Source: Vulcanimicrobiota bacterium | Lineage (GTDB): Bacteria; Vulcanimicrobiota; Vulcanimicrobiia; Vulcanimicrobiales; Vulcanimicrobiaceae | Assembly: GCA_963723515.1 (NCBI GenBank) | Contig: CAVRQT010000003.1 | Coordinates: forward strand, 672,001-736,000 | Length of the DNA: 64,000 nucleotides | Reading direction: 5' to 3' | In this document: piece by piece, positions 1-64,000 of the stretch | Layout: the number at the start of each line of letters is the position of its first letter | Numbering within the stretch: the stretch's first letter is position 1 | Translations under genes and position numbers: made by a program | Notes under the pieces: model-generated | Databases searched by the model: none | Seen by the model: the letters and a program-made list of their open reading frames with translations, nothing else | Told to the model about the DNA's origin: nothing

Positions 1-534
1 ATTCCGCGACTGCGTTATTCGGTTTCGGCGACAACGCGGTCGCCTCGCGTGGGCGAGCGCGACGGAGAAGCGTACTTTTTCGTTACGCATGCGGAGTTCG
101 AGCGGCGGGTCGCCACGAACGCGTTTCTGGAATACCGCGAGTATAACGGGCAGCTCTACGGGACGCCGCGCGATTTTGTGGAGCGGACGTTAACCGAAGG
201 CTACGATCTGGTCGTGAAGCCTGAGGTCAACGGAGCGCTTTCAATCAAATCCGCCTTCCCGGATGCGGTGCTGATCTTTCTGCTGCCGGACAAGTTCTCG
301 CACCTGCGCGAGCGGTTGCTGGAGCGGCGCACGGAGACGATCGAAGAGATCGCAGGCCGACTCGAGATCGCGCACGTTGAGATGAAGTACCTCCGCAGCT
401 TCGATTACGTGGTGATCAACGAGCAGCGGAAACATGCACAAGCCGTCGACGACCTGGAAGCGATCATGCGAGCGGAGCGTTTCAGGATTCATCGGTGGGG
501 AGATGATTCGATAAAGGAGTTAGAACATTCGTAA
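1..534 (+). CDS. gmk: Guanylate kinase (5' truncated by window edge)
   Basis: Frame 1 is open from base 1: RYSVSATTRSPRVGERDGEAYFFV...YGT, the GK signature; lies directly upstream of rpoZ. Confidence 0.95.
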   Translation: MPRLRYSVSATTRSPRVGERDGEAYFFVTHAEFERRVATNAFLEYREYNGQLYGTPRDFVERTLTEGYDLVVKPEVNGALSIKSAFPDAVLIFLLPDKFSHLRERLLERRTETIEEIAGRLEIAHVEMKYLRSFDYVVINEQRKHAQAVDDLEAIMRAERFRIHRWGDDSIKELEHS

Positions 535-749
535 TGGACCAAATTTTTGGTGATTTAGAGGCGCTGATGGGCCACGTCGATTCGAAGTTCACATTAGTAA
601 ACGTTGTGACGAAGCGCGCCAAGCAACTGAACAACGGCGCGCCGCCCCTGACGGAGCACGTCAACCCGAATAAACCGGTTTCCACCGCGTTCAACGAAGT
701 TGCGGCAGGAAAAATCGACTACAAGCGGACGCGCGAAGGCATCAAGTAA
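534..749 (+). CDS. rpoZ: RNA polymerase omega subunit
   Basis: SKFTLVNVVTKRAKQL...KPVSTAFNEVAAGKI motif; gmk-rpoZ synteny; SD AAGGAG. Confidence 0.93.
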   Translation: MDQIFGDLEALMGHVDSKFTLVNVVTKRAKQLNNGAPPLTEHVNPNKPVSTAFNEVAAGKIDYKRTREGIK

Positions 750-785
750 AGCTCAGGGTGACAATCACGATGGGTATGCAATAGC

Positions 786-2624
786 ATGTGTGGTATTGTC
801 GGCTATATCGGGCGGCGCGACAGCGTTCCGATCATTCTCGACTCCCTGCAGCGCTTGGAGTACCGCGGATACGATAGCGCCGGCATCGCGGTACTTGACT
901 CGAAGGGCACGCTGAAAGGCACGAAAGCCGAAGGCAAACTCTCGCGCCTAGCCGAGTTGCTAAGAAACGGAGCGCGGCTCTCAGGAGAGGTCGGTGTCGG
1001 TCACACGCGTTGGGCAACGCACGGGCGGCCGTCTGATGCCAACGCACATCCGCATCTCGACTGTGCCGGAAAAATCGCCGTCGTGCACAACGGCATTATC
1101 GAGAACTACGTGCCGCTGCGGGCGGGCTTGCTTGAGTCGGGACACACGTTCGTGAGCGAAACCGATACGGAAGTGCTCGCGCATTTGATTGAAGCACACT
1201 ACACAGATGATCTTGAGGAGGCCGTGCGCCGCACGCTGCCCGAGGTGCGTGGCGCGTACGCAATCGGCGTCATCTCATCGGATGATCCCGACCGTCTGAT
1301 CTTCGCGCGCAACGGTGCGAGCCCGCTCGTTGTCGGAATCGGCGACGGCGAGATGTTCGTCGCGTCCGATACGCCGGCGATTCTGCAGTACACGCGCAAA
1401 GAAGTGATCTTGCAAGAAGGCGAGATGGTCGTCGTCGGCCGCGACGGCTACCGCTTGACGGCATACGACGGGACGCCCGTCGAGCGCGATGTCGTCCAAG
1501 TCACTTGGGATGCGACGTCGGCCGAGAAGAGCGGCTTCAAGCATTTTATGCTCAAGGAGATCTTCGAGCAGCCTAGCGTGATCAAGGAAACGATGGCCGG
1601 ACGGATCTCCGAAAAGAACGACGTTCAACTCGGCGCCGAACTTGGCCTGAGCCCTGAGCGCCTTTCGCAGATTTCAAAGATCGCCATCACCGGATGCGGC
1701 ACGGCGTACCATGCCGGCATGGTCGGGATGTATCTCTTGCGCTCGCTCGTGCAACTGCCGGTCGAGCTCGAATTGGCGAGCGAATTCCGCTATGGCGATC
1801 CGGTGATCGATTCGACGGCGCTCACGATTGCGATGTCGCAATCCGGTGAGACCGCGGATACGATTGAGGCCGTCAAGATTGCTAAGGCCGCAGATTCGGC
1901 GGTGCTCGGCATCTGCAACGTCGTCGGCTCGCATTTGACGCGTCTCGCGGACGGCACGCTCTTTACGCGGGGCGGCCCTGAAATTGGGGTTGCAGCGAGC
2001 AAGACGTACGTCTCCCAAGTAACCGCGATGACGCTCTTGGCGCTCTATCTTGCGCGGCTGCGCAAGACGACGCCGGAAGAGCGGGCACGCGAAATCGCGG
2101 ATAACATGAAGCTGCTGCCTGCAGCCGTTGACGTGGCTCTGAACACCTCAGATGAAATTCGCAAGGCAGCCAAAACGATTCGCAAGTGCACGTCGATTCT
2201 GTTCATCGGGCGGTATGTCAATTTTCCGACGGCGCTCGAGGGCGCACTGAAATTGAAAGAGATCTCGTACATCCATGCTGAGGGCTACGCCGCCGGGGAG
2301 ATGAAGCACGGGCCGATTGCGCTCCTCGACGCGCGCGTACCGGTGGTCGGAATCCTCACCGATGGACGCGTGCGCGAGAAGACGCTGTCGAATTTAGCGG
2401 AATCGCGGGCGCGGGAAGCACCGATCGTGGTCGTTGCCAATTACGGCGACGAAGAAGCGGAAGCGATCGCGGACCATATCTTCTGGGTTCCGAAAGTCGA
2501 CGAACTGCTCTCGCCGATCGTCAACATTATTCCGTTGCAGTTGCTCGCCTACCATATCGCGGACATCGAAGGCAAAGACGTCGATCAGCCGCGCAATCTT
2601 GCCAAGACCGTTACGGTCGAATAA
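786..2624 (+). CDS. glmS: Glutamine--fructose-6-phosphate aminotransferase
   Basis: MCGIVG N-terminus, GHTRWATHG, SQSGETADT, C-terminal PRNLAKTVTVE. Confidence 0.98.
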   Translation: MCGIVGYIGRRDSVPIILDSLQRLEYRGYDSAGIAVLDSKGTLKGTKAEGKLSRLAELLRNGARLSGEVGVGHTRWATHGRPSDANAHPHLDCAGKIAVVHNGIIENYVPLRAGLLESGHTFVSETDTEVLAHLIEAHYTDDLEEAVRRTLPEVRGAYAIGVISSDDPDRLIFARNGASPLVVGIGDGEMFVASDTPAILQYTRKEVILQEGEMVVVGRDGYRLTAYDGTPVERDVVQVTWDATSAEKSGFKHFMLKEIFEQPSVIKETMAGRISEKNDVQLGAELGLSPERLSQISKIAITGCGTAYHAGMVGMYLLRSLVQLPVELELASEFRYGDPVIDSTALTIAMSQSGETADTIEAVKIAKAADSAVLGICNVVGSHLTRLADGTLFTRGGPEIGVAASKTYVSQVTAMTLLALYLARLRKTTPEERAREIADNMKLLPAAVDVALNTSDEIRKAAKTIRKCTSILFIGRYVNFPTALEGALKLKEISYIHAEGYAAGEMKHGPIALLDARVPVVGILTDGRVREKTLSNLAESRAREAPIVVVANYGDEEAEAIADHIFWVPKVDELLSPIVNIIPLQLLAYHIADIEGKDVDQPRNLAKTVTVE

Positions 2625-2661
2625 AAAGATACTCCCGCTTTCCAGCGAAACCTGAAACTCC

Positions 2662-3882
2662 GTGCCTGCGAGAAGGCGGCGCGGTTGCCGGATCATTGTT
2701 GCGCTCGGACTTGCGTTCTTTCTTTCGGCGCAAAATGGTAGCGCATCTCGCCTCACGGAGCGGATTCGTGAAGAGCAGCTCCGTGTAGAGCAACACCATC
2801 GTCAGCTGGAGGAGCGTCGCGCGCAATTGCGCTTCGAGCAATTGCGTGAAAGCAATTTAAGCCAGCAACTGGATCAGACGAACCACGCGATCGGCGGGGT
2901 CAACGCGCGGCTCGATGAGCTCGATGGTCAAGTGCAGGTCAATCAGCGGCGCCTAGCTTGGAATCAGGTCGAGCTCGCTGCAGCGCAAGCGACGCTGCGG
3001 CGGCACAATGATGCGTATCGCAAGCGCCTCGTTCAGATTTACGAACATAGCGACATCGGCTATTTAAGCGTGCTGCTCGGCGCAACGTCGTTCACGGAAT
3101 TCGTCGAACGACTGCACGATCTGCAGCTGCTCGTTAAAGCGGATCAAGAGGCGATCGCCCAGCGCAAAGCGGCGGAAGCCGCAGTGCGACGCGTGCAGGC
3201 GCAACTCGAGGGCACGCAACTGCAGCTTGAAGGGCTGGCGCAGCAGCAACAGCAGGCGCGAACGCAGTTACAGGGGCTGGCCAGCGAGCGCCAACAACTC
3301 GTCGCGGTCGCATCGGAACAGCGGCAACAGGTTGCGGCGGAAGTGGCGCAACTCGAAGAACTCTCAGCACAGGAAGAGGCGAATCTCGAAGCGCTGATCG
3401 CGCAGCGGCAAGCGGAACTTGAAGCTGAGCGTGCGGCAGCCGAACGCGCGCGCCGCGCCGGTCAACCCGGACCACCAGGCCCGGCAACGGCAGCTTCGGG
3501 GTACTTTCAGTGGCCGGTGCACGGGCCAATTACATCGCCGTTCGGGTGGCGGATCCACCCTATTGCCGGTGTCCGCCGCTTCCATGAAGGCATCGACATC
3601 GCGGCTGACTCGGGGACACCGATCGCCGCCGCTGAGGCCGGCCGCGTGATCTACGCCGGCTGGTACGGCGGCTACGGCAACTACATCTCGATTGACCACG
3701 GCGGCGGCGTCTCAACCGGATACGGCCACTGTTCGGCGATTTACGTCTCTGTCGGGCAGGACGTCTCTCGGGGGCAAGCCATCGGCGCTGTCGGGTCGAC
3801 CGGATACTCGACCGGCCCCCACCTGCATTTCGAGGTGCGCATCAACGGCAAGCCGATCGATCCGCTGACGCGGCTACGTTAA
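2662..3882 (+). CDS. M23 family peptidase with coiled-coil N-terminus (EnvC/murein hydrolase-like)
   Basis: Signal-like hydrophobic stretch, long coiled coil, HEGIDIA and [12 protein letters not shown]23 motifs. Confidence 0.9.
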
Positions 3883-3934
3883 TGTGCCGGCCGCTGGCGG
3901 AATCGACGCGTCCTTGGCGAGAAGCAGGCGGCTG

Positions 3935-4681
3935 ATGATCCGCAATGATGGCCGCGCGCCGAATCAGCTTCGCTCCGTGAAGATTGAGCCGAACTTCCTA
4001 AAGTTTGCGGAAGGCAGCGCGTTGATCTCCCTTGGCGACACACGTGTCCTATGCGCCGCCTCGATCGATGACAAGGTTCCGCAGTGGATGAAAGGCCGCG
4101 GCGTCGGCTGGGTGACGGCCGAATACGCCATGTTGCCGCGCGCAACCCAGGATCGTACGGCCCGGGAAGCGTCTCGCGGGCGCATCGGCGGACGCACGCA
4201 TGAGATTCAGCGCATCATCGGGCGCGCGCTGCGAGCCGTCACCGACATGCACAAGCTCGGCGAAAGAACCGTTTGGCTCGACTGCGACGTGTTGCAAGCT
4301 GACGGCGGAACGCGTACCGCAGCGGTCACCGGCGCGTACGTGGCGTTGGCACTCGCGCTGCTCAAGGCGTTCGATCCAAAGACGGAAGGTTGGCCGCTGC
4401 GCGCTCAGATCGCCGCCACCAGCGTCGGCTTCATCGATGGTGTCGCGTTGCTCGATCTCCCGTATGAGGAAGATAGCCGGGCAGAAGTCGATATGAACGT
4501 TGCCATGACCGACGCCGGCCGCTTCGTCGAGCTGCAAGGCACCGCCGAAAGCGTGCCGTTCGATCGCGGCGCGCTCGACGTACTGCTCGCGCTGGCCGAG
4601 CGAGGCATCAACGAGCTCTTCGGGGTTCAGCGTCGCATTCTCGAACCGTTTGGATTCCCGTCGCTCCTGCATGCCGGTTGA
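3935..4681 (+). CDS. rph: Ribonuclease PH
   Basis: [34 protein letters not shown] motifs. Confidence 0.96.
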
Positions 4682-5015
4682 CGCCGCCGCGCTTCGCGCG
4701 CTGGTCTCTTTGGTCGGTGAGTTTTACATTACCCAACGGCGGATGAAGAACGCGCAGCAGCGAATCGCGGCATTGCTTGAGCGGGAGGACGTTTCGGAAG
4801 AAGAAGCACGGCGCTATGTTGCGGCCGTCAATGAGTACTTCCAGAGCTTCGAGCGCGAAATCCGCGCGCATCTGCGATCGCTGGACGGCCGGCTGGCCAA
4901 CGCGTATCAGGTGCAGTTTAATTTGACCACCGAGCGCGAAGTGGCCGTAAAGCGAATGGAAGCGACGCGCGCGGTGATTGCGGCCGCGGTCAACATTGGA
5001 GATCGTGCGCTCTGA
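4671..5015 (+). CDS. Hypothetical helical protein
   Basis: 114-aa ORF overlapping the rph stop and abutting mlaE, consistent with an operon. Confidence 0.65.
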
Positions 5016-5794
5016 AAGCCCTCGAAGATCTCGGCAAAGGCACGACCGACGTCTTAGAGTACGCCGGCGGTCTGACGGAGCTCGGTGGCGAGACGCTTTC
5101 GTTCATTGCGAAGCTTCGCATACGGCTCGCAGAGACCGTTATCCAATGCTATTTGCTGGGCGTGCAGTCGCTGATCATCGTGCTACTGACCTCGCTGTTC
5201 ACGGGCATGGTCTTTTCGTTGGAATCCGCCTCCCAAGCTGTAGCATACGGCGTAGGCAATCTGGTCGGCGGCGCAGTTTCTTATACGTCAGTGCGAGAGC
5301 TCGGCCCGATGCTCTCGGCGGTTGTTGTTGCGGGTCGCGTCGGCGCGGCGATCGCAGCGGAGTTGGGCTCGATGGTGATTACGGAGCAAATCGAGGCGCT
5401 GCAATCGCTCGGACTCGCGCCCGCGCGCTTCTTGGTCGTGCCGCGACTGCTCGCGTTGATCGTCATGTTGCCGCTGTTGGCAATCTTTGCCGACGTTGTC
5501 TCGATCGTGGGTGGAATGTGGATTGCGCAGGCGTACGCCCACATCAGCTACGAGACGTTCATGTCGTCGGTGCGGCAAACGATCACATTTTCCGACGTGA
5601 CGCGCGGTCTCCTCAAGTCGGTCGTCTTCGGAATCATCATCGCCTTGATCGGCTCGTATCAGGGCCTGCGAACAAAAGGCGGAGCCGCGGGCGTCGGAAA
5701 CTCGACCACGGGCGCAGTCGTCATTTCTATCATCCTGATCTTTGTTTCCAACTTTATCCTCTCGTATATCTTGTACGGCGGGGCGACGGGATGA
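5012..5794 (+). CDS. mlaE: MlaE family ABC permease (start uncertain, possibly CTG at 5012)
   Basis: RELGPML, GRVGAAIAAELGSM..TEQIEAL, GAAGVG..TT motifs; frame stays open upstream of 5153 ([20 protein letters not shown]). Confidence 0.92.
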   Translation: MKALEDLGKGTTDVLEYAGGLTELGGETLSFIAKLRIRLAETVIQCYLLGVQSLIIVLLTSLFTGMVFSLESASQAVAYGVGNLVGGAVSYTSVRELGPMLSAVVVAGRVGAAIAAELGSMVITEQIEALQSLGLAPARFLVVPRLLALIVMLPLLAIFADVVSIVGGMWIAQAYAHISYETFMSSVRQTITFSDVTRGLLKSVVFGIIIALIGSYQGLRTKGGAAGVGNSTTGAVVISIILIFVSNFILSYILYGGATG

Positions 5795-6564
5795 CCGTCC
5801 AAGCACTCGATGACAACCTGATCGCTCGCGTCGACAACGTGACGATGTTGTACGGCGACAAGATCATCCTTGAGGACTGCTCGCTCGACGTCGTTAAAGG
5901 CGCGATCACGTGCGTGATTGGCCTCTCGGGCGCCGGCAAGTCAACGATCTTGCGACTTCTCAACGGCTTACGCAGGCCGCAAAAGGGGCACGTCTATGTC
6001 AAGGGAGTCGACATCTGCCACATGCCGGAGCGCGAGCTGATCGATTTTCGCAGCGCCATCGGCTTCGCGTTCCAATTCGCCGCGCTGCTCGATAGCATGA
6101 CGGTCGGTGCAAATGTTGCATTGCCGCTGCAAGAGCACACGCGCATGGCAACCGATGAAATCGAGGAGACTGCCAAGGCGACACTGGACAGCGTCGGCTT
6201 AGAGGGCACCTACGAAATGTATCCGAGCGAGCTCTCGGGTGGAATGCTCAAGCGCGCTGGATTCGCGCGCGCTGTCGTTACGAACCCCGATATCGTGCTC
6301 TACGATGAGCCGACGACCGGTTTGGATCCGATCATCACCAACCTTTTGACGGATACGATCAAGCATTTGCGCGCCAAATTGAACGGCACGGCGGTCGTCA
6401 TCTCGCACGACTTGCATAGCATCTACATGATGGCCGACTATATTGCGATGCTTTACGAGGGCGCGATTATCGCGTACGGACCGACGCAGGAGGTTCGGCG
6501 TTCGCCAAATCCCATCGTTCAACAGTTCTTGCAGGGCAGCGAGGTGGGTCCAATCCCTGTCTAG
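5791..6564 (+). CDS. mlaF: MlaF-type ABC ATP-binding protein
   Basis: Walker A GLSGAGKST, LSGGM signature, LYDEPTTGLDP; ATGA overlap with mlaE stop. Confidence 0.93.
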   Translation: MTVQALDDNLIARVDNVTMLYGDKIILEDCSLDVVKGAITCVIGLSGAGKSTILRLLNGLRRPQKGHVYVKGVDICHMPERELIDFRSAIGFAFQFAALLDSMTVGANVALPLQEHTRMATDEIEETAKATLDSVGLEGTYEMYPSELSGGMLKRAGFARAVVTNPDIVLYDEPTTGLDPIITNLLTDTIKHLRAKLNGTAVVISHDLHSIYMMADYIAMLYEGAIIAYGPTQEVRRSPNPIVQQFLQGSEVGPIPV

Positions 6565-6581
6565 CACAAATAGAAGCAGCG

Positions 6582-8138
6582 ATGTCTAAGCAGGCACAAG
6601 TCGGATTCTTCGCCTTGATTGCGCTGGCGTTGCTTTTCGGCGTCTTCTTTACCATCACAGATTTTGAGACACGGCACAGCGGCTATCGGATTGGCGTTCA
6701 TTTCAATACGGCTGCCGGTCTGCATTCGGGTGCGCTGGTGTACTTCAGCGGGGTAACGGCGGGATCGGTCGATACAATCGATCTGTTGCCCGATCACACG
6801 GTCGACGTGATCTTGGCCATCAACAAAGACATCGACATTCCGCGCGATTCGAAGTTCCTGATCCAAGCGCCGCTAACGGGAGATCCGAGTCTTGTCATTT
6901 TGCCGCCGCCGCCGCCGCCGCGACCGGAAGGCATCGTCGGCCCAACGCCGGCGCCGACTCCCGCCGCGTTGCTCGCCCGAGAAGTGCTGCCAATCGACCA
7001 GCAGCCACAGGGAACGAACACCGCGACGATCTCGGATCTGCTCGAGCAGGGCCAAGGCGAAGTCAAGCGGCTCGATACGATGCTTGCCGAACTGCAAAAG
7101 CGTGAGCCGGCGTTGCTCAGCGAGCTGCAAACGACGCTTGCTAACGCCAACACGCTGACTTCGAACGCCAACGAACAGGTGCAATCGCTCTTTGGAACGC
7201 TGCAGCCGGCGATTACGCGCGCCAGCGATAACATCGTCGAACTGACGAACACGTTGAATCAAACGGTGGCCTCGAACTCCGGCAAAGTCGACACACTTCT
7301 GACGACGCTCAATGGCACGGCCGTTTCGCTCAACGAATCGATCAACGCGCTGAAGAGCATCGCTACAAACCCGAACGTCAAGCAAAACTTGCTCCAAACC
7401 ACGAGAAGCGTTGCGCAAACCACCCAGATTCTCTCGCAGCTCACGTCAGATCTGCGCCAGATTACCGGCAATCCGCAGACTCAGTCGCAACTGCGCGATA
7501 CGGTTGCGCAACTCGATGCCGCAACGCAGAAGGCCAATTCACTGCTGGCCTCGCTCGGCGGCGTGAGCCACGTGTACGGCGTTGATACCGGCGCGACGCC
7601 GTCACCCGGCGGGGCGGGCGCACCGCCGCCGAATGGTCCGCCGGCCGGTCCAGGCGGCGTATCGCCGCAACTCAAAAACAAGATCTCCGGTATTGCGCGC
7701 AACCTCTATGCAATCCAAGTCCGAGTCAGCGGCCTCTCAACGCAACAAGTCAATAACGGCTCGAACCCGCTGCTGACGTCGGATCGCGGACCGCAGGCCG
7801 ATTTCAACGTGATGTTCCTGCCAAAGGCGAACACGAGCTTGCTGGTCGGCGCGAACGACATCGGCACGAACAGGACGACGTGGAACTTCGCGGAGCTCTC
7901 CAATTTCGGAAGTGGGTTTCGCCTCGGCGGTGGGGTGTTATACTCGCGACTCGGCGTTATGGCCCAGTACTGGCGCGATCGCCTTGGCTTGGAAGGACGC
8001 CTCTACGACACGCGCCGTCCCACGCTCGACACGTATGTGAACGCGCAGATCACGCCGCTCTCACAACTCTTCATCGGCGAGCGCGATGTGACGCGGCCCG
8101 AGCGGCGTACCGTTTTCGGCCTCCAGCTTCAGTTTTAG
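6582..8138 (+). CDS. mlaD: MlaD/MCE protein with long helical region and beta-rich C-terminus
   Basis: N-terminal TM helix, MCE motif (AAGLHSGALVYFSGVTAGSV), helical repeats, C-terminal amphipathic strands ending FGLQLQF. Confidence 0.88.
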   Translation: MSKQAQVGFFALIALALLFGVFFTITDFETRHSGYRIGVHFNTAAGLHSGALVYFSGVTAGSVDTIDLLPDHTVDVILAINKDIDIPRDSKFLIQAPLTGDPSLVILPPPPPPRPEGIVGPTPAPTPAALLAREVLPIDQQPQGTNTATISDLLEQGQGEVKRLDTMLAELQKREPALLSELQTTLANANTLTSNANEQVQSLFGTLQPAITRASDNIVELTNTLNQTVASNSGKVDTLLTTLNGTAVSLNESINALKSIATNPNVKQNLLQTTRSVAQTTQILSQLTSDLRQITGNPQTQSQLRDTVAQLDAATQKANSLLASLGGVSHVYGVDTGATPSPGGAGAPPPNGPPAGPGGVSPQLKNKISGIARNLYAIQVRVSGLSTQQVNNGSNPLLTSDRGPQADFNVMFLPKANTSLLVGANDIGTNRTTWNFAELSNFGSGFRLGGGVLYSRLGVMAQYWRDRLGLEGRLYDTRRPTLDTYVNAQITPLSQLFIGERDVTRPERRTVFGLQLQF

Positions 8139-8174
8139 CCCGCCGGAGCTAAATTCCAGGCAACGCCGGAAATC

Positions 8175-9147
8175 ATGGTCGAGAAGCGGTTGCGGATCGG
8201 AATCACCGGCGCCGGCGCGATGGGAACGCTCTTCGGCTACCATCTCGCGCAGCTTTGCGATGTGACGATGTTCGACCAGAATGCGGCGTTGCTCGAGTGC
8301 ATCAAACGCGATGGGTTGCGCGTAAACGACACACCCGCGCGTTCAGTCGCCGTTGCACGCACGGTAAGCGATCTCTTCGGCTCGTCGATGCTGTTCTTGT
8401 TCGTCAAAGCTGTCGATACGTTGCGCGCGCTGCGTCCATTTGCAGGACAACTGAATCCCGCTACGCCGGTTGTCTCTTTGCAAAACGGCATCCGTAACGA
8501 GAGTGCGATCAAGGCCGCACTGGGTGGAGCGGTTCCGGTTGTGCTTGGAATCACAACGGAGTCTTCGCTGAGCACTGGACCGGGTCAGGTGCATAGTCCA
8601 CGCAGCGGTCACACGATTGTCGGTTCAGGAGGCGCTGCGCCCGAGACATCGCAACGCGTCGCGCAGCTGCTTTCGGCGACCGGCTTGCGGACGTCCGTCG
8701 TCTACGATATTCGGCCGCACCTGTGGGGCAAGCTCATCGCCAATACGGCGATCAACGCGCATAAGCGCGCTGCTCGACTGTCCCGCGGGGGCGATCATTC
8801 CCGACGAAAACGCGACGCGGCTCGCGAAGGCCCTTGCGCGCGAGGCGGTTGCGGTTGCAACGCAATCGCGCATCAATCTGCCGTATTCAGATGCGTGGGC
8901 GTATGTAGAAGAAGTGATTGCGGTCGGCGCGGATTCGAAGAGCTCGATGGCGTTTGACCTTGAAACGGGCCATCCGACGGAGATCGATCATATCAACGGT
9001 GCGATCGTTGCGGCCGGACGCCGGGTCGGCGTGCCGACGCCGTACAACGAGGCAATCGTACAATTAATCAAAGCGCGGGAATCGATCGCAGCCGCGGTGC
9101 CATCACTGCCCACGGTGCCTCCCGTGGAGTCCGAGGCGTCGGCCTAA
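8175..9147 (+). CDS. panE: 2-dehydropantoate 2-reductase (frameshift near 8760)
   Basis: GAGAMG, LQNG and LWGKLIAN in one frame; KSSMAFDLETGHPTEIDHING in the other. Confidence 0.88.
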
Positions 9148-9182
9148 GCGCTGATATCAGAGCTCTCGTGGACGCTAGCGCG

Positions 9183-9945
9183 CTACATTTGCGGCGTTAA
9201 TTTCAGCATCCGAATGCTGCCGTTCGTCACGCGCACGTCGATCTTGCGGCTGCCGCCGCGGCCGATTGCGCCGACGATCGTTTCGACGTTTCCGCTTGCT
9301 GAGCCGCGCAGGTTGAAATCGGTAAAAATCGTTCCGTGATCGGTGTGCAGGTCGACGTTCGCATCGGCCGTTGCCGGCACCCAAACCTCGACGTCGCCGC
9401 GTTCGGCTGAAAAGTGCAGCGTGCCCGGCCACTGTGCGTCACCAAACAAGACGGTGACATTGCCCTCCTCAGTCGCCGCATTTGCGTAACCTGGGAATTT
9501 GAATTTTGATATCGCCGCTGCGTGCCCGCGCGTCAACGGGCCCGGCGACGTCCGTCGCGTGAATCGATCCGTTGGCGGTGAAGATCGAAAGCCGGGCTTG
9601 CTTGGGGACGCGCACGGTGTAGTCAATCGGCGGCGCTGAAGCGGCGAGGCAGCCCTCATTGAGATGCTGCACGCTGAGCGGTTCAGGGCAAATCGTCATT
9701 GCGGATCGATCGATTTTGATGCTCGTACGTGCCTGCTTCGAAGCGCTCATTTGCGTGACGGTGTATTGATTGGCCGGTTCGCCCTGTGCCGGCGCGTAGG
9801 CGTAGATCGTGCCGCGCTCATCGAGCACATTCATCACTCTTCCATTGAAGCGGCCCGTTTGCGTCATCGAAAATTGATGCCGGCTACACCCGCCCAACGC
9901 CAAAATGAACGGCAGAAGAAGAAGGGCGGTCGCGCGATTACTCAC
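9183..9945 (-). CDS. DUF4097/adhesin-like beta-repeat lipoprotein (frameshift near 9490)
   Basis: GTG at 9945 overlapping the xer stop; lipobox-like LALGGC; repeated TANGSI/RSGDI/EEGNV/TNGSI strand motifs across two frames. Confidence 0.65.
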
Positions 9946-10876
9946 CGCGGTCCCGCGGATGCGCCTCGTCGTAGGCGCGTTTCTTATGTTCGAATGAGAC
10001 GTTCGTGTAGATCTGCGTCGTTGCAAGACTCTGATGCCCGAGCAACTCCTGAATGGTTACCAGATCGACGCCGTGTTCGAGCAAGTGCGTGGCGAAGGAA
10101 TGGCGTAACGTGTGTGGGCTGGCGGCGAGTCGCAGTCCGCTGATTTTGTAAATCGTGTGAAAGATGTGCCACACATGGCGCGGCGTCAGTCGCTTGCCAC
10201 TGCGGCCTAAAAAAAGTGCCTCATCGTGGCTTTGCGGCCGGTGTGCTAGATAATCGGCGATCGCGCGGGCGGTCGTTGCATTGATGATCACGATGCGTTG
10301 TTTATTGCCTTTGCCGGTTACAAGGATCGTGCGGCGGCGCAAATCGACATCGTTGAGGTTGATGCCGGCGACTTCGGCGCGTCGGATGCCGCTGGCATAA
10401 AGTAATTCCATGATCGCATGGTCGCGCAGTCGTTGAACGTCGGAGCGTCCGGCCACCGTGGTGCGCAGCAATTTGCGGACGTCGGCTTCCGGAAGCACCT
10501 TGGGCAGTTTCTTGCCGATTTTCGGTGCTGGAATGTGGACCGCGGGGTCGTCCTCGCGATAGTTGTGGGTCTTGAGAAATTTGTAAAACGAGCGCAGCGA
10601 GGCGATCTTGCGGCGGACGGCGGTGGCTTCATACGCCCGCGGCCCGGCCAGGGTCATAATGAACTGCCGAATGTCAGACGATGTTGCCGTGCGCAATTGC
10701 GGCCACGTCTTTTCGGCCGCGCGTTTGCCGCGCTTTGGCTTTTTGTCTTTGGCAAGAAAGGCGCCGAAAAGTTCGATGTCGCGCCCGTAGGCATCACAGG
10801 TCAGCGGGCTGCGTCCGAGCTCCAAGCGCAGATGGGCGTTATGCGCGGAAATGAGGGGATCGGCGGCTAGGCGCAT
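9938..10876 (-). CDS. XerC/XerD-family tyrosine recombinase
   Basis: LLYASGIRRAE, GKGNKQR, PHTLRHSFATHLL, LLGHQSLATTQIYT catalytic motifs. Confidence 0.95.
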   Translation of the reverse strand: MRLAADPLISAHNAHLRLELGRSPLTCDAYGRDIELFGAFLAKDKKPKRGKRAAEKTWPQLRTATSSDIRQFIMTLAGPRAYEATAVRRKIASLRSFYKFLKTHNYREDDPAVHIPAPKIGKKLPKVLPEADVRKLLRTTVAGRSDVQRLRDHAIMELLYASGIRRAEVAGINLNDVDLRRRTILVTGKGNKQRIVIINATTARAIADYLAHRPQSHDEALFLGRSGKRLTPRHVWHIFHTIYKISGLRLAASPHTLRHSFATHLLEHGVDLVTIQELLGHQSLATTQIYTNVSFEHKKRAYDEAHPRDRGE

Positions 10877-10900
10877 GAGGTGCTTTTTGTGCTCATTCCT

Positions 10901-10928
10901 ATATCACAGAATAACAGTTTCATGATAT
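10901..10928. other. Putative dif-like Xer recombination site (11-6-11)
   Basis: ATATCACAGAA-TAACAG-TTTCATGATAT; arms are imperfect inverted repeats (8 of 11 positions); about 25 bp upstream of the xer start. Confidence 0.6.
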
Positions 10929-11124
10929 TCGCGCAAGAGGCGAAACGGACGAATGCTCTCCAAATGCAACGGAAACTCGAAAATGCTCTTCTACGCCTCA
11001 TGGAGAGCGTTCGTCCGTTTCGATCTGCGAATATCAAGAAACTGTAGAGACGAGGAGGTAAAACCATGCGCTGCGTTGTCCGAGAGCATGCGCCCGTTTC
11101 GATCTGCGAATATCATGAAACTGT
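10914..11124. repeat. Three copies of a ~45-bp element: 10914-10962 inverted relative to 11001-11045 and 11082-11124
   Basis: Consensus GAGAGC.T.CG.CCGTTTCGATCTGCGAATATCAWGAAACTGT read directly from the sequence. Confidence 0.9.
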
Positions 11125-11247
11125 ATAAAGCAAATGGCGATGGCTGAAGGTCGATCCGACTGCGTGGCGTCGAGGCAAGCGTAGCAAGAACTGCTAGGGG
11201 ACTGAAAGAATTTTGGGCATACGAACACGCCGTCGGAGGACCGCGAT

Positions 11248-12222
11248 ATGGTGTTCTCAGCAAGCCTCCTTAGCAAACGGCGTGGGTTTGGCGTTACGCT
11301 GGCATTCATAGTTGCCTGCGCCGGGTGCGGTGGATCGAATCTGACTTCGCCGATCCTGCGCCCAAAGCCGACCCCTTTGGAACGCGCCTATGTCGTGAAC
11401 AGCGCCCCGCCGGGTTCTAGCGGGGATGTCTTTGGCTACGACCTCCCGCTGGCAGCATCAGCGCAGCCGAGCGTCGACCTTAAATTTCAGAATAACGCGT
11501 TCAACCAGAACGCCTTGCCGACCGACGATTGCGGTGACCGGCACGGTAACCTCTACGTCATTCTGCCATCAGCGCATCAATTGACCGGTGGTCCGCTCGA
11601 TGCGTACACGCCGCCGATCACGTCGTCGTCAACGCCGGCGTTTACACGGAACGACGACAACTTTGAACATTGCGCCACCGATCCAAACGGCGATCTCTTC
11701 GTAACCACGCGATCGTTCATTGTCGTTACGCTCGGCGGTCTCGACGTTTTACGGGCACCTGTATCGACGACATCACCCTTGAAGGTAATCTTTCAAATTG
11801 TGGCTGGTCCGCCGTTGTTCGAATTCGTCGGATCGGTGACGGCCGATGCCGCCGGCGACGCTTTCATCACCACCAGCATTGGAATCCAAGAATGGAATAT
11901 GAGCGGCAAGCTGCTGGCGACCTTCGGCACGACGGGACTAGGCAGCCTCGCGATTGGCCCCGACGGCAATCTTTACGTGCCGAATGGCGGAATTGACGTT
12001 TACAAGCCGGGCGGCTTTCACAACGGCGGCGTCAAGGATCACACGATCGGCCTCGGTGCGTTCAATGCATTCAACGTGGCGTTCGACGATGCGGCCAATA
12101 TGCTCGTTCTTGGAAGCACATCGGCGGGAACACCGGAACTCCGCGTTATTCCGCCGCCGTACACAGCGGTCAACTTCTTGCTGCGCGTCATGGGCGACAA
12201 CGGGCTGGCAATAACGCCGTAA
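11248..12222 (+). CDS. Putative lipoprotein, NHL/beta-propeller-like repeats
   Basis: SD GGAGGA; lipobox-like ACAGC-GG; repeated D..GNLYV / D..GDLFV / PDGNLYV motifs. Confidence 0.75.
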   Translation: MVFSASLLSKRRGFGVTLAFIVACAGCGGSNLTSPILRPKPTPLERAYVVNSAPPGSSGDVFGYDLPLAASAQPSVDLKFQNNAFNQNALPTDDCGDRHGNLYVILPSAHQLTGGPLDAYTPPITSSSTPAFTRNDDNFEHCATDPNGDLFVTTRSFIVVTLGGLDVLRAPVSTTSPLKVIFQIVAGPPLFEFVGSVTADAAGDAFITTSIGIQEWNMSGKLLATFGTTGLGSLAIGPDGNLYVPNGGIDVYKPGGFHNGGVKDHTIGLGAFNAFNVAFDDAANMLVLGSTSAGTPELRVIPPPYTAVNFLLRVMGDNGLAITP

Positions 12223-12229
12223 CGCTGCG

Positions 12230-13102
12230 CTACGCTAGCCAATCACGGGTCAAGAGCAACCAAAACGCAAGGCCCGCGAAGCGGCCGTAGCGTTTGAAAC
12301 GCCGTTCGATCGTCTTATCTGTGCCGCGGCGTTTCCCCGAAATCGCGAGATACTTCGGGCGGGTCCATGAGTCGAAGACGAGTTTCCCATAGCGGCCCAG
12401 CAGCAACATGATATGAGCTGCGGCGTATGGGCCAACCCCGGGCAGCGCCAATAAGCGTTCTTCTGCTTCTTCATCTGTAAGGCCGTTGGCCGGACGCAAC
12501 GCCTCAAGATCGATGCTCTTTTGGGAAACCTTTTCCGCGAGCGTGCGCAGATACGCACCACGGTAGCCGGCGCGTGCGACGTTCGTGTAAAAGTCCAGCG
12601 AAGCTTGTGCCATTGCCTGAGGCGTTGGAAACGCACCCTGGCCGAGGTGCTCGACAAGCGCGCCGACCATGCGAACGGTTCCCGACCAGGCGCAATTCGT
12701 CGTGCAGATCGTCTTAACGACGTCTTCGAAGACCGTTGGGCTCGCAAGTAATCGCCCCGCGCCCTCTGATGCCCACGCCAAATCCGGATCGTCGCGAATC
12801 GCGTCGTAGAACGGTCCCAAATTCTCGTCCAAGCGAAACATTCTGCGGACGATCTCCATCACGCGTCGTTCCTGCGTCGCGCTGAGTGTCCGATCGCATG
12901 AAATAAGCAAATCGGTATGCTGCGCTTCAAATTGCAGCGTACGAATGGCGCCATTCAGCCGCAGGCGATAACGATAGCGCTGCGTATTGGATCCCTCGAC
13001 CGCCGGTGGGAGCGACGTGCAACCATGCGAGTCGATCGTGCGCGCAAAATCGATCGGTTCGCCTGAGGGACCTCGCAACGGAATAACCGCGATGCGATGC
13101 AT
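12230..13102 (-). CDS. HhH-GPD DNA glycosylase (AlkA/OGG-like)
   Basis: FEDVVKTICTTN, GYRGAYL and the helix-hairpin-helix LLALPGVGPYAA. Confidence 0.85.
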   Translation of the reverse strand: MHRIAVIPLRGPSGEPIDFARTIDSHGCTSLPPAVEGSNTQRYRYRLRLNGAIRTLQFEAQHTDLLISCDRTLSATQERRVMEIVRRMFRLDENLGPFYDAIRDDPDLAWASEGAGRLLASPTVFEDVVKTICTTNCAWSGTVRMVGALVEHLGQGAFPTPQAMAQASLDFYTNVARAGYRGAYLRTLAEKVSQKSIDLEALRPANGLTDEEAEERLLALPGVGPYAAAHIMLLLGRYGKLVFDSWTRPKYLAISGKRRGTDKTIERRFKRYGRFAGLAFWLLLTRDWLA

Positions 13103-13128
13103 CGCAGCTTGCCGTGAATTCGCTTTAG

Positions 13129-13572
13129 CTACGAGACGTAGGAGACGTTCACGGGGAAGCCGGCTGCCTCCGCATTCTGCAAGACGCCGAAGACATGGCC
13201 CAGCTCTTCTTCTATCGCGACGATTTCGCCGGCGCTCACGCCGACAGGCGCGGCATTTTGCCATAGGATGCGGCGCGCGGTTTGCAATGCAGCGCGCAAT
13301 CGCTGCGGCGTCGCCTCCATAACCGGCCAATCTTGCATCGAAGCCGGCGGCACGATGCGCCAGCCATTTCCTGACGCGATGCCTTCATCGAAGAATGCAT
13401 GCGGAATGCTGGCCAGCATCTCGACCGCTTCACGATCGGCCGGCCGAAGGGTCAACCCCATCTCGCTGAGCCGCACGATATAGCGGAAAAATGACGCATT
13501 GCCGACGGTGTACGAACCAGCCGGCGAGGCGACATTTACGTGGATGAGGTTCGAATCGTGCTGAAAATCCAT
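13129..13572 (-). CDS. Hypothetical protein
   Basis: 147-aa ORF coupled (TAATG) to the mdh stop. Confidence 0.65.
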   Translation of the reverse strand: MDFQHDSNLIHVNVASPAGSYTVGNASFFRYIVRLSEMGLTLRPADREAVEMLASIPHAFFDEGIASGNGWRIVPPASMQDWPVMEATPQRLRAALQTARRILWQNAAPVGVSAGEIVAIEEELGHVFGVLQNAEAAGFPVNVSYVS

Positions 13573-14519
13573 TACGCTTTCTGTGCGATCGCTTCTTCAG
13601 GAAGTGCCTTCACCAAATCTTCTACCGCTTTCGCACTCTTCTGTAACGCGGCGTGTTCCTCCGGTGTGAGCTTGATTTCGATGATTTTCTCCAAACCGCG
13701 TGCGCCAAGCTGGCAAGGGACGCCGATGAACAGATCGCGGATCCCGTACTCGCCTTGCAGGTATGCAGCGCATGGCAGAATTTGGTGCCGGTCGTTCAAG
13801 ATCGAATCGACCATCTCGGCGATCGAGCGCGCAGGCGCATAATACGCGCTACCACTCTTGAGCAAGTTGACGATCTCACCGCCGCCTTTGGCGGTACGTT
13901 CGACGAGACGATCTATGACCGCCGTATCCAAAAGCTCGGTGATCGGGATTCCAGCGACGGTCGAGTACCGCGGCAGCGGGACCATTTGATCGCCATGGCC
14001 GCCGAGCACGAATGCATGCACGTTGTTGACGCTGACACCGAGTTCGTTGGCGACAAACGTTGAGAAACGCGCGGAATCCAAAACGCCGGCCATCCCGAGC
14101 ACTCGCTCGCGCGGAAAGCCGCTGATGCGGCGCGCGACTTCGCACATCGCATCCAACGGATTCGTCACGACGATCAAGATGCACGACGGTGAACGTTGCA
14201 CGACCTGTCGCGTTGCATCGCCGACGATCTCAGCGTTCATCCGCACGAGATCATCGCGGCTCATGCCGGGTTTGCGCGGAAAGCCCGCCGTAATGACGGC
14301 GATATCCGAGCCGCTCGTGGCTTCGTAGTCGTTCGAACCGACAACCGAAACATCGGCTTTTTCGACCGGCAACGCTTGCTGTAAATCGAGCGCCTTCCCT
14401 TGCGGTACACCTTCCACGATGTCGACCAAAACGATATCCGCGAGCCCTTTTGCGGCCAGCCAATGAGCGGTCGTCGCGCCGACGTTTCCGGCACCGACGA
14501 TCGTGACTTTCCTGCGCAT
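13572..14519 (-). CDS. mdh: Malate dehydrogenase (LDH-like)
   Basis: [36 protein letters not shown]. Confidence 0.96.
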
Positions 14520-14607
14520 GCTGCTCCTTATATGAGAGGAAGAAACCGCGCGACGCTTACTGCGCCATCAGCGGGCTCTCCTTTGAACGTCGTGCTATCA
14601 TAGCGGC

Positions 14608-15777
14608 ATGACCGATCAAGCATCCACGATTGCGCCGCCTGCACCGAGCCAAACCGGACTGCGAGGCGCCGTCGTCGGGGATACGAGACTCTCGTCAATC
14701 AACGGTGAACGCGGCGAGCTGATCTATCGCGGAATCGATATTCGCGAGCTTGCGGTTGCTTCGACCTTTGAAGAAGTCGCCTATTTGCTGTGGTTTGGCG
14801 CGCTGCCGACAAAGGCGCATCTCGACGATTTCAGAGCGCGATTGCAGAACCACCGTACGCTGCCGGCCGAAGTCGTCTCGCTGCTGCGATGTTTGCCGCC
14901 AAAACATACGCCGATGAACATCCTGCGCACGATCGTCTCGGCGCTGGGCGTCATCGATCCACAAGGCGCCGACATGTCCCCCGATTCACAGGTTGAAAAG
15001 GCGCTCGTTCTCACTGCCGGCGTTCCGAGCATCCTCGCGGCATACCACCGCATCTCGGAGGGGCTCGAACCGATGAATGCAGATCCTGCCTTCGACACCG
15101 CCGGCAACTTCTTGCTGATGTTTACGGGCAAAGCGCCCGATGAACAAGCGGTCCGCGTGCTTGATGCGGCGCTGATTTTGCATGCGGATCACGGCATGAA
15201 CGCATCGACGTTTGCGGCGATCGTGACGGCAGCGACGCTTTCGGACATGTATTCCGCCGTCACCTCCGCGATCGGCGCGCTCAAAGGCCCCCTGCATGGC
15301 GGCGCTAATGAAGGCGTCATCATGAACCTGCTCGAGATCGGCGACATGCAAAACGTCGATCCGTGGGTCGCGCAAAAACTCGAGGCGCACGAAAAGATCA
15401 TGGGGTTCGGACACGCCGTTTATAAGGCGTACGATCCGCGCGCCGCCGAATTGAAGCGAATCGCTAAGGAAGTCGGCACCCGTGCCGGCACGACAAAGTG
15501 GATCGAGATGACCGAACGGATGGAGCAATCCGTTTGGGATCGCAAACAGCTGTATCCGAACGTCGATCTCTATTCGGCCTCTGTCTATTACACGCTGGGT
15601 ATTCCGACGCAATATTTCACGCCGGTCTTTGCGATCAGCCGTGTCGCAGGATGGTGCGCGCACATTATCGAGCAGTACGCGGACAACAAGTTGATCCGGC
15701 CACGCGCCAACTACGTTGGTCCGCGCGACGTCAAATACGTTCCCGTCGATCAGCGGAGCGAAGATATCGAACTCTGA
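14608..15777 (+). CDS. gltA: Citrate synthase
   Basis: HADHGMNASTF, GPLHGGANE, MGFGHAVYK..DPR, YPNVDLYS. Confidence 0.94.
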   Translation: MTDQASTIAPPAPSQTGLRGAVVGDTRLSSINGERGELIYRGIDIRELAVASTFEEVAYLLWFGALPTKAHLDDFRARLQNHRTLPAEVVSLLRCLPPKHTPMNILRTIVSALGVIDPQGADMSPDSQVEKALVLTAGVPSILAAYHRISEGLEPMNADPAFDTAGNFLLMFTGKAPDEQAVRVLDAALILHADHGMNASTFAAIVTAATLSDMYSAVTSAIGALKGPLHGGANEGVIMNLLEIGDMQNVDPWVAQKLEAHEKIMGFGHAVYKAYDPRAAELKRIAKEVGTRAGTTKWIEMTERMEQSVWDRKQLYPNVDLYSASVYYTLGIPTQYFTPVFAISRVAGWCAHIIEQYADNKLIRPRANYVGPRDVKYVPVDQRSEDIEL

Positions 15778-15778
15778 A

Positions 15779-17071
15779 ATGCTGACCGCGCCGCAGCTGC
15801 GCGGGTATAGCGATTCCGACGCACCCTCAGATGCGATCTACAATCGATGCGTGCGTTGCGGCCTATGTCTTTCGAGTTGTCCAACCTATCTTGAAACGCT
15901 CACCGAAACCTCCGGCCCCCGCGGTCGCATCAGTCTGATCAAATCCGTCGGTGAAGGGCGTTTGGATCTACTGAGTCCCGGATTCACCCATCAAATGTCG
16001 GAGTGTCTTGGCTGCCGCGCCTGTGAAGCGGTTTGCCCGTCCGGCGTTCACTACGGTCAGTTGATTGAAACGGCACGCGCGCAGATCGCACGCGCCGATC
16101 CGGGCGGATTTTGGGAAAGAGTCGCCCGCGTTCTCGCATTTCGGGTGGTCTTCACGAGCTTGCGCCGTATACGCATCGTCGCGAGAATATTGCGCCTTTA
16201 TCAACACTCCGGCTTACAGAATTTTGTGCGCCGCTCAGGCCTCTTACGCTTGCTCGGACTCGAACGAATGGAACGGCTGGCGCCGCCGATCTCGGCCTCC
16301 TTCTTCATTCCGCGCGATCAACGGTACGATGTTCCCGAGGCACGCGGGACGGTGTTCTTGCACGCGGGTTGTGTCATGCACGTCGCCTACGCGACCGTCA
16401 ATGAAGCTACGGTTCGGATGCTCCAGCGGGCGCGTTTCGCGGTGGTCGTTCCGACGGGTCAAGGCTGCTGCGGGGCGTTGAACGTGCATGCCGGCGAACG
16501 TGATTCGGGGCGCGCGCTCGCGAAACGAAACATCAGCGCGTTCGAGCGCTCCGGCGCGAATTTTTACGTCGTCAATGCTGCCGGCTGCGGCGCCGCGCTC
16601 AAAGAGTATGGCGAGTGGTTTGCCGGCGATCCGGTTTGGGAAGCGCGCGCGGCCGCTTTTAGCGCCAAAGTGCGTGACGCGCTCGAGCTGCTTGCTGATG
16701 CCGACTTGCCGGTGCCCAGCCGTCGCATTGAAGAGACGGTGACCTACCAAGAACCCTGTCATCTGGTGCACGCGCAACGGATCGCGAATGCTCCTCGCGC
16801 GCTGCTCAATGCTGTTCCCGGCCTACGGTTGGTTGAGATGACGGAGAGCAGCGTCTGCTGCGGCTCTGCCGGCCTTTACAACCTGACCCAACCCGCGATG
16901 TCCGGGCGCCTAGGCCGGCGCAAGATTGAAAACGCGCGAGCAACCGGCGCGCAAATCATCGCTACAGCCAACCCTGGATGCGCGATTCAACTGCGCGCTC
17001 TGTGCGAAGAATCTGCGCCGCAGATGCGTACAGCGCACGTGGTCGAACTGCTGGACGAAGCGTTCAATTAG
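15779..17071 (+). CDS. glcF: GlcF-like Fe-S oxidoreductase subunit
   Basis: Two CxxCxxCxxxCP motifs and two CCG domains. Confidence 0.85.
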   Translation: MLTAPQLRGYSDSDAPSDAIYNRCVRCGLCLSSCPTYLETLTETSGPRGRISLIKSVGEGRLDLLSPGFTHQMSECLGCRACEAVCPSGVHYGQLIETARAQIARADPGGFWERVARVLAFRVVFTSLRRIRIVARILRLYQHSGLQNFVRRSGLLRLLGLERMERLAPPISASFFIPRDQRYDVPEARGTVFLHAGCVMHVAYATVNEATVRMLQRARFAVVVPTGQGCCGALNVHAGERDSGRALAKRNISAFERSGANFYVVNAAGCGAALKEYGEWFAGDPVWEARAAAFSAKVRDALELLADADLPVPSRRIEETVTYQEPCHLVHAQRIANAPRALLNAVPGLRLVEMTESSVCCGSAGLYNLTQPAMSGRLGRRKIENARATGAQIIATANPGCAIQLRALCEESAPQMRTAHVVELLDEAFN

Positions 17072-17175
17072 ATAGCGTTGCACCATGCGCAACGCTTGGC
17101 GCTACGATCGCTTTTGTCACGATGCGACAAAAAACGATCTCCGCGCCCCCGCCGAAACTATTGCGGCGGGCCCCC

Positions 17176-17550
17176 TCAGGCTTGCGCGGTGAGCGAGCCG
17201 GTGTCATCGAGCGCATCATCAACCGTTGGATAAATGCCGAAGACGCGCACGAGCCCGGTGATGTTGAAGAGACGCGAGAGCGGGCCTTCTTTCACGACGA
17301 GCCGGAGACACCCGTTGTGCTCTTGGGCTCGCCGTTGAGCGCCGATCAATGAGCCGAGACCAGTCGAGTCGATGTAGTCGACGCGCGTAAGGTCGATGAT
17401 GATCTCTTCTTTGCCGGCTTGTGTGGCGTCAAGCAACGCCGAGCGCAGCGATGGCGAGGTCGCGATGTCAAGCGTTCCGCGCAACGCGAAGACCTGTGCT
17501 AGCGGTCGCGGCTCACCTAAAACGTCGATCGAGAGCTGATCGGAAGCCAT
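17176..17550 (-). CDS. STAS-domain anti-sigma factor antagonist (RsbV/SpoIIAA-like)
   Basis: LRGTLDIATS, DLTRVDYIDSTGLG with conserved Ser, LFNITGL. Confidence 0.92.
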   Translation of the reverse strand: MASDQLSIDVLGEPRPLAQVFALRGTLDIATSPSLRSALLDATQAGKEEIIIDLTRVDYIDSTGLGSLIGAQRRAQEHNGCLRLVVKEGPLSRLFNITGLVRVFGIYPTVDDALDDTGSLTAQA

Positions 17551-17660
17551 CGGCTCGACGCTTCTGCGGGCGCTGTTGAGCGGTCCTGTTCACGGATGTG
17601 GGTATGTAGAATGACAGACTCCACGATTCGTTACTCGCGAGGAGGAAAATCAAGAAAACT

Positions 17661-18101
17661 ATGGCCAGAAAAAAATCGAGCCGGAAGAAATCTTCGGGCA
17701 AGAAATCCTCGAGCAGGCGAAAACGCAGCTCGAGCAGCCATCGTTCTAGCTCCCGGCGTAAATCAAGCGGCCGTAAGAAATCGAGCAGTCGCTAGAAATC
17801 GAGCAGCCGCAAAAAGTCGAGCGGACGCAAAAAATCATCGCGTAAGAGCTCGGGCCGCAAATCTTCCGGCGGCCGGAAGAAACGGGGCGGCCACAAGAAA
17901 TCACGTCGGAAATACGGTCCGAAGGCATCGCGCAAAGTCGAGCGGAGCATGCACGAGATGAAGCGTGGCAAACTGCGTTCCGGACGTTCCGGCAAGAAAG
18001 TGAAAAGCCGCAAACAAGCGATCGCGATCGGCCTTTCTGAAGCGCGTCGTTCAGGCGCGAAAGTACCCAAGCGCAAAGGACGCAGCCGCAAGAAGAGCTA
18101 G
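17661..18101 (+). CDS. Lys/Arg/Ser-rich histone-like protein with DUF6496-like C-terminus (in-frame TAG at 17793)
   Basis: SD GGAGG at 17641; MARKKSSRKKSSGKK... repeats, then MHEMKRGKLRSGRSGKKVKSRKQAIAIGLSEARRSG; absent from the ORF track because of the TAG. Confidence 0.85.
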
Positions 18102-18122
18102 AACCTAACCTTCGCAAAGCGA

Positions 18123-18157
18123 CCTCCGGCGAAGCCGCGTGAAGACTGCGCCGGAGG
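18123..18157. terminator. GC-rich hairpin between convergent genes
   Basis: CCTCCGGCG...CGCCGGAGG inverted repeat; no U-tract. Confidence 0.4.
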
Positions 18158-18160
18158 CTG

Positions 18161-19096
18161 CTACTCTTTAGGCGCAGCGAACGCCGCTGCGCCCTCGTCC
18201 CATCGCCAGAGGGAGTCGTTCGTGAGATGCACGCCGCCGATCCAACGGTCGCAGACGCGCAGCGCGAGCCAATCTTCCACTCCCGCGAGCACCCGCCGGC
18301 CCAGCGGCGTCAGGCGGTAGCCGTTTTGAATTTCTTGCAGCAGCGGCGCAGCATGGTCGCATAAATCCTCGAAACGTTTGTAAAACGGCGCGTCTCCTAG
18401 GAACGCTGCTTCTTCACGAAGTTGTGCTAGGCGGAAGATATCGTCTTTGGCATGCGCACCTTCGGCGACAGCTTCGAGGATGTGACGCTGCGTGCGCGAG
18501 AGGCCGGATTGGGACGAAGGATATTCCTCAAATAAGCGCCTTAGCGCGCTAGAGAGGTGCCTCAATTGTGAGGGCGTGCCGGCTTGAATTTGAAAAAGCC
18601 GCTCCGGCGTGGCGCTGCGATATGCTTCCCAAACGTCTGAGGCACCGTGCAATGTCTGCTGGGAGACCGGGCGGCGGCTGTTTTGTAAGGCAAGCAGTTC
18701 CGGCGCGGCGAGCAATCCTAAAAAATCATCGGTTTGAATCAGTTGTAATTTTCCGAGCGGCAAGGATTGACCGGCGAGGTAATCGAGGATTTGCAACAAC
18801 TGCAGTTGGTCGTAGAGGTCATGCTCAAACCACAGAACGATCTCATCGAATTCCATGCAGCGCGCAATCGTTGCGTCGCGCTTTTCAAAATCGTGACCCA
18901 ATTTGATTGGGTTTCCATATCCGGCGACGCCGAGATATTGCGCGCGCAGCGCGCTCAGTTCGGGAAGCGCTAAGCCTGCTGGAACCGGACCATCGTGCAG
19001 CGCGTCACGCCATGGCAGCTGCGTGCCGACGAGGCCGCCTTTGCGCCAGGTATAGACGACCGAATCGCCGTTGGTGACATGAAGTTTCGCGGCCAA
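18161..19096 (-). CDS. DUF1835-like protein
   Basis: LHVTNGDS, LHDGPV, IVLWFEHDLYDQLQL, DRWIGGVHL; TTG start just after the gdh stop. Confidence 0.8.
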   Translation of the reverse strand: MAAKLHVTNGDSVVYTWRKGGLVGTQLPWRDALHDGPVPAGLALPELSALRAQYLGVAGYGNPIKLGHDFEKRDATIARCMEFDEIVLWFEHDLYDQLQLLQILDYLAGQSLPLGKLQLIQTDDFLGLLAAPELLALQNSRRPVSQQTLHGASDVWEAYRSATPERLFQIQAGTPSQLRHLSSALRRLFEEYPSSQSGLSRTQRHILEAVAEGAHAKDDIFRLAQLREEAAFLGDAPFYKRFEDLCDHAAPLLQEIQNGYRLTPLGRRVLAGVEDWLALRVCDRWIGGVHLTNDSLWRWDEGAAAFAAPKE

Positions 19097-19097
19097 T

Positions 19098-20374
19098 CTA
19101 TGGGTAGAGCCCACGCTCCGCGGTTGCTTCCGCCACGCGGCTGACGGCGACCGCATACGCGCCCCGTCGCATGTCAACGCCGTAACGCCGCGCTTGGTCC
19201 GCGGTTTCCGCGAAGGCGCGCGTCATCTTCTGCTTGAGCCGCTTGTTGATCTCGTCTTCTTCCCAGAAATTGTTTTGCAGATCTTGCACCCACTCGAAGT
19301 ACGAAACCGTCACGCCGCCTGCATTCGCGAGAATGTCTGGCAAGACCATGATGCCGCGCTCGTAGAGGATGTTGTCCGCTTCGGGCAGCGTTGGACCGTT
19401 TGCGGCTTCCGCAACGAGCTTGGCTTTGATCGAGCGCGCATTATCTTCGGTGATAACTTTCTCCAAAGCCGCCGGCACGAGAACATCGCAGTCGCACTCG
19501 AGCAAGTCCCGATTTGGAATCGGCTCGCCGCTTTCGAAGCCGACGACCGAGCCGGTCGCCTCCTTGTGCGCGATCAACTCGGGGATGTTGATTCCGCGCG
19601 CGCGGTAAACGCCGCCGCGCGAGTCAGAAACCGCAACAATCGTGTAGCCGCGTTGGGCCATCAGCTCGCCCGCATGCAGGCCGGCGTTTCCGAAGCCTTG
19701 GATCGCGACGCGTGCGCCTTGGATTTGCATGCCGAGCGCGTTCATCGCTTCATCGACGACATACAGACAGCCGCGCGCGGTCGCTCGGTCGCGTCCCAGC
19801 GACCCACCGATCGAAATCGGCTTTCCCGTCACAACGCCCGGAATCGAATAGCCGTGCTGCATCGAGTACGTATCCATGATCCAGGCCATGATCTGTGGCG
19901 TCGTGTAAACATCAGGAGCCGGAATATCTTTCTCGGGCCCGATGATAATCGATATTTCGGTTGTGAAGCGCCGCGTCAAATTCTCAAGTTCTTGAAGCGA
20001 CATTGCTTTGGATCGCAGATAACGCCGCCTTTTGCGCCGCCGAATGGAATATTGACCAGCGCACACTTCCACGTCATCCACATCGCAAGCGCTTTGACTT
20101 CATCGAGCGTCACGTCGGGATGAAAGCGAATGCCGCCCTTCGATGGTCCGCGAGACATGTTGTGCTGCACGCGATAGCCGGTGAAGACTTTGAACGCTCC
20201 ATCATCCATCCGTACCGGCACGGAAACTTCCAAGACGCGCTTGGGATAGCGCAGGTACTCGTGCACTGAGGCGTCCAGGCCGGTCAAAGCCGCGACCTCG
20301 TCGAGCTGGTGTTGGGCCATCTGCCAAACGTTGTCGGTGCTGGGTGCCGCAGAGCGGTCGATCGTTAATGTCAT
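19098..20374 (-). CDS. gdhA: Glu/Leu/Phe/Val dehydrogenase (frameshift near 20005)
   Basis: GPSKGGIRFH and PFGGAKGG in one frame; DIPAPD, QGFGNAG, EAANGP, NAGGVTVSYFEW in the other. Confidence 0.92.
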
Positions 20375-20490
20375 TCCGTAACCCCGTTCTTTAAGAAATG
20401 CGGTTTTGAACCCCGTTGCGCCGTTCCTACAGCGTTGTTTTACGCCGCCGGGGGCACGCAAGGGGCGGGTGCCGTAAATCTGATGCACCC

Positions 20491-20952
20491 ATGAGTTCAG
20501 AGCGTTTGCAGATGTTCGTCAGAGAGGCTGTTCCAAAGGATTGCAGTGCAATCGTCTCCCTGGCCAAGCAGCTTGGTTACGAAGTCGCTGTTGAAAGGAT
20601 CGAGCAAACACTGCTCGAGCGAGCAGCAGATAACGACGTCTTCGTCGCGGTGATTTCCGATGCGGGCGTCATCGGCTGGATTCAAGTCACCGTTCGCAAT
20701 GCATTGCTTGGCGCGGATGTCGCCGAGATTGAAGGCCTGGTCGTTGAAGAGCGATATCGCTCGCGCGGCGTCGGTCCGCTGCTCCTGCAGCGAGCACGCG
20801 AGTGGGCCGCTTTAAATGGATGCGCGGTGCTTCGTGTGCGTTCGAACGTGATGCGTGACCGCGCGCACGGATTTTACAATCGCCTCGGCTTCAGGCGCAT
20901 TAAAACACAACACGTCTTTGAAGAACGGTTGTCAAAAGGACAAGTTTCTTAG
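20491..20952 (+). CDS. GNAT acetyltransferase
   Basis: LVVEERYRSRGVGPLL and AHGFYNRLGF motifs. Confidence 0.85.
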   Translation: MSSERLQMFVREAVPKDCSAIVSLAKQLGYEVAVERIEQTLLERAADNDVFVAVISDAGVIGWIQVTVRNALLGADVAEIEGLVVEERYRSRGVGPLLLQRAREWAALNGCAVLRVRSNVMRDRAHGFYNRLGFRRIKTQHVFEERLSKGQVS

Positions 20953-20955
20953 GCA

Positions 20956-21027
20956 CTGGGGCGGCTGGATTCGAACCAACGCATGCCAGATTCAAAGTCT
21001 GGTGCCTTACCGCTTGGCTACGCCCCA
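20956..21027 (-). tRNA. tRNA-Gln(UUG), CCA not encoded
   Basis: TGGGGCGTAGCCAAGCGGTAAGGCA-CCAGA CT TTG AA TCTGG-...GTTCGAATCC...GCCCCAG cloverleaf. Confidence 0.96.
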
Positions 21028-21134
21028 GCCGGCAATCGCGTCAGGCGTTTTGAAAAGGCGTCGGCGGGCGCCTGACGCCTGGCGCTCCGGTTGATTCTAT
21101 CACGATGGAATAGAACCAACCTGCGCCGTTTACG

Positions 21135-21792
21135 CTACCCTTTATGCGCGACGCGTTTTGCGCCGAGGTATCGCGCCGCCCAATAGCTTTCGCCCAGGCT
21201 GCTGACCATGACCCCGCGGCTTGAACTGGCATGGACGAAGCGTCCGCCGCCGAGATAGATCCCGACGTGTGATGGCCCCGCTTCGTAGGTTTGGAAGAAG
21301 ACGAGATCTCCGATGAGCGGTTGACCGCTCACGCGCCGTCCCGCGTAGAATTGCGCGTCGGCAGTCCGAGGCAGGTAGATTCCGGCCATTGCGAAGACGT
21401 GCTGCACGTAACCGGAGCAATCAAACCCATAGCCGGAGGTGCCGCCGAAAACGTACGGCGTACCGATAAATCGTAATGCGTCGCGGGTGAGTGCGCGGGC
21501 GATGGTCGACGCACGGCGCACGACCCGAACGGCAAGGCGCGTGAGGGTGCGCGGCGCCGATGCGGCCGCGGCGGTAGCATGCTCGTACGCCGGTTGGGTC
21601 TCAACGATGGCAGGCAGCGCTTCAGCGCTGGTGGCGGAGGCCGCAATGTCCGAATTGTCCGAGGCCGACACGCTATCCCGAATGGAATTTGCGACCGGTG
21701 GAACGCGGTGCGTGCCTTCATCGGCGAGCGCAAAGCCGGCGGTAGTGAGACAGTAAAACCAAAAATAGCCCGGCTGCGAATAGAATACGCAA
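21135..21792 (-). CDS. NlpC/P60 (C40) peptidoglycan hydrolase (probable frameshift in the signal-peptide region)
   Basis: IGTPYVFGG, FDCSG, LPRTA, HVGIY, FVHASSS; SD GAGGAG then TTG at 21792 (MRILFAAGLF...) one base out of frame with the body. Confidence 0.88.
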
Positions 21793-21810
21793 AAGAAGCT
21801 CCTCTTCCAA

Positions 21811-21935
21811 ACTACTTGCGGGGTTAGTTGACGGGTTCGGACGAGAAAGACTTGCCCTAGGGCCGACCGGCCCACTCACCCCTACCGGAGGAGTTCCCCC
21901 GCTCCACGTGCCCTAGGCACGCGGATTCAGTGACT
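21811..21935 (-). promoter_or_regulatory. c-di-AMP (ydaO/yuaA) riboswitch
   Basis: Minus strand reads CACTGAATCC...GGAGCGGGGAAC...GGGGTGAG...TAGGG...CCGAACCCGTCAACTAACCCCGCAAG, matching the conserved ydaO segments; directly 5' of the NlpC/P60 SD. Confidence 0.88.
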
Positions 21936-22006
21936 AGCTAAGCCGCCCGGGTTTACCGCGCAGGCGGCATCTCCTTCCCTTCGCTGGCATACGATGTGCG
22001 ATTTTC

Positions 22007-23372
22007 TTATACCGGTCGAACGCGAGTCGAGGCCCGCGCGATTTTCGTCGCTAGCTCGTTAGCCAACGCGATCGATCTGTGCTTTATCTTTGCCTTCGAC
22101 CATGATGCGAATCAGCGGCTCGGTTCCCGACGGCCTCACCAGGATGCGACCGGTGGCTCCAAGCTGCTGCTCCGCGACGCCGATCGCCTCACGTACATCG
22201 GCATCGTCAAGCGCCTCCCTGTTTGACGCCCGTACATTGACGAGGATCTGGGGATACGAACGCATGTTCGCGGCGGCTTCATGCAGCGTCGAGTTGCTGG
22301 CGGTCAGCAAACTGAGCAGCGTGACGGTCGTCATCGGCCCATCGCCCGTCGTGTTGCGGCGCAAATCGATGATGTGACCCGATTGCTCGCCGCCCAGAAC
22401 GTAGGCTCCGGCCCGCATCGCCTCGAGGACGTAGCGATCCCCGACCGGCGCCCGCAAGAGCGTGATCGCGCTGCCTTGAGCGCCTCCTCGAGCCCTAAGT
22501 TGCTCATGACCGTGCCGACAACCGAATCACCCGTTAATTCACCGTTGTGATGCAACGCTTGCGCCAAAATCAAAAGGACGTGGTCGCCGTTCAGCAGAGT
22601 GCCGCGCTCGTCGACGAACTGCGCGCGATCGGCATCTCCATCGTAGGCGACGCCGATGACGTGCTCTTCGCCGCGGTCGATCAGTTCGCGTACGCGCTGC
22701 GCGAGCGGTTGCAAATCGGTCGCTCCGCAAGCGACGTTGATGCGTGCTCCATCGGCATCACAATTCAGCTCGTGGACCGTCGCGCCGAGTTTGCGCAACA
22801 CGTAGGGTGCGATTGCATATGCCGCGCCAAACGCGGCATCGACGACGACCGTCAAGCCGCTCAAATCTCCTGCGTGCTCGTACAAGGCGTCGTAATAATG
22901 CGCGCCGAGATTGAGCGCGATACGCGCAACGCCGACATCGGTACCGGTCGGCCGCGCGGCACCCTCATCGCGATCGAGCGCATCTTCGATCACCTGCTCC
23001 ATCTCATCCGATAGCTTGAAGCCGTCGGCGCTGAAAAACTTGATCCCGTTATCGGCGATCGGATTGTGGGAGGCGCTGATCATGCAGCCGGCTGCTCCGC
23101 CGGTCCGCCGCGTGACGATCGCGACGGCCGCCGTCGGGCAAAATTCCCACAGAAACCACATCGCGTCCGGCTGACGTGATGCCTGCGACGAGAGCCGCCT
23201 CCAGCATCGTACCGGAAATCCGCGTATCGCGTCCGACGACGAACGGCGCTTTGGCACCCGCATTTGGAACGAGAATTCGGGCCGCCGCTCGCCCCAGCCG
23301 AAAGGCAAGCTCGGGACTGAGTTGCGTGTTTGCAATTCCCCGTACGCCGTCGGTGCCGAAGAGGCGGCTCAT
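22007..23372 (-). CDS. glmM: Phosphoglucosamine mutase (about three frameshifts: ~23150, ~22470, ~22065)
   Basis: [46 protein letters not shown] spread across frames. Confidence 0.92.
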
Positions 23373-24025
23373 CGCTCAGCTGGTGTGAAGTGTGCGCGCA
23401 CTCGCACTAAGTTTGGCGAGACTTGCACGCCGCTCACTTCCGTGCCGAGCGAATCGACGGCGATCGGCCGTACCATTGCATCGAACAGTCCGGCGGCGTT
23501 CGGCAATGGAACGTCGGCGCGAATCGCGGCAACGCGCGAGACTTCATCCGATGCTCCCCTAGCAACGGCTTGAACCGGCAAAATCTTGGCATCGCTTGCG
23601 ACGACCGCGTGTCGCGTGCCCGAGTAGTAAATAGCGACGGGGAACGTCTTCTGCGCCATCCGTTCTATTGCGAGCGTGACCGATGCGGGACTCAAGGAAC
23701 CAATGACGACGCTCGGCGCGACGAGGCGGATCGGGACGTTGTACACGCCGGCGCCTAAACCGTTCAAATCGAGCACCGCTTTAACGTCGTCGGGGCGAAC
23801 CGCGCTTCCGCCGCGCTTGGGCGGCGCGACCGTTACGACGGCCTGCTTTTCAGTGAAACTCGCGATGTACCCTAATCCCAAATGCGTCGTCGTGATTGGT
23901 ATGCTCAATTGCTCCGAGCGGGCTGCGATGACGGGGCTATTTGCAAACCGAAAGTATGCCCAGCCGGCCAGCGCCAGCACCAGCGACACCGCCTTAAGCA
24001 AGAAGTTGTTTTTAAAGATCTGCAA
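23369..24025 (-). CDS. cdaR: CdaR/YbbR-like regulator of diadenylate cyclase
   Basis: [19 protein letters not shown]-terminal TM, YbbR-like beta domains, position between cdaA and glmM. Confidence 0.8.
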
Positions 24026-24878
24026 CGCGCTGTTTTTCCGCCGGACGGCGTGCAAAGATCGCGCGGATTTGCGCAATGACGTCTTCGCGTACTTTGGTGC
24101 GCGGGGCGCGAATGCAGGCTAAGAGCAGACGGTCAAGGCGCGCTTCATCGCCGATGTCGCGGGAAAGGCGGCCTTCACGCGCAACGGCAACGTGTCCGGT
24201 CTCCTCCGAAATCACGATCACGACGGCATCGGCTTGTTCGGTCAAACCGAGGGCCGCGCGGTGACGTGTACCGAGACGAGGCTCAGCCAGCGATTGCTCC
24301 GCCAGCGGCAAGAAGCAGCCGGCGGCAACGATCGTTTGATCGCGTATCAGGACTGCGCCATCGTGCAACGGCGATCTCGGTGCAAACAGCGCGAGCAGAA
24401 GCTCTCCCGACAGTTCACCGCCGATCGCCGTCCCGCTCTCGATGATATCTTGCAGTCCGCTGGATTGTTCGATGACAATCAATGCACCGTAGCGGTTACG
24501 CGCCAACACGAAGGCGGTCTTTGAAATCGTGGCAATGACGCGATTTTCTCCGCGCAGCGTGCGGCTCTCGGAGCGATCGAACCGGAAGAGTCCGCCACGA
24601 CCGAGGCGCTCGAGTAGCCGGCGCAGCTCGGGCTGAAAGACGATCGGCAAGCTGACGGCCGCCCCGAGCACGATTAATTGCAGAATCGTGCCGAGCAACA
24701 AGAGGTGCGCCATATTCGCGAGCCCGAGCAGCAGCACCAGGAAGAGAACGCCGCCGAGGATTTGCACGGCGCGCGTGCCGCGAATCAACAGCAACACGTA
24801 ATAGATCAAAATGCTCGTCGCAACGATGTCGATAATATCGTTAATGCCGATGTACTGGCCGATTTCAGTGATCGGCAT
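24012..24878 (-). CDS. cdaA: Diadenylate cyclase CdaA
   Basis: Three TM helices, FQPELRR, SPLHDGAV and GTRHRAALG DAC motifs. Confidence 0.96.
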   Translation of the reverse strand: MPITEIGQYIGINDIIDIVATSILIYYVLLLIRGTRAVQILGGVLFLVLLLGLANMAHLLLLGTILQLIVLGAAVSLPIVFQPELRRLLERLGRGGLFRFDRSESRTLRGENRVIATISKTAFVLARNRYGALIVIEQSSGLQDIIESGTAIGGELSGELLLALFAPRSPLHDGAVLIRDQTIVAAGCFLPLAEQSLAEPRLGTRHRAALGLTEQADAVVIVISEETGHVAVAREGRLSRDIGDEARLDRLLLACIRAPRTKVREDVIAQIRAIFARRPAEKQRVADL

Positions 24879-25413
24879 CGCCGAGCAAGGCCTCCAGGAC
24901 GCGCGATTCGTTCAATTCAGGCTCTTGTAAGCCGTCGGCGGCAATCTGCGCCTCGCTCTCCGAGGTGATCGGCGAGAGCAGGGCGGTGCGGTGTACCGTC
25001 GACCCGTAGCGGCCCAATTCCACGTCAATGAGCGCACGCACGAGCCGCCACGATGTCTGTGCCGGCAAAAATTCGATGACCAAATCGCGCTCGATTACTT
25101 CCGCCGACAAGACGCCTTTCGGCGCTCCATTGCCGGTCAGCGCCGGAACGAGAGAGCGCAAACCTTCCGGTACCTCCGGCTCGATCGAGAGCGCGAGGAT
25201 TGGCTCGGCAAAACGCCTTGTGTTTCCGTATGCGGAAAGGAATTCGTCGGCAGCGTCATCGCGCACCGCGGTCAGCAGTGCATACGAACGTGCGAAGCGT
25301 TCGCTGCGCCGAAGCTGCAATTCCCAGCCGGCGTCGCGCGCATCCGCTGCTAGCGAGGATGCGTCGGTTGGGGAAAGCATGCGATCGAATCGCAGCGAGA
25401 GATAGGTTTTCAT
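24865..25413 (-). CDS. Hypothetical protein
   Basis: SD GGAGG, ATG at 25413, overlaps the cdaA start. Confidence 0.65.
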   Translation of the reverse strand: MKTYLSLRFDRMLSPTDASSLAADARDAGWELQLRRSERFARSYALLTAVRDDAADEFLSAYGNTRRFAEPILALSIEPEVPEGLRSLVPALTGNGAPKGVLSAEVIERDLVIEFLPAQTSWRLVRALIDVELGRYGSTVHRTALLSPITSESEAQIAADGLQEPELNESRVLEALLGDADH

Positions 25414-25509
25414 CGCCTCCTGCATCGTTAGCCGCTTGCATGGGGCTTTCATCCGGGCACACCGTCGAACCGGTAGACCCCGCCTTACCCATATGGTACA
25501 ATGCGCCCC

Positions 25510-25846
25510 GTGCCAAATATCAAAGCCGCCATCAAATCGGTCCGCCAGACGGAAAAGCGACGGCAACGCAACCTCAGCGCGAAGACGCGCTTGAAGACGC
25601 TTCACAAGAAGGCGCTGCAAGTACGCCGACGCAGCGTTTAGCCGCACCGTCGAATCGGAGTTCGACAAAGCCGCCGCAAAAGGCGTGATTCATCCGAACA
25701 AAGCGGCACGACGCAAAGCGCGTCTGGCGAAGGCCCTGCGTACGATCGCCGCGGCCCCTGCGCACAAAGAAACGAAGCGCGCCGGCCGCAAGAAGACGGC
25801 GACGCGCAAGTCCACACCGCGCGCGGCCGCTAAGAAACGAAGCTAA
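25510..25846 (+). CDS. rpsT: 30S ribosomal protein S20 (frameshift near 25620, basic C-terminal tail)
   Basis: GTG start: MPNIKAAIKSVRQTEKRRQRNLSAKTRLKT, then in the shifted frame FDKAAAKGVIHPNKAARRKARL; absent from the ORF track. Confidence 0.92.
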
Positions 25847-27501
25847 GCGACTAAGACGTAATCGCCCGGCGCGGCCTCTTGCGGCGGGTGCTCGGCTGAA
25901 CCAAGTTTAGGAGCCGAAACCTTAGCGCCGCTGCGCTCCCTGAGCCACGCGAACCAATCGGGCCACCACGATCCTTCATGCTTAGTCGCCGATGCAAGCC
26001 ATGCGTCGGGATCGGGCGGACAATCGGAAGCTCCCCACCACGAGCCCTTGCCTTTCCGCGGCGGATTGATGATGCCGGCGATATGGCCCGAAGCACCTAG
26101 CCGAAAGGCCGGCTGCCCGGCAACCAGCTGCGTGAGCTTATACACGGACTTCCACGGCGCGATGTGATCTTCGATCGTCGCCACACAGTAGACGTCGTTT
26201 TCGATTTCGCGCAAGTCGAGCGGCGTGCCGTCGATTTCGAGCGCGTTAGCGTGCACCAGGTTGTTCTCCATATACATGTTGCGCAAGTAGTACGAGTGCA
26301 TCGCGGCCGGCATGCGAGTCGAGTCGCTGTTCCAGTAAAGCAAGTCGAAGGCCGGCGCTTCTTTGCCGAGCAGATAGCGATTGACCGCAACGGACCAAAT
26401 CAAATCGTTGCTGCGCAGCATGTTGAAACTGTCGCTCATCTCTCGCGCATCGAGGTAGCCGCGTTCATCCATCTTCTTCTCGATATGTGCGAGCGCGTCT
26501 TCACCGAGAAACGCCTCAATCTCGCCCGCGTCCTCAAAATCGATCAACGAAGCAAGGAATGTCGCAGTGCCGATCGTGCGCTCACCGCGTTTCGCGAGAT
26601 AGGCTAGGAGCATTGCCAAGAGTGTCCCGCCGATACAGTAGCCGACGGCATTGCACAGGTCGGCGCCGGCGATCTGGGCGCTGATGCGAGCGCATTCGAG
26701 CGGCCCGCGCACGAGATAGTCCCGCATCGTCAGGTCGCGCATCGACGCATCCGGATTACGCCAAGAGATGACAAACGTCGTAAATCCTTGATCGACGAGC
26801 GCTTTGATCAAACTATTCTCGGGTTGCAAATCGAGGACGTAGTATTTGTTGATCCACGGCGGCACGATGATGACCGGCGTTTGATGGACCTTCTTCGTTG
26901 AGGGTGCGTATTGGATCAGCTCGCAGAGATCGTTGCGATGCACGACACGGCCGGGCGTCACAGCGACATTCTTACCGACGCGGAACGCCTTCTTGTTGAC
27001 GAGGGCCGGACGGCCGGCGTTCTCGCGGATGTCTTCGATCAGGTTTTCCATTCCTTTGGCCAGGTTTTGACCGCCGGTTCGGAGCGTCTCCTCAATGACG
27101 AGGGGGTTGAAAAATGCGAAGTTGCTCGGGCTCATCGCATCGGCGAACTGCTTGGCAAAGAACTTCGCACGCCGGATCGATTTCGGATCGGCGCCCGGCG
27201 TATTTTCGATGCTTGCCAGCACGGCGTCGGTCGCGAGCAAGTAGGCATCTTTGAGCGCGCGCAGTCCCGGATTCTCTTCCCATGCCGGATGCGCGAAGCG
27301 TTTATCGGCCGGCTTTCTTTCCGCAACAGCTTCATCTTGCGCCTCGGCGGTGCCGCTTAGCATGTTGAGCCAGCCGCGCGCAAGTTGCTGCTGCGAACGA
27401 AAGAGATGTTCGGGATCGGAAAGCATCGCTTGCCAGACAGCAGCCCCGGCCTGTCCGATTCCTAGCGGATCGAAGAGATTCGTAAAGGTTTCTTTGGTCA
27501 T
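25843..27501 (-). CDS. phaC: Poly(3-hydroxyalkanoate) synthase, class I/II type
   Basis: PPWINKYYVLDL, lipase-like box GYCIGG, DHIAPW, SGHIAGIINPP, GSWWPDW. Confidence 0.95.
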   Translation of the reverse strand: MTKETFTNLFDPLGIGQAGAAVWQAMLSDPEHLFRSQQQLARGWLNMLSGTAEAQDEAVAERKPADKRFAHPAWEENPGLRALKDAYLLATDAVLASIENTPGADPKSIRRAKFFAKQFADAMSPSNFAFFNPLVIEETLRTGGQNLAKGMENLIEDIRENAGRPALVNKKAFRVGKNVAVTPGRVVHRNDLCELIQYAPSTKKVHQTPVIIVPPWINKYYVLDLQPENSLIKALVDQGFTTFVISWRNPDASMRDLTMRDYLVRGPLECARISAQIAGADLCNAVGYCIGGTLLAMLLAYLAKRGERTIGTATFLASLIDFEDAGEIEAFLGEDALAHIEKKMDERGYLDAREMSDSFNMLRSNDLIWSVAVNRYLLGKEAPAFDLLYWNSDSTRMPAAMHSYYLRNMYMENNLVHANALEIDGTPLDLREIENDVYCVATIEDHIAPWKSVYKLTQLVAGQPAFRLGASGHIAGIINPPRKGKGSWWGASDCPPDPDAWLASATKHEGSWWPDWFAWLRERSGAKVSAPKLGSAEHPPQEAAPGDYVLVA

Positions 27502-27562
27502 CGTTTACCGCATGCGGCGCACCCCCAATTAGGGCGCGGCCAGTATCGTACCTTCCATCGGT

Positions 27563-29974
27563 TTACGGATCGACGTCGATCGTCGTGCGCGTCGTCCGGT
27601 CGCGGTGAGCGCGCGGCAATATTGCGTCGCGCAGATAGCGGCGCAGCGCGGGCGCTTGGTGTGTCTTCAGAGCGATTCGGTAACGCCACTCGTCATTGAG
27701 CCGCGCGATCGGAAAGGGCGCCGGTCCTAAGATTTCAGCGTTCCCATCAGCGCGCAGGAGCGAGGCATATGTATCGGCGCGCTCCACGACAGCCTCGCGG
27801 TTCTTGCCGATCACTCCGACGTAGATCAGCCGCACGTACGGCGGCCACTGGGCGGCTCTTCGTTCTTCAAGTTCGCGTTTTGCGAAAGTGTCATAATCGT
27901 GCTGCGCAGCCAGACGGATCGCGGGATGTTCCGGTACGTACGTCTGAATGATCGCTTCGCCGGGCTGCGCTCGACCGCTGCGTCCGCATAATTGCGCGAG
28001 CAGCGCAAAGGTTTGCTCCGCTCCGCGAAAATCACTTCCGTAAAGACCAAGTTCGGCTAAAACGACCGCCGCGAGCGTCACTTGCGGAAAGTCGAGCCCC
28101 TTGGCCACCATCTGAGTGCCGACGAGCACGTCGGCGTCGCCGTCGAACTCGTCCAGAAGGCGCGCATGGTCGCCAACGTGCGTCGTCGTGTCGCTGTCCA
28201 TCCGAACGACGCGCGCACCGCTGAACAGGCGCTGCACCTCCGAAGCGACCTTCTCCGTGCCGATTCCGAAGTCGCGCGTTGTCGCCGCAGCACACTGCGG
28301 ACACCGCTCGAAGAGCATTTCTTGCGCATCGCAGTAGTGGCAGCGCAATAGACTTTCGCTGCGATGCACCGTCAATGCGACCGCGCACCGTTTGCAGCTG
28401 GGCACGAAGCCGCAGTTGCGGCATAACAAGAAGCGCGCCGTTCCGCGACGGTTGATCAGCAAAACGCATTTCTCGCGCCGGTCGAGCCGTGCACCGAGCG
28501 CCTCGATCAACGGAGAACTAAGAACCGTTCGACTGCCTCCCTCCGCTTCTGCCGCCATATCGACGATGCGAACGGTGGGCAACGGCTGTGCACTGGGGCG
28601 TCCGTGCAGGCGCAGATACGTTAAGCGTCCCGCTTGAGCGGCCGCATACGATTCAACCGACGGCGTGGCGCTCCCCAGAACGAGGACCCCGTTTTCAAGT
28701 TGCATTCGCTTGCGGGCGACCGTGACCGCGTCGTAGCGCGGAACGTTCTCTTGCTTGTATGCGCTTTCGTGTGCTTCATCAACGATCAGGATTCGTACGT
28801 TTCCCAGCGGCGCAAAGACAGCGCTTCGGGCGCCTACGACGACGTCGATATCACCACGCGCCGCAGCTTGCCAAGCGTCGTACCGTTCGCGCTCCGAGAG
28901 CGCGGAATGAAAGACGGCCACGCGGCCGCCGAAGGCATCGCGAAAGCGACGCGCGGTTTGCGGGGTTAACGATATCTCCGGAACGAGAACGATTGCGCGG
29001 CCGCCGGCCGCGATCACCTTTTCGATGGCGCGAATGTAGATCAGCGTCTTGCCGCTTCCAGCAACGCCGTGCAAGAGAATTTGACTGAACCGTCGTTCCT
29101 GCGCGCGCGCCTGAATCTCGGCGACCGCATCGGCTTGCTCCGATGTCAGCGTAAAGGCGTCGATCGCGGCGTCACGTTGGAAAATGTTGTTCTTCGGCGC
29201 GCGTTCGACTTGGCGCAACGCGCCCGCCTTGACGGCTCGCGCGATTAGTGCGCGTGAATACCCAGCCAAGAGTGCGTCGGCTCTCCAAACGCCGCCTTGA
29301 TCGGCGACGAACTGAACGAGCTTGGCGGCGCGGGGCCCGCGAACCACCCGGTCGCTCGCATGCAGCCAGGCTTCCGTGTACGCGTGCATGCGTGGATCGA
29401 GGAATGTCCGTCTGCGGGTCAACGCTCCGCCCCCTTCGAGCACTTGCACGTATCGCAGCAGCGAGCGACGGTCGCCGCATCGGCGTGCTTCAGGGTGTCT
29501 GAGCAAAGCGCCGAGCGTAAAGCGGTCCGGGAGTTCACTCCAAATCAGCTTGATGAGCCGCGGCGGTATGCTTGCGTATCGCTCCTGCGTAGGGGCCGTG
29601 CGTTCGCGCTCGAGCTCGTCGACATTGCGCGGAATCGCAGAGCTCAATACGACCGCGCACAGCGCTTCGCCGAGCGTACAGACATAATACTCCGAGATGA
29701 ACTTCGCAAGCGCCAGCCCGGTACGATCAAAAGCCGGCGGCACGGCGGTCTTCTCAATGATGGGGCGCAACGGGCGTTCGTCAAGACGCTCGTGCGGCAC
29801 CGAGATGACGAAGGCAAACGTTTGACGTTTCCCGAGTGGCACGCGAACGACGTCGCCGATGCGGATCTCGTCTTCGGTGCACGCATACGTGAGCGGCAGA
29901 TCGAACCGCGACGATCGAAGTATCGGGAGCGCCTCGACGGCGCGCCGGCTTACGGTTTGCGTTTCGGCGCGCAG
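27563..29974 (-). CDS. priA: Primosomal protein N' (start uncertain)
   Basis: GVAGSGKT, VDEAHE, CxxC zinc motifs, GTQMVAKGLDF; frame continues upstream of 29842 with FDLPLTY...GDVVRVPLG. Confidence 0.95.
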   Translation of the reverse strand: MRAETQTVSRRAVEALPILRSSRFDLPLTYACTEDEIRIGDVVRVPLGKRQTFAFVISVPHERLDERPLRPIIEKTAVPPAFDRTGLALAKFISEYYVCTLGEALCAVVLSSAIPRNVDELERERTAPTQERYASIPPRLIKLIWSELPDRFTLGALLRHPEARRCGDRRSLLRYVQVLEGGGALTRRRTFLDPRMHAYTEAWLHASDRVVRGPRAAKLVQFVADQGGVWRADALLAGYSRALIARAVKAGALRQVERAPKNNIFQRDAAIDAFTLTSEQADAVAEIQARAQERRFSQILLHGVAGSGKTLIYIRAIEKVIAAGGRAIVLVPEISLTPQTARRFRDAFGGRVAVFHSALSERERYDAWQAAARGDIDVVVGARSAVFAPLGNVRILIVDEAHESAYKQENVPRYDAVTVARKRMQLENGVLVLGSATPSVESYAAAQAGRLTYLRLHGRPSAQPLPTVRIVDMAAEAEGGSRTVLSSPLIEALGARLDRREKCVLLINRRGTARFLLCRNCGFVPSCKRCAVALTVHRSESLLRCHYCDAQEMLFERCPQCAAATTRDFGIGTEKVASEVQRLFSGARVVRMDSDTTTHVGDHARLLDEFDGDADVLVGTQMVAKGLDFPQVTLAAVVLAELGLYGSDFRGAEQTFALLAQLCGRSGRAQPGEAIIQTYVPEHPAIRLAAQHDYDTFAKRELEERRAAQWPPYVRLIYVGVIGKNREAVVERADTYASLLRADGNAEILGPAPFPIARLNDEWRYRIALKTHQAPALRRYLRDAILPRAHRDRTTRTTIDVDP

Positions 29975-30660
29975 GTCTTCACGACTTCGCGAACCTGCTG
30001 CGTCGTTTGTGCCTCAGTCTGGGCAAGCTGCCCGCGCAGCGTCTGAACGTCTTCAAAGACGTTCGTCGTCAGCGCCCCGATGTCGCTTAGTGCCATCGAG
30101 GGATGGGCGGCCTTTGCGGCTTGCAGCTGTTGGGCCTGGACGCTTTCGGTAGGTCCTGAGGCTGCAACCATCTTGCGTTCCGTTTCATCGCCGCTATAGA
30201 GCAGACTCATGTCGGCGGTATCGGCATAGCCGTTGAGTTGGTCGGCAACCGCATTCTGTTGTGCGACGACCGTGTCCAGGGAATCGGCAACGTTCGAAAA
30301 ATGGTGTGATTCTTCCGGGTTGGCGCTTGCGGCGGCAAGAACGTGCAGCTTCATCAGCTCCTTCTTCGCGTCGTCCAAGTTTTTGAAGATCTGAAGCCCC
30401 AGCTGACGCGTTCGGTTGACGGCGAAGCGCGTGGTCGCTTCGTTGGCCGAATCGACATTGGCAAGGCCGACGACTGCTTTCGAAATCGTGCCGTCGTTAC
30501 GAATGAGCATCGGCAGAACGCGCAAGAGAGTCCGCTGGCCGTCGCTGCAGTGGCCGCGCGAATAAACGTTGCCGATCAACGGCGGAAGCGTCGGCTGCGG
30601 TGTTGGAATCGCTATTGCCGACGCTGTGATGACCGGAAGGAGAAACCCAAACATACTCAC
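29950..30660 (-). CDS. Hypothetical secreted helical protein
   Basis: Signal-like N-terminus, Pro-rich linker, helical body. Confidence 0.65.
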   Translation of the reverse strand: MSMFGFLLPVITASAIAIPTPQPTLPPLIGNVYSRGHCSDGQRTLLRVLPMLIRNDGTISKAVVGLANVDSANEATTRFAVNRTRQLGLQIFKNLDDAKKELMKLHVLAAASANPEESHHFSNVADSLDTVVAQQNAVADQLNGYADTADMSLLYSGDETERKMVAASGPTESVQAQQLQAAKAAHPSMALSDIGALTTNVFEDVQTLRGQLAQTEAQTTQQVREVVKTCAPKRKP

Positions 30661-30682
30661 CTGTTATAACATAACCTCTGCC

Positions 30683-31774
30683 CTAGACAAACTCTCGCGC
30701 CGAGGGGACCGTGACGCAAGCCGCGACCGCGCGCCGCAGCACGCGTGCGGGGAGCTCGATGCCGCGTTCGACATCACCAATCGCCAGCGGCAGCACGAAC
30801 TGAAGACGCCCCCCTTCACGCTTCTTGTCAACGCCGAGGCACCGAAAAATCTCCTCCGCGGGGACGCTTGTTCGTAGCGGCAGGCCAAGTAAGGCCAGCA
30901 GCGTGAGGACCCGCCCGTGCTCGACTCGGGTAAATCGACCGATCGCGAGCGCGGCGACGCCTGCCGCCCGCAATCCGATTGAAACGGCGGCGCCGTGCGA
31001 AACGCGATATCGGCTCGCACGCTCGATCGCATGCGCAAAGGTGTGACCTAGGTTCAGGATATCGCGAGCGCCGGCTTCGGCCGCATCGTCAGCGACGTGC
31101 ATGGTCTTCACTTTTATCGCTTCTTCAACGACCTCGTTCCACGGCCAGCTTGGAAAGGGCAGCGCGGCGACCTCTTCCAGCAACGTGAACAAAGGGTTGC
31201 CTTCGATGATGGCGGCCTTGACGATTTCGGCGAGGCCCTCGCGAAGGCGCGCGTACGGCAACGTTCGCAAAGCGTCGAGGTCGCAAAAGACCGCGCTCGG
31301 CTGATGAATCGTTCCCGCGAGATTTTTTCCGCGCATCAGATTGACGGTCGTCTTACCGCCGATGGCGGCGTCAACCATCGCCAGTAGCGTCGTCGGAATT
31401 CCAATATACTCAACGCCGCGCATGCAAAGCGCGGCGGCTAACCCAAAGAGATCCGCGGCGAGACCGCCGCCGACGCCGAGGATCACCGATGAACGTTCGA
31501 TTCCTGCGTCGATCAAGGCATCCAAAACGCGCTCGACGTTTTCAAGCGTTTTCCCGCGCTCGTCTAATGAAAAGCGTTGAATCTGTCCGCTTTTCTTGAT
31601 TCCTCTAGTGAAGTGCTCCGCGAAGGACGCGACGTTTCGATCGGCCACGACGAAGACGCCGTTGCGATTCCCTAAGAACCGTTGAAGTTCGCTCCGAAGG
31701 GTATGTCCCACGACGATCGGATAGCCGAGATCGTCGTTGCGGATCAAAGAGCGAGTCTCTTGCGATGCATCCAC
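30683..31774 (-). CDS. aroB: 3-dehydroquinate synthase
   Basis: GGG..DL, PTTLLAMVDAAIGGKT, LNLGHTFAHAIE, HGAAV. Confidence 0.95.
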   Translation of the reverse strand: MDASQETRSLIRNDDLGYPIVVGHTLRSELQRFLGNRNGVFVVADRNVASFAEHFTRGIKKSGQIQRFSLDERGKTLENVERVLDALIDAGIERSSVILGVGGGLAADLFGLAAALCMRGVEYIGIPTTLLAMVDAAIGGKTTVNLMRGKNLAGTIHQPSAVFCDLDALRTLPYARLREGLAEIVKAAIIEGNPLFTLLEEVAALPFPSWPWNEVVEEAIKVKTMHVADDAAEAGARDILNLGHTFAHAIERASRYRVSHGAAVSIGLRAAGVAALAIGRFTRVEHGRVLTLLALLGLPLRTSVPAEEIFRCLGVDKKREGGRLQFVLPLAIGDVERGIELPARVLRRAVAACVTVPSAREFV

Positions 31775-32265
31775 TCGACGATGTGATCGACGATCTGCGG
31801 TGCTCGAAGATGATCCGCAGTTACGGTCAGGTCGGAACTTGCGTAGCTCGCGCTTCGCTTCTCGTAAAGCTCTCGAATGTGGTGGAGCGATGGATGCGGT
31901 CCAAGCAACGGCCGCACGCGGCGACTGTGGGCGAGGCGCCCGGCAATCACTTCGACCGGCACCTTAATGAAAATCCGATACGTGTGCTTCTTCAGGAGTT
32001 TGAACGTTGGCGGAAAGGTCGCCGCGCCGCCGCCGAGTGCGAGAACGGATGGACTATCTTCGACGGCGCGTGCGATCACATCGTGCTCGTACTCACGAAA
32101 CGCCCCTTCGCCGTGGGCGTAAAAGATGTCGGCAATCGGTCCATGCTCGCGCGCGACGATTTCATCGACGTCAACGAAGCGCAGTTTCAGCTTTCGTGCG
32201 AGACGTTTGCCGATCGTGGACTTACCCGCGGCCATGAAGCCCACGAGCGCGAGGTGATTGCGCAC
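31744..32265 (-). CDS. aroK: Shikimate kinase
   Basis: GFMAAGKSTIG, GEGAFREYE, LGGG, RPLL. Confidence 0.93.
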   Translation of the reverse strand: MRNHLALVGFMAAGKSTIGKRLARKLKLRFVDVDEIVAREHGPIADIFYAHGEGAFREYEHDVIARAVEDSPSVLALGGGAATFPPTFKLLKKHTYRIFIKVPVEVIAGRLAHSRRVRPLLGPHPSLHHIRELYEKRSASYASSDLTVTADHLRAPQIVDHIVEWMHRKRLAL

Positions 32266-32269
32266 GGCG

Positions 32270-33445
32270 CTACTGCGAAGCGCCCCTCCGCCGACGGGGC
32301 TTACCGAAAAATTCGTCGGCTGCACGCGTCGACTGTTTGAAGTTGGCCACGGTTTCATCCAGGGAATCGCCGCCGTATTTCTCGAGAATAGGCCCGGTCA
32401 ACGCCAGGCGAACCATCGCCTCGCCGACGATCGACGCGGCCGGCACAACACAGACGTCGCTGCGCACAACGGTTGCCGGTGCGGCGGAACGCTCGTGCAA
32501 GTCAACCGATTGCAGCGGCTTTTGTAACGTTGCCAGCGGTTTGACGTAGGCGCGCAAAACGACCGGTTGTCCGTTTGAGATACCGCCTTCGATACCGCCC
32601 GCTCGATTCGAGACGCGTCCAACCTCAGAGCCGCTGACCGAGAAGGCGTCGTGCGCCTGCGAACCGGCACGGGCCGATATCGCCGTGCCGGCGCCGACTT
32701 CCACCGCTTTGACGGTTTGCATTCCCATGAGCCCGCCGGCAAGGATCGCATCCAAGCGCGTATCGGGCTGGCGATTTGACCCGATTCCAGCGGGAAGCCC
32801 GTCGATCTGCACGACGTACGTCCCACCCAGCGTGTCACCGGCTGTAGTCGCTGCGTCGATCGCTGCTTCCATCTGTTTGGTCGCATTCGGATCCGGGCAA
32901 CGGACGCTGCTTCGCTCGATTGCAGATCGGTCCGGATCGCTATGCTCGGGCGCCTTGACATCGCCGATACTCCCGACGTAAGAGAGCGTTTCGATTCCTA
33001 GTATCTTCAGCAATTGCGCGCAGATCGCGCCGAGGGCAACGCGCATCGCCGTCTCCCGCGCGCTGGCGCGCTCGAGGACGTTGCGTAAATCAGCGTGCCG
33101 ATACTTGATCGCGCCGGCATAGTCCGCGTGTCCCGGTCGCGGTGCGGTCAACGGTGGTCCCGTCCCGGTTAAGGGATCCATCAGCGCGCGGTTATTGTTA
33201 TAGTCGCGGTTTCGGATCGCGACTGCAATGGGCGACCCCAATGTTTTTGAACCGCGCACGCCCGCCAGAAACTCGATCGCGTCAGCTTCAATCTGCATCC
33301 GCTCGCCACGGCCATAACCGCCTTGCCGCTTTGCGAGCAGAGCGTTGATTGAGGTAACATCGATCGGCAGATGCGCAGGCAGCCCGTCCAGGATGCCGAC
33401 GAGAGCCGGCCCGTGCGATTCGCCGGCGGTAAGGTAGCGGAACAC
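32270..33445 (-). CDS. aroC: Chorismate synthase
   Basis: TAGESHG, PRPGHAD, ERASARETA, GGIEGGISNG, RSDVC. Confidence 0.97.
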   Translation of the reverse strand: MFRYLTAGESHGPALVGILDGLPAHLPIDVTSINALLAKRQGGYGRGERMQIEADAIEFLAGVRGSKTLGSPIAVAIRNRDYNNNRALMDPLTGTGPPLTAPRPGHADYAGAIKYRHADLRNVLERASARETAMRVALGAICAQLLKILGIETLSYVGSIGDVKAPEHSDPDRSAIERSSVRCPDPNATKQMEAAIDAATTAGDTLGGTYVVQIDGLPAGIGSNRQPDTRLDAILAGGLMGMQTVKAVEVGAGTAISARAGSQAHDAFSVSGSEVGRVSNRAGGIEGGISNGQPVVLRAYVKPLATLQKPLQSVDLHERSAAPATVVRSDVCVVPAASIVGEAMVRLALTGPILEKYGGDSLDETVANFKQSTRAADEFFGKPRRRRGASQ

Positions 33446-33463
33446 AGGGACGCTACCTTTGCT

Positions 33464-34732
33464 TTAGGGTGAGCGGCGGCCCCTCTGCTTAAAGCTCTGC
33501 GTCGTACCGGCACCGCGCATCGCGACGAAGCGCGGCGTGATAATGAAGCACAGTTCATCCTTTATATGTGCGCGCCGGCGCGCGGCAAATACGGAGCCGA
33601 GCACCGGCAGCCTCTCGAGAAAGGGCGCGTTTGCGATCGAGGCGGCGTCGAGATCGCTGAAGACGCCGCCGAGCACGATCGATTGCTTTTCCTGGAGCTG
33701 CAAGGGGAACGCGCGTTGGCGCGTTACGAGCGCCTGCGCTGGCCCCGCGAAGCGTTCCGGAATCCGGTAAGACGCCTGCACGAGCGCTGCGATGCCGGTG
33801 GCGTTCGGCGCTGACCTGATGCTGAGCTCCGCTCCAATCGGAATCAGTTGGCCCTGTACCCGAGTTGCATCGATGAGCATCGGGTACCGGTCGCCGGCCA
33901 ACACGGTAACCGTTCGGTCGCGACGGCTTGCAACGTGCCAGCTTCCTAGACTCGTTGCTCGGCCTGCGCCGTTCAAAAATCGAAGATCTTTTCCGAGCGC
34001 ATCCGTATTCTCGATCAACGCATACATCGCGCGGCCGGCTCCCGATGGCGGCGCATTACTGAGCTCTTGAGCGATATCCGTCTCCCCTGGCGTCAAATGT
34101 ATGTCGAAGAGGCGCACTTCGATCGATACCGTTTCCTTCTTACTGTCCAGGCTCTTGAGCAGCGCGCTTGCCGTGTCCAGCGTGCTCGCATTTCCGACGA
34201 TAACGATTTCCTTGCGGCGGTCGTCCGCAATGTACGTCGCCGCTGGAAGCACGTCGCGCAACGCGTCAAGAACGGAGGATGGGCTGAGGACTTGCAGCTG
34301 GATCGATCGGACGGCGACCGAGGAATCGATTGTCGGCGCGATGTCCTGGGGACTGGAGGCGATAACAACGGCCGGCAAGAGCCTATCGATATTCGCGCTT
34401 CGTTTTAGCGTCGGAAGAACATGGGAGGGTGCATCTACCGCCGGCAAAGCGCGCGCAAGAAGATAGACATTCCCTTCGCGCATGACGTGCAAACCGTGCG
34501 TACGCGCGAGCAGCCGAAGAATCGTGTAGAAGCTTGCATCTTCGATTCGAAGCGTTACGCGTTCGCGCCCGACCGATGAGCTCGCCATGACGTTTTCGCC
34601 CGACTGTGCTGCTAGCATGAAGATCACGTCGCTCAAGCGCGCGTTGCGAACATCGAGCGAGATCGGCGCATCTCGCTGTGTTACGCCCACGCAAAGCAGG
34701 CACGAAACAACGAAAGTGAGTTGCCGAATCAA
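33464..34732 (-). CDS. Divergent secretin (PilQ/GspD-like)
   Basis: ISLDVRNARLSDVI N-domain, N3-like segment, C-terminal PFLERLPVLGSVF...ELCFIITPR secretin motif. Confidence 0.8.
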   Translation of the reverse strand: MIRQLTFVVSCLLCVGVTQRDAPISLDVRNARLSDVIFMLAAQSGENVMASSSVGRERVTLRIEDASFYTILRLLARTHGLHVMREGNVYLLARALPAVDAPSHVLPTLKRSANIDRLLPAVVIASSPQDIAPTIDSSVAVRSIQLQVLSPSSVLDALRDVLPAATYIADDRRKEIVIVGNASTLDTASALLKSLDSKKETVSIEVRLFDIHLTPGETDIAQELSNAPPSGAGRAMYALIENTDALGKDLRFLNGAGRATSLGSWHVASRRDRTVTVLAGDRYPMLIDATRVQGQLIPIGAELSIRSAPNATGIAALVQASYRIPERFAGPAQALVTRQRAFPLQLQEKQSIVLGGVFSDLDAASIANAPFLERLPVLGSVFAARRRAHIKDELCFIITPRFVAMRGAGTTQSFKQRGRRSP

Positions 34733-35253
34733 TGTCCGACCGGGATCGGCTGCTGCATGCCGGAAAGCCGCAGTCCGCCCATTCCGATCGCCGCAATCCT
34801 GCGTCCGTCAACCACGTCTCCTACCGTGACGATGCGCGTCTGTCCATGAACCGCGATGATCGCATGCGGCGATCCGCCCGCGCTTACTGCTAGAACGTGC
34901 TCTTGAACGGCTATTGGCGCTGCAACTTCACGAGCGTCTCGAGCGTGCTGAGATCGGCGCGGTCTCGCTGTTAGCGGCTGCGCGATCGTCACAAGCCGCC
35001 GCGCCGGCTTTGGATTGCTGCGGCGAGCGATCGTGCGCCGCACTTGCGCGTGATGTAAAGGGGACGGAGAAAGCGCGACTATTGCAGCATACTGAGGAAC
35101 GGCGTCTGGCGGTTTGGTATGAATCCGCAATCCGGCAAAGAGCGCAATAGTAACGCCGCCCGCAACAGCGGCGATCGTTATGATTCTCCGATAACTCGAT
35201 CCGTGAAGCGGGCTTCGAGAGACATCCGAGTGCAGAAAATCGAAGCGCTTCAT
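34729..35253 (-). CDS. Bitopic membrane protein with PilP/GspC-like C-terminal beta domain
   Basis: One TM helix; AIIAVHGQTRIVTVGDVVDGRRIAAI; lies between pilM and the secretin. Confidence 0.55.
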   Translation of the reverse strand: MKRFDFLHSDVSRSPLHGSSYRRIITIAAVAGGVTIALFAGLRIHTKPPDAVPQYAAIVALSPSPLHHAQVRRTIARRSNPKPARRLVTIAQPLTARPRRSQHARDAREVAAPIAVQEHVLAVSAGGSPHAIIAVHGQTRIVTVGDVVDGRRIAAIGMGGLRLSGMQQPIPVGH

Positions 35254-35256
35254 CGT

Positions 35257-36120
35257 TCAGGCGGCCCACGTGCTGAGGCCGCCGGCCAAATTCCAATCCG
35301 TTCCGCTCGTTGGATTGCCGCCGAAAAGCGGCGATTCGGGAATTGAAACCTCGCAGCCGCTCGCAGCGCGCAGTCCATCTGCGAGGCCGCGTAGGCGAGC
35401 GCCGTTCCCTACGAGGGCGACTCGATGAACCGGTTTATCGCGTCGGCACGACGAAATCGCACCCGAGAGCATCCTTAAGAGCGAATCTGCTGCTGCTTCG
35501 CCCGCGCCGGTCGCGCCATGAATCCGTTTTCGCGCTTCGGCGCTGTGCGCGTCGATCGCGAGGTCGTCCATAATTTGCGACGTTATGCCTGCGCCGCCGA
35601 TTGAAATCGAGAGCGTGCGTGGAACGGGGAAACCAAAGCGATGCACGCTTGTGCGCCGATGCCCGATGTCGATGATGACGTCGTAGTCCGGTAAGGCGCG
35701 GGCAAGCGCAAACGCTTCATGGTCCGCCGCGATTGCCTGCAGGCCCGAATCGGCAATGATCGCTAGCACTTTTTGAAGGAATTTGCGATCGACGGTTCCG
35801 ACGGCGTGGAGCGCCTTTTTCTTGTCGATCGTGTGCCGGCGCAGGACCCGATCCTGTGACGACGTGGCAACGGAGCTGGTGCCTTGCCAACCTTTCTTTA
35901 GCTGCTCGCACCGCAGTTCAGCATGCGGCGTGCCGAGCGCAAAGACGCAGCGCCGCTCAGTTGTTTCGAGTTCCTTCCACGCTTCTGCAATGGCGTTGCC
36001 GGCTGAAGTGCCGTCCGTCACGTCGCGCGCCGCGCGCCTTGCAATAAAAAGAGCGCCATGCCGCAAACGCGATAAGACGATGCGCACGCGAGTAGCGCCG
36101 ATGTCGATCGCAAGCGGCAA
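35257..36120 (-). CDS. pilM: PilM-like actin-fold pilus assembly protein
   Basis: LAIDIGATRV, IIDIGHRRT, IGGAGIT, LVGNGARLRGL. Confidence 0.75.
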   Translation of the reverse strand: MPLAIDIGATRVRIVLSRLRHGALFIARRAARDVTDGTSAGNAIAEAWKELETTERRCVFALGTPHAELRCEQLKKGWQGTSSVATSSQDRVLRRHTIDKKKALHAVGTVDRKFLQKVLAIIADSGLQAIAADHEAFALARALPDYDVIIDIGHRRTSVHRFGFPVPRTLSISIGGAGITSQIMDDLAIDAHSAEARKRIHGATGAGEAAADSLLRMLSGAISSCRRDKPVHRVALVGNGARLRGLADGLRAASGCEVSIPESPLFGGNPTSGTDWNLAGGLSTWAA

Positions 36121-36122
36121 CG

Positions 36123-36845
36123 TCAGCGCACGGCGCAAAGCGGAGCGATCTTTCGAAGCGCGCCGCGGTGCATGCGGGAAACATGCCGCGGCGAGTAACC
36201 GAGTTGCCTCGCGATTTCGAGTTGGCTGAAGCCGCCGTTGTAGACGCCCCACAACACGGCGCGCTCGGTGTCGTTGAGAATGGAAGTGGCGGCGTCGATC
36301 TGCAGGCGATCTAACGTCGCGTCGATGGTCGCTTCGCTCCCCAAGGCGCTTTGCGCGGGAGCAAGCGATTCAAGGGAGGTTGCAGTGGAGCGATTGCGGC
36401 ATTCGTCTGCTGCAGCCAATTCGGCTGTCGTGATGCGGAGATGCTTCGCAAGCTCCGCATCCGTCGGCTTACGCATGAGCGCTCCACTCAATTCTTCATA
36501 CGCGCGCCGCACTTTCAATTCGAGCGACCGGAGTTTGCGCGGCGGGCGAATCGGGCGTTCCCAGTCACGCACGTAATGCATCAGCTCCCCGATAACAAAA
36601 AGCCACGCATACGCTTCGAACGGTGTTCCGACCGCGGCCTCATAGCGGTCGCAAGCCTTTAAGAGGCCGATCGCGCCCACTTGCTCGAGATCGCATCGTT
36701 CCAAGCCCGGCCGCATGAACTTGCGGGCTGCCCGAACGCACAAGTACTCATGCGCATGGACGAGACGGCTTCGGTTCTCAGGCGTTCGCTGCTGAAGCCA
36801 TCCCCGCAGAGCAACTTCCGCTGTACTGCTTGCATCGCGCATCAA
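36123..36845 (-). CDS. Sigma-70 family group 3 factor (SigB/F/G-like)
   Basis: DLEQVGAIGLLKACDRY, FEAYA..IGELMHYVRD, RKPTDAELA, SQLEIARQLGYSPRHVSR. Confidence 0.9.
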   Translation of the reverse strand: MMRDASSTAEVALRGWLQQRTPENRSRLVHAHEYLCVRAARKFMRPGLERCDLEQVGAIGLLKACDRYEAAVGTPFEAYAWLFVIGELMHYVRDWERPIRPPRKLRSLELKVRRAYEELSGALMRKPTDAELAKHLRITTAELAAADECRNRSTATSLESLAPAQSALGSEATIDATLDRLQIDAATSILNDTERAVLWGVYNGGFSQLEIARQLGYSPRHVSRMHRGALRKIAPLCAVR

Positions 36846-36917
36846 GCAGCATTATCGCAACTTGCGCTGCCGGTTTCTTAACGCGAAGGCAAAGTCGTTT
36901 TACTTATGCACAGTCGC

Positions 36918-38036
36918 CTAACCGCGATAGCGCAGGAAGGCCGGCACCTCGATGTCGTCCATGCTGACGGGCGCAACCTTATCGATTGGCGCGTCGAACT
37001 TGAATGACGCGACGCGCCCCTCATAGCGGCGCGAGCTTCCGAAACCGGCAGCGAGAACCGTCACGCGCACCTTTCCGGCCATGTTCGGATCGATCGAGGC
37101 GCCGAAGATGATCTGCGCGTCGGAATCGACGGCACGGCTGATCATTTCGGCCGCTTCGTTTACCTCGTACATGGCCATATCGGGACCGCCGGTGATATTG
37201 AAAATGACGCCGCGTGCGCCGTCGATCGTTGTCTCAAGCAACGGCGACGCAATCGCTTTCTGCGCGGCATCAGCCGCACGGTGTTCGCCCGTCCCGTCAC
37301 CGATGCCCATCATCGAATTGCCCGCTTCCGCCATCACCGTCTTAACATCGGCGAAATCGAGGTTGATCAAGCCGGGCTGCGTGATCAGATCCGAGATACC
37401 TTGAATGCCTTGGCGCAGTACATCGTCGGCTAATGCAAACGCATCGTTGAGCGGCGTCTTCTTTTCGATCACCTGAAGAATGCGCTCGTTCGGGATCGTG
37501 ATCAGCGTATCGACCTTTCCCTCAAGTTCGGCGATGCCCATCTCGGCGATCTGCATCCGCTTGCGGCCCTCGAAGGCAAACGGCTTCGTGACGACCGCAA
37601 CGGAGAGGGCGCCGGAATCACGCGCGAGCTCCGCGATGACGGGCGCCGCTCCGGTTCCCGTCCCGCCGCCCATTCCCGCGGTCATGAAGATCATGTCGGC
37701 TCCGTCGAGCATCATCGCTAGATCTTCGCGTGACTCATCGGCGGCTTCCCGGCCAAGATTCGGATTCGCACCGGCGCCCAAACCGCGCGTCAAACCCGCG
37801 CCGATATGAACCGTGTTCTCAGTCATCGACGCTCGTAAGGCTTGTACGTCGGAGTTAACGGCAAAGAACTCTACGCCGGACAGCCCAGCTTCGATCATCC
37901 GGTTGATCGCATTGCAACCCCCGCCGCCGACTCCAACGACCTTGATCGTGGCTGCGTGCTCGGGGACATAACGTTTCGCTTCTGACATCGCTGTGAGGGC
38001 CTCCTTAGAAACGTGCGGTTTTTTTGATTTACGCAT
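36918..38036 (-). CDS. ftsZ: Cell division protein FtsZ
   Basis: [23 protein letters not shown]-terminal DIEVPAFLR. Confidence 0.99.
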
Positions 38037-38043
38037 AGCGAGC

Positions 38044-39264
38044 CTAATTCCAAAGATCGCCGAACCATCGGCCGAGCTTACGAAAGACCGTCGTTCCGCG
38101 ACGGCTGTAGTGTCCGTTGAGTGCGCCGCCGTCGCCGGGTCCGAACAAAACGAGGCCGATTGCCGTTGCGTACTCCGGCTGCGCGAGCGCTTCGGTCAGC
38201 CCAGAGAGCGATTTGGGCGCTCCAACTCGCACCGGAAGACCGAACGCCTCCTCTGCCAATGCCTCGATCCCGCGCAAGTGCGCGCCGCCCCCGGTAAGCA
38301 CGAGCTCACCCAAGATCAGATCGCGCGGCACATTGTCGATGATCTTTGTTTTCGCGAGCCGGAATGTCTCTTGAACGCGAGGCACGACGATTTGGCGCAA
38401 CTGGACCGTCGAGACCTCGCGTTCGCTTCGTCCGTCAAGCGTTTGCGCGACGAATGTGTGTGCCGGTTCATCCGGAATCGTCCCCGCGCCGTAGGCGCGT
38501 TTGATCTGTTCGGCTTGCGCGGTCGTCGTTTTCAAGCCGAGCGCGATATCGTTTGTGAGAATATTTCCGCCGACCGGAATCGTCGACGTGTAGATCGCCC
38601 CGCCATTGCTGTACACTGCGATGTCGGTCGTGCCCCCACCGATGTCGAGCAGAACAACGCCGACCTGCTTCTCTTCTTCCAGCAGCGTTGCGGCCGACGA
38701 TGCCAGCGGTTCAACGACGAGGCCGGCCGCCTCCAAGCCGGCGCGATGCACGCATTTGAGAACATTCGTGATAAAAGATGTGCCGCCGGTGACGATGTGT
38801 GTGTCGACCTCCAACCGGCCGCCCGCCATTCCAACGGGGTCGGCGACGCCATCCTGTCCGTCGACGGTAAATTGACGCGGCAATGCGTGGACGATTTGAC
38901 GATCGGCGGGAAGATTGATGATTTTCGAAGCGTCGACGACCCGCCGCACGTCTTGGGGCACGACTTCCCGCTCGGACCCGGTGACGGCAACGACACCGCG
39001 GTTGTTCGTGCTGCGAATGTGCTCCCCGGTAATGGCGACATAGACGTCGGAAATGTGGACGCCCGCCATTCGCTCGGCCTTTTCGGTCGCCGCTTCGATC
39101 GATTTGATCGTCTCTTCGAGATCGGTAACGACGCCTTTGCGCATGCCAAGGGAAGGCGCTTCTCCCACGCCGAGGATTTCGAGGCCGTTCGGACCTTCGG
39201 CCGCGACGACAGTGCACGTCTTGGTTGTTCCGATGTCGAGCCCGGCCACGGTGTCATGTCTCAT
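38044..39264 (-). CDS. ftsA: Cell division protein FtsA
   Basis: [24 protein letters not shown], amphipathic C-terminus. Confidence 0.97.
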
Positions 39265-39421
39265 CGGCAAGGCGGCTCCGTCAAGACAGACGATGCCGCG
39301 ACGCTCAAAAGAGCACCGCCTGCGCGTCCATATCTTGTGTCACTTCCGATGCTTACTACAAATTGTAGAGTACTTGCCGTGCCATCGGCCGCCCTTTCCT
39401 CGGAGGCGGCGGCGCGGTCCT

Positions 39422-39462
39422 TGAGGATAAGCCTGTGAACGCATTGTGGACGCTGTGGATGA
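39422..39462 (-). promoter_or_regulatory. Cluster of DnaA-box-like 9-mers upstream of ftsA
   Basis: Minus strand: TTATCCTCA (39422-30), GCGTTCACA, GCGTCCACA, TCATCCACA (39454-62), all in the same orientation. Confidence 0.45.
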
Positions 39463-39471
39463 ACGTGTCTC

Positions 39472-40209
39472 TTAGCGCACAAAAACGACGACCGGCGTCT
39501 TTGCAGCCCGCAGATCGAGCGCACGAACCTTTCGCCCGTTTTGCGGTACTTGCGCGAGCACCGGATTAACGAGTCGTGCTTTGAGAACGATGTCGCTGTC
39601 GTCGCCGAACTCAACGAGAACGCCGGACCACAATCGTGCGTTGAGATTTCCCAGGCGATCGAGATGAAGAAATGCGACGGGGACGGAGGCGTGGAGCAAC
39701 GCTTTGCAATCCCGTGCTAATTGCGCGAGCGGCGCGGAAGTGAACTTCTTTCCGACCGCTGCATCCGCGACCGTTGCCTGCAGGAGCGGCAGATCCGTGC
39801 GCACGGGGCCGAGCTCCAAGACGTGAAGGTCGCCGTCAACCAGGACGCGCGACGTCCCATCCGTCACGATCGCAAACGGTTTGCGCTCTTGGACGACGAT
39901 CGTTACGTCGGCCGGCAGCCGGCGACGAATCTGCACGGTGTGGACATACGGAATCGCACCGATGCGCGCCGCAGCCGCGCCCGTATTTTGTAGCCAGATG
40001 TTGCGTTGCGGATCGAGGGCAGCCCGCTCGAGCACCTCCTGCTTTGAAACGACGTTCGTCCCCGTGACGGCGATGTGTCGCGCGTGAAAGCCTGGCCACT
40101 GCGCCCCATAGTAGGCCGCGACGGCAAGCGCAACCAGAGTAAGGACGATCAGAATCGAGAATGGCCGCATTCGCGCGACGATGTTCTTGCGCGTGCGATA
40201 ACCCGTCAT
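39472..40209 (-). CDS. ftsQ: Cell division protein FtsQ/DivIB
   Basis: TM helix, POTRA-like domain (IPYVHTVQIRRRLP), C-terminal LDLR; synteny with ftsAZ. Confidence 0.85.
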   Translation of the reverse strand: MTGYRTRKNIVARMRPFSILIVLTLVALAVAAYYGAQWPGFHARHIAVTGTNVVSKQEVLERAALDPQRNIWLQNTGAAAARIGAIPYVHTVQIRRRLPADVTIVVQERKPFAIVTDGTSRVLVDGDLHVLELGPVRTDLPLLQATVADAAVGKKFTSAPLAQLARDCKALLHASVPVAFLHLDRLGNLNARLWSGVLVEFGDDSDIVLKARLVNPVLAQVPQNGRKVRALDLRAAKTPVVVFVR

Positions 40210-41033
40210 GCGATCACGTACCGTTCGATCGCCTCAGCGACGCCATCGTGCGCGACATCCGCTACGACCGCATCTGCGACTTCGAGCAACTCCGCCGGGG
40301 ACGACGACATAGCGATTCCAAAGCCGGCGGCGCGCAGCAGCGGCACGTCGTTCCAGGAGTCGCCGATCGCAGTGACGTCCTGCGCCGCAACACCGGCGCG
40401 AGCAGCGACAAAATGCAGCGCCTGTCCTTTGTCAACCGATGGATTTAAGATCTCGATGAACTCGGGAAAACTGCGCGTGATATAGACCAGATTGCCGAAG
40501 ACCGACCGCAACGTTTCGGCGTACGCTTGCGCACGCTCGGGACGATCGATGACGACCATCTTCGTTGCATCGTTAAAACGAAATTCTTCCAATAGCGACT
40601 GAACGCGGATTGGGCGAACGCCCGAGAGAGAGGCATACAGCTCCGAGAACTCGTTTTCGTCTTGCACGTAAAACTGATCGTTCGCGTAAAGCTGTAAGTG
40701 CATGCCGTCTTCCAGCACGCGCTTCGAAATCTCGAGCACGAGCGAGTTCTGGACCGCGATGTGCTGAAGAACCTCATCGGAACTGGGGTCGACGATCGCC
40801 GCACCCTGATAGCAGATGATCGGCTGCTCGAATTCGAGTTGACGCGCATACGGTAGCGTCGCTTGAAACATCCGGCCGGTGACGATGCAACCGGCGATAC
40901 CGCGTGCTCTTGCGGCTTCAATCGCTTGCCGAACGCGCGGCCGTATCTGCAAATCGCGCCCGATCAGCGTTCCGTCGAGGTCGACTGCCAGAAGCTTCGT
41001 ATGCTGGCGCATGGCTCTGTTGCCGTTATCCAC
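40206..41033 (-). CDS. Cof-type HAD-IIB hydrolase
   Basis: DLDGTL, TGR, DKGQAL, IGDSWNDVPLL. Confidence 0.92.
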   Translation of the reverse strand: MDNGNRAMRQHTKLLAVDLDGTLIGRDLQIRPRVRQAIEAARARGIAGCIVTGRMFQATLPYARQLEFEQPIICYQGAAIVDPSSDEVLQHIAVQNSLVLEISKRVLEDGMHLQLYANDQFYVQDENEFSELYASLSGVRPIRVQSLLEEFRFNDATKMVVIDRPERAQAYAETLRSVFGNLVYITRSFPEFIEILNPSVDKGQALHFVAARAGVAAQDVTAIGDSWNDVPLLRAAGFGIAMSSSPAELLEVADAVVADVAHDGVAEAIERYVIA

Positions 41034-41165
41034 CTACGATTTTTTTGCGATTCGAGGCGCGACGAGGGAGCAATCCCGCGGGCATTGTGACCGAAGAGCA
41101 ACGCTGAAGCGCGATAGAAGCGTGGGTGGAGAACGGTGACGGGAGCCGTGCGTCAGCATACCTAC

Positions 41166-44100
41166 TTAGGGCGCTGACTCACGCACGTTCGCTGCGCCGA
41201 AGATGCGGTCGAGCTCGCGTTTGACCAGATGACTGGACGAAACGGAACGCGCCATTCGCTGGGAAGCGCTCCCGGCGTGAATTACGACCGGCACGGTACC
41301 GGGCCACTCGTCGGCGAGGTGCGCTAAGCGATCGATCTGTTCGCGATTTTCCGCCACAACGTGCCAGCCCGATGGCTCGCGATTGTGAATCGGTCTGGCG
41401 AAAGGCGAAACCTCATTTGCCGTAACGGAATACTCGATCAGCGGCTCGGCGCCAGGCGTCGCGCCGGGCCGTTCTCGCAAGCGTACCCGGCCGCGAATCA
41501 CCAAGATATTATCGGGAACGAAGTGCGCTTGGAAGAGCGGATATTGTTTCGAGAAGAGCACGACTTCGATGCTGGTGCTCAGATCCTCGATCGTCGCAAT
41601 CAAGATTTGCTGTTGCGATTTCGTTAACGAGCGGCGCACGTTCATCACCATGCCGGCGACAGTGACGAACTCGTCGTCGGCACTGTTGCGCACTTCTTTG
41701 ATCGGGATCGCACGCGTTTGGGCGAGTGCGTCGGCAACATCGGCCAGCGGATGTCCGGAGATAAAAACGCCAAGCGTTTCCTTCTCCCACGTGAGCATTT
41801 CCAGCGTCGTCGGAGGCGGACTCGGCCGCAGACGCGGTATGAGACCGCTGAGGTCTTGGTTTTGTTCACCGAAGAGCGACGCTTGGCCGCGCTCGGCATC
41901 TCGCGATGCGCTTGCGCCGAGCTCCAACGCGATGTCGATCGAGTCGAGAAGTGCCGCGCGATTCCCCGGGAGTGCATCGAGCGCGCCCGCTTTCACGAGC
42001 GATTCGAAGACGCGCCGATTCACGGCCCGCGTATCGACGCGCCGCGCAAAATCGAAGATGTCGGTGAACGGGCCGCCTTGCTCTCGCGCCTCCAAGATCG
42101 ATGCGACGGCGTTTTCGCCGACGCCCCGAATCGCAGCCAAACCGAAACGAATCTGGTTGTCGACCACCGCAAAATCGACGAGCGACTCGTTGATATCCGG
42201 CGCAAGCACCGGGATGCCCATACTCTTCGCCTCGTCGATATACTCGACCAGTTTCTCCGTTCTATCGCGAACCGAGGTCATCAAGGCGGCAAAATACGGT
42301 AGCGGATAGTTGGCCTTTAAATAGGCGGTCTGGTAGGCAATCCACGCATACGCGGCGGCGTGGCCTTTCGGGAAACCGTAGCCTGCGAAGGGCTCGACGA
42401 ACGCGAAGACTCGTTCCGCGAGCGTTCGCGAGACCTCGGATGTCGCGATCGCGCCTTCAACGAATTTCTTGCGGTACTCAGGCACCTTCTCTTTCTTCTT
42501 CTTCCCCATGACATCACGCAATTGGTCCGCCTCGGCCATGGTGAAGCCGGCGAAATCTCGCGCGATCTGCATGATCTGTTCTTGGTAGATCGGGATGGAG
42601 TACGTATCGCTGAGGATCGGCTCCAATTTGGGGTGCAGATATTCCGGTTTCGTGCGTCCGAATTTATTGCTGATGAAGCGCGGAATCAGTTCCATTGGCC
42701 CCGGCCGGTAGAGCGCTACGAGCGCAATGATATCGTCCAGACCGGACGGCCGCAATTCAGCGCAAACACGTTTCATGCCCTCGGATTCCAATTGGAAGAC
42801 GCCCATCGTCTCGCCACGTCCGAGCATCTCGAACGTCTTCGGATCGTCATCGGGGAGATGCGCGAGATCGAATTGCGCATCGACGGTGCGGCGGATCTCA
42901 TCGACAGCACTCTTCATGACGGTCAGATTGCGCAAACCGAGAAAGTCCATCTTCAATAGGCCGATGCGCTCGATCCAGCCCATCGAGTACTGGGTGTTAA
43001 CTTCACCTTCCGCAAGTTTGATCAGCGGCGAGTGGTCGACGAGCGGGTCCGCTGAAATAACAACCCCCGCTGCGTGCGTTGAGGCATGGCGCACCAGTCC
43101 TTCGATTGCCTTTGCCGTATCGAGCAGCTTGCGAACCTCGGGCGAGCGGTTATACATCGAGCGCAGATCGGAAATCTGATCGAGCGCCGTTCCGATTGAA
43201 AGCGCGCCCGGGCCGGCTGGGATCAACTTCGCGACGCGGTCGACGTCAGGCAGCGGCACTCCCAGCGCGCGCCCAGCATCGCGTACCGCGGCACGCGTTT
43301 TCATCGTTCCGAAGGTGACGATTTGTGCGACGCGATCCGCTCCGTACTTTTCGGCAACATACCTGATCACTTCACCGCGGCGCTCGACGCAGAAATCCGT
43401 ATCGATGTCCGGCATCGAGATGCGATCGGCGTTCAAGAAACGCTCGAAGAGCAGATTGAATTTGAGCGGATCGAGGTCGGTAATACCGAGCACATAGCTG
43501 ACGACCGAGCCGACTGCGGAGCCGCGACCAGGCCCGACCGGGATGTCGTTGTCGCGCGCGAACTTGATGAAATCCCAGACGATCAGGAAGTACGACGCAT
43601 AGCCCATCGTCGTAATCACGTCGAGTTCGTGCTCGAGCCGTTCTCGTAGCGCCAAATCCGTTGCGGCGCGCGCCGCGCCGTAGCGGGCGATCAAACCCTC
43701 TTCGCAGAGGTGCCGCAAATAACGTTCAGGCGTCGCCGCGCCGCTTCCATTCGGCGGCACAGCATATTCGGGCAGCCGGTAGAGCCGCTCAGGAAAGCGT
43801 AAATCGACGCGTTGCGCAATCGCGAGCGTGTTGTCGCATGCTTCCGGCAGATCGGCGAAGAGTTCGCGCATCTCTTCAGGCGATTTGACGTAGAACTCGT
43901 CGGAGTAAAACTTCATCCGGTTCTCGTCAGAGATCGTCTTGCCCGTACCGATACAGAGCAGAACGTCATGCGCCGGCGCATCGGCGCGGTTCAAATAGTG
44001 CGAGTCGTTCGTCGCGACGATCGGCACGTTGAGCTCTTGCGCAATCCGCAGGATGCCTTCGTTGATCAACTGTTCTTCCGGCATCCCGTGGCGCATGATT

Positions 44101-44612
44101 TCAAGATAAAAACGATCGCCGAAGATTTCGGAATAGGTCTTGGCCGCAGCGCGCGCTTTCTCGTGATCGCCTTTGAGCAGCGGTGCCGCGACCATGCCGG
44201 ACATGCAGCCCGAAAGCGCGATCAAGCCGCTTTGATGTTCGGCGAGAAGCTCGAGATCGATCCGCGGCTTGTAATAATGGCTTTCAAGCGAAGCTTTCGA
44301 AACGAGCCGCACGAGGTTGCGGTATCCGCCGTGATCCGCCGCGAGCAGCGTAACGTGTGCTTCTTCGCGGATCGAACGATCGAAGCGGCCGCGCGGCGCA
44401 ACGTACGCTTCACATCCGATGATCGGATTTAGGCCGTACTGCTTGGCGGCGTAATAGAATTCCATAGCGCCGAACATGACGCCGTGATCGGTAAGTGCAA
44501 CCGCCGGCGCTCCATGCTCTGCAACGCGGCGAGCGAGATCGCCGATGCGGCACGCCCCGTCGAGCAGCGAGTATTCGCTATGGACGTGAAGGTGGACGAA
44601 AGAGTTGCTCAC
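41166..44612 (-). CDS. dnaE: DNA polymerase III alpha subunit
   Basis: FVHLHVHSEYSLLDG PHP domain, GPGRGSA, MPDIDTDF, KMDFLGL. Confidence 0.98.
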   Translation of the reverse strand: MSNSFVHLHVHSEYSLLDGACRIGDLARRVAEHGAPAVALTDHGVMFGAMEFYYAAKQYGLNPIIGCEAYVAPRGRFDRSIREEAHVTLLAADHGGYRNLVRLVSKASLESHYYKPRIDLELLAEHQSGLIALSGCMSGMVAAPLLKGDHEKARAAAKTYSEIFGDRFYLEIMRHGMPEEQLINEGILRIAQELNVPIVATNDSHYLNRADAPAHDVLLCIGTGKTISDENRMKFYSDEFYVKSPEEMRELFADLPEACDNTLAIAQRVDLRFPERLYRLPEYAVPPNGSGAATPERYLRHLCEEGLIARYGAARAATDLALRERLEHELDVITTMGYASYFLIVWDFIKFARDNDIPVGPGRGSAVGSVVSYVLGITDLDPLKFNLLFERFLNADRISMPDIDTDFCVERRGEVIRYVAEKYGADRVAQIVTFGTMKTRAAVRDAGRALGVPLPDVDRVAKLIPAGPGALSIGTALDQISDLRSMYNRSPEVRKLLDTAKAIEGLVRHASTHAAGVVISADPLVDHSPLIKLAEGEVNTQYSMGWIERIGLLKMDFLGLRNLTVMKSAVDEIRRTVDAQFDLAHLPDDDPKTFEMLGRGETMGVFQLESEGMKRVCAELRPSGLDDIIALVALYRPGPMELIPRFISNKFGRTKPEYLHPKLEPILSDTYSIPIYQEQIMQIARDFAGFTMAEADQLRDVMGKKKKEKVPEYRKKFVEGAIATSEVSRTLAERVFAFVEPFAGYGFPKGHAAAYAWIAYQTAYLKANYPLPYFAALMTSVRDRTEKLVEYIDEAKSMGIPVLAPDINESLVDFAVVDNQIRFGLAAIRGVGENAVASILEAREQGGPFTDIFDFARRVDTRAVNRRVFESLVKAGALDALPGNRAALLDSIDIALELGASASRDAERGQASLFGEQNQDLSGLIPRLRPSPPPTTLEMLTWEKETLGVFISGHPLADVADALAQTRAIPIKEVRNSADDEFVTVAGMVMNVRRSLTKSQQQILIATIEDLSTSIEVVLFSKQYPLFQAHFVPDNILVIRGRVRLRERPGATPGAEPLIEYSVTANEVSPFARPIHNREPSGWHVVAENREQIDRLAHLADEWPGTVPVVIHAGSASQRMARSVSSSHLVKRELDRIFGAANVRESAP

Positions 44613-44794
44613 TTGGGCAACATCATATCCCCGGCCGCTACAACCGCCCAGGAGCGCGTCATCGGCGACTCTCTTTCGACGCGTTTGCCGCGATGCTTCG
44701 CATCGGCCAGGCCACTACTACTGAGGTAGTGGGGCCGGCGCTCTGCGCAGCGTATAAAAGAGAGGGCCACGGAAAAAATCGAAAGGCGCATCCT

Positions 44795-46475
44795 TTGATC
44801 AAACATGACGTAGTCGTCATCGGCGGCGGCTTGGCCGGCATGCGCGCGGCCGTGGAAGCAGCCGAGCGGGGCGCCGACGTTGCGATCGTCTCAAAACTGC
44901 ATCCCGTGCGCAGCCATTCCGGCGCTGCGCAGGGCGGGATCAATGCTGCGTTGGGAAATGCAGCCGACGACACGCCCGAAAGCCATGCCTTCGATTGCGT
45001 TAAGGGCTCGGACTACCTTGGGGACCAGGATGCGATCGAAGCGATGTGCGACGATGCCGCGCGGCAGATCATCTGGCTGGAACATCGCGGCTGCATCTTC
45101 TCCCGGGTTCCAGACGGGAGGCTTGCGCAGCGCCCGTTCGGCGGCGCGGGTTCGCCGCGCACGTGCTACTCCGCCGATGTGACCGGTCTCGTCATCCTGC
45201 ATACATTGTGGGAGCAACTCGAGCGTTTCGGCGTCAAGGTTTACGAAGAATACTTCTGCACGGCGCTTTGCGTTGAAGATGGTGTCGGCAGCGGCGTTGT
45301 TGCCCTCAACATGCGCACCGGCGAGCTTGAATTGATCACCGCCGGGGCGACGATCTTCGCGACCGGGGGTGCCGGGCGAATGTATGCCAAGACGACAAAT
45401 GGCTATTCCTCGACCGCCGATGGCCTTGGAATTGCGTTTCGTGCCGGCCTACCGATCATGGACATGGAATTCGTTCAATTCCATCCGACGTCGCTCAAAG
45501 AGAACGGTGTTTTGCTTTCAGAGGCGGCACGCGGCGAAGGCGCCTACCTTCTGAACGCCGATGGCGAACGCTTTATGTTCAAGTACGCGCCCACAAAAGG
45601 TGAGCTCGCCTCACGTGATGTCGTGTCGCGCGCGGAGTGGACCGAGATCACGCAAGGTCGCGGCATCGATGGTTGCGTGCTGCTCGATCTGCGTCACCTC
45701 GGCCGCGAAAAAATCCTGGAGCGATTGCCGCAGATCCGAGAGCTGGCGCTCGACGCGACCGGCAAAGATGCGATGAAGGAGCCGATTCCAATCCTTCCCG
45801 GGATGCACTATACGATGGGCGGCATTGAAACCGACATCTGGGGCAAGACGCGCATTGACGGCGTGTATGCCGCCGGAGAAACGGCGTGCGTTTCGGTGCA
45901 CGGTGCAAACCGGCTGGGCGGAAATTCCTTGCTTGAAACGATCGTCTTCGGCTCGCGGGCGGCGCAGAACGCAACCGAATACCTCAAGAGTAACGGCGCC
46001 GTTCGTCCGTCGGAGCGAACGCTTAAAGCGGAAGCAGGACCGGATCGGCCAGATGCTGGCGCGCAAAGAGGGCGAGCGCGCGCCGCAAATCCGAAAACGG
46101 CTCAACGCGACGATGTCGGAAAACGCCTTCATCTTCCGCAACGAAGCGCAGCTTCGCAAAGCGTGCGACGACATCCGTGAAGTGCGCGAAGCGATCAAGC
46201 ACGTCACCGTCATGGATAAATCGAAGACGTTTAATACGGACCTCGTCGGAACGCTCGAAACGGAGTTTCTGATCGAAGCCGCGCAATGCGTCGTGCACGG
46301 CGCACTGGCGCGAACGGAGTCACGCGGCGCACAAGCGCGCACCGACTATCCGGAGCGCGACGACGAAAAATGGCTCGTCCATACGCTCGTTTGGCGAACC
46401 GAGGGCGACCCTCGACTCGACTACACTCGTAAGGTGACCTTTACGAAATGGCGACCCGAGGTGCGAACGTATTAA
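44795..46475 (+). CDS. sdhA: Succinate dehydrogenase/fumarate reductase flavoprotein (frameshift near 46035)
   Basis: GGGLAG, RSHSGAAQGG, QFHPT, HYTMGG, HGANRLGGNSL, then RTESRGA in the second frame. Confidence 0.95.
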
Positions 46476-46476
46476 G

Positions 46477-47436
46477 ATGGCCCGAATAACGCTCGATATA
46501 TTCCGCTTCGATCAAGCGACGGACGACGTTCCGCACCGCGATCGGGTCGAACTTGATATCCCTGAGACGACTACCGTTCTCGACGCCCTTGAAACGGCGA
46601 AGGCAGAGGTTGACGGCTCGATTACCTTCCGCCGCTCGTGCCGTTCGGCGATTTGCGGCTCCTGTTCGATGAACATTAACGGCGTGACGGGTCTGGCGTG
46701 CAAGACGCCGTGCAACACGGTGTTGCGTTCGGACGGCTCGATTCACGTCGATCCGATGCCGAACTTTCAGCCGATGAAGGATCTCGTCGTGCACATGGAT
46801 CCGTTCTGGGACAAGTACACGCGGCTGAAACCCTATCTGCAGCCGGCCGATCGCGATGAAGATCACGAACGCGAGCGCCGCGTCAGCCCGGAAGACATGA
46901 AGAAGCTGGTCGAGGCGGCAAACTGCGTGATGTGCGCGACGTGCTACGCGCTCTGTCCGGTCGTGAGCGTCGATCCAGCCTTTGCAGGCCCGGCGGCGAT
47001 CGCATATGCTTACCGCTTCATCGAAGATGTCCGCGATGGGCAGACCAACGAGCGGCTCGCGCAGATCAACGACGATTACCTCTGGCTTTGTGCGCACTGC
47101 TACGCCTGCTCGTATTGTCCGAAGCATGTCGAGCCGCACGATCGCATCGTGGACGTCAAGCGGCGGACGGTTCAAGAACGCGTGCATATGAACGCGCCCG
47201 GGCCAAGGCATGCGCTCGTCGTGAACAAGACGATTCGCCAAACCGGCATGCTCGCAGAGACGGAAGTCATTCAGGGCACCGTCGGACGATTCAATATCCG
47301 CGGCTTAATCAAGATCACGCCGCTCGCGCTGCGCATGGCGGCCAAAGGCAAGATGCCGCCGTTCTTCTTGCGGCCCATTCCGAAAATCGATGAAGTGCGT
47401 ACCATTTTCGAATCGCTCGAGGTACCGGTATCTTGA
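46477..47436 (+). CDS. sdhB: Succinate dehydrogenase Fe-S subunit with extended C-terminus
   Basis: SCRSAICGSC...C 2Fe-2S motif; CVMCATCYALCP and CAHCYACSYCP. Confidence 0.92.
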   Translation: MARITLDIFRFDQATDDVPHRDRVELDIPETTTVLDALETAKAEVDGSITFRRSCRSAICGSCSMNINGVTGLACKTPCNTVLRSDGSIHVDPMPNFQPMKDLVVHMDPFWDKYTRLKPYLQPADRDEDHERERRVSPEDMKKLVEAANCVMCATCYALCPVVSVDPAFAGPAAIAYAYRFIEDVRDGQTNERLAQINDDYLWLCAHCYACSYCPKHVEPHDRIVDVKRRTVQERVHMNAPGPRHALVVNKTIRQTGMLAETEVIQGTVGRFNIRGLIKITPLALRMAAKGKMPPFFLRPIPKIDEVRTIFESLEVPVS

Positions 47437-48383
47437 CAACCGCTTTACTTCCTGAACAGCAAGTCCGCGACGCGCATCGCCGCACGCGCTCCGCCGAGAT
47501 GCGTAAATACGGCTTCTTCCCCGGCTGCGTCGCTAAGGAGTCGTGCAAGGAGCTCTTCAACTCGACCATGCTGCTCGCCGATAAGCTCGGCATCGAGCTC
47601 ATTGAATTGACGGCCGCATCCTGTTGCGGCGCCTCGGTCGTCAACGATACGAATCGCGACATCGCTCGCGTGCTCAATGCTCGTACCTACGCGCAAGCAG
47701 AAGCCCTCGGGCTCGACGATGTTATTACGATCTGCTCGACCTGCACCGGGCACATGCGCGCGGCCAACAAAGAGCTGCTTGACTCCGAAGAGCGCATGCA
47801 TGCGGCCAATGCGATCCTCGGAAAATTCGGCGCGAAGTACAACGGGGGCGTCGTCGTGCGCCATCTACTTTGGCTGCTGATTGACGACATCGGCCTCGAC
47901 AAGTTGCGTTCGATGGTCGTGCGGCCCCTCAACGGGTTGCGCGTGGCGCCGTTCTACGGCTGTCACATCATTCGTCCCGAATCGGTCAATGGCTGGGAGT
48001 CAGCGCGCAATCCGCATTCGCTTGAAGACGTGATCGAAGCCATCGGCGGAGAGGCAATCGACTATGCCGGCAAGACGCGCTGCTGCGGCTTCCATATCCA
48101 ACTAGAAAAGGAAGGCACCGCCGCGTCGATGGTCGGGCAGAACATGCGCATCGCGAAAGATAAAGGCGCCGAAGTTGTTTTAACGCCGTGTCCACTGTGC
48201 CACCTTGCGCTCGACGGCTATCAAGCCGATGCGGCGGCGCGCTGGGGAAGAACGGATCTGCCAACGTTCCATCTTCCGCAATTGGTTGCGTTTGCGCTCG
48301 GCGTGCCCGCCGAAAAACTCGGACTCAACAAGCACCTGATCGATCCGCGCCGCATTTTGACCGAACGCGAACTGATCGCCTAA
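47433..48383 (+). CDS. CCG-domain HdrB/SdhE-like subunit
   Basis: FFPGC, SCCGA, CSTC, FYGCH, RCCGF, CPLCH; no TM helices. Confidence 0.88.
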   Translation: MTTALLPEQQVRDAHRRTRSAEMRKYGFFPGCVAKESCKELFNSTMLLADKLGIELIELTAASCCGASVVNDTNRDIARVLNARTYAQAEALGLDDVITICSTCTGHMRAANKELLDSEERMHAANAILGKFGAKYNGGVVVRHLLWLLIDDIGLDKLRSMVVRPLNGLRVAPFYGCHIIRPESVNGWESARNPHSLEDVIEAIGGEAIDYAGKTRCCGFHIQLEKEGTAASMVGQNMRIAKDKGAEVVLTPCPLCHLALDGYQADAAARWGRTDLPTFHLPQLVAFALGVPAEKLGLNKHLIDPRRILTERELIA

Positions 48384-48464
48384 CGCCCCTCGCATCACGC
48401 GACAGCTTCCGTCACTGACGGCCAGGCGCAGTCGTTTTCGCCTTATGCGTTATGCGGCTAGCTC

Positions 48465-49946
48465 ATGACTTCGGCGGCACGCCATTTCTGTATGCGCACG
48501 CTCGTTGTCGTTTTCGGCTTCTTGATGACTGCGGCCGCATCGCCGCAAGATAGTGCGCATCTTGATGTACAAATGTCGCTCTCCTCGCACACCGCCTTAG
48601 TCGGCGAGCCCGTGTGGGTGGAGGTCCGGGTTACGAATCACTCCCGGGAGGCAATGCGTGTTGATATGGGAACGGCGTGCTGTGGCGCTAAAGAAGTGAC
48701 GATTCAGATTCCGCAGGCGGACCCTAGCAATCAAGAGCATATCCGCTGCGGCTCCGGCACCGGGCTCGCCATGACCTGCGGGTGCCTCTCCGAACTGCCG
48801 TTTGAGATCGGCCCCGGAGCAAGCCTTACGCGTCGATACGTTCTCGAAGGCGATTTTCGAATTACGCATGCGGGCACCTATCGTGTGCTGCTTGAGAAAA
48901 AAATTCCTTACGGACCAAAGCTTCCGGCATCGGCGGTAGGCACGCCGCAGGCCTATTTTGACTTGAAGCACTCGCAGACGGTCCGCTTAAGTGAGACGCT
49001 TAAAGAACTCCCGGCCAATGACCGCAAGCTATTGCGGATCGAACAAAAACTCGCCCAACGTGTCGCCTCTCCGATGCCGACGCCGTCGTATCCCCCGGAC
49101 GTAGACATCGACAAGCTGCGCCGCATAATCGACGCCTGGAGAAAGGCGCAGGATCAGGCGTCGCGCCTCCAGCTTTCGCTGGCTCAAGGCATGATGGCGT
49201 ATCCCGTTAAAGGCATGGAGCCGCTCTTTGGCTCATGGCTTGAGCAAAACAACACGTCGTTTGCGGACTGGGCGATTGTTGCGCTGTCGCACCTCAACAC
49301 GCGCGAATCTCGCGACATCTTGGCGCGTCAAGCAGCATCACCCGATAAACCAACTGATATCTCGTTTCAAACGCATCGCTGGGAGGCGTTAGATGCGCTT
49401 GCCAAGATGGGCGATACGTCGTATGTATCTTTATTTGAAAGGCTTACCGGCGATCAAAATCACGACGTCCAGCGGATGGCGATCTTTGGTCTAGGTTTGC
49501 TCGGCGGAGAAAGAGAGCTTCCAGTGCTGAATGAATTGGCTCGGCATGGGGCCACCGCGTTCGACCGCGGCGATGCTATTCTAGCGATAGGAGAAACTCG
49601 ATCACTGCGCGCCGTCCCGATTTTGATTCAACTTTTCACGTTGCCTGACTCCGACCAGCCGAGCGCCTCCGACTATTCGCTCTTTCTCTTGACGCACCAC
49701 GAGCTCACAGCCGTAAATCAGTTGCGCACGCCGCTCGAAGCACAGAAGGCGTGGAACGATTGGTGGAGCACAAATGAGAAAACGGCGCGCGCGTACGGTC
49801 CTTTTGAGTGCGCAGTTCCAAATTCAACTAAAAGAACTGTCATGTCGGAGGCACGCTGTAAGGTGATCTTTAGTGACGACGGCGCCATGAGGCGAGAAAG
49901 ACATCGACGCCTAGCTTTTTTCGAGCGCTCCGTTTTGGACCGATAG
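48465..49946 (+). CDS. Secreted protein with Ig-like N-domain and HEAT repeats
   Basis: Signal peptide; GEPVWVEVRVTN; ALDALAKMG / AIFGLGLLG / AILAIGE repeats. Confidence 0.7.
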   Translation: MTSAARHFCMRTLVVVFGFLMTAAASPQDSAHLDVQMSLSSHTALVGEPVWVEVRVTNHSREAMRVDMGTACCGAKEVTIQIPQADPSNQEHIRCGSGTGLAMTCGCLSELPFEIGPGASLTRRYVLEGDFRITHAGTYRVLLEKKIPYGPKLPASAVGTPQAYFDLKHSQTVRLSETLKELPANDRKLLRIEQKLAQRVASPMPTPSYPPDVDIDKLRRIIDAWRKAQDQASRLQLSLAQGMMAYPVKGMEPLFGSWLEQNNTSFADWAIVALSHLNTRESRDILARQAASPDKPTDISFQTHRWEALDALAKMGDTSYVSLFERLTGDQNHDVQRMAIFGLGLLGGERELPVLNELARHGATAFDRGDAILAIGETRSLRAVPILIQLFTLPDSDQPSASDYSLFLLTHHELTAVNQLRTPLEAQKAWNDWWSTNEKTARAYGPFECAVPNSTKRTVMSEARCKVIFSDDGAMRRERHRRLAFFERSVLDR

Positions 49947-50304
49947 CTCCCACCGGTAGCCGTCCGGGTCGTGAAACCAGAGACCCATGTGAGGTGATCC
50001 CGGACCTTCGGGTCCGATTTCGTCACCAGGATCCTCGAGCTCGACACCCGCACGCTTGAGCGCCTGAAGCGCTGCTCGCAGCTCGGCCATGTCCTTCAGG
50101 TGAAACGACATGTGCTCCAGAGCGTCAGGAGCGGGCCTTCCTTTATATAGGGCGATCGTGATCGCATCGTTGCTGACGGCGATCCCGTCCGTGAACCGGA
50201 AGTCTTCCTTAAGATCGAAGTGGTCGGTCCAGAATCGCGCACTGCGTTCCGGATCGCTCACCGCCAAGCTGAAGTGCCCGACGACGCCGAGTCTTGATCG
50301 TCAT
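49911..50304 (-). CDS. VOC/glyoxalase family protein (frameshift near 50292)
   Basis: GHFSLAVSDPERSARFW, EHMSF, WFHDPDGYRWEL. Confidence 0.85.
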
Positions 50305-51568
50305 TGCAGCCCGCTTTCGAAGTTGCCGACGTTGCCCGAATAATGTCGAGCACGCGATCTGACCGGCAATCCGTAAAACGTCACTCCCTGACGACCCGTC
50401 AACGTTCGTGCTGAAAAGAGGGCATCGTAGATCGCATATTCGGTCGCTTCCACGGTAGCTCCATAAAGGGCGTCGAGCGTATCGACGTCTTCGAGCGGTC
50501 TGGCCAGCCGGCGGCAAAATGTTATAGTCCGCCGTCACGCTTGTACAAATATCCGTGTGCTGAACGCGATGAAGAGATCGCCGCTGCCGACGTTGACGTC
50601 AAACCTACGCGCCCCATTCCGAGCGAGACGCGTTTCGCAAGTGCATGCAAGTTGCCGATGGTCGAGCGGCGCGTTCGTTGCGACAACGACGATGATGCTG
50701 CCGTCACTCTGCCGTCCCGCGCGGATTTGATGGCACCCGCGCGCTTCGGAAAAATGGGAAGGTACTCGTGCTGCGAGATGCGGCCAACATGAACGCCGTC
50801 GATCGTAAGCAAGGCGCGCGCGATGAACCGGTGTTGTCGTTGACGAGAACGCCGACGACATAGCCTCCCAGATTCGCGGGAAGCACACGCGATGCCGAAC
50901 CGATGCCGGCTTTAAAGCCGAATGCTCGCATGCCGGTTCCTGCGCCGACGCTGCCGCGCGCAAACTGTCCGCTTTTGGCCGTTCCATGTAGTGCCGCGAC
51001 ATCATTGCGAGCTGACGTGGCGCCCGCGGATGTCGTTCAGCGATTGATCGTCGCACTCAGCGACGACTGGAAGCGGAACATCGTCACCGATGCCGATTTG
51101 CGGATACCGCTGCATCATCCAAGTGACGACGCCGTCATCCGCAAGTCCGACATCGAGCGTGTCAGTGAGCACGATCGGCGTTTCGAGATAGCCGGCTTCA
51201 TCGACCCAATGGGTGCCCGTCATCTCGCCATTACCGTTGTAGGCTTCGGTTGCTGCCGCGACTTTGACATTCCAAGGATCGGCGTCCGGCAAAATCGCCG
51301 TCGCGCCGGTGCGGATATCGGTTCCTTCGATCTTTGTCAGATGTGCGACTCGCACGCCCGGTACATCCGTGATTCCATCGAAGCGTCCGCGTGCATACAT
51401 TCCGCCTTCAGGCGCTGCACGGAGCGGCCAAAGCGGAGCGGTAATGCAAAAGAGCGCGAAAACGAGCGACAGCGCAAGCTGCGGCGTTACTTTTCGCCTT
51501 GACACGCGGCGTAGTTTACAGGACACTGGATGGACGCCTGCTCCTGCAGGCGTCACCTTTTCAGTCAC
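50301..51568 (-). pseudogene. P1/S58 (DmpA-like) aminopeptidase, disrupted by many indels
   Basis: DGITDVPGVRVAH, NGNGEMTG, LPVVAECDD, FGFKAGIGSASR, DGSIIVVVATNAPL, SGDLFIAFST spread over several frames. Confidence 0.75.
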
Positions 51569-51609
51569 CTAAAATGGTTGCAATTGCAGGTTTCGGAGGA
51601 TGCCTTAGG

Positions 51610-53205
51610 ATGCTGACGGTTTCACCTCAAATCAAGGCGGCTCGCGCCTTTGAAAATCTTTCGCCGGCAGAACTCTACGAGCACGCGCTCGCTCGCGGCG
51701 AAGGCGTCTTGGGTGCCGATGGTCAGCTGCTCGTCGATACCGGAGAGCACACCGGGCGTTCACCGAACGATAAATTCTTCGTACGCGAACCATCAAGCGA
51801 AGCGAACATCGCCTGGGGCAAAACGAATCGTCCGATCGAACCCGCAGCATTCGATGCGTTGTACGATCGTGTTGCAGCCTATCTTTCGGAGCGCGACGTC
51901 TATTCTTTAGATTGCTACGTCGGCGCCGGATGAGCGGTACCGTTTATCGGTGCGCGTCGCTCACCGAACTTGCTTGGCAAAATCTCTTTGCGCGCGATCT
52001 GTTCATCGTTCCGAGATCGCACTTCGACAAGCTCAGTGCAGGCTGTCGACCCATCGTTTGAACCCGATTTCACCGTCGTTGACGCCGCGCAGTTTCAAGC
52101 TCAGCCGGAGCGCGACCAGACGAATTCGGCGACGTTTATCCTCGTCAACTTTGCGAAGCGGATGATTTTGATCGGCGGAACACGCTACGCGGGCGAGATC
52201 AAGAAGTCGGTCTTCACGGTCATGAATTACCTGATGCCGTTGCGCGATGTGCTTCCCATGCATTGCTCCGCGAACGTCGGCCGGGACGGCGACGTTGCGA
52301 TCTTCTTCGGGCTTTCCGGAACGGGGAAGACGACGCTTTCCGCCGATTCACGGCGCCCGCTTATCGGCGATGACGAGCACGGTTGGTCGCAAGACGGCGT
52401 CTTCAACTTCGAGGGCGGTTGTTACGCGAAAGTCATTCGCCTTTCGAAGACGGCGGAGCCGGAAATCTGGGCGGCGTCCCATCGCTTCGGGACGGTGCTC
52501 GAAAACGTCGTTTACGATCCGAACACACGGCGGCTCGACCTCGATTCTCAGGCGAAGACGGAAAACACCCGTTCCGGTTATCCGATTGAGTTCATCGGCA
52601 ACATCGTTCCCGGTTCAAAGGCGGGACATCCGCGCACGATCATCATGTTGACCGCGGACGCCTTCGGCGTCTTGCCCCCGATCGCAAAACTCACGCGCGA
52701 TCAAGCGATGTACCACTTTCTTTCCGGCTATACCGCGAAGGTTGCCGGAACAGAGCGCGGTATCACAGAACCGCAAGCCACTTTCTCGACGTGTTTCGGT
52801 GCGCCGTTCATGGTGCATCATCCGACGGTGTACGCGAAGCTTCTCGGGGAGCGCATCGATCGGCATGCCGTCGATTGCTGGCTCGTAAACACGGGGTGGA
52901 GCGGCGGATCGTACGGTGTTGGAAAGCGGATGTCGATTGGGCACACACGCGCGATGGTCAACGCGGCGCTCGAAGGCAAGCTCAACGATGTCGCCTTTGA
53001 AAGCGAGCCATTCTTTGGGCTGCATATTCCGGCGTCAGTGCCTGAAGTTCCGAACGAAGTGCTTAACCCGCGCAACTCTTGGAGCGACAAGGCGGCGTAC
53101 GATGCGACCGCAGCGCGCCTTGCGGGTCTGTTCGCGGAGAATTTCAAGCAGTTCGAGGCTCAAGCTTCCGACGGCGTGCGGCTCGCCGCTATTCGCCCAC
53201 TGTAA
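51610..53205 (+). CDS. pckA: PEP carboxykinase (ATP), frameshifts at about 51930-52030
   Basis: [46 protein letters not shown]. Confidence 0.95.
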
Positions 53206-53656
53206 GCAAAGCGATTTCGCGTTTCTCGTTGACCTCGAGCTGAATTTTTGTGAGGTTGGCGATCGTTTTGTCCGCTGGCGAATGCGCCTTGCCGGTGTGA
53301 CTGATCGCGATCACGCCCATGCCGGCCGCTCGTGCGGCTCGGATGCCCGATGAACTGTCCTCAACCACTAAACAGTGCTGGGCAGGGACGTCGAGCAGTT
53401 CAGCGGCGCGTAAGTACCCGTCCGGGCTCGGTTTCATTCGCGACACATCGTCAGCGCTGACCAGAACTGGTGGTGCGGGCAGGCGAGCGCGCCGTAAGAG
53501 CCGATCCGCCAGCGAGCGGCTGCACGACGTGACGATCGCCCATCGCGCCGGCAACAATCGTTCAACGAATTGCTGCGCGCCGCCGAGCGGAGCGCCGTGG
53601 CCGTCGACCAGCGTTCCGAAGAGATCGCACAATATCGCGTCGTAGCGCTCGCGCAT
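53189..53656 (-). CDS. HAD-IA phosphatase
   Basis: [21 protein letters not shown]. Confidence 0.85.
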
Positions 53657-53698
53657 CGTGCCAAAAGAGTTGTTCTGAAGTGCGCATAACCTTGCCGC

Positions 53699-54961
53699 AT
53701 GGATAACGAAGCACTCGGCATCCTCGTCGGTGGAGGTCCGGCGCCGGGAATCAACGCGGTGATCGCCGCGGCGACGATTGAAGCCGCGCGAAACGGGTTA
53801 CGCACGGTGGGAATTCTCGACGGCTACCAACATCTCGTACGCGGCGACGCCTCTCAGGTCGTGGAACTAAACCCTGAAGGCGTCGCGCGCATTCAGACGA
53901 CCGGCGGATCGATCCTGCGAACTTCGCGCACGAATCCCGCCAAAGACGAACGATCACTAAAGAATTGCGTTGATGTGCTCGAGCGTTTGGGCGTGCGGTA
54001 CTTGCTCGCAATCGGCGGCGACGATACGACCTTCGGCGCCTCAAAGATTGCGGGATCGACTGGCAATCGAGTTGGCGTCGTTACGGTTCCGAAGACGATC
54101 GACAACGATCTTCCGCTTCCGGATGACGCGCCGACCTTCGGTTTCGAGACGGCGCGTGCCGTCGGGAGCGCCGTTGTTGCGAGCCTCGTCGAAGACGCGC
54201 GCACCGCCCAGCGCTGGTATCTGGTCGTGAGCATGGGAAGAAAGTCCGGCTCGCTTGCGGTTGGCATGTGTTCGTCAGCCGGTGCCGTACTGGCGGTGAT
54301 TTCGGAAGAGTTCGGGGCGGCAGAACTGGAGCTCGAACCCGTCGTCGATACGATCGTCGCGGCGATAATCAAGCGCAAGGCGACCGGGTACAACCATGGC
54401 GTGGCTGTCGTCGCCGAGGGCATCGCTGAACATCTGTCGCCTGGGGCGCTCTCAGGTTTGGCCGGCGTGACGCGCGATGCGTACGGAAACGTCCGCCTCG
54501 CTGATGTGCCGCTCGGAACGGTGTTGCGCGATGCGGTGCGCAAGCGTTGCTCCGAGCTCGGCATTTCGACGACGGTCCTTACGAAGGACGTCGGCTACGA
54601 GTTGCGCTGTGCGCACCCGATTCCATTTGATGTCGAGTACGCACGAGCGCTCGGTTACGGTGCAATGCGTTACTTGCTCGCGGGAGGCTCCGGTGCGTTG
54701 ATCGCGCTCGCGCACGGCGATGCGGTGCCCTTACAACTGGAGGACATCGTCGATCCTAAGACGGGACGCATTCGCGTGCGCGCCGTGAACGTTTCGAGTC
54801 CCGCGTATCAAGTCGCGCGCCGATACATGGTCCACCTAAGCGAGGAAGATCTGCGCGAACCCCAGTTATCACGTTTGGCCGCTCAGACGAACCTGGCGCC
54901 GGCGCAATTCCGCGATACGTTCGCAACGCTGGTCGCTGGCGGGGCCGTTGCAGCGAGATGA
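53699..54961 (+). CDS. pfp: Phosphofructokinase, probably PPi-dependent
   Basis: GGGPAPGIN, GGDD (Asp form) and PKTIDND, MGR, GYELRC. Confidence 0.88.
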   Translation: MDNEALGILVGGGPAPGINAVIAAATIEAARNGLRTVGILDGYQHLVRGDASQVVELNPEGVARIQTTGGSILRTSRTNPAKDERSLKNCVDVLERLGVRYLLAIGGDDTTFGASKIAGSTGNRVGVVTVPKTIDNDLPLPDDAPTFGFETARAVGSAVVASLVEDARTAQRWYLVVSMGRKSGSLAVGMCSSAGAVLAVISEEFGAAELELEPVVDTIVAAIIKRKATGYNHGVAVVAEGIAEHLSPGALSGLAGVTRDAYGNVRLADVPLGTVLRDAVRKRCSELGISTTVLTKDVGYELRCAHPIPFDVEYARALGYGAMRYLLAGGSGALIALAHGDAVPLQLEDIVDPKTGRIRVRAVNVSSPAYQVARRYMVHLSEEDLREPQLSRLAAQTNLAPAQFRDTFATLVAGGAVAAR

Positions 54962-56096
54962 TCGCTTGAAAGTGATTGGCGCATTCGCCGTGCTCGCCGT
55001 TGCGGCGGCCTCGCTGAACGCCGCGAGCGCCGCGCTGCACGTTCCAGCGGGATTTCAGGTTCAGAGAATCGCTTCGGTCACGGGGGCGCGCGAACTTTCA
55101 GCCGCACCGAACGGCGATCTTTTCGTGGGAACGAATGGCAACGACGTCTACATCATTCCGCAAGCGGATAGTAATCGAGCGGGCGCGCCGCGCGTCTTCG
55201 TGCATCTGAACGACGCCCCGGCCGCCGGGGTCGCGCTGGCCGGAGCTTGGCTCTTCATCGGAAGTCAATTCGGCGTGTGGCGACTACCGTATCACAGCGG
55301 TCAATTGCACGCCGCTCAAGCGCCGCAGAAGATTGCCTCGCTTCGAACGAGTGGCGTTTCGCGGGACCACGTAACGACGACCGTCGCGTTTACCAGCGGC
55401 AGGTTGTACGCGAGCGTCGGCTCATCATGCAACGTTTGCGACCCGGACCTGGACGCGACGCGCGCCACGATTCAACAGATGGATCCGGATGGAAAACGCT
55501 TAGCGCCGCGCGCGGTCCACATTCGTAATGCGATTGCGCTTGCGGTGAATCCGCAAACAGGGACGCTTTGGGCCGGTGTCGCGGGGCAAGATGAATTGGC
55601 GCAAGGCCATCCATACGAGATCTTCGATCCAGTCACGCTGCATCCAGGCGTCGCAGATTACGGCTGGCCGTACTGTTATGAAAACCACCGTTCGACGGGC
55701 ACCGGTCACAATTGTTCGAATGTCGTCGAGCCGCGCGTGATCTTTCCGGCTTACGACACGCCGATTGGGGCGGTTTTCTATCCCGCGAATCCGCATGGAC
55801 AGCATATTTTTCCGCGCAAATATTTCGGGGGCGCCTTTGTCACGATGCACGGCTCGTGGCACCAGCCGCCCGTACCGCCGCGCGTGACGTTCGTTCCGAT
55901 GCTGAGTGATACGCCGAGAAGGCCGGCGGATTGGAGCAATCCGAACACGCAGTGGAGCGAATTTGTGGGCGGTTTTCAAAGCGCGTCCGGAGAGCGCAGC
56001 GGGCGGCCAACCGGCATCGCTGTCGGCCCTCAGGGCGATCTCTTCATCGCGGACGACGTCAGCGATGCGATTTATCGCGTTCGTCCGAGCAAATAA
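54948..56096 (+). CDS. Secreted PQQ-dependent sugar/sorbosone dehydrogenase-like beta-propeller
   Basis: Signal peptide, SVGSSCNVC, IRNAIAL, YGWPYC, HGSW, GRPTGIAVGPQGDLFIADD. Confidence 0.82.
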   Translation: MQRDDRLKVIGAFAVLAVAAASLNAASAALHVPAGFQVQRIASVTGARELSAAPNGDLFVGTNGNDVYIIPQADSNRAGAPRVFVHLNDAPAAGVALAGAWLFIGSQFGVWRLPYHSGQLHAAQAPQKIASLRTSGVSRDHVTTTVAFTSGRLYASVGSSCNVCDPDLDATRATIQQMDPDGKRLAPRAVHIRNAIALAVNPQTGTLWAGVAGQDELAQGHPYEIFDPVTLHPGVADYGWPYCYENHRSTGTGHNCSNVVEPRVIFPAYDTPIGAVFYPANPHGQHIFPRKYFGGAFVTMHGSWHQPPVPPRVTFVPMLSDTPRRPADWSNPNTQWSEFVGGFQSASGERSGRPTGIAVGPQGDLFIADDVSDAIYRVRPSK

Positions 56097-56437
56097 TGCC
56101 GACCGATTTTCGCGACGGTAAGACATTTCCGCGACGCGGGCGCGAACCGGTACACGGTTTTCTATGGCTTGCGCGCGTGATCGATAAAGCGCGGGCCTCC
56201 GCCGCGGGGACGATTCACGATTACATCTATCCCTGTCCGATGGATCGCGGTGTCTTCGAGCGATGGGGCATTCGAGGCGAAGATTTTGAAGCGGCGCTTC
56301 GCGCGCACGATAACGACGACGACATTGCGCAATGGCTGAGCGGTCGCGTTTCGCACAAGCAAAAAGAAGCGGCGAACCGCTGGCTCTTAGACCAGCGGCA
56401 GTCTAACCTCGATGCGCAGGATCGCGAGGAGGCTTAG
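56096..56437 (+). CDS. DUF5069-like small protein
   Basis: WLARVIDKARA, DYIYPCPMD; TAATG coupling to the upstream gene. Confidence 0.7.
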   Translation: MPTDFRDGKTFPRRGREPVHGFLWLARVIDKARASAAGTIHDYIYPCPMDRGVFERWGIRGEDFEAALRAHDNDDDIAQWLSGRVSHKQKEAANRWLLDQRQSNLDAQDREEA

Positions 56438-57155
56438 CGGTCTAAGAGCGCGCGCATGGAGCGCAATTCGAGGGCATCGAAGGATTGCACGAATGCATGT
56501 CCCGGCGCCGGTTTGGTTCCATCTTGAGCGCGAACGATTTGCACGGTTCGCAACCCCGCATCACGCGCCGCATTTAATTCGGCCGCCGTATCGGAAAGAA
56601 AGAGAATGTGCTTCGCGGGCACGCCGATCTGCTCGGCGATCTGCCCGTATGACGACGGTTCGGTTTTCCCCCAACCGACGTATCGAAGTAGCCATCGAAG
56701 AGGTTAGCGAGATTGCCCGCGACACTATGGGTGAAGAACAGGCGCTGCGCGTCAATCGAGCCCGAAGAATAGACGTAGATCGCAATTCCGGAGGATCGCC
56801 AGACTCGTAAGGCGTCAGCGGCGTCGTCGTAGAGATGGGCGCGCAATGTGCCTTCTTCGTAACCGCGTGCCCAGATTAAGCCTTGGAGCCCTTTGAGTGA
56901 CGTCGCCTTACGGTCTTCATCGATCCATTGACGCAGCGTTTGGACAAGCGCGTCTTCATCGCGCGGGTTGATTCCAGCGGATTGCGACGCGTCGTTCAGC
57001 GCGGTTTCCACGACTGGCTCGCCGCGGTGCTCGCGCACGAAGCCGGCCAGCTGCTCGCGCGCATACGGAAAGAGCGTTTCGCGGACAAATGCGATCGAGC
57101 CGACCGTGCCTTCGATGTCCGTCACCGCGGCATCGCAGGCGAATTGAAGGCGCAT
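56434..57155 (-). CDS. mtnC: Enolase-phosphatase E1/acireductone synthase (frameshift near 56665)
   Basis: DIEGT, LFPYAR, DRKATSLKGLQG, YSSGS; ILFLSD...ELNAA in the second frame. Confidence 0.92.
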
Positions 57156-57722
57156 TAGCCGTCGAGGCGGGGATAACGCTGGGCGATCGGATCTCCCGTA
57201 AAATTGGCCACCCAGCCCTCGCGGATTGGTGAACAGACGGATCGCCGTAAACTCCGGAGCCGGCCCCATGTCAAACCAATGCTTCGTCCCCGCCGGAACA
57301 CTGATCAAGTCGCCGCGGACGCAGATCGTCTGGTAGACTTTGCCGTTGGCGCGCAGATAAAATGCGCCTTTTCCTTCAACGAAAAAGCGGACTTCATCTT
57401 CGGAGTGGGCGTGCTCGTTCAGGAATTTTTCGCGCATCGGTCCAGTGTCCGGCGCTCCTTTCTTGAGCCGGATAACATCAGCAGCGGCGTAACTTCCCTC
57501 GCGTTGCAGGCGCTCGACTTGTGGAGCGTACGCGTTCAAGATATCTTCTTGCGACGCATCTGCGTCAAGGGAAACATCTGCGCTCCAAAGCTCGAAGCGT
57601 ACGCCAATTTCTGCCAGGAGGCGCGCAATCTCACTGCTGTCTTGAGTTTCGTGAAGCACTCCACCCGATGGTCCGTCGTCGTAAACGCGGAGGATCGTCG
57701 TTGGGTACGAGGCTACGGTCAT
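57155..57722 (-). CDS. mtnD: Acireductone dioxygenase (frameshift near 57220)
   Basis: FLNEHAHSEDEVRFF, GDLISVPAGTKHWF; the corrected frame ends ...YPRLDG with TAA at 57155-57157. Confidence 0.92.
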
Positions 57723-58321
57723 CGCCCTCTCCATTCTTCGAGCACGCACGCGAGCAAAAAGTCTAACGCTTCAACGTGGCGGCACGCCGCGGCGACGCTT
57801 TCGCCCCACGCGTACAGGCCGTGTCCGGCTATCAGGTAGCCGGGGACCGCCTCTTCGTGAAGCGACCGCTCTATCTCTTCTGCGAGTGCGCGTGTGTCTT
57901 GAGAGTTGGCAAAAATGGGGATCGAGAGCGCGCTATCGTGCGTTGTGAAGCCGGCAAGGGCCTTCTGCATTTCGTAACCATGAACGTCGATCGCTCCGCC
58001 GGAAGAAAATTGACGCGATGCAACGGTTGAGGTAATCGAATGGACGTGCATGATCGCTGCGATCGCGCCGTCGCGTTGGTATCGCGCCGTATGCAGTGGC
58101 GTTTCGGCCGACGCGCCGTCGATAATCGGTTGATCGATATCAACGATGAGGACGTCTTCTTCAGTCAATTTCGTCTTATCCGCTCCGGAGCGCGTAATCG
58201 CAATCCGTTGTTGATCAATACGGCGCGAAAAGTTGCCGCTCGTAGCGGGCACCCATCCGCGCTGCGCCGCGAAGGATGCCATTTCGAGAACGTCGGCGAC
58301 GGCTTGAATGTACTCAGGCAT
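57719..58321 (-). CDS. mtnB: Methylthioribulose-1-phosphate dehydratase
   Basis: GWVPATSGNFS, SAETPLH, HVHS, GHGLYAWG. Confidence 0.93.
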   Translation of the reverse strand: MPEYIQAVADVLEMASFAAQRGWVPATSGNFSRRIDQQRIAITRSGADKTKLTEEDVLIVDIDQPIIDGASAETPLHTARYQRDGAIAAIMHVHSITSTVASRQFSSGGAIDVHGYEMQKALAGFTTHDSALSIPIFANSQDTRALAEEIERSLHEEAVPGYLIAGHGLYAWGESVAAACRHVEALDFLLACVLEEWRGR

Positions 58322-58324
58322 GAT

Positions 58325-59551
58325 TCAGCGCGCTAAAGATGCAGCCCGTTTTTGAAGCGTTGCATGCGCACCAAGCGCGGGCAGCAGCCCAATCAACGAG
58401 AGCGCAGCTAAACCGTACCAGGCAACACGATATCCAAAGTTGTCGATGACGACGCCGAAGATCGGCGCAGAGATCATCGCTGCGACGAAGATCAGCGTCA
58501 GGCCGAATCCCAGCGCGCTGCCGGAATGCTCCTCACCGCCGATTTCCGCCATCGCGATCACCGAAAGACCGACCCATCCTTCCCCCGCAAAACCAAGAAC
58601 GCACGCCGCAAGCGTAGCGGTGAGCACGTTCGGAGAATGTAAGCTGCCGACGCCGATCGCCGCGACGGCGCTGAAGATGCACGTCAGACCCATGGGCAGT
58701 AGCCGGTTGCCGCCGAAAAGGCGATCGCTGATCCAACCCCACGCAAGGCGCCCGATGACCGCTGCAACTTGCGACGCGCCGAACATCACGGCGACGATCA
58801 ATGTGCTGAATCCGGCGGCGCGGGCATACGTTAACGGCAAGAACCCCATCAGCGCAACCTGCACGCAAATTAGCACCACGGAAACGCCAACGACGAGCAA
58901 GAGCGGCTTCTCGAGTCCGATGCGCAGCATGCCCTCGAAGAGGGCGCGCGCCGAAGCGCGTTCTCCGCGCAGTTGTATGGGTTCCCGATAAGCGACTGCG
59001 GCGATCACCGATGTGACAAGACAAACGATGCCGGCCGCAGCGAGCGCTGCGGTGTATCCGTGCGTTGCGGCTAGGGATGGCAAGAGGATGGCGCCAACAA
59101 CGCCGCCCAGCGGGACACCGGTTTGCCGAATTCCCATGGCAGTGCCGCGTGAACGCGGATCGAAAAAGAAGAGAATCGCGTGGCTTCCCGCGGGCGTGAC
59201 CGCCGCATAGCCGACGCCGTAGACGAACAACCACAGCAGCAGCCACCAAAACCGCACTTCGAACGCTGCAACAACTAGCGCGAGCCCCATAACGATGCCG
59301 GCGATCAGAACAACCGTCTTATCACCGAAGCGATCGACGGCGAGCCCAGCCGTTGAAGTGAAGAGCGTCGATCCCAGCATCAGGACCGTTACGATTAAGC
59401 CGAGCTGTGACTTGGGGAGATGAAACGACTCTTCGAAGAACGGAATGAGCGTACCGATCGCAACGAGGACGACCGACGCGCCGAGCATTGCAACGGTGAA
59501 CAGAGCGAGAACGACATCTCGAGGTTCGGTCGGATGCGTGGTCTGTCGCAT
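58325..59551 (-). CDS. MFS transporter
   Basis: About 12 TM segments, GLAVDRFGDK motif A, GWISDR. Confidence 0.92.
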   Translation of the reverse strand: MRQTTHPTEPRDVVLALFTVAMLGASVVLVAIGTLIPFFEESFHLPKSQLGLIVTVLMLGSTLFTSTAGLAVDRFGDKTVVLIAGIVMGLALVVAAFEVRFWWLLLWLFVYGVGYAAVTPAGSHAILFFFDPRSRGTAMGIRQTGVPLGGVVGAILLPSLAATHGYTAALAAAGIVCLVTSVIAAVAYREPIQLRGERASARALFEGMLRIGLEKPLLLVVGVSVVLICVQVALMGFLPLTYARAAGFSTLIVAVMFGASQVAAVIGRLAWGWISDRLFGGNRLLPMGLTCIFSAVAAIGVGSLHSPNVLTATLAACVLGFAGEGWVGLSVIAMAEIGGEEHSGSALGFGLTLIFVAAMISAPIFGVVIDNFGYRVAWYGLAALSLIGLLPALGAHATLQKRAASLAR

Positions 59552-59678
59552 GAAGCGCCCTATTTTGCGTCAGCTGGCGCGAAGTTACTTCTTCAGCCGG
59601 CGCCTCGTTCGCCCGAAGGCCTCTTTCCGGATCGGTCAAACATCCTGCGTTTCACGCATTGTTCGAGGATCAATCCTT

Positions 59679-60314
59679 ATGCGAGATGTGATCGAAATCC
59701 GAAGAATGCCATCGCCGGCGCCGCGCCCGCAAGCGCTCGCTTCAGACGGGGAACATCTTTGGATGGGCAGCATCGAAACGTCGCGGCTGTACAGTATCGA
59801 CCCGGTGCACTGGACAGTCCTTGAAGAGATTGATGCGCCAGGAAAGCCATGGGGGATGACGGTCGTCGGCAATGAGCTACGCGTCATTTGCGGCGAAGGT
59901 GATGACGACGACCGCTACATCCGTCGCTTTATCCCAGGTCACGGGTTCAAATCGGAGAAGGCGGCGTGTCCCGACTACACGGGCTCACAGTTAAGTTTTG
60001 ACGGGTCGCGCTTGTACCTCAGCCAATGGTACAACAAGCGTATTATGCCGTTGAACGGTGATCGTGCCGCTGGGGAGATCTCATTGCGCCATCAAATCTG
60101 CGGCCAAGTCATTGCCAATGGAAAGCACTATGCGTTGACGACCGATGACGAAAATACCAACGATTATTGGATTACGTTGGTCGACCGCCAAGACGGAAAG
60201 CACGAAGACTTGGCTCGCGTTCCCTTCGCCGCGCGAGCATTGGCTTTTGATGGCCGTCAGTTTTGGACGAATCATCGCGAACAGCATGAAATCGTTGCGT
60301 TTCAGTTAGCATAG
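59679..60314 (+). CDS. Beta-propeller protein (glutaminyl cyclase-like repeats)
   Basis: Repeated LASDGEHLW / LSFDGSRLY / LAFDGRQFW motifs. Confidence 0.6.
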   Translation: MRDVIEIRRMPSPAPRPQALASDGEHLWMGSIETSRLYSIDPVHWTVLEEIDAPGKPWGMTVVGNELRVICGEGDDDDRYIRRFIPGHGFKSEKAACPDYTGSQLSFDGSRLYLSQWYNKRIMPLNGDRAAGEISLRHQICGQVIANGKHYALTTDDENTNDYWITLVDRQDGKHEDLARVPFAARALAFDGRQFWTNHREQHEIVAFQLA

Positions 60315-60331
60315 GGCGGAACGGCGCTTGT

Positions 60332-60697
60332 ATGACATTTGCGGAGACGCTGGACCGCCATCTGCGGGCGATTGCGCAGCGCGATGCGACTGAGTTTGCG
60401 GCGACTCTAAGCGTCGATCCGGCACCGCACGTAATAGGCCCGGATGGTTCGATCATTGCAGGCCACGATGCGGTTCTTGCAGCGCACCGGGATTGGTTCT
60501 CATCAATGGAATTCACGTTTGATCCCAACATCATCTGGCAGCGGGAGAGCGGCGATCTTGGAATCGCGCTCGTGCGGGTCCGTTATGCGGAGCCTGAGAA
60601 AGAACCACGCGAATTTTATCTGCTGCTTGCGTTCGCGCGCAACGATGACCGCTGGGGCATGTTCTACGACCAAAACACGCCGATTGGCGCGGCGTAG
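60332..60697 (+). CDS. SnoaL/NTF2-like protein
   Basis: Pattern AIAQRDA..FAA...IGPDG...G.DAV...W; C-terminal WGMFYDQNT. Confidence 0.75.
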   Translation: MTFAETLDRHLRAIAQRDATEFAATLSVDPAPHVIGPDGSIIAGHDAVLAAHRDWFSSMEFTFDPNIIWQRESGDLGIALVRVRYAEPEKEPREFYLLLAFARNDDRWGMFYDQNTPIGAA

Positions 60698-60720
60698 CTC
60701 GCCGAGCCTAGAAGTGGTTG

Positions 60721-61143
60721 TTACTGTTTGCGCTTAGGTCGTTTGGTTGTCTTGACGCGCGACTCGTTGAGCGCCGCAGCGGCGCGAATAAGCGCCTTTA
60801 AGGCCTTCGCGTTGATCTTCTCGCCCTCGTGAAAATCGATCGCGCGCCTGACATTGCCGTCCAGACTGGAATTAAAGAGGCCTGACGGGTCTTCAAGCGT
60901 CGCGCCCTTTGCAAACGTCGTTTTCACATGGTCTTTGTACGTTTCGCCGGTGCAAATTATTCCGTCATGCGACCACACCGGAACGCCTCTCCACTTCCAT
61001 TCCTCGATTACATCGGGATCGGCTTGCTTGATCAACATGCGAATCTGCGCCAGCAACTTTCCCCGCCAGTCGCCGAGCTCTTTGATTCGTTCGTCTATCA
61101 ACCGAGATGGAGATTTTTCTTTTTGGGAGCCGCTTTTTCGCAT
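60721..61143 (-). CDS. DUF1801 (YdhG-like) protein
   Basis: DWRGKLL..IR, EEWKWRGVPVW, FAKGATLEDPSGLFN, RRAIDF. Confidence 0.88.
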   Translation of the reverse strand: MRKSGSQKEKSPSRLIDERIKELGDWRGKLLAQIRMLIKQADPDVIEEWKWRGVPVWSHDGIICTGETYKDHVKTTFAKGATLEDPSGLFNSSLDGNVRRAIDFHEGEKINAKALKALIRAAAALNESRVKTTKRPKRKQ

Positions 61144-61180
61144 TGTCTGATCCTGCTTTCGGTGGATATGCTTGATCTCG

Positions 61181-62122
61181 TTAGCGCCAGTCATCGATGA
61201 CGTAAACGCCGGGCCGACTGAAGCCTTCCTTATTCGGCTTGTGCATCGCGACGCCCAACATCCCGATCCGAAAGCCGCGACGCAACACCATGCTGTAAGC
61301 CTCCTGCCGAGCGAGCATTGACGCCAAACGTTAATCCTCCAGCGTTACGGCTAACGGCAAACGACTCGCATGCATCGAGAAGTTGTTCGAAATGTCTCGC
61401 ACCATCGTTGCTCGGGCGAACGCATGCGAACTTCACGTAGACAACATCGCTCCCCGCTTCACTTCCGGGACCATTGTGGCAAACGGCAAACCACAGCACG
61501 CCGCCGTCATCGGTTCCGATCAAGGTATCGCCGAGGGACTGTCCCTGCACCGCTGTAATCTCGCGTGAAAGGTCCAGGCCGTCGTACACTTGATTCGACG
61601 TTTCGCGGCATCCGCTCAATCGCTGCGCTCGTTCCGTTGCGTTCAGCTTTGAGAAAAGCTCGAAATTCGGAATCGTTTTCGGCGCTGCAGGTTGTTTTTC
61701 AAGTAGCGCGGTCAAAAAGCGCGGCCAGAAGCCGAATTTCTGATAAAGCGCTTGATGTTTCGGGCTGTCGCTGAACGTGAAGAGGCCATAAAGGGAGCAC
61801 TGCCACTGTTCAAAGCGTGCCATGGTGGGCTGGAGCAAACGCTGGGCGATGCCTTTGTCCCAAAGAGCGGGCTCGACTGTCAGCGGTCCAAAGAATGCAA
61901 AGCTGCCCCACTTTGTCAGGAAATTCGAACCTACGACGCGCCCGTCCAACTCCGCTACAAAAGCGCAATCCGGGGCTGCGTAGTAGCGCGTACGCGCAAA
62001 ATCGCGATCGCCGAAGGACTCCTTCGGGTCATCGATACCCAGAAACGTGCCAAAGGCCACGGGCAAATCCGTTCGCATTCATCAAGATCTTCTTCGCGCG
62101 CAGCGCGGACTTGGACGTTCAT
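61181..62122 (-). CDS. Tandem GNAT acetyltransferase (frameshifts near 62060 and 61310)
   Basis: MNVQVRAAREEDLDECERI..AFGTF, GPLTVEPALWDKGIA, LYQKFGF; corrected C-terminus ends YVIDDWR. Confidence 0.8.
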
Positions 62123-62180
62123 AGCATGCGTATTCTACGGCAGGCGCCGTCGACAACTTTACGACCTTACGAACCGCGGC

Positions 62181-62227
62181 AAAACAAAAAGCCCGCCGGC
62201 GTATCGCCTTGCGGGCTTCTCTTTGTT
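62181..62227. terminator. Intrinsic terminator of the rRNA operon (possibly bidirectional)
   Basis: AAAACAAAAAGCCCGC...GCGGGCTTCTCTTTG stem flanked by A/T tracts, immediately after 5S. Confidence 0.8.
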
Positions 62228-62230
62228 AAA

Positions 62231-62347
62231 TCTGGCACTGACCTACTCTCGAGGGACCCTGCGGTCCGACTACCATCGGCGCTGGTGGGCTTAACTGCCG
62301 TGTTCGGGATGGGAACGGGTGGGGCCCCACCGCTAAGAGCGCCAGAA
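62231..62347 (-). rRNA. rrf: 5S rRNA
   Basis: Sense strand CCACCCGTTCCCATCCCGAACACGGCAGTTAAG...GATGGTAGT...GAGAGTAGGTCA; complementary ends. Confidence 0.97.
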
Positions 62348-62715
62348 AACGGATCCCTCCGTCACGTCGAGCCGGAGCTCAAGACTGTGACGAAGGAAAG
62401 CTGCATACAGAAGAACTTTCAGTGCCAACGACACGAAGCGTTAAGTCAAATAAGTGTCCGGGCGATTAGTACCGGTTAGCTGCACACCTTGCGGTGCTTC
62501 CACCTCCGGCCTATCAACGTGGTAGTCTCCCACGACCCTTCACTCTTACGAGATCGAAGTCTCATCTTGAAGCCAGTTTCGCGCTTATATGCTTTCAGCG
62601 CTTATCTGATCCGAACATAGCTACCCGGCTATGCTCCTGGCGGAACAACCGGTTCACCAGCGGTTCGTTCGACCCGGTCCTCTCGTACTAGGGTCGACTC
62701 TCCTCAAACTTCTAA

Positions 62716-62764
<49 letters not shown>

Positions 62765-62772
62765 ATCGCGTA

Positions 62773-62809
<37 letters not shown>

Positions 62810-62833
62810 ACTACAGCCCCAGGATGCGACGAT

Positions 62834-62868
<35 letters not shown>

Positions 62869-62869
62869 G

Positions 62870-63168
62870 CAATCTGCAATCGCTTGCAGCCTAGACTATA
62901 TCTTCATCTCTTTCAAGAGCGTTGCGTCTTATGAACGCGATAGATTTTCGTGGCGCTTCAACAGCGTGACACGAACGCACGTTCATCCAGCACTTTCGCG
63001 CTGAGTCGTTACAGGGAAAAATCGCGTAGCATGCTTCGCAATGCGAAGTTTAGCCCGACAATAACGCCGGCGATTTTTCTTCCCTCGGTGTTGCCTGCTA
63101 TAAGAGGAATTTCACCGATATGAGCAACGAGTTTGCCATCCGATCGCTCGGATGGAGAGCCCGAGTGG
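62870..63168 (-). ncRNA. Group I intron (299 nt, no homing endonuclease) inserted after 23S U2473 (E. coli numbering)
   Basis: Exon ...CCCAAGAGU|intron...GAUUG|CCACAUCGAC; IGS GCUCU pairs with AGAGU via a U.G pair; P AUAUCGGUGAAA, Q AACACCGAG, R GUAACGACU, S AAGAUAUAGUC. Confidence 0.92.
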
Positions 63169-63343
63169 ACTCTTGGGGGAGATAAGCCTGTTATCCCCAG
63201 AGTAGCTTTTATCCGATAAGCGACGGCCCTTCCATTCGGTACCGCCGGATCACTTAGCCCTGCTTTCGCACCTGCTCGACCTGTCCGTCTCGCAGTCAAG
63301 CTCCCTTTTGCCTATACACTCTAACGAACGGTTTCTGACCGTC

Positions 63344-63413
<70 letters not shown>

Positions 63414-63669
63414 CATGTCCTACCGCCAGATAATGGCGGCTAGTTAGAATCCAGAAATTTTCAGGGTGGTATCCCAAGGTTGGCTCCGCGCGAGCTAGCG
63501 CCCGCGCCTCATCGCCTCCCACCTATCCTGTACAGAAAACTTCCGAACCCAAGATCAGGGTACAGTAAAGCTTCATGGGGTCTTTCCGTCCTGCCGCGGG
63601 TAACCAGCATCTTCACTGGTACTGCAATTTCGCCGGGATCCCCATCGAGACAGCGCCCAAGTCGTTACT

Positions 63670-63711
<42 letters not shown>

Positions 63712-63986
63712 CGCTTTTTTCCGGCGCTTTCACGCCGGAGCGGACTCTATCTTCATCCAGTAAGAGAATCGCGGACGATTCAACTCGTTTCTGGAGCTCA
63801 GCGTATAGTCTCTGAGGATCCTCCGCATCAACAGATGCGAAGTTTCCTGCGGATTGTCCAATCCCAAACCATTGTTACTGCTCGTTAATGCAAACGAACG
63901 AGTAGGTTGGGCTCTAAAGGATATTCCCGCATACAGCTGAGTTGATCGATCGCACGTTACCGCGCGACGAGGCAACGATTGTTGTC
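63712..63986 (-). ncRNA. Group I intron (275 nt, no homing endonuclease) at 23S site L1931
   Basis: Exon CCUAAGGU|GACAAC...AAAGCG|AGCGAAAUUCC; IGS GCCU; P UAUGCGGGAA, Q AAUCCGCAGG, R UCAGAGACUAUA, S AAGAUAGAGUCC. Confidence 0.95.
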
Positions 63987-64000
63987 ACCTTAGGACGGTT

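What the first reader, a model, noticed from the sequence alone, without database searches (positions are those of the whole stretch)
62870..63168. Group I intron at an unusual 23S rRNA position (after U2473, helix 89 loop)
Seen: a 299-nt insertion with a U at the 5' exon end, a terminal G, an internal guide GCUCU pairing with exon AGAGU, and recognisable P/Q/R/S core elements. Removing it restores ...CCCAAGAGU-CCACAUCGACGGGG. The first four intron bases (CCAC) duplicate the start of the 3' exon. Known: the commonly reported LSU sites include L1917, L1931, L1951, L2449, L2500 and L2593; I do not recall L2473 among them. It carries no endonuclease ORF, so it either lost one or arrived by reverse splicing (inference).
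Basis: partly seen in the sequence, partly recalled or inferred. Interest (0 to 1): 0.8.

Follow-up and report, generated by a model that had tools for sequence, protein, structure and literature searches.

The report
Group I intron in 23S helix 89
The 299-base interruption in this soil bacterium's only 23S ribosomal RNA gene is a genuine group I intron at an unusual spot (after base 2473), a copy of a widespread mobile intron that has lost its homing-endonuclease gene.

Summary
The 23S rRNA gene lies on the minus strand. It is interrupted by 299 nt (window 62870-63168) exactly between E. coli positions 2473 and 2474, in the helix 89 loop.

The insert has all the group I hallmarks:
- a U•G pair at the 5' splice site in P1;
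- a terminal G;
- helices P2 to P9 with a P3/P7 pseudoknot;
- a P7.1/P7.2 extension, which is IA-type and probably IA3.

On 52 homologous introns, 92.7% of cells pair and 39 of 71 pairs show changes on both sides. Rfam RF00028 scores only 24.2 bits, below its cut-off of 50.

The same intron sits at the same site in 9 of 60 relatives, in 86 loci of the species-genome collection, mostly Eremiobacterota and Dormibacterota, and in 116 metagenome contigs. At least 27 of those 86 loci carry an I-SceI-like LAGLIDADG_2 endonuclease gene in P6. ORF-less copies are deletion derivatives. So this copy lost its ORF and did not arrive by reverse splicing.

I found no paper that names L2473. A 2024 survey of CPR (candidate phyla radiation) bacteria may cover the site under an unnumbered label. 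It is a new member of a known kind, of moderate interest.

The parts
62870..63168 (-). Group I intron at 23S L2473 (299 nt). It has no ORF. It begins CCACUCGG... and ends ...GCAGAUUG.
   Evidence: LSU model insert; E. coli numbering; homologues at the same junction; RF00028 24.2 bits, E 0.0014, below the cut-off of 50.
63169..63173 (-). 5' exon strand of P1 (AGAGU; U2473 is at window 63169).
   Evidence: Pairs with the guide at 63156-63160. The U•G pair and three Watson-Crick pairs are invariant in 52 of 52; the fifth pair forms in 11 of 52.
63156..63163 (-). Internal guide sequence. 63156-63160 is the P1 3' strand (GCUCU). 63161-63163 is the P10 strand, which pairs with the first bases of the 3' exon (62867-62869).
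   Evidence: Read from the sequence. P10 pairs form in 51, 37 and 21 of 52 sequences, so P10 is weak.
63136..63155 (-). P2 hairpin: 8 bp with a GCGA loop.
   Evidence: 7 of 8 pairs change on both sides; 99.8% of cells pair. Also predicted by the minimum-energy fold.
63124..63128 (-). P3 5' strand (GUUGC). It pairs with 62921-62925.
   Evidence: 4 of 5 pairs change on both sides; 99.6% of cells pair.
63085..63118 (-). P4 (63113-63118 with 63085-63090) enclosing a short P5 hairpin (63094-63109).
   Evidence: P4 pairs in 98.7% of cells and P5 in 99.4%. In the window the P5 register is shifted relative to the MAFFT alignment (my reading).
63014..63084 (-). P6 and its extension. In long homologues this is where the LAGLIDADG_2 gene sits. 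Here only remnants remain, about 24 in-frame codons ending at the shared stop in CCCUGUAA.
   Evidence: The three base G-C pairs are conserved. blastn matches window intron 127-165 to the end of the ORF in L097 and L101. Deletion pattern.
63004..63013 (-). J6/7 and the P7 5' strand (UGUAACGACU), including the presumed guanosine-binding G-C pair and a bulged C.
   Evidence: All 5 P7 pairs are invariant in 52 of 52. The G-binding role is inferred from the general group I model (recalled).
62931..63003 (-). P7.1 (62988-63003, GAAA loop) and P7.2 (62931-62986, with an extra ~30-nt extension in this copy).
   Evidence: P7.1: 6 of 6 pairs change on both sides. P7.2: 6 of 9 do. Both are predicted by the minimum-energy fold. 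A P7.1/P7.2 extension is described for L2593 introns in PMC1995217.
62905..62925 (-). P3 3' strand (62921-62925) and the P8 hairpin (62905-62920, GAAA loop).
   Evidence: P8: 5 of 6 pairs change on both sides. In the window only the inner 4 bp form and P3 gains one pair.
62870..62904 (-). J8/7 and the P7 3' strand (GAAGAUAUAGUCU), P9.0, the P9 hairpin (GCGA loop), and the terminal G at 62870.
   Evidence: P9: 5 of 6 pairs change on both sides, and 99.7% of cells pair. The P9.0 pair 285:306 is G-C in 33 sequences and A-U in 12. All 86 collection loci end in G before the exon.
62446..64000 (-). Host gene: the 3' part of the only 23S rRNA gene found in the genome. The whole gene is 3630 nt and runs past the window end.
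   Evidence: RF02541 994 bits in the window. One full-length match in the 2.1-Mb, 4-contig assembly.

Best explanation
Window 62870-63168 (minus strand) is a group I intron inserted after 23S rRNA position U2473, in the loop of helix 89 beside the peptidyl-transferase centre.

Architecture: P1, P2, P3 to P9 with a P3/P7 pseudoknot, a P7.1/P7.2 extension, a short P5 and a weak P10. This is the IA type, most like the IA3 introns known at L2593 and L2500.

Proposed mechanism:
1. The guide GGCUCU pairs with exon AGAGU, placing U2473 in a U•G wobble.
2. An exogenous guanosine bound in P7 attacks after U2473.
3. The terminal G (62870) then takes the same pocket, and the freed exon end attacks before C2474.
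4. This restores the helix 89 loop sequence CCAAGAGU-CCACAUCGACGG.

The gene is the only 23S copy found and helix 89 is essential, so the intron must be removed and the exons ligated.

The element belongs to a mobile family that homes into this DNA site through an I-SceI-like two-motif LAGLIDADG_2 endonuclease encoded in P6. The window's copy has lost that gene by deletion. It is now immobile and vertically inherited.

Shown: the site, the structure, the covariation, the family and the endonuclease-bearing relatives. Inferred: the chemistry, splicing in vivo and homing.
For: Site:
- The LSU model shows a 301-nt insert in helix 89.
- Exon flanks align to E. coli rrlH 2412-2473 and 2475-2533.
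- The empty site CCAAGAGTCCACATCGACGG occurs in 12 of 60 relatives.

Structure:
- On 52 distinct introns (alignment A1, by MAFFT, not fitted to the structure), 92.7% of 3680 cells pair. Shuffles give 83.9% and slid partners give 36-43%.
- 39 of 71 pairs change on both sides, and 0 of 500 shuffles reach any of the five measures.
- P7 and the U•G pair are invariant in 52 of 52.
- The minimum-energy fold of the window copy alone recovers P2, P3, P4, P5, P6, P7.1, P7.2, P8 and P9 (-104.6 kcal/mol, z -2.76).
- RF00028 matches its full length (1-253) at E 0.0014.

Family:
- A related intron sits at the same junction in 9 of 60 relatives.
- The pattern scan found 86 loci of the species-genome collection, all ending G|YCAYATCGACGG, and 116 metagenome contigs.
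- There are 62 complete introns, 58 of them distinct, 254-846 nt long.

Endonuclease:
- The 184-aa L096 ORF matches Pfam LAGLIDADG_2 at 2.9e-33.
- Its best solved relative is I-SceI, at about 2e-11.
- 27 of the 86 loci give a tblastn hit to it.
- The reading frame is intact in 4 of 5 full-length long introns.

ORF loss:
- L077 (328 nt) matches L096 (821 nt) in blocks of 114/119, 22/24 and 159/163 identical bases, separated by two deletions.
- L012 and L088 show the same pattern against L097.
- The window intron aligns to the last codons of the ORF in L097 and L101.

Single rRNA operon: one RF02541 match in the assembly.
Against: - RF00028 scores 24.2 bits, under its gathering score of 50. By Rfam's own criterion this is not a called group I intron. 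RF00028 is known to miss IA3 and IB4 introns (PMC6125680, section 5).
- No subtype (IA3) model was available, so the subgroup rests on architecture alone.
- Splicing is not shown. Soil metatranscriptome contigs contain the joined form and none of the intron. But they are about 60 nt long and could come from intron-less relatives, so they are uninformative.
- In the window copy, P5 is weak and two outer P8 pairs are mismatched.
- P10 is only 2 bp.
- The assembly is 88% complete, so a second, intron-less rRNA operon cannot be fully excluded.
- 39 of 60 relatives showed neither the intron nor the empty site, so occupancy is known for only 21.
Confidence: 0.85

Rival explanations
1. The ORF-less intron reached this site by reverse splicing into 23S rRNA, followed by reverse transcription and recombination, and never carried an endonuclease gene.
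For: The window copy has no ORF. The guide needs only about 5 nt of exon complementarity, which is what reverse splicing requires. The CCAC repeat at the junction could be read as a trace of an imprecise integration.
Against: The same site is occupied by homologous introns that carry a LAGLIDADG_2 gene in at least 27 of 86 loci. ORF-less forms differ from ORF-bearing ones by two internal deletions within otherwise about 96%-identical sequence, in two phyla independently. The window keeps the end of the ORF and its stop codon. The CCAC start occurs only in the window and L082 among the 52 aligned introns.
Confidence: 0.05
2. The insert is a decayed intron or an intervening sequence that is cut out without ligation. 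The organism would then live with a 23S rRNA fragmented in helix 89, or the gene is a dead copy.
For: No RNA evidence from this organism. RF00028 is below its cut-off. P5 and P8 are weakened in this copy. Fragmented 23S rRNAs exist in bacteria (recalled; PMC11270868 section 5 mentions RNase III-cut intervening sequences).
Against: All catalytic-core features are conserved, and helices keep pairing through compensatory changes across 52 sequences. That implies selection on the ribozyme fold. Only one 23S gene was found. The intervening-sequence sites mentioned in PMC11270868 are 23IS2 and 23IS4, not the PTC-region group I sites.
Confidence: 0.05
3. It is a true group I intron but not self-sufficient: splicing in the cell depends on a host protein such as an RNA chaperone or a tRNA-synthetase-like cofactor. 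The endonuclease may once have doubled as a maturase.
For: Many IA-type organellar introns need protein helpers, and LAGLIDADG proteins can act as maturases (recalled; PMC11270868 introduction says homing endonucleases may have maturase activity). P5 is short, with no P5abc-like stabiliser. The window's P5 and P8 are weak.
Against: 50 of the 86 loci hold complete short introns of 254-451 nt; 49 of these give no endonuclease hit and L059 keeps a fragment. So an intron-encoded maturase is not required. The GNRA-type loops L2, L7.1, L8 and L9 and the P7.1/P7.2 clamp are the usual RNA-only stabilisers. Related bacterial 23S introns are reported to self-splice (a title in the reference list of PMC6125680; the paper itself was not read).
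Confidence: 0.2

Closest known systems
IA3-type group I introns at 23S L2593 and L2500 (cyanobacterial L2593 introns, Haugen et al. 2007, PMC1995217; archaeal IA3.1-IA3.12, Nawrocki et al. 2018, PMC6125680)
   Same: The host is the domain V region of 23S rRNA next to the peptidyl-transferase centre. The ribozyme has a short P2, a short P5 and a P7.1/P7.2 extension of about 65 nt or more. Copies occur with or without a LAGLIDADG gene. RF00028 detects them poorly.
   Different: The insertion site is 2473, in the helix 89 loop, not 2500 or 2593. The endonuclease is the two-motif LAGLIDADG_2 (I-SceI-like) type. Haugen 2007 describes single-motif enzymes in its bacterial LSU introns. That I-CreI sits at L2593 is recalled. 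Kinship of the ribozymes was not tested with a subtype model.
Yeast mitochondrial 21S rRNA omega intron with I-SceI (L2449; site and details recalled)
   Same: The endonuclease is of the same Pfam family (PF03161), and I-SceI is the best solved relative (E about 2e-11). It is also a group I intron in domain V of LSU rRNA, only 24 nt upstream.
   Different: The site and target sequence differ. The bacterial proteins are shorter: 184 aa from the called start, 197-220 aa of open frame, against 235 aa. The ORF lies in P6 here. Sequence identity to I-SceI is low.
rRNA insertion sequences of CPR (candidate phyla radiation) bacteria, sites 23IS9-23IS11 (Tsurumaki et al. 2024, PMC11270868)
   Same: [quoted passage not shown] The data set included the Woykebacteria contig MHDB01000041, which carries an 846-nt L2473 intron.
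   Different: The text gives coordinates only for 23IS6-8 (1917, 1931, 1952) and 23IS12-14 (2593, 2604, 2657). Whether 23IS10 or 23IS11 is 2473 cannot be read from the held text or supplement. The present family is mainly outside the CPR (Eremiobacterota, Dormibacterota).
Bacterial L1931 group I introns (Thermotoga, Simkania, Synechococcus; PMC1995217 Table 1)
   Same: The same 23S gene of this window also carries one at 63712-63986. Both are ORF-less here.
   Different: The L1931 intron scores 67.5 bits on RF00028, lacks P7.1/P7.2 in the Rfam alignment, and sits at a well-known site.

Membership tests
Group I intron (catalytic) | 5' splice site after a U that forms a U•G wobble at the end of P1 with an internal guide sequence | tested here: met
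   U2473•G is present, with three invariant Watson-Crick pairs, in 52 of 52 introns; window sequence.
Group I intron (catalytic) | Terminal guanosine as the last intron base | tested here: met
   G at window 62870. All 86 collection loci and all 62 complete introns end in G before YCAYAUCGACGG.
Group I intron (catalytic) | Conserved core: P3-P8 and P4-P6 domains with a P3/P7 pseudoknot, supported by covariation | tested here: met
   14 helices, 92.7% of cells paired, 39 of 71 pairs with changes on both sides, 0 of 500 shuffles as high, slid controls 36-43%.
Group I intron (catalytic) | Score at or above the Rfam RF00028 gathering threshold (50 bits) | tested here: not met
   24.2 bits, E 0.0014, full-length match 1-253. 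The P7.1/P7.2 and P6 inserts are unmodelled. Nawrocki 2018 reports no RF00028 hits for the IA3 and IB4 introns that subtype models find.
Group I intron (catalytic) | Guanosine-dependent splicing with exon ligation | not testable with these tools
   RNA contigs hold the joined form but cannot be assigned to this organism.
Subgroup IA3 | P7.1/P7.2 between P7 and P3', P2 present, short P5 without P5abc | tested here: met
   P7.1 has 6 of 6 pairs and P7.2 has 6 of 9 pairs with changes on both sides. The architecture matches the description of L2593 introns. The definition of IA3 itself is recalled.
Subgroup IA3 | Significant score on the GISSD-derived IA3 covariance model | not tested
   No subtype model is held. 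A model of my own of about 280 positions would probably exceed the calibration limit, so I did not try to build one.
LAGLIDADG homing-endonuclease intron (mobile) | Intact intron-encoded LAGLIDADG gene | tested here: not met
   The window copy keeps only about 24 codons. The feature is met in homologues: L096 matches PF03161 at 2.9e-33, 27 of 86 loci give a hit, and the frame is intact in 4 of 5 full-length copies.
LAGLIDADG homing-endonuclease intron (mobile) | Patchy distribution with occupied and empty alleles among close relatives | tested here: met
   9 occupied and 12 empty among the 21 of 60 relatives where the site could be read. Occurrence is scattered over genomes labelled as about 10 phyla (some labels may be binning errors).

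The most novel reading that the evidence does not exclude
L2473 (the helix 89 loop) is an rDNA homing site that has not been named in print. It is served by its own lineage of compact, two-motif, I-SceI-like LAGLIDADG_2 endonucleases whose target is the near-universal sequence CCAAGAGU|YCAYAUCGACGG. The element cycles between endonuclease-bearing, decaying and ORF-less states across soil phyla (Eremiobacterota, Dormibacterota, Acidobacteriota, Omnitrophota, CPR). This would make these little-known non-CPR phyla a second bacterial reservoir of rRNA introns.
Probability: 0.5. Interest if true: 0.5.

Novelty: new member of a known kind. Interest (0 to 1): 0.4.

Why it matters
- rRNA introns are rare in bacteria outside the CPR. 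Here a single 23S gene of an Eremiobacterota-type soil bacterium carries two, and one sits at a site absent from the usual lists.
- The family gives a compact natural example of the homing cycle. Intact, broken and deleted endonuclease genes occur at one site, with deletion end points defined by RNA stems.
- It offers an uncharacterised I-SceI-like endonuclease lineage with a new, highly conserved 23S target. Such enzymes are used as rare-cutting tools.
- Practically, the intron scores below Rfam's threshold. Annotation pipelines will therefore report an unexplained 300-800 nt insert, or a split 23S gene, in these phyla.

Tried and rejected
- RNA evidence. Four soil metatranscriptome runs from four studies were laid on window 62600-63400. 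A joint that skips exactly 299 nt (4-nt ambiguity) appears in all four, and no contig covers the intron. The contigs are about 60 nt long, and 12 of 60 relatives have the same sequence without an intron. So this cannot show splicing in this organism, and the missing cover proves nothing.
- Literature on the site. Searches for L2473, 2473, 2474, 'helix 89' with group I intron, Eremiobacter with intron and 23S, rrl with 2473, and lists of L-sites gave no paper on an intron at this position. The library lacks most subscription papers and the CRW and GISSD tables, so this is not proof.
- PMC11270868. I tried to read the coordinates of 23IS9-11 from the text and the supplement PDF. They are given only graphically. 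23IS10 and 23IS11 stand next to the '2500' tick.
- Earlier notes of this scan: nothing on this genome or this sequence, only introns at other sites.
- Viral contigs: 0 matches to the junction pattern.
- A covariance model of the family was considered. It was not built because alignment A1 has 487 columns (the limit is 400) and I expected a model of about 280 positions to exceed the calibration limit.
- The CCAC repeat as a target-site duplication: rejected, because it is not shared by homologues.
- (E. coli collection search with the exon) returned odd small records as top hits. I used the annotated K-12 rrlH gene instead.

Full report
**What is there**

Rfam places a bacterial 23S rRNA on the minus strand of window 62446-64000 (994 bits, cut by the window end), followed by a 5S rRNA. 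The whole gene is 3630 nt. It is the only 23S match in the 2.1-Mb, 4-contig, 88%-complete assembly, and it forms a 16S-23S-5S operon.

The LSU alignment has two large unaligned inserts: 276 nt near helix 71 and 301 nt in helix 89. I aligned the exon flanks to rrlH of E. coli K-12, whose annotation one search confirmed. The 62 nt before the second insert align to positions 2412-2473. The 60 nt after it align from 2475, after one mismatched base at 2474.

On the minus strand the junctions read ...CCCCCAAGAGU | CCACUCGGGCUCU ... GCAGAUUG | CCACAUCGACGGGG.
- The exon ends in U and the intron ends in G.
- GGCUCU pairs with AGAGU.
- The first four intron bases repeat the exon's CCAC.
- Deleting the insert gives CCAAGAGTCCACATCGACGG, which occurs uninterrupted in 12 of 60 related genomes.

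The CCAC repeat leaves four possible boundaries on this sequence alone. Homologous introns start CAAGUUGGGCUC, CAAUUGGGCUC or UCUUGAUGGGCUC, so the boundary is after U2473. The repeat is peculiar to this copy and one other, L082.

**Is it a group I intron?**

RF00028 matches the insert over its whole length (model 1-253), but only at 24.2 bits and E 0.0014. Its gathering score is 50. By Rfam's own rule it is not called. The alignment shows why: about 75 nt between P7 and P3', and about 50 nt in P6, are not in the model.

I therefore tested the fold by comparison. I collected 62 complete introns from the same site (58 distinct). I aligned the window copy with 51 of the distinct ORF-less ones using MAFFT (A1, 52 rows). 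The six copies over 400 nt (L059, L085, L096-L099, L101) were left out for length. I drew the group I structure on the window sequence, projected it onto the alignment columns, and counted:
- 92.7% of 3680 cells form standard pairs, against 83.9% for shuffled partners and 36-43% for partners slid by 1-3 columns.
- 39 of 71 pairs show changes on both sides.
- None of 500 shuffles reaches any of the five measures.
- Pairs with changes on both sides: P2 7 of 8, P3 4 of 5, P7.1 6 of 6, P7.2 6 of 9, P8 5 of 6, P9 5 of 6.
- P7 and four of the five P1 pairs, including the U•G wobble, never vary.
- P4 varies on one side only. The distal P6 pairs and P10 are poorly supported.

The minimum-energy fold of the window copy alone gives the same P2, P3, P4, P5, P6, P7.1, P7.2, P8 and P9 (-104.6 kcal/mol, z -2.76).

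P7.1/P7.2, a short P2 and a short P5 are the features that Haugen et al. describe for L2593 introns (PMC1995217, passages). Nawrocki et al. class L2593 and L2500 introns as IA3, and report that RF00028 found none of their IA3 or IB4 introns (PMC6125680, section 5). I call this intron IA-type, probably IA3. No subtype model was available to test that.

**The family and its endonuclease**

The window intron finds relatives in 9 of 60 related genomes. For seven of them the junction was read and is the same.

I then scanned one genome per species for a pattern built from the P7 strand and the 3' exon. It found 86 loci, all ending G|YCAYATCGACGG. By record title most are Candidatus Eremiobacteraeota (WPS-2) and Dormibacteraeota. 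Single or few records are labelled Omnitrophota, Acidobacteriota, Bdellovibrionota, Ignavibacteria, Gammaproteobacteria, Eisenbacteria, Chloroflexi, Streptosporangiaceae, Woykebacteria and Saccharimonadales. Some of these MAG labels may be binning errors: the Saccharimonadales and Streptosporangiaceae loci have the Dormibacterota-type exon. The same pattern finds 116 metagenome contigs and no viral contig.

G016, of the window's own family, has an intron identical to that of a record titled Eremiobacteraeota. From this I infer that the window's organism belongs to that phylum.

Breakdown of the 86 loci:

| Class | Loci |
|---|---|
| Complete short introns (254-451 nt) | 50 |
| Longer, with a tblastn hit to the intron ORF | 27 |
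| Longer, without a hit | 1 |
| Cut by a contig end | 8 |

Five long introns were read in full (794-846 nt). The L096 ORF (184 aa) matches Pfam LAGLIDADG_2 at 2.9e-33 over the whole domain. Its best solved relative is I-SceI, at about 2e-11. It has two LAGLIDADG-like motifs (my reading). More than 300 unnamed homologues exist in metagenomes. The frame is intact in L096, L097, L099 and L101. It is broken at the N-terminal end in L098, and only a fragment remains in the 451-nt L059. The ORF sits in P6, and its stop codon lies in the core sequence CCCUGUAACGACU.

**ORF loss or reverse splicing?**

Pairwise alignments show that ORF-less L077 (328 nt) matches ORF-bearing L096 (821 nt) in three blocks, with 114 of 119, 22 of 24 and 159 of 163 identical bases. 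The blocks are separated by two deletions (about 132-545 and 570-658 of L096). L012 and L088 relate to L097 in the same way in Dormibacterota.

The retained middle block lies inside the ORF. It forms a stem with the ORF's end, so the deletions removed loops and kept stems. Two matching insertions that build one continuous homologous ORF, twice over, are not credible. Repeated loss is.

The window copy aligns to the ORF's last codons in L097 and L101. It keeps an in-frame string of about 24 codons ending at the shared stop. It is a burnt-out copy of a homing intron, the end state of the gain-decay-loss cycle. The patchy distribution fits this: 9 occupied and 12 empty sites among the 21 relatives that could be read.

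**How it most likely works**

The steps are inferred from the standard group I pathway. P1 presents U2473•G, and guanosine bound at the invariant G-C pair of P7 attacks. The terminal G replaces it, P10 (2-3 bp) helps align the 3' exon, and the exons are ligated. This restores helix 89.

L2, L7.1, L8 and L9 are GNRA-type loops, the usual tertiary clamps. Since 49 of the 50 short copies give no endonuclease hit and persist, no intron-encoded maturase is needed. A host cofactor cannot be excluded.

Direct RNA evidence was sought. Four soil metatranscriptomes hold the joined sequence and none of the intron. Their 60-nt contigs cannot be told from the rRNA of intron-less relatives, so splicing remains inferred. 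It rests on the conserved fold and on the gene being the only 23S copy found.

**Novelty**

Bacterial endonuclease-bearing rDNA introns were listed at L1917, L1931, L1951 and L2593 in 2007. Archaeal ones were listed at 1923, 1931, 2500 and 2593. My full-text searches found nothing on an intron at 2473 or 2474, in helix 89, or in Eremiobacterota.

The 2024 survey of CPR (candidate phyla radiation) bacteria, PMC11270868, reports group I sites 23IS9-11 as new for bacteria. It gives coordinates in its text only for 23IS6-8 and 23IS12-14. Its tree includes the Woykebacteria contig that carries an L2473 intron. One of its sites may therefore be this one; I could not see the figures. The CRW and GISSD tables are not held.

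The kind of element, an rDNA group I intron with a LAGLIDADG gene, is thoroughly known. What may be new is the site, the I-SceI-like endonuclease lineage tied to it, and its abundance in two non-CPR soil phyla.

**Verdict**

It is a new member of a known kind, with interest about 0.4.

Noticed in passing
window 63712-63986 (-): A second ORF-less group I intron (275 nt) lies in the same 23S gene, after E. coli U1931. RF00028 scores it 67.5 bits, above its cut-off. L1931 is a well-known site. So this single 23S gene carries two introns.
   Followed up: partly
window 21797-21942 (-) and 20956-21027 (-): A c-di-AMP (ydaO-type) riboswitch scores 74.7 bits and a tRNA scores 68.2 bits. Neither was examined further.
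   Followed up: no
window 63014-63084 (-): The P6 extension keeps an open string of about 24 codons, in the frame of the lost endonuclease and ending at the family's shared stop codon. It includes a VIVG piece that resembles the first LAGLIDADG motif region of L096. It is probably non-functional debris.
   Followed up: partly
window 62931-62986 (-); also L046: P7.2 of the window copy carries an extra ~30-nt arm. In alignment A1 only L046 shares it.
   Followed up: no
L004 and L065 (alignment A1, columns 51-81): Two introns have an additional ~30-nt hairpin between P2 and P3, a P2.1-like element absent from the other 50.
   Followed up: no
L097 3342-3575, 3609-3819, 6586-7335; L098 552-720, 3837-4057, 4067-4330, 6248-6489: The rRNA operons of a Dormibacterota genome and an Omnitrophota genome that carry the L2473 intron hold several more RF00028 matches. 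These include two side-by-side matches in the 23S gene and matches in or near the 16S gene. rRNA genes with many introns therefore seem not to be confined to the CPR.
   Followed up: no
Exon position 2474 and guide bases, alignment A1 columns 18-20 and 476-478: Dormibacterota-type hosts have U2474 (exon UCACAU) and a guide reading GUGG, where Eremiobacterota-type hosts have C2474 and GGG. P10 seems to shift register with the exon change.
   Followed up: partly
L002 1234-1277 (= just downstream of the 5S gene, window ~62180-62222): A weak match to ctRNA_p42d (25.9 bits, below its cut-off of 50). It is probably just the operon's terminator hairpin.
   Followed up: no
G007 (one contig, 97% complete, same family): This apparently closed genome shows neither the empty site nor a BLAST-detectable L2473 intron. 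Its helix 89 region may differ or may hold a diverged insert.
   Followed up: no
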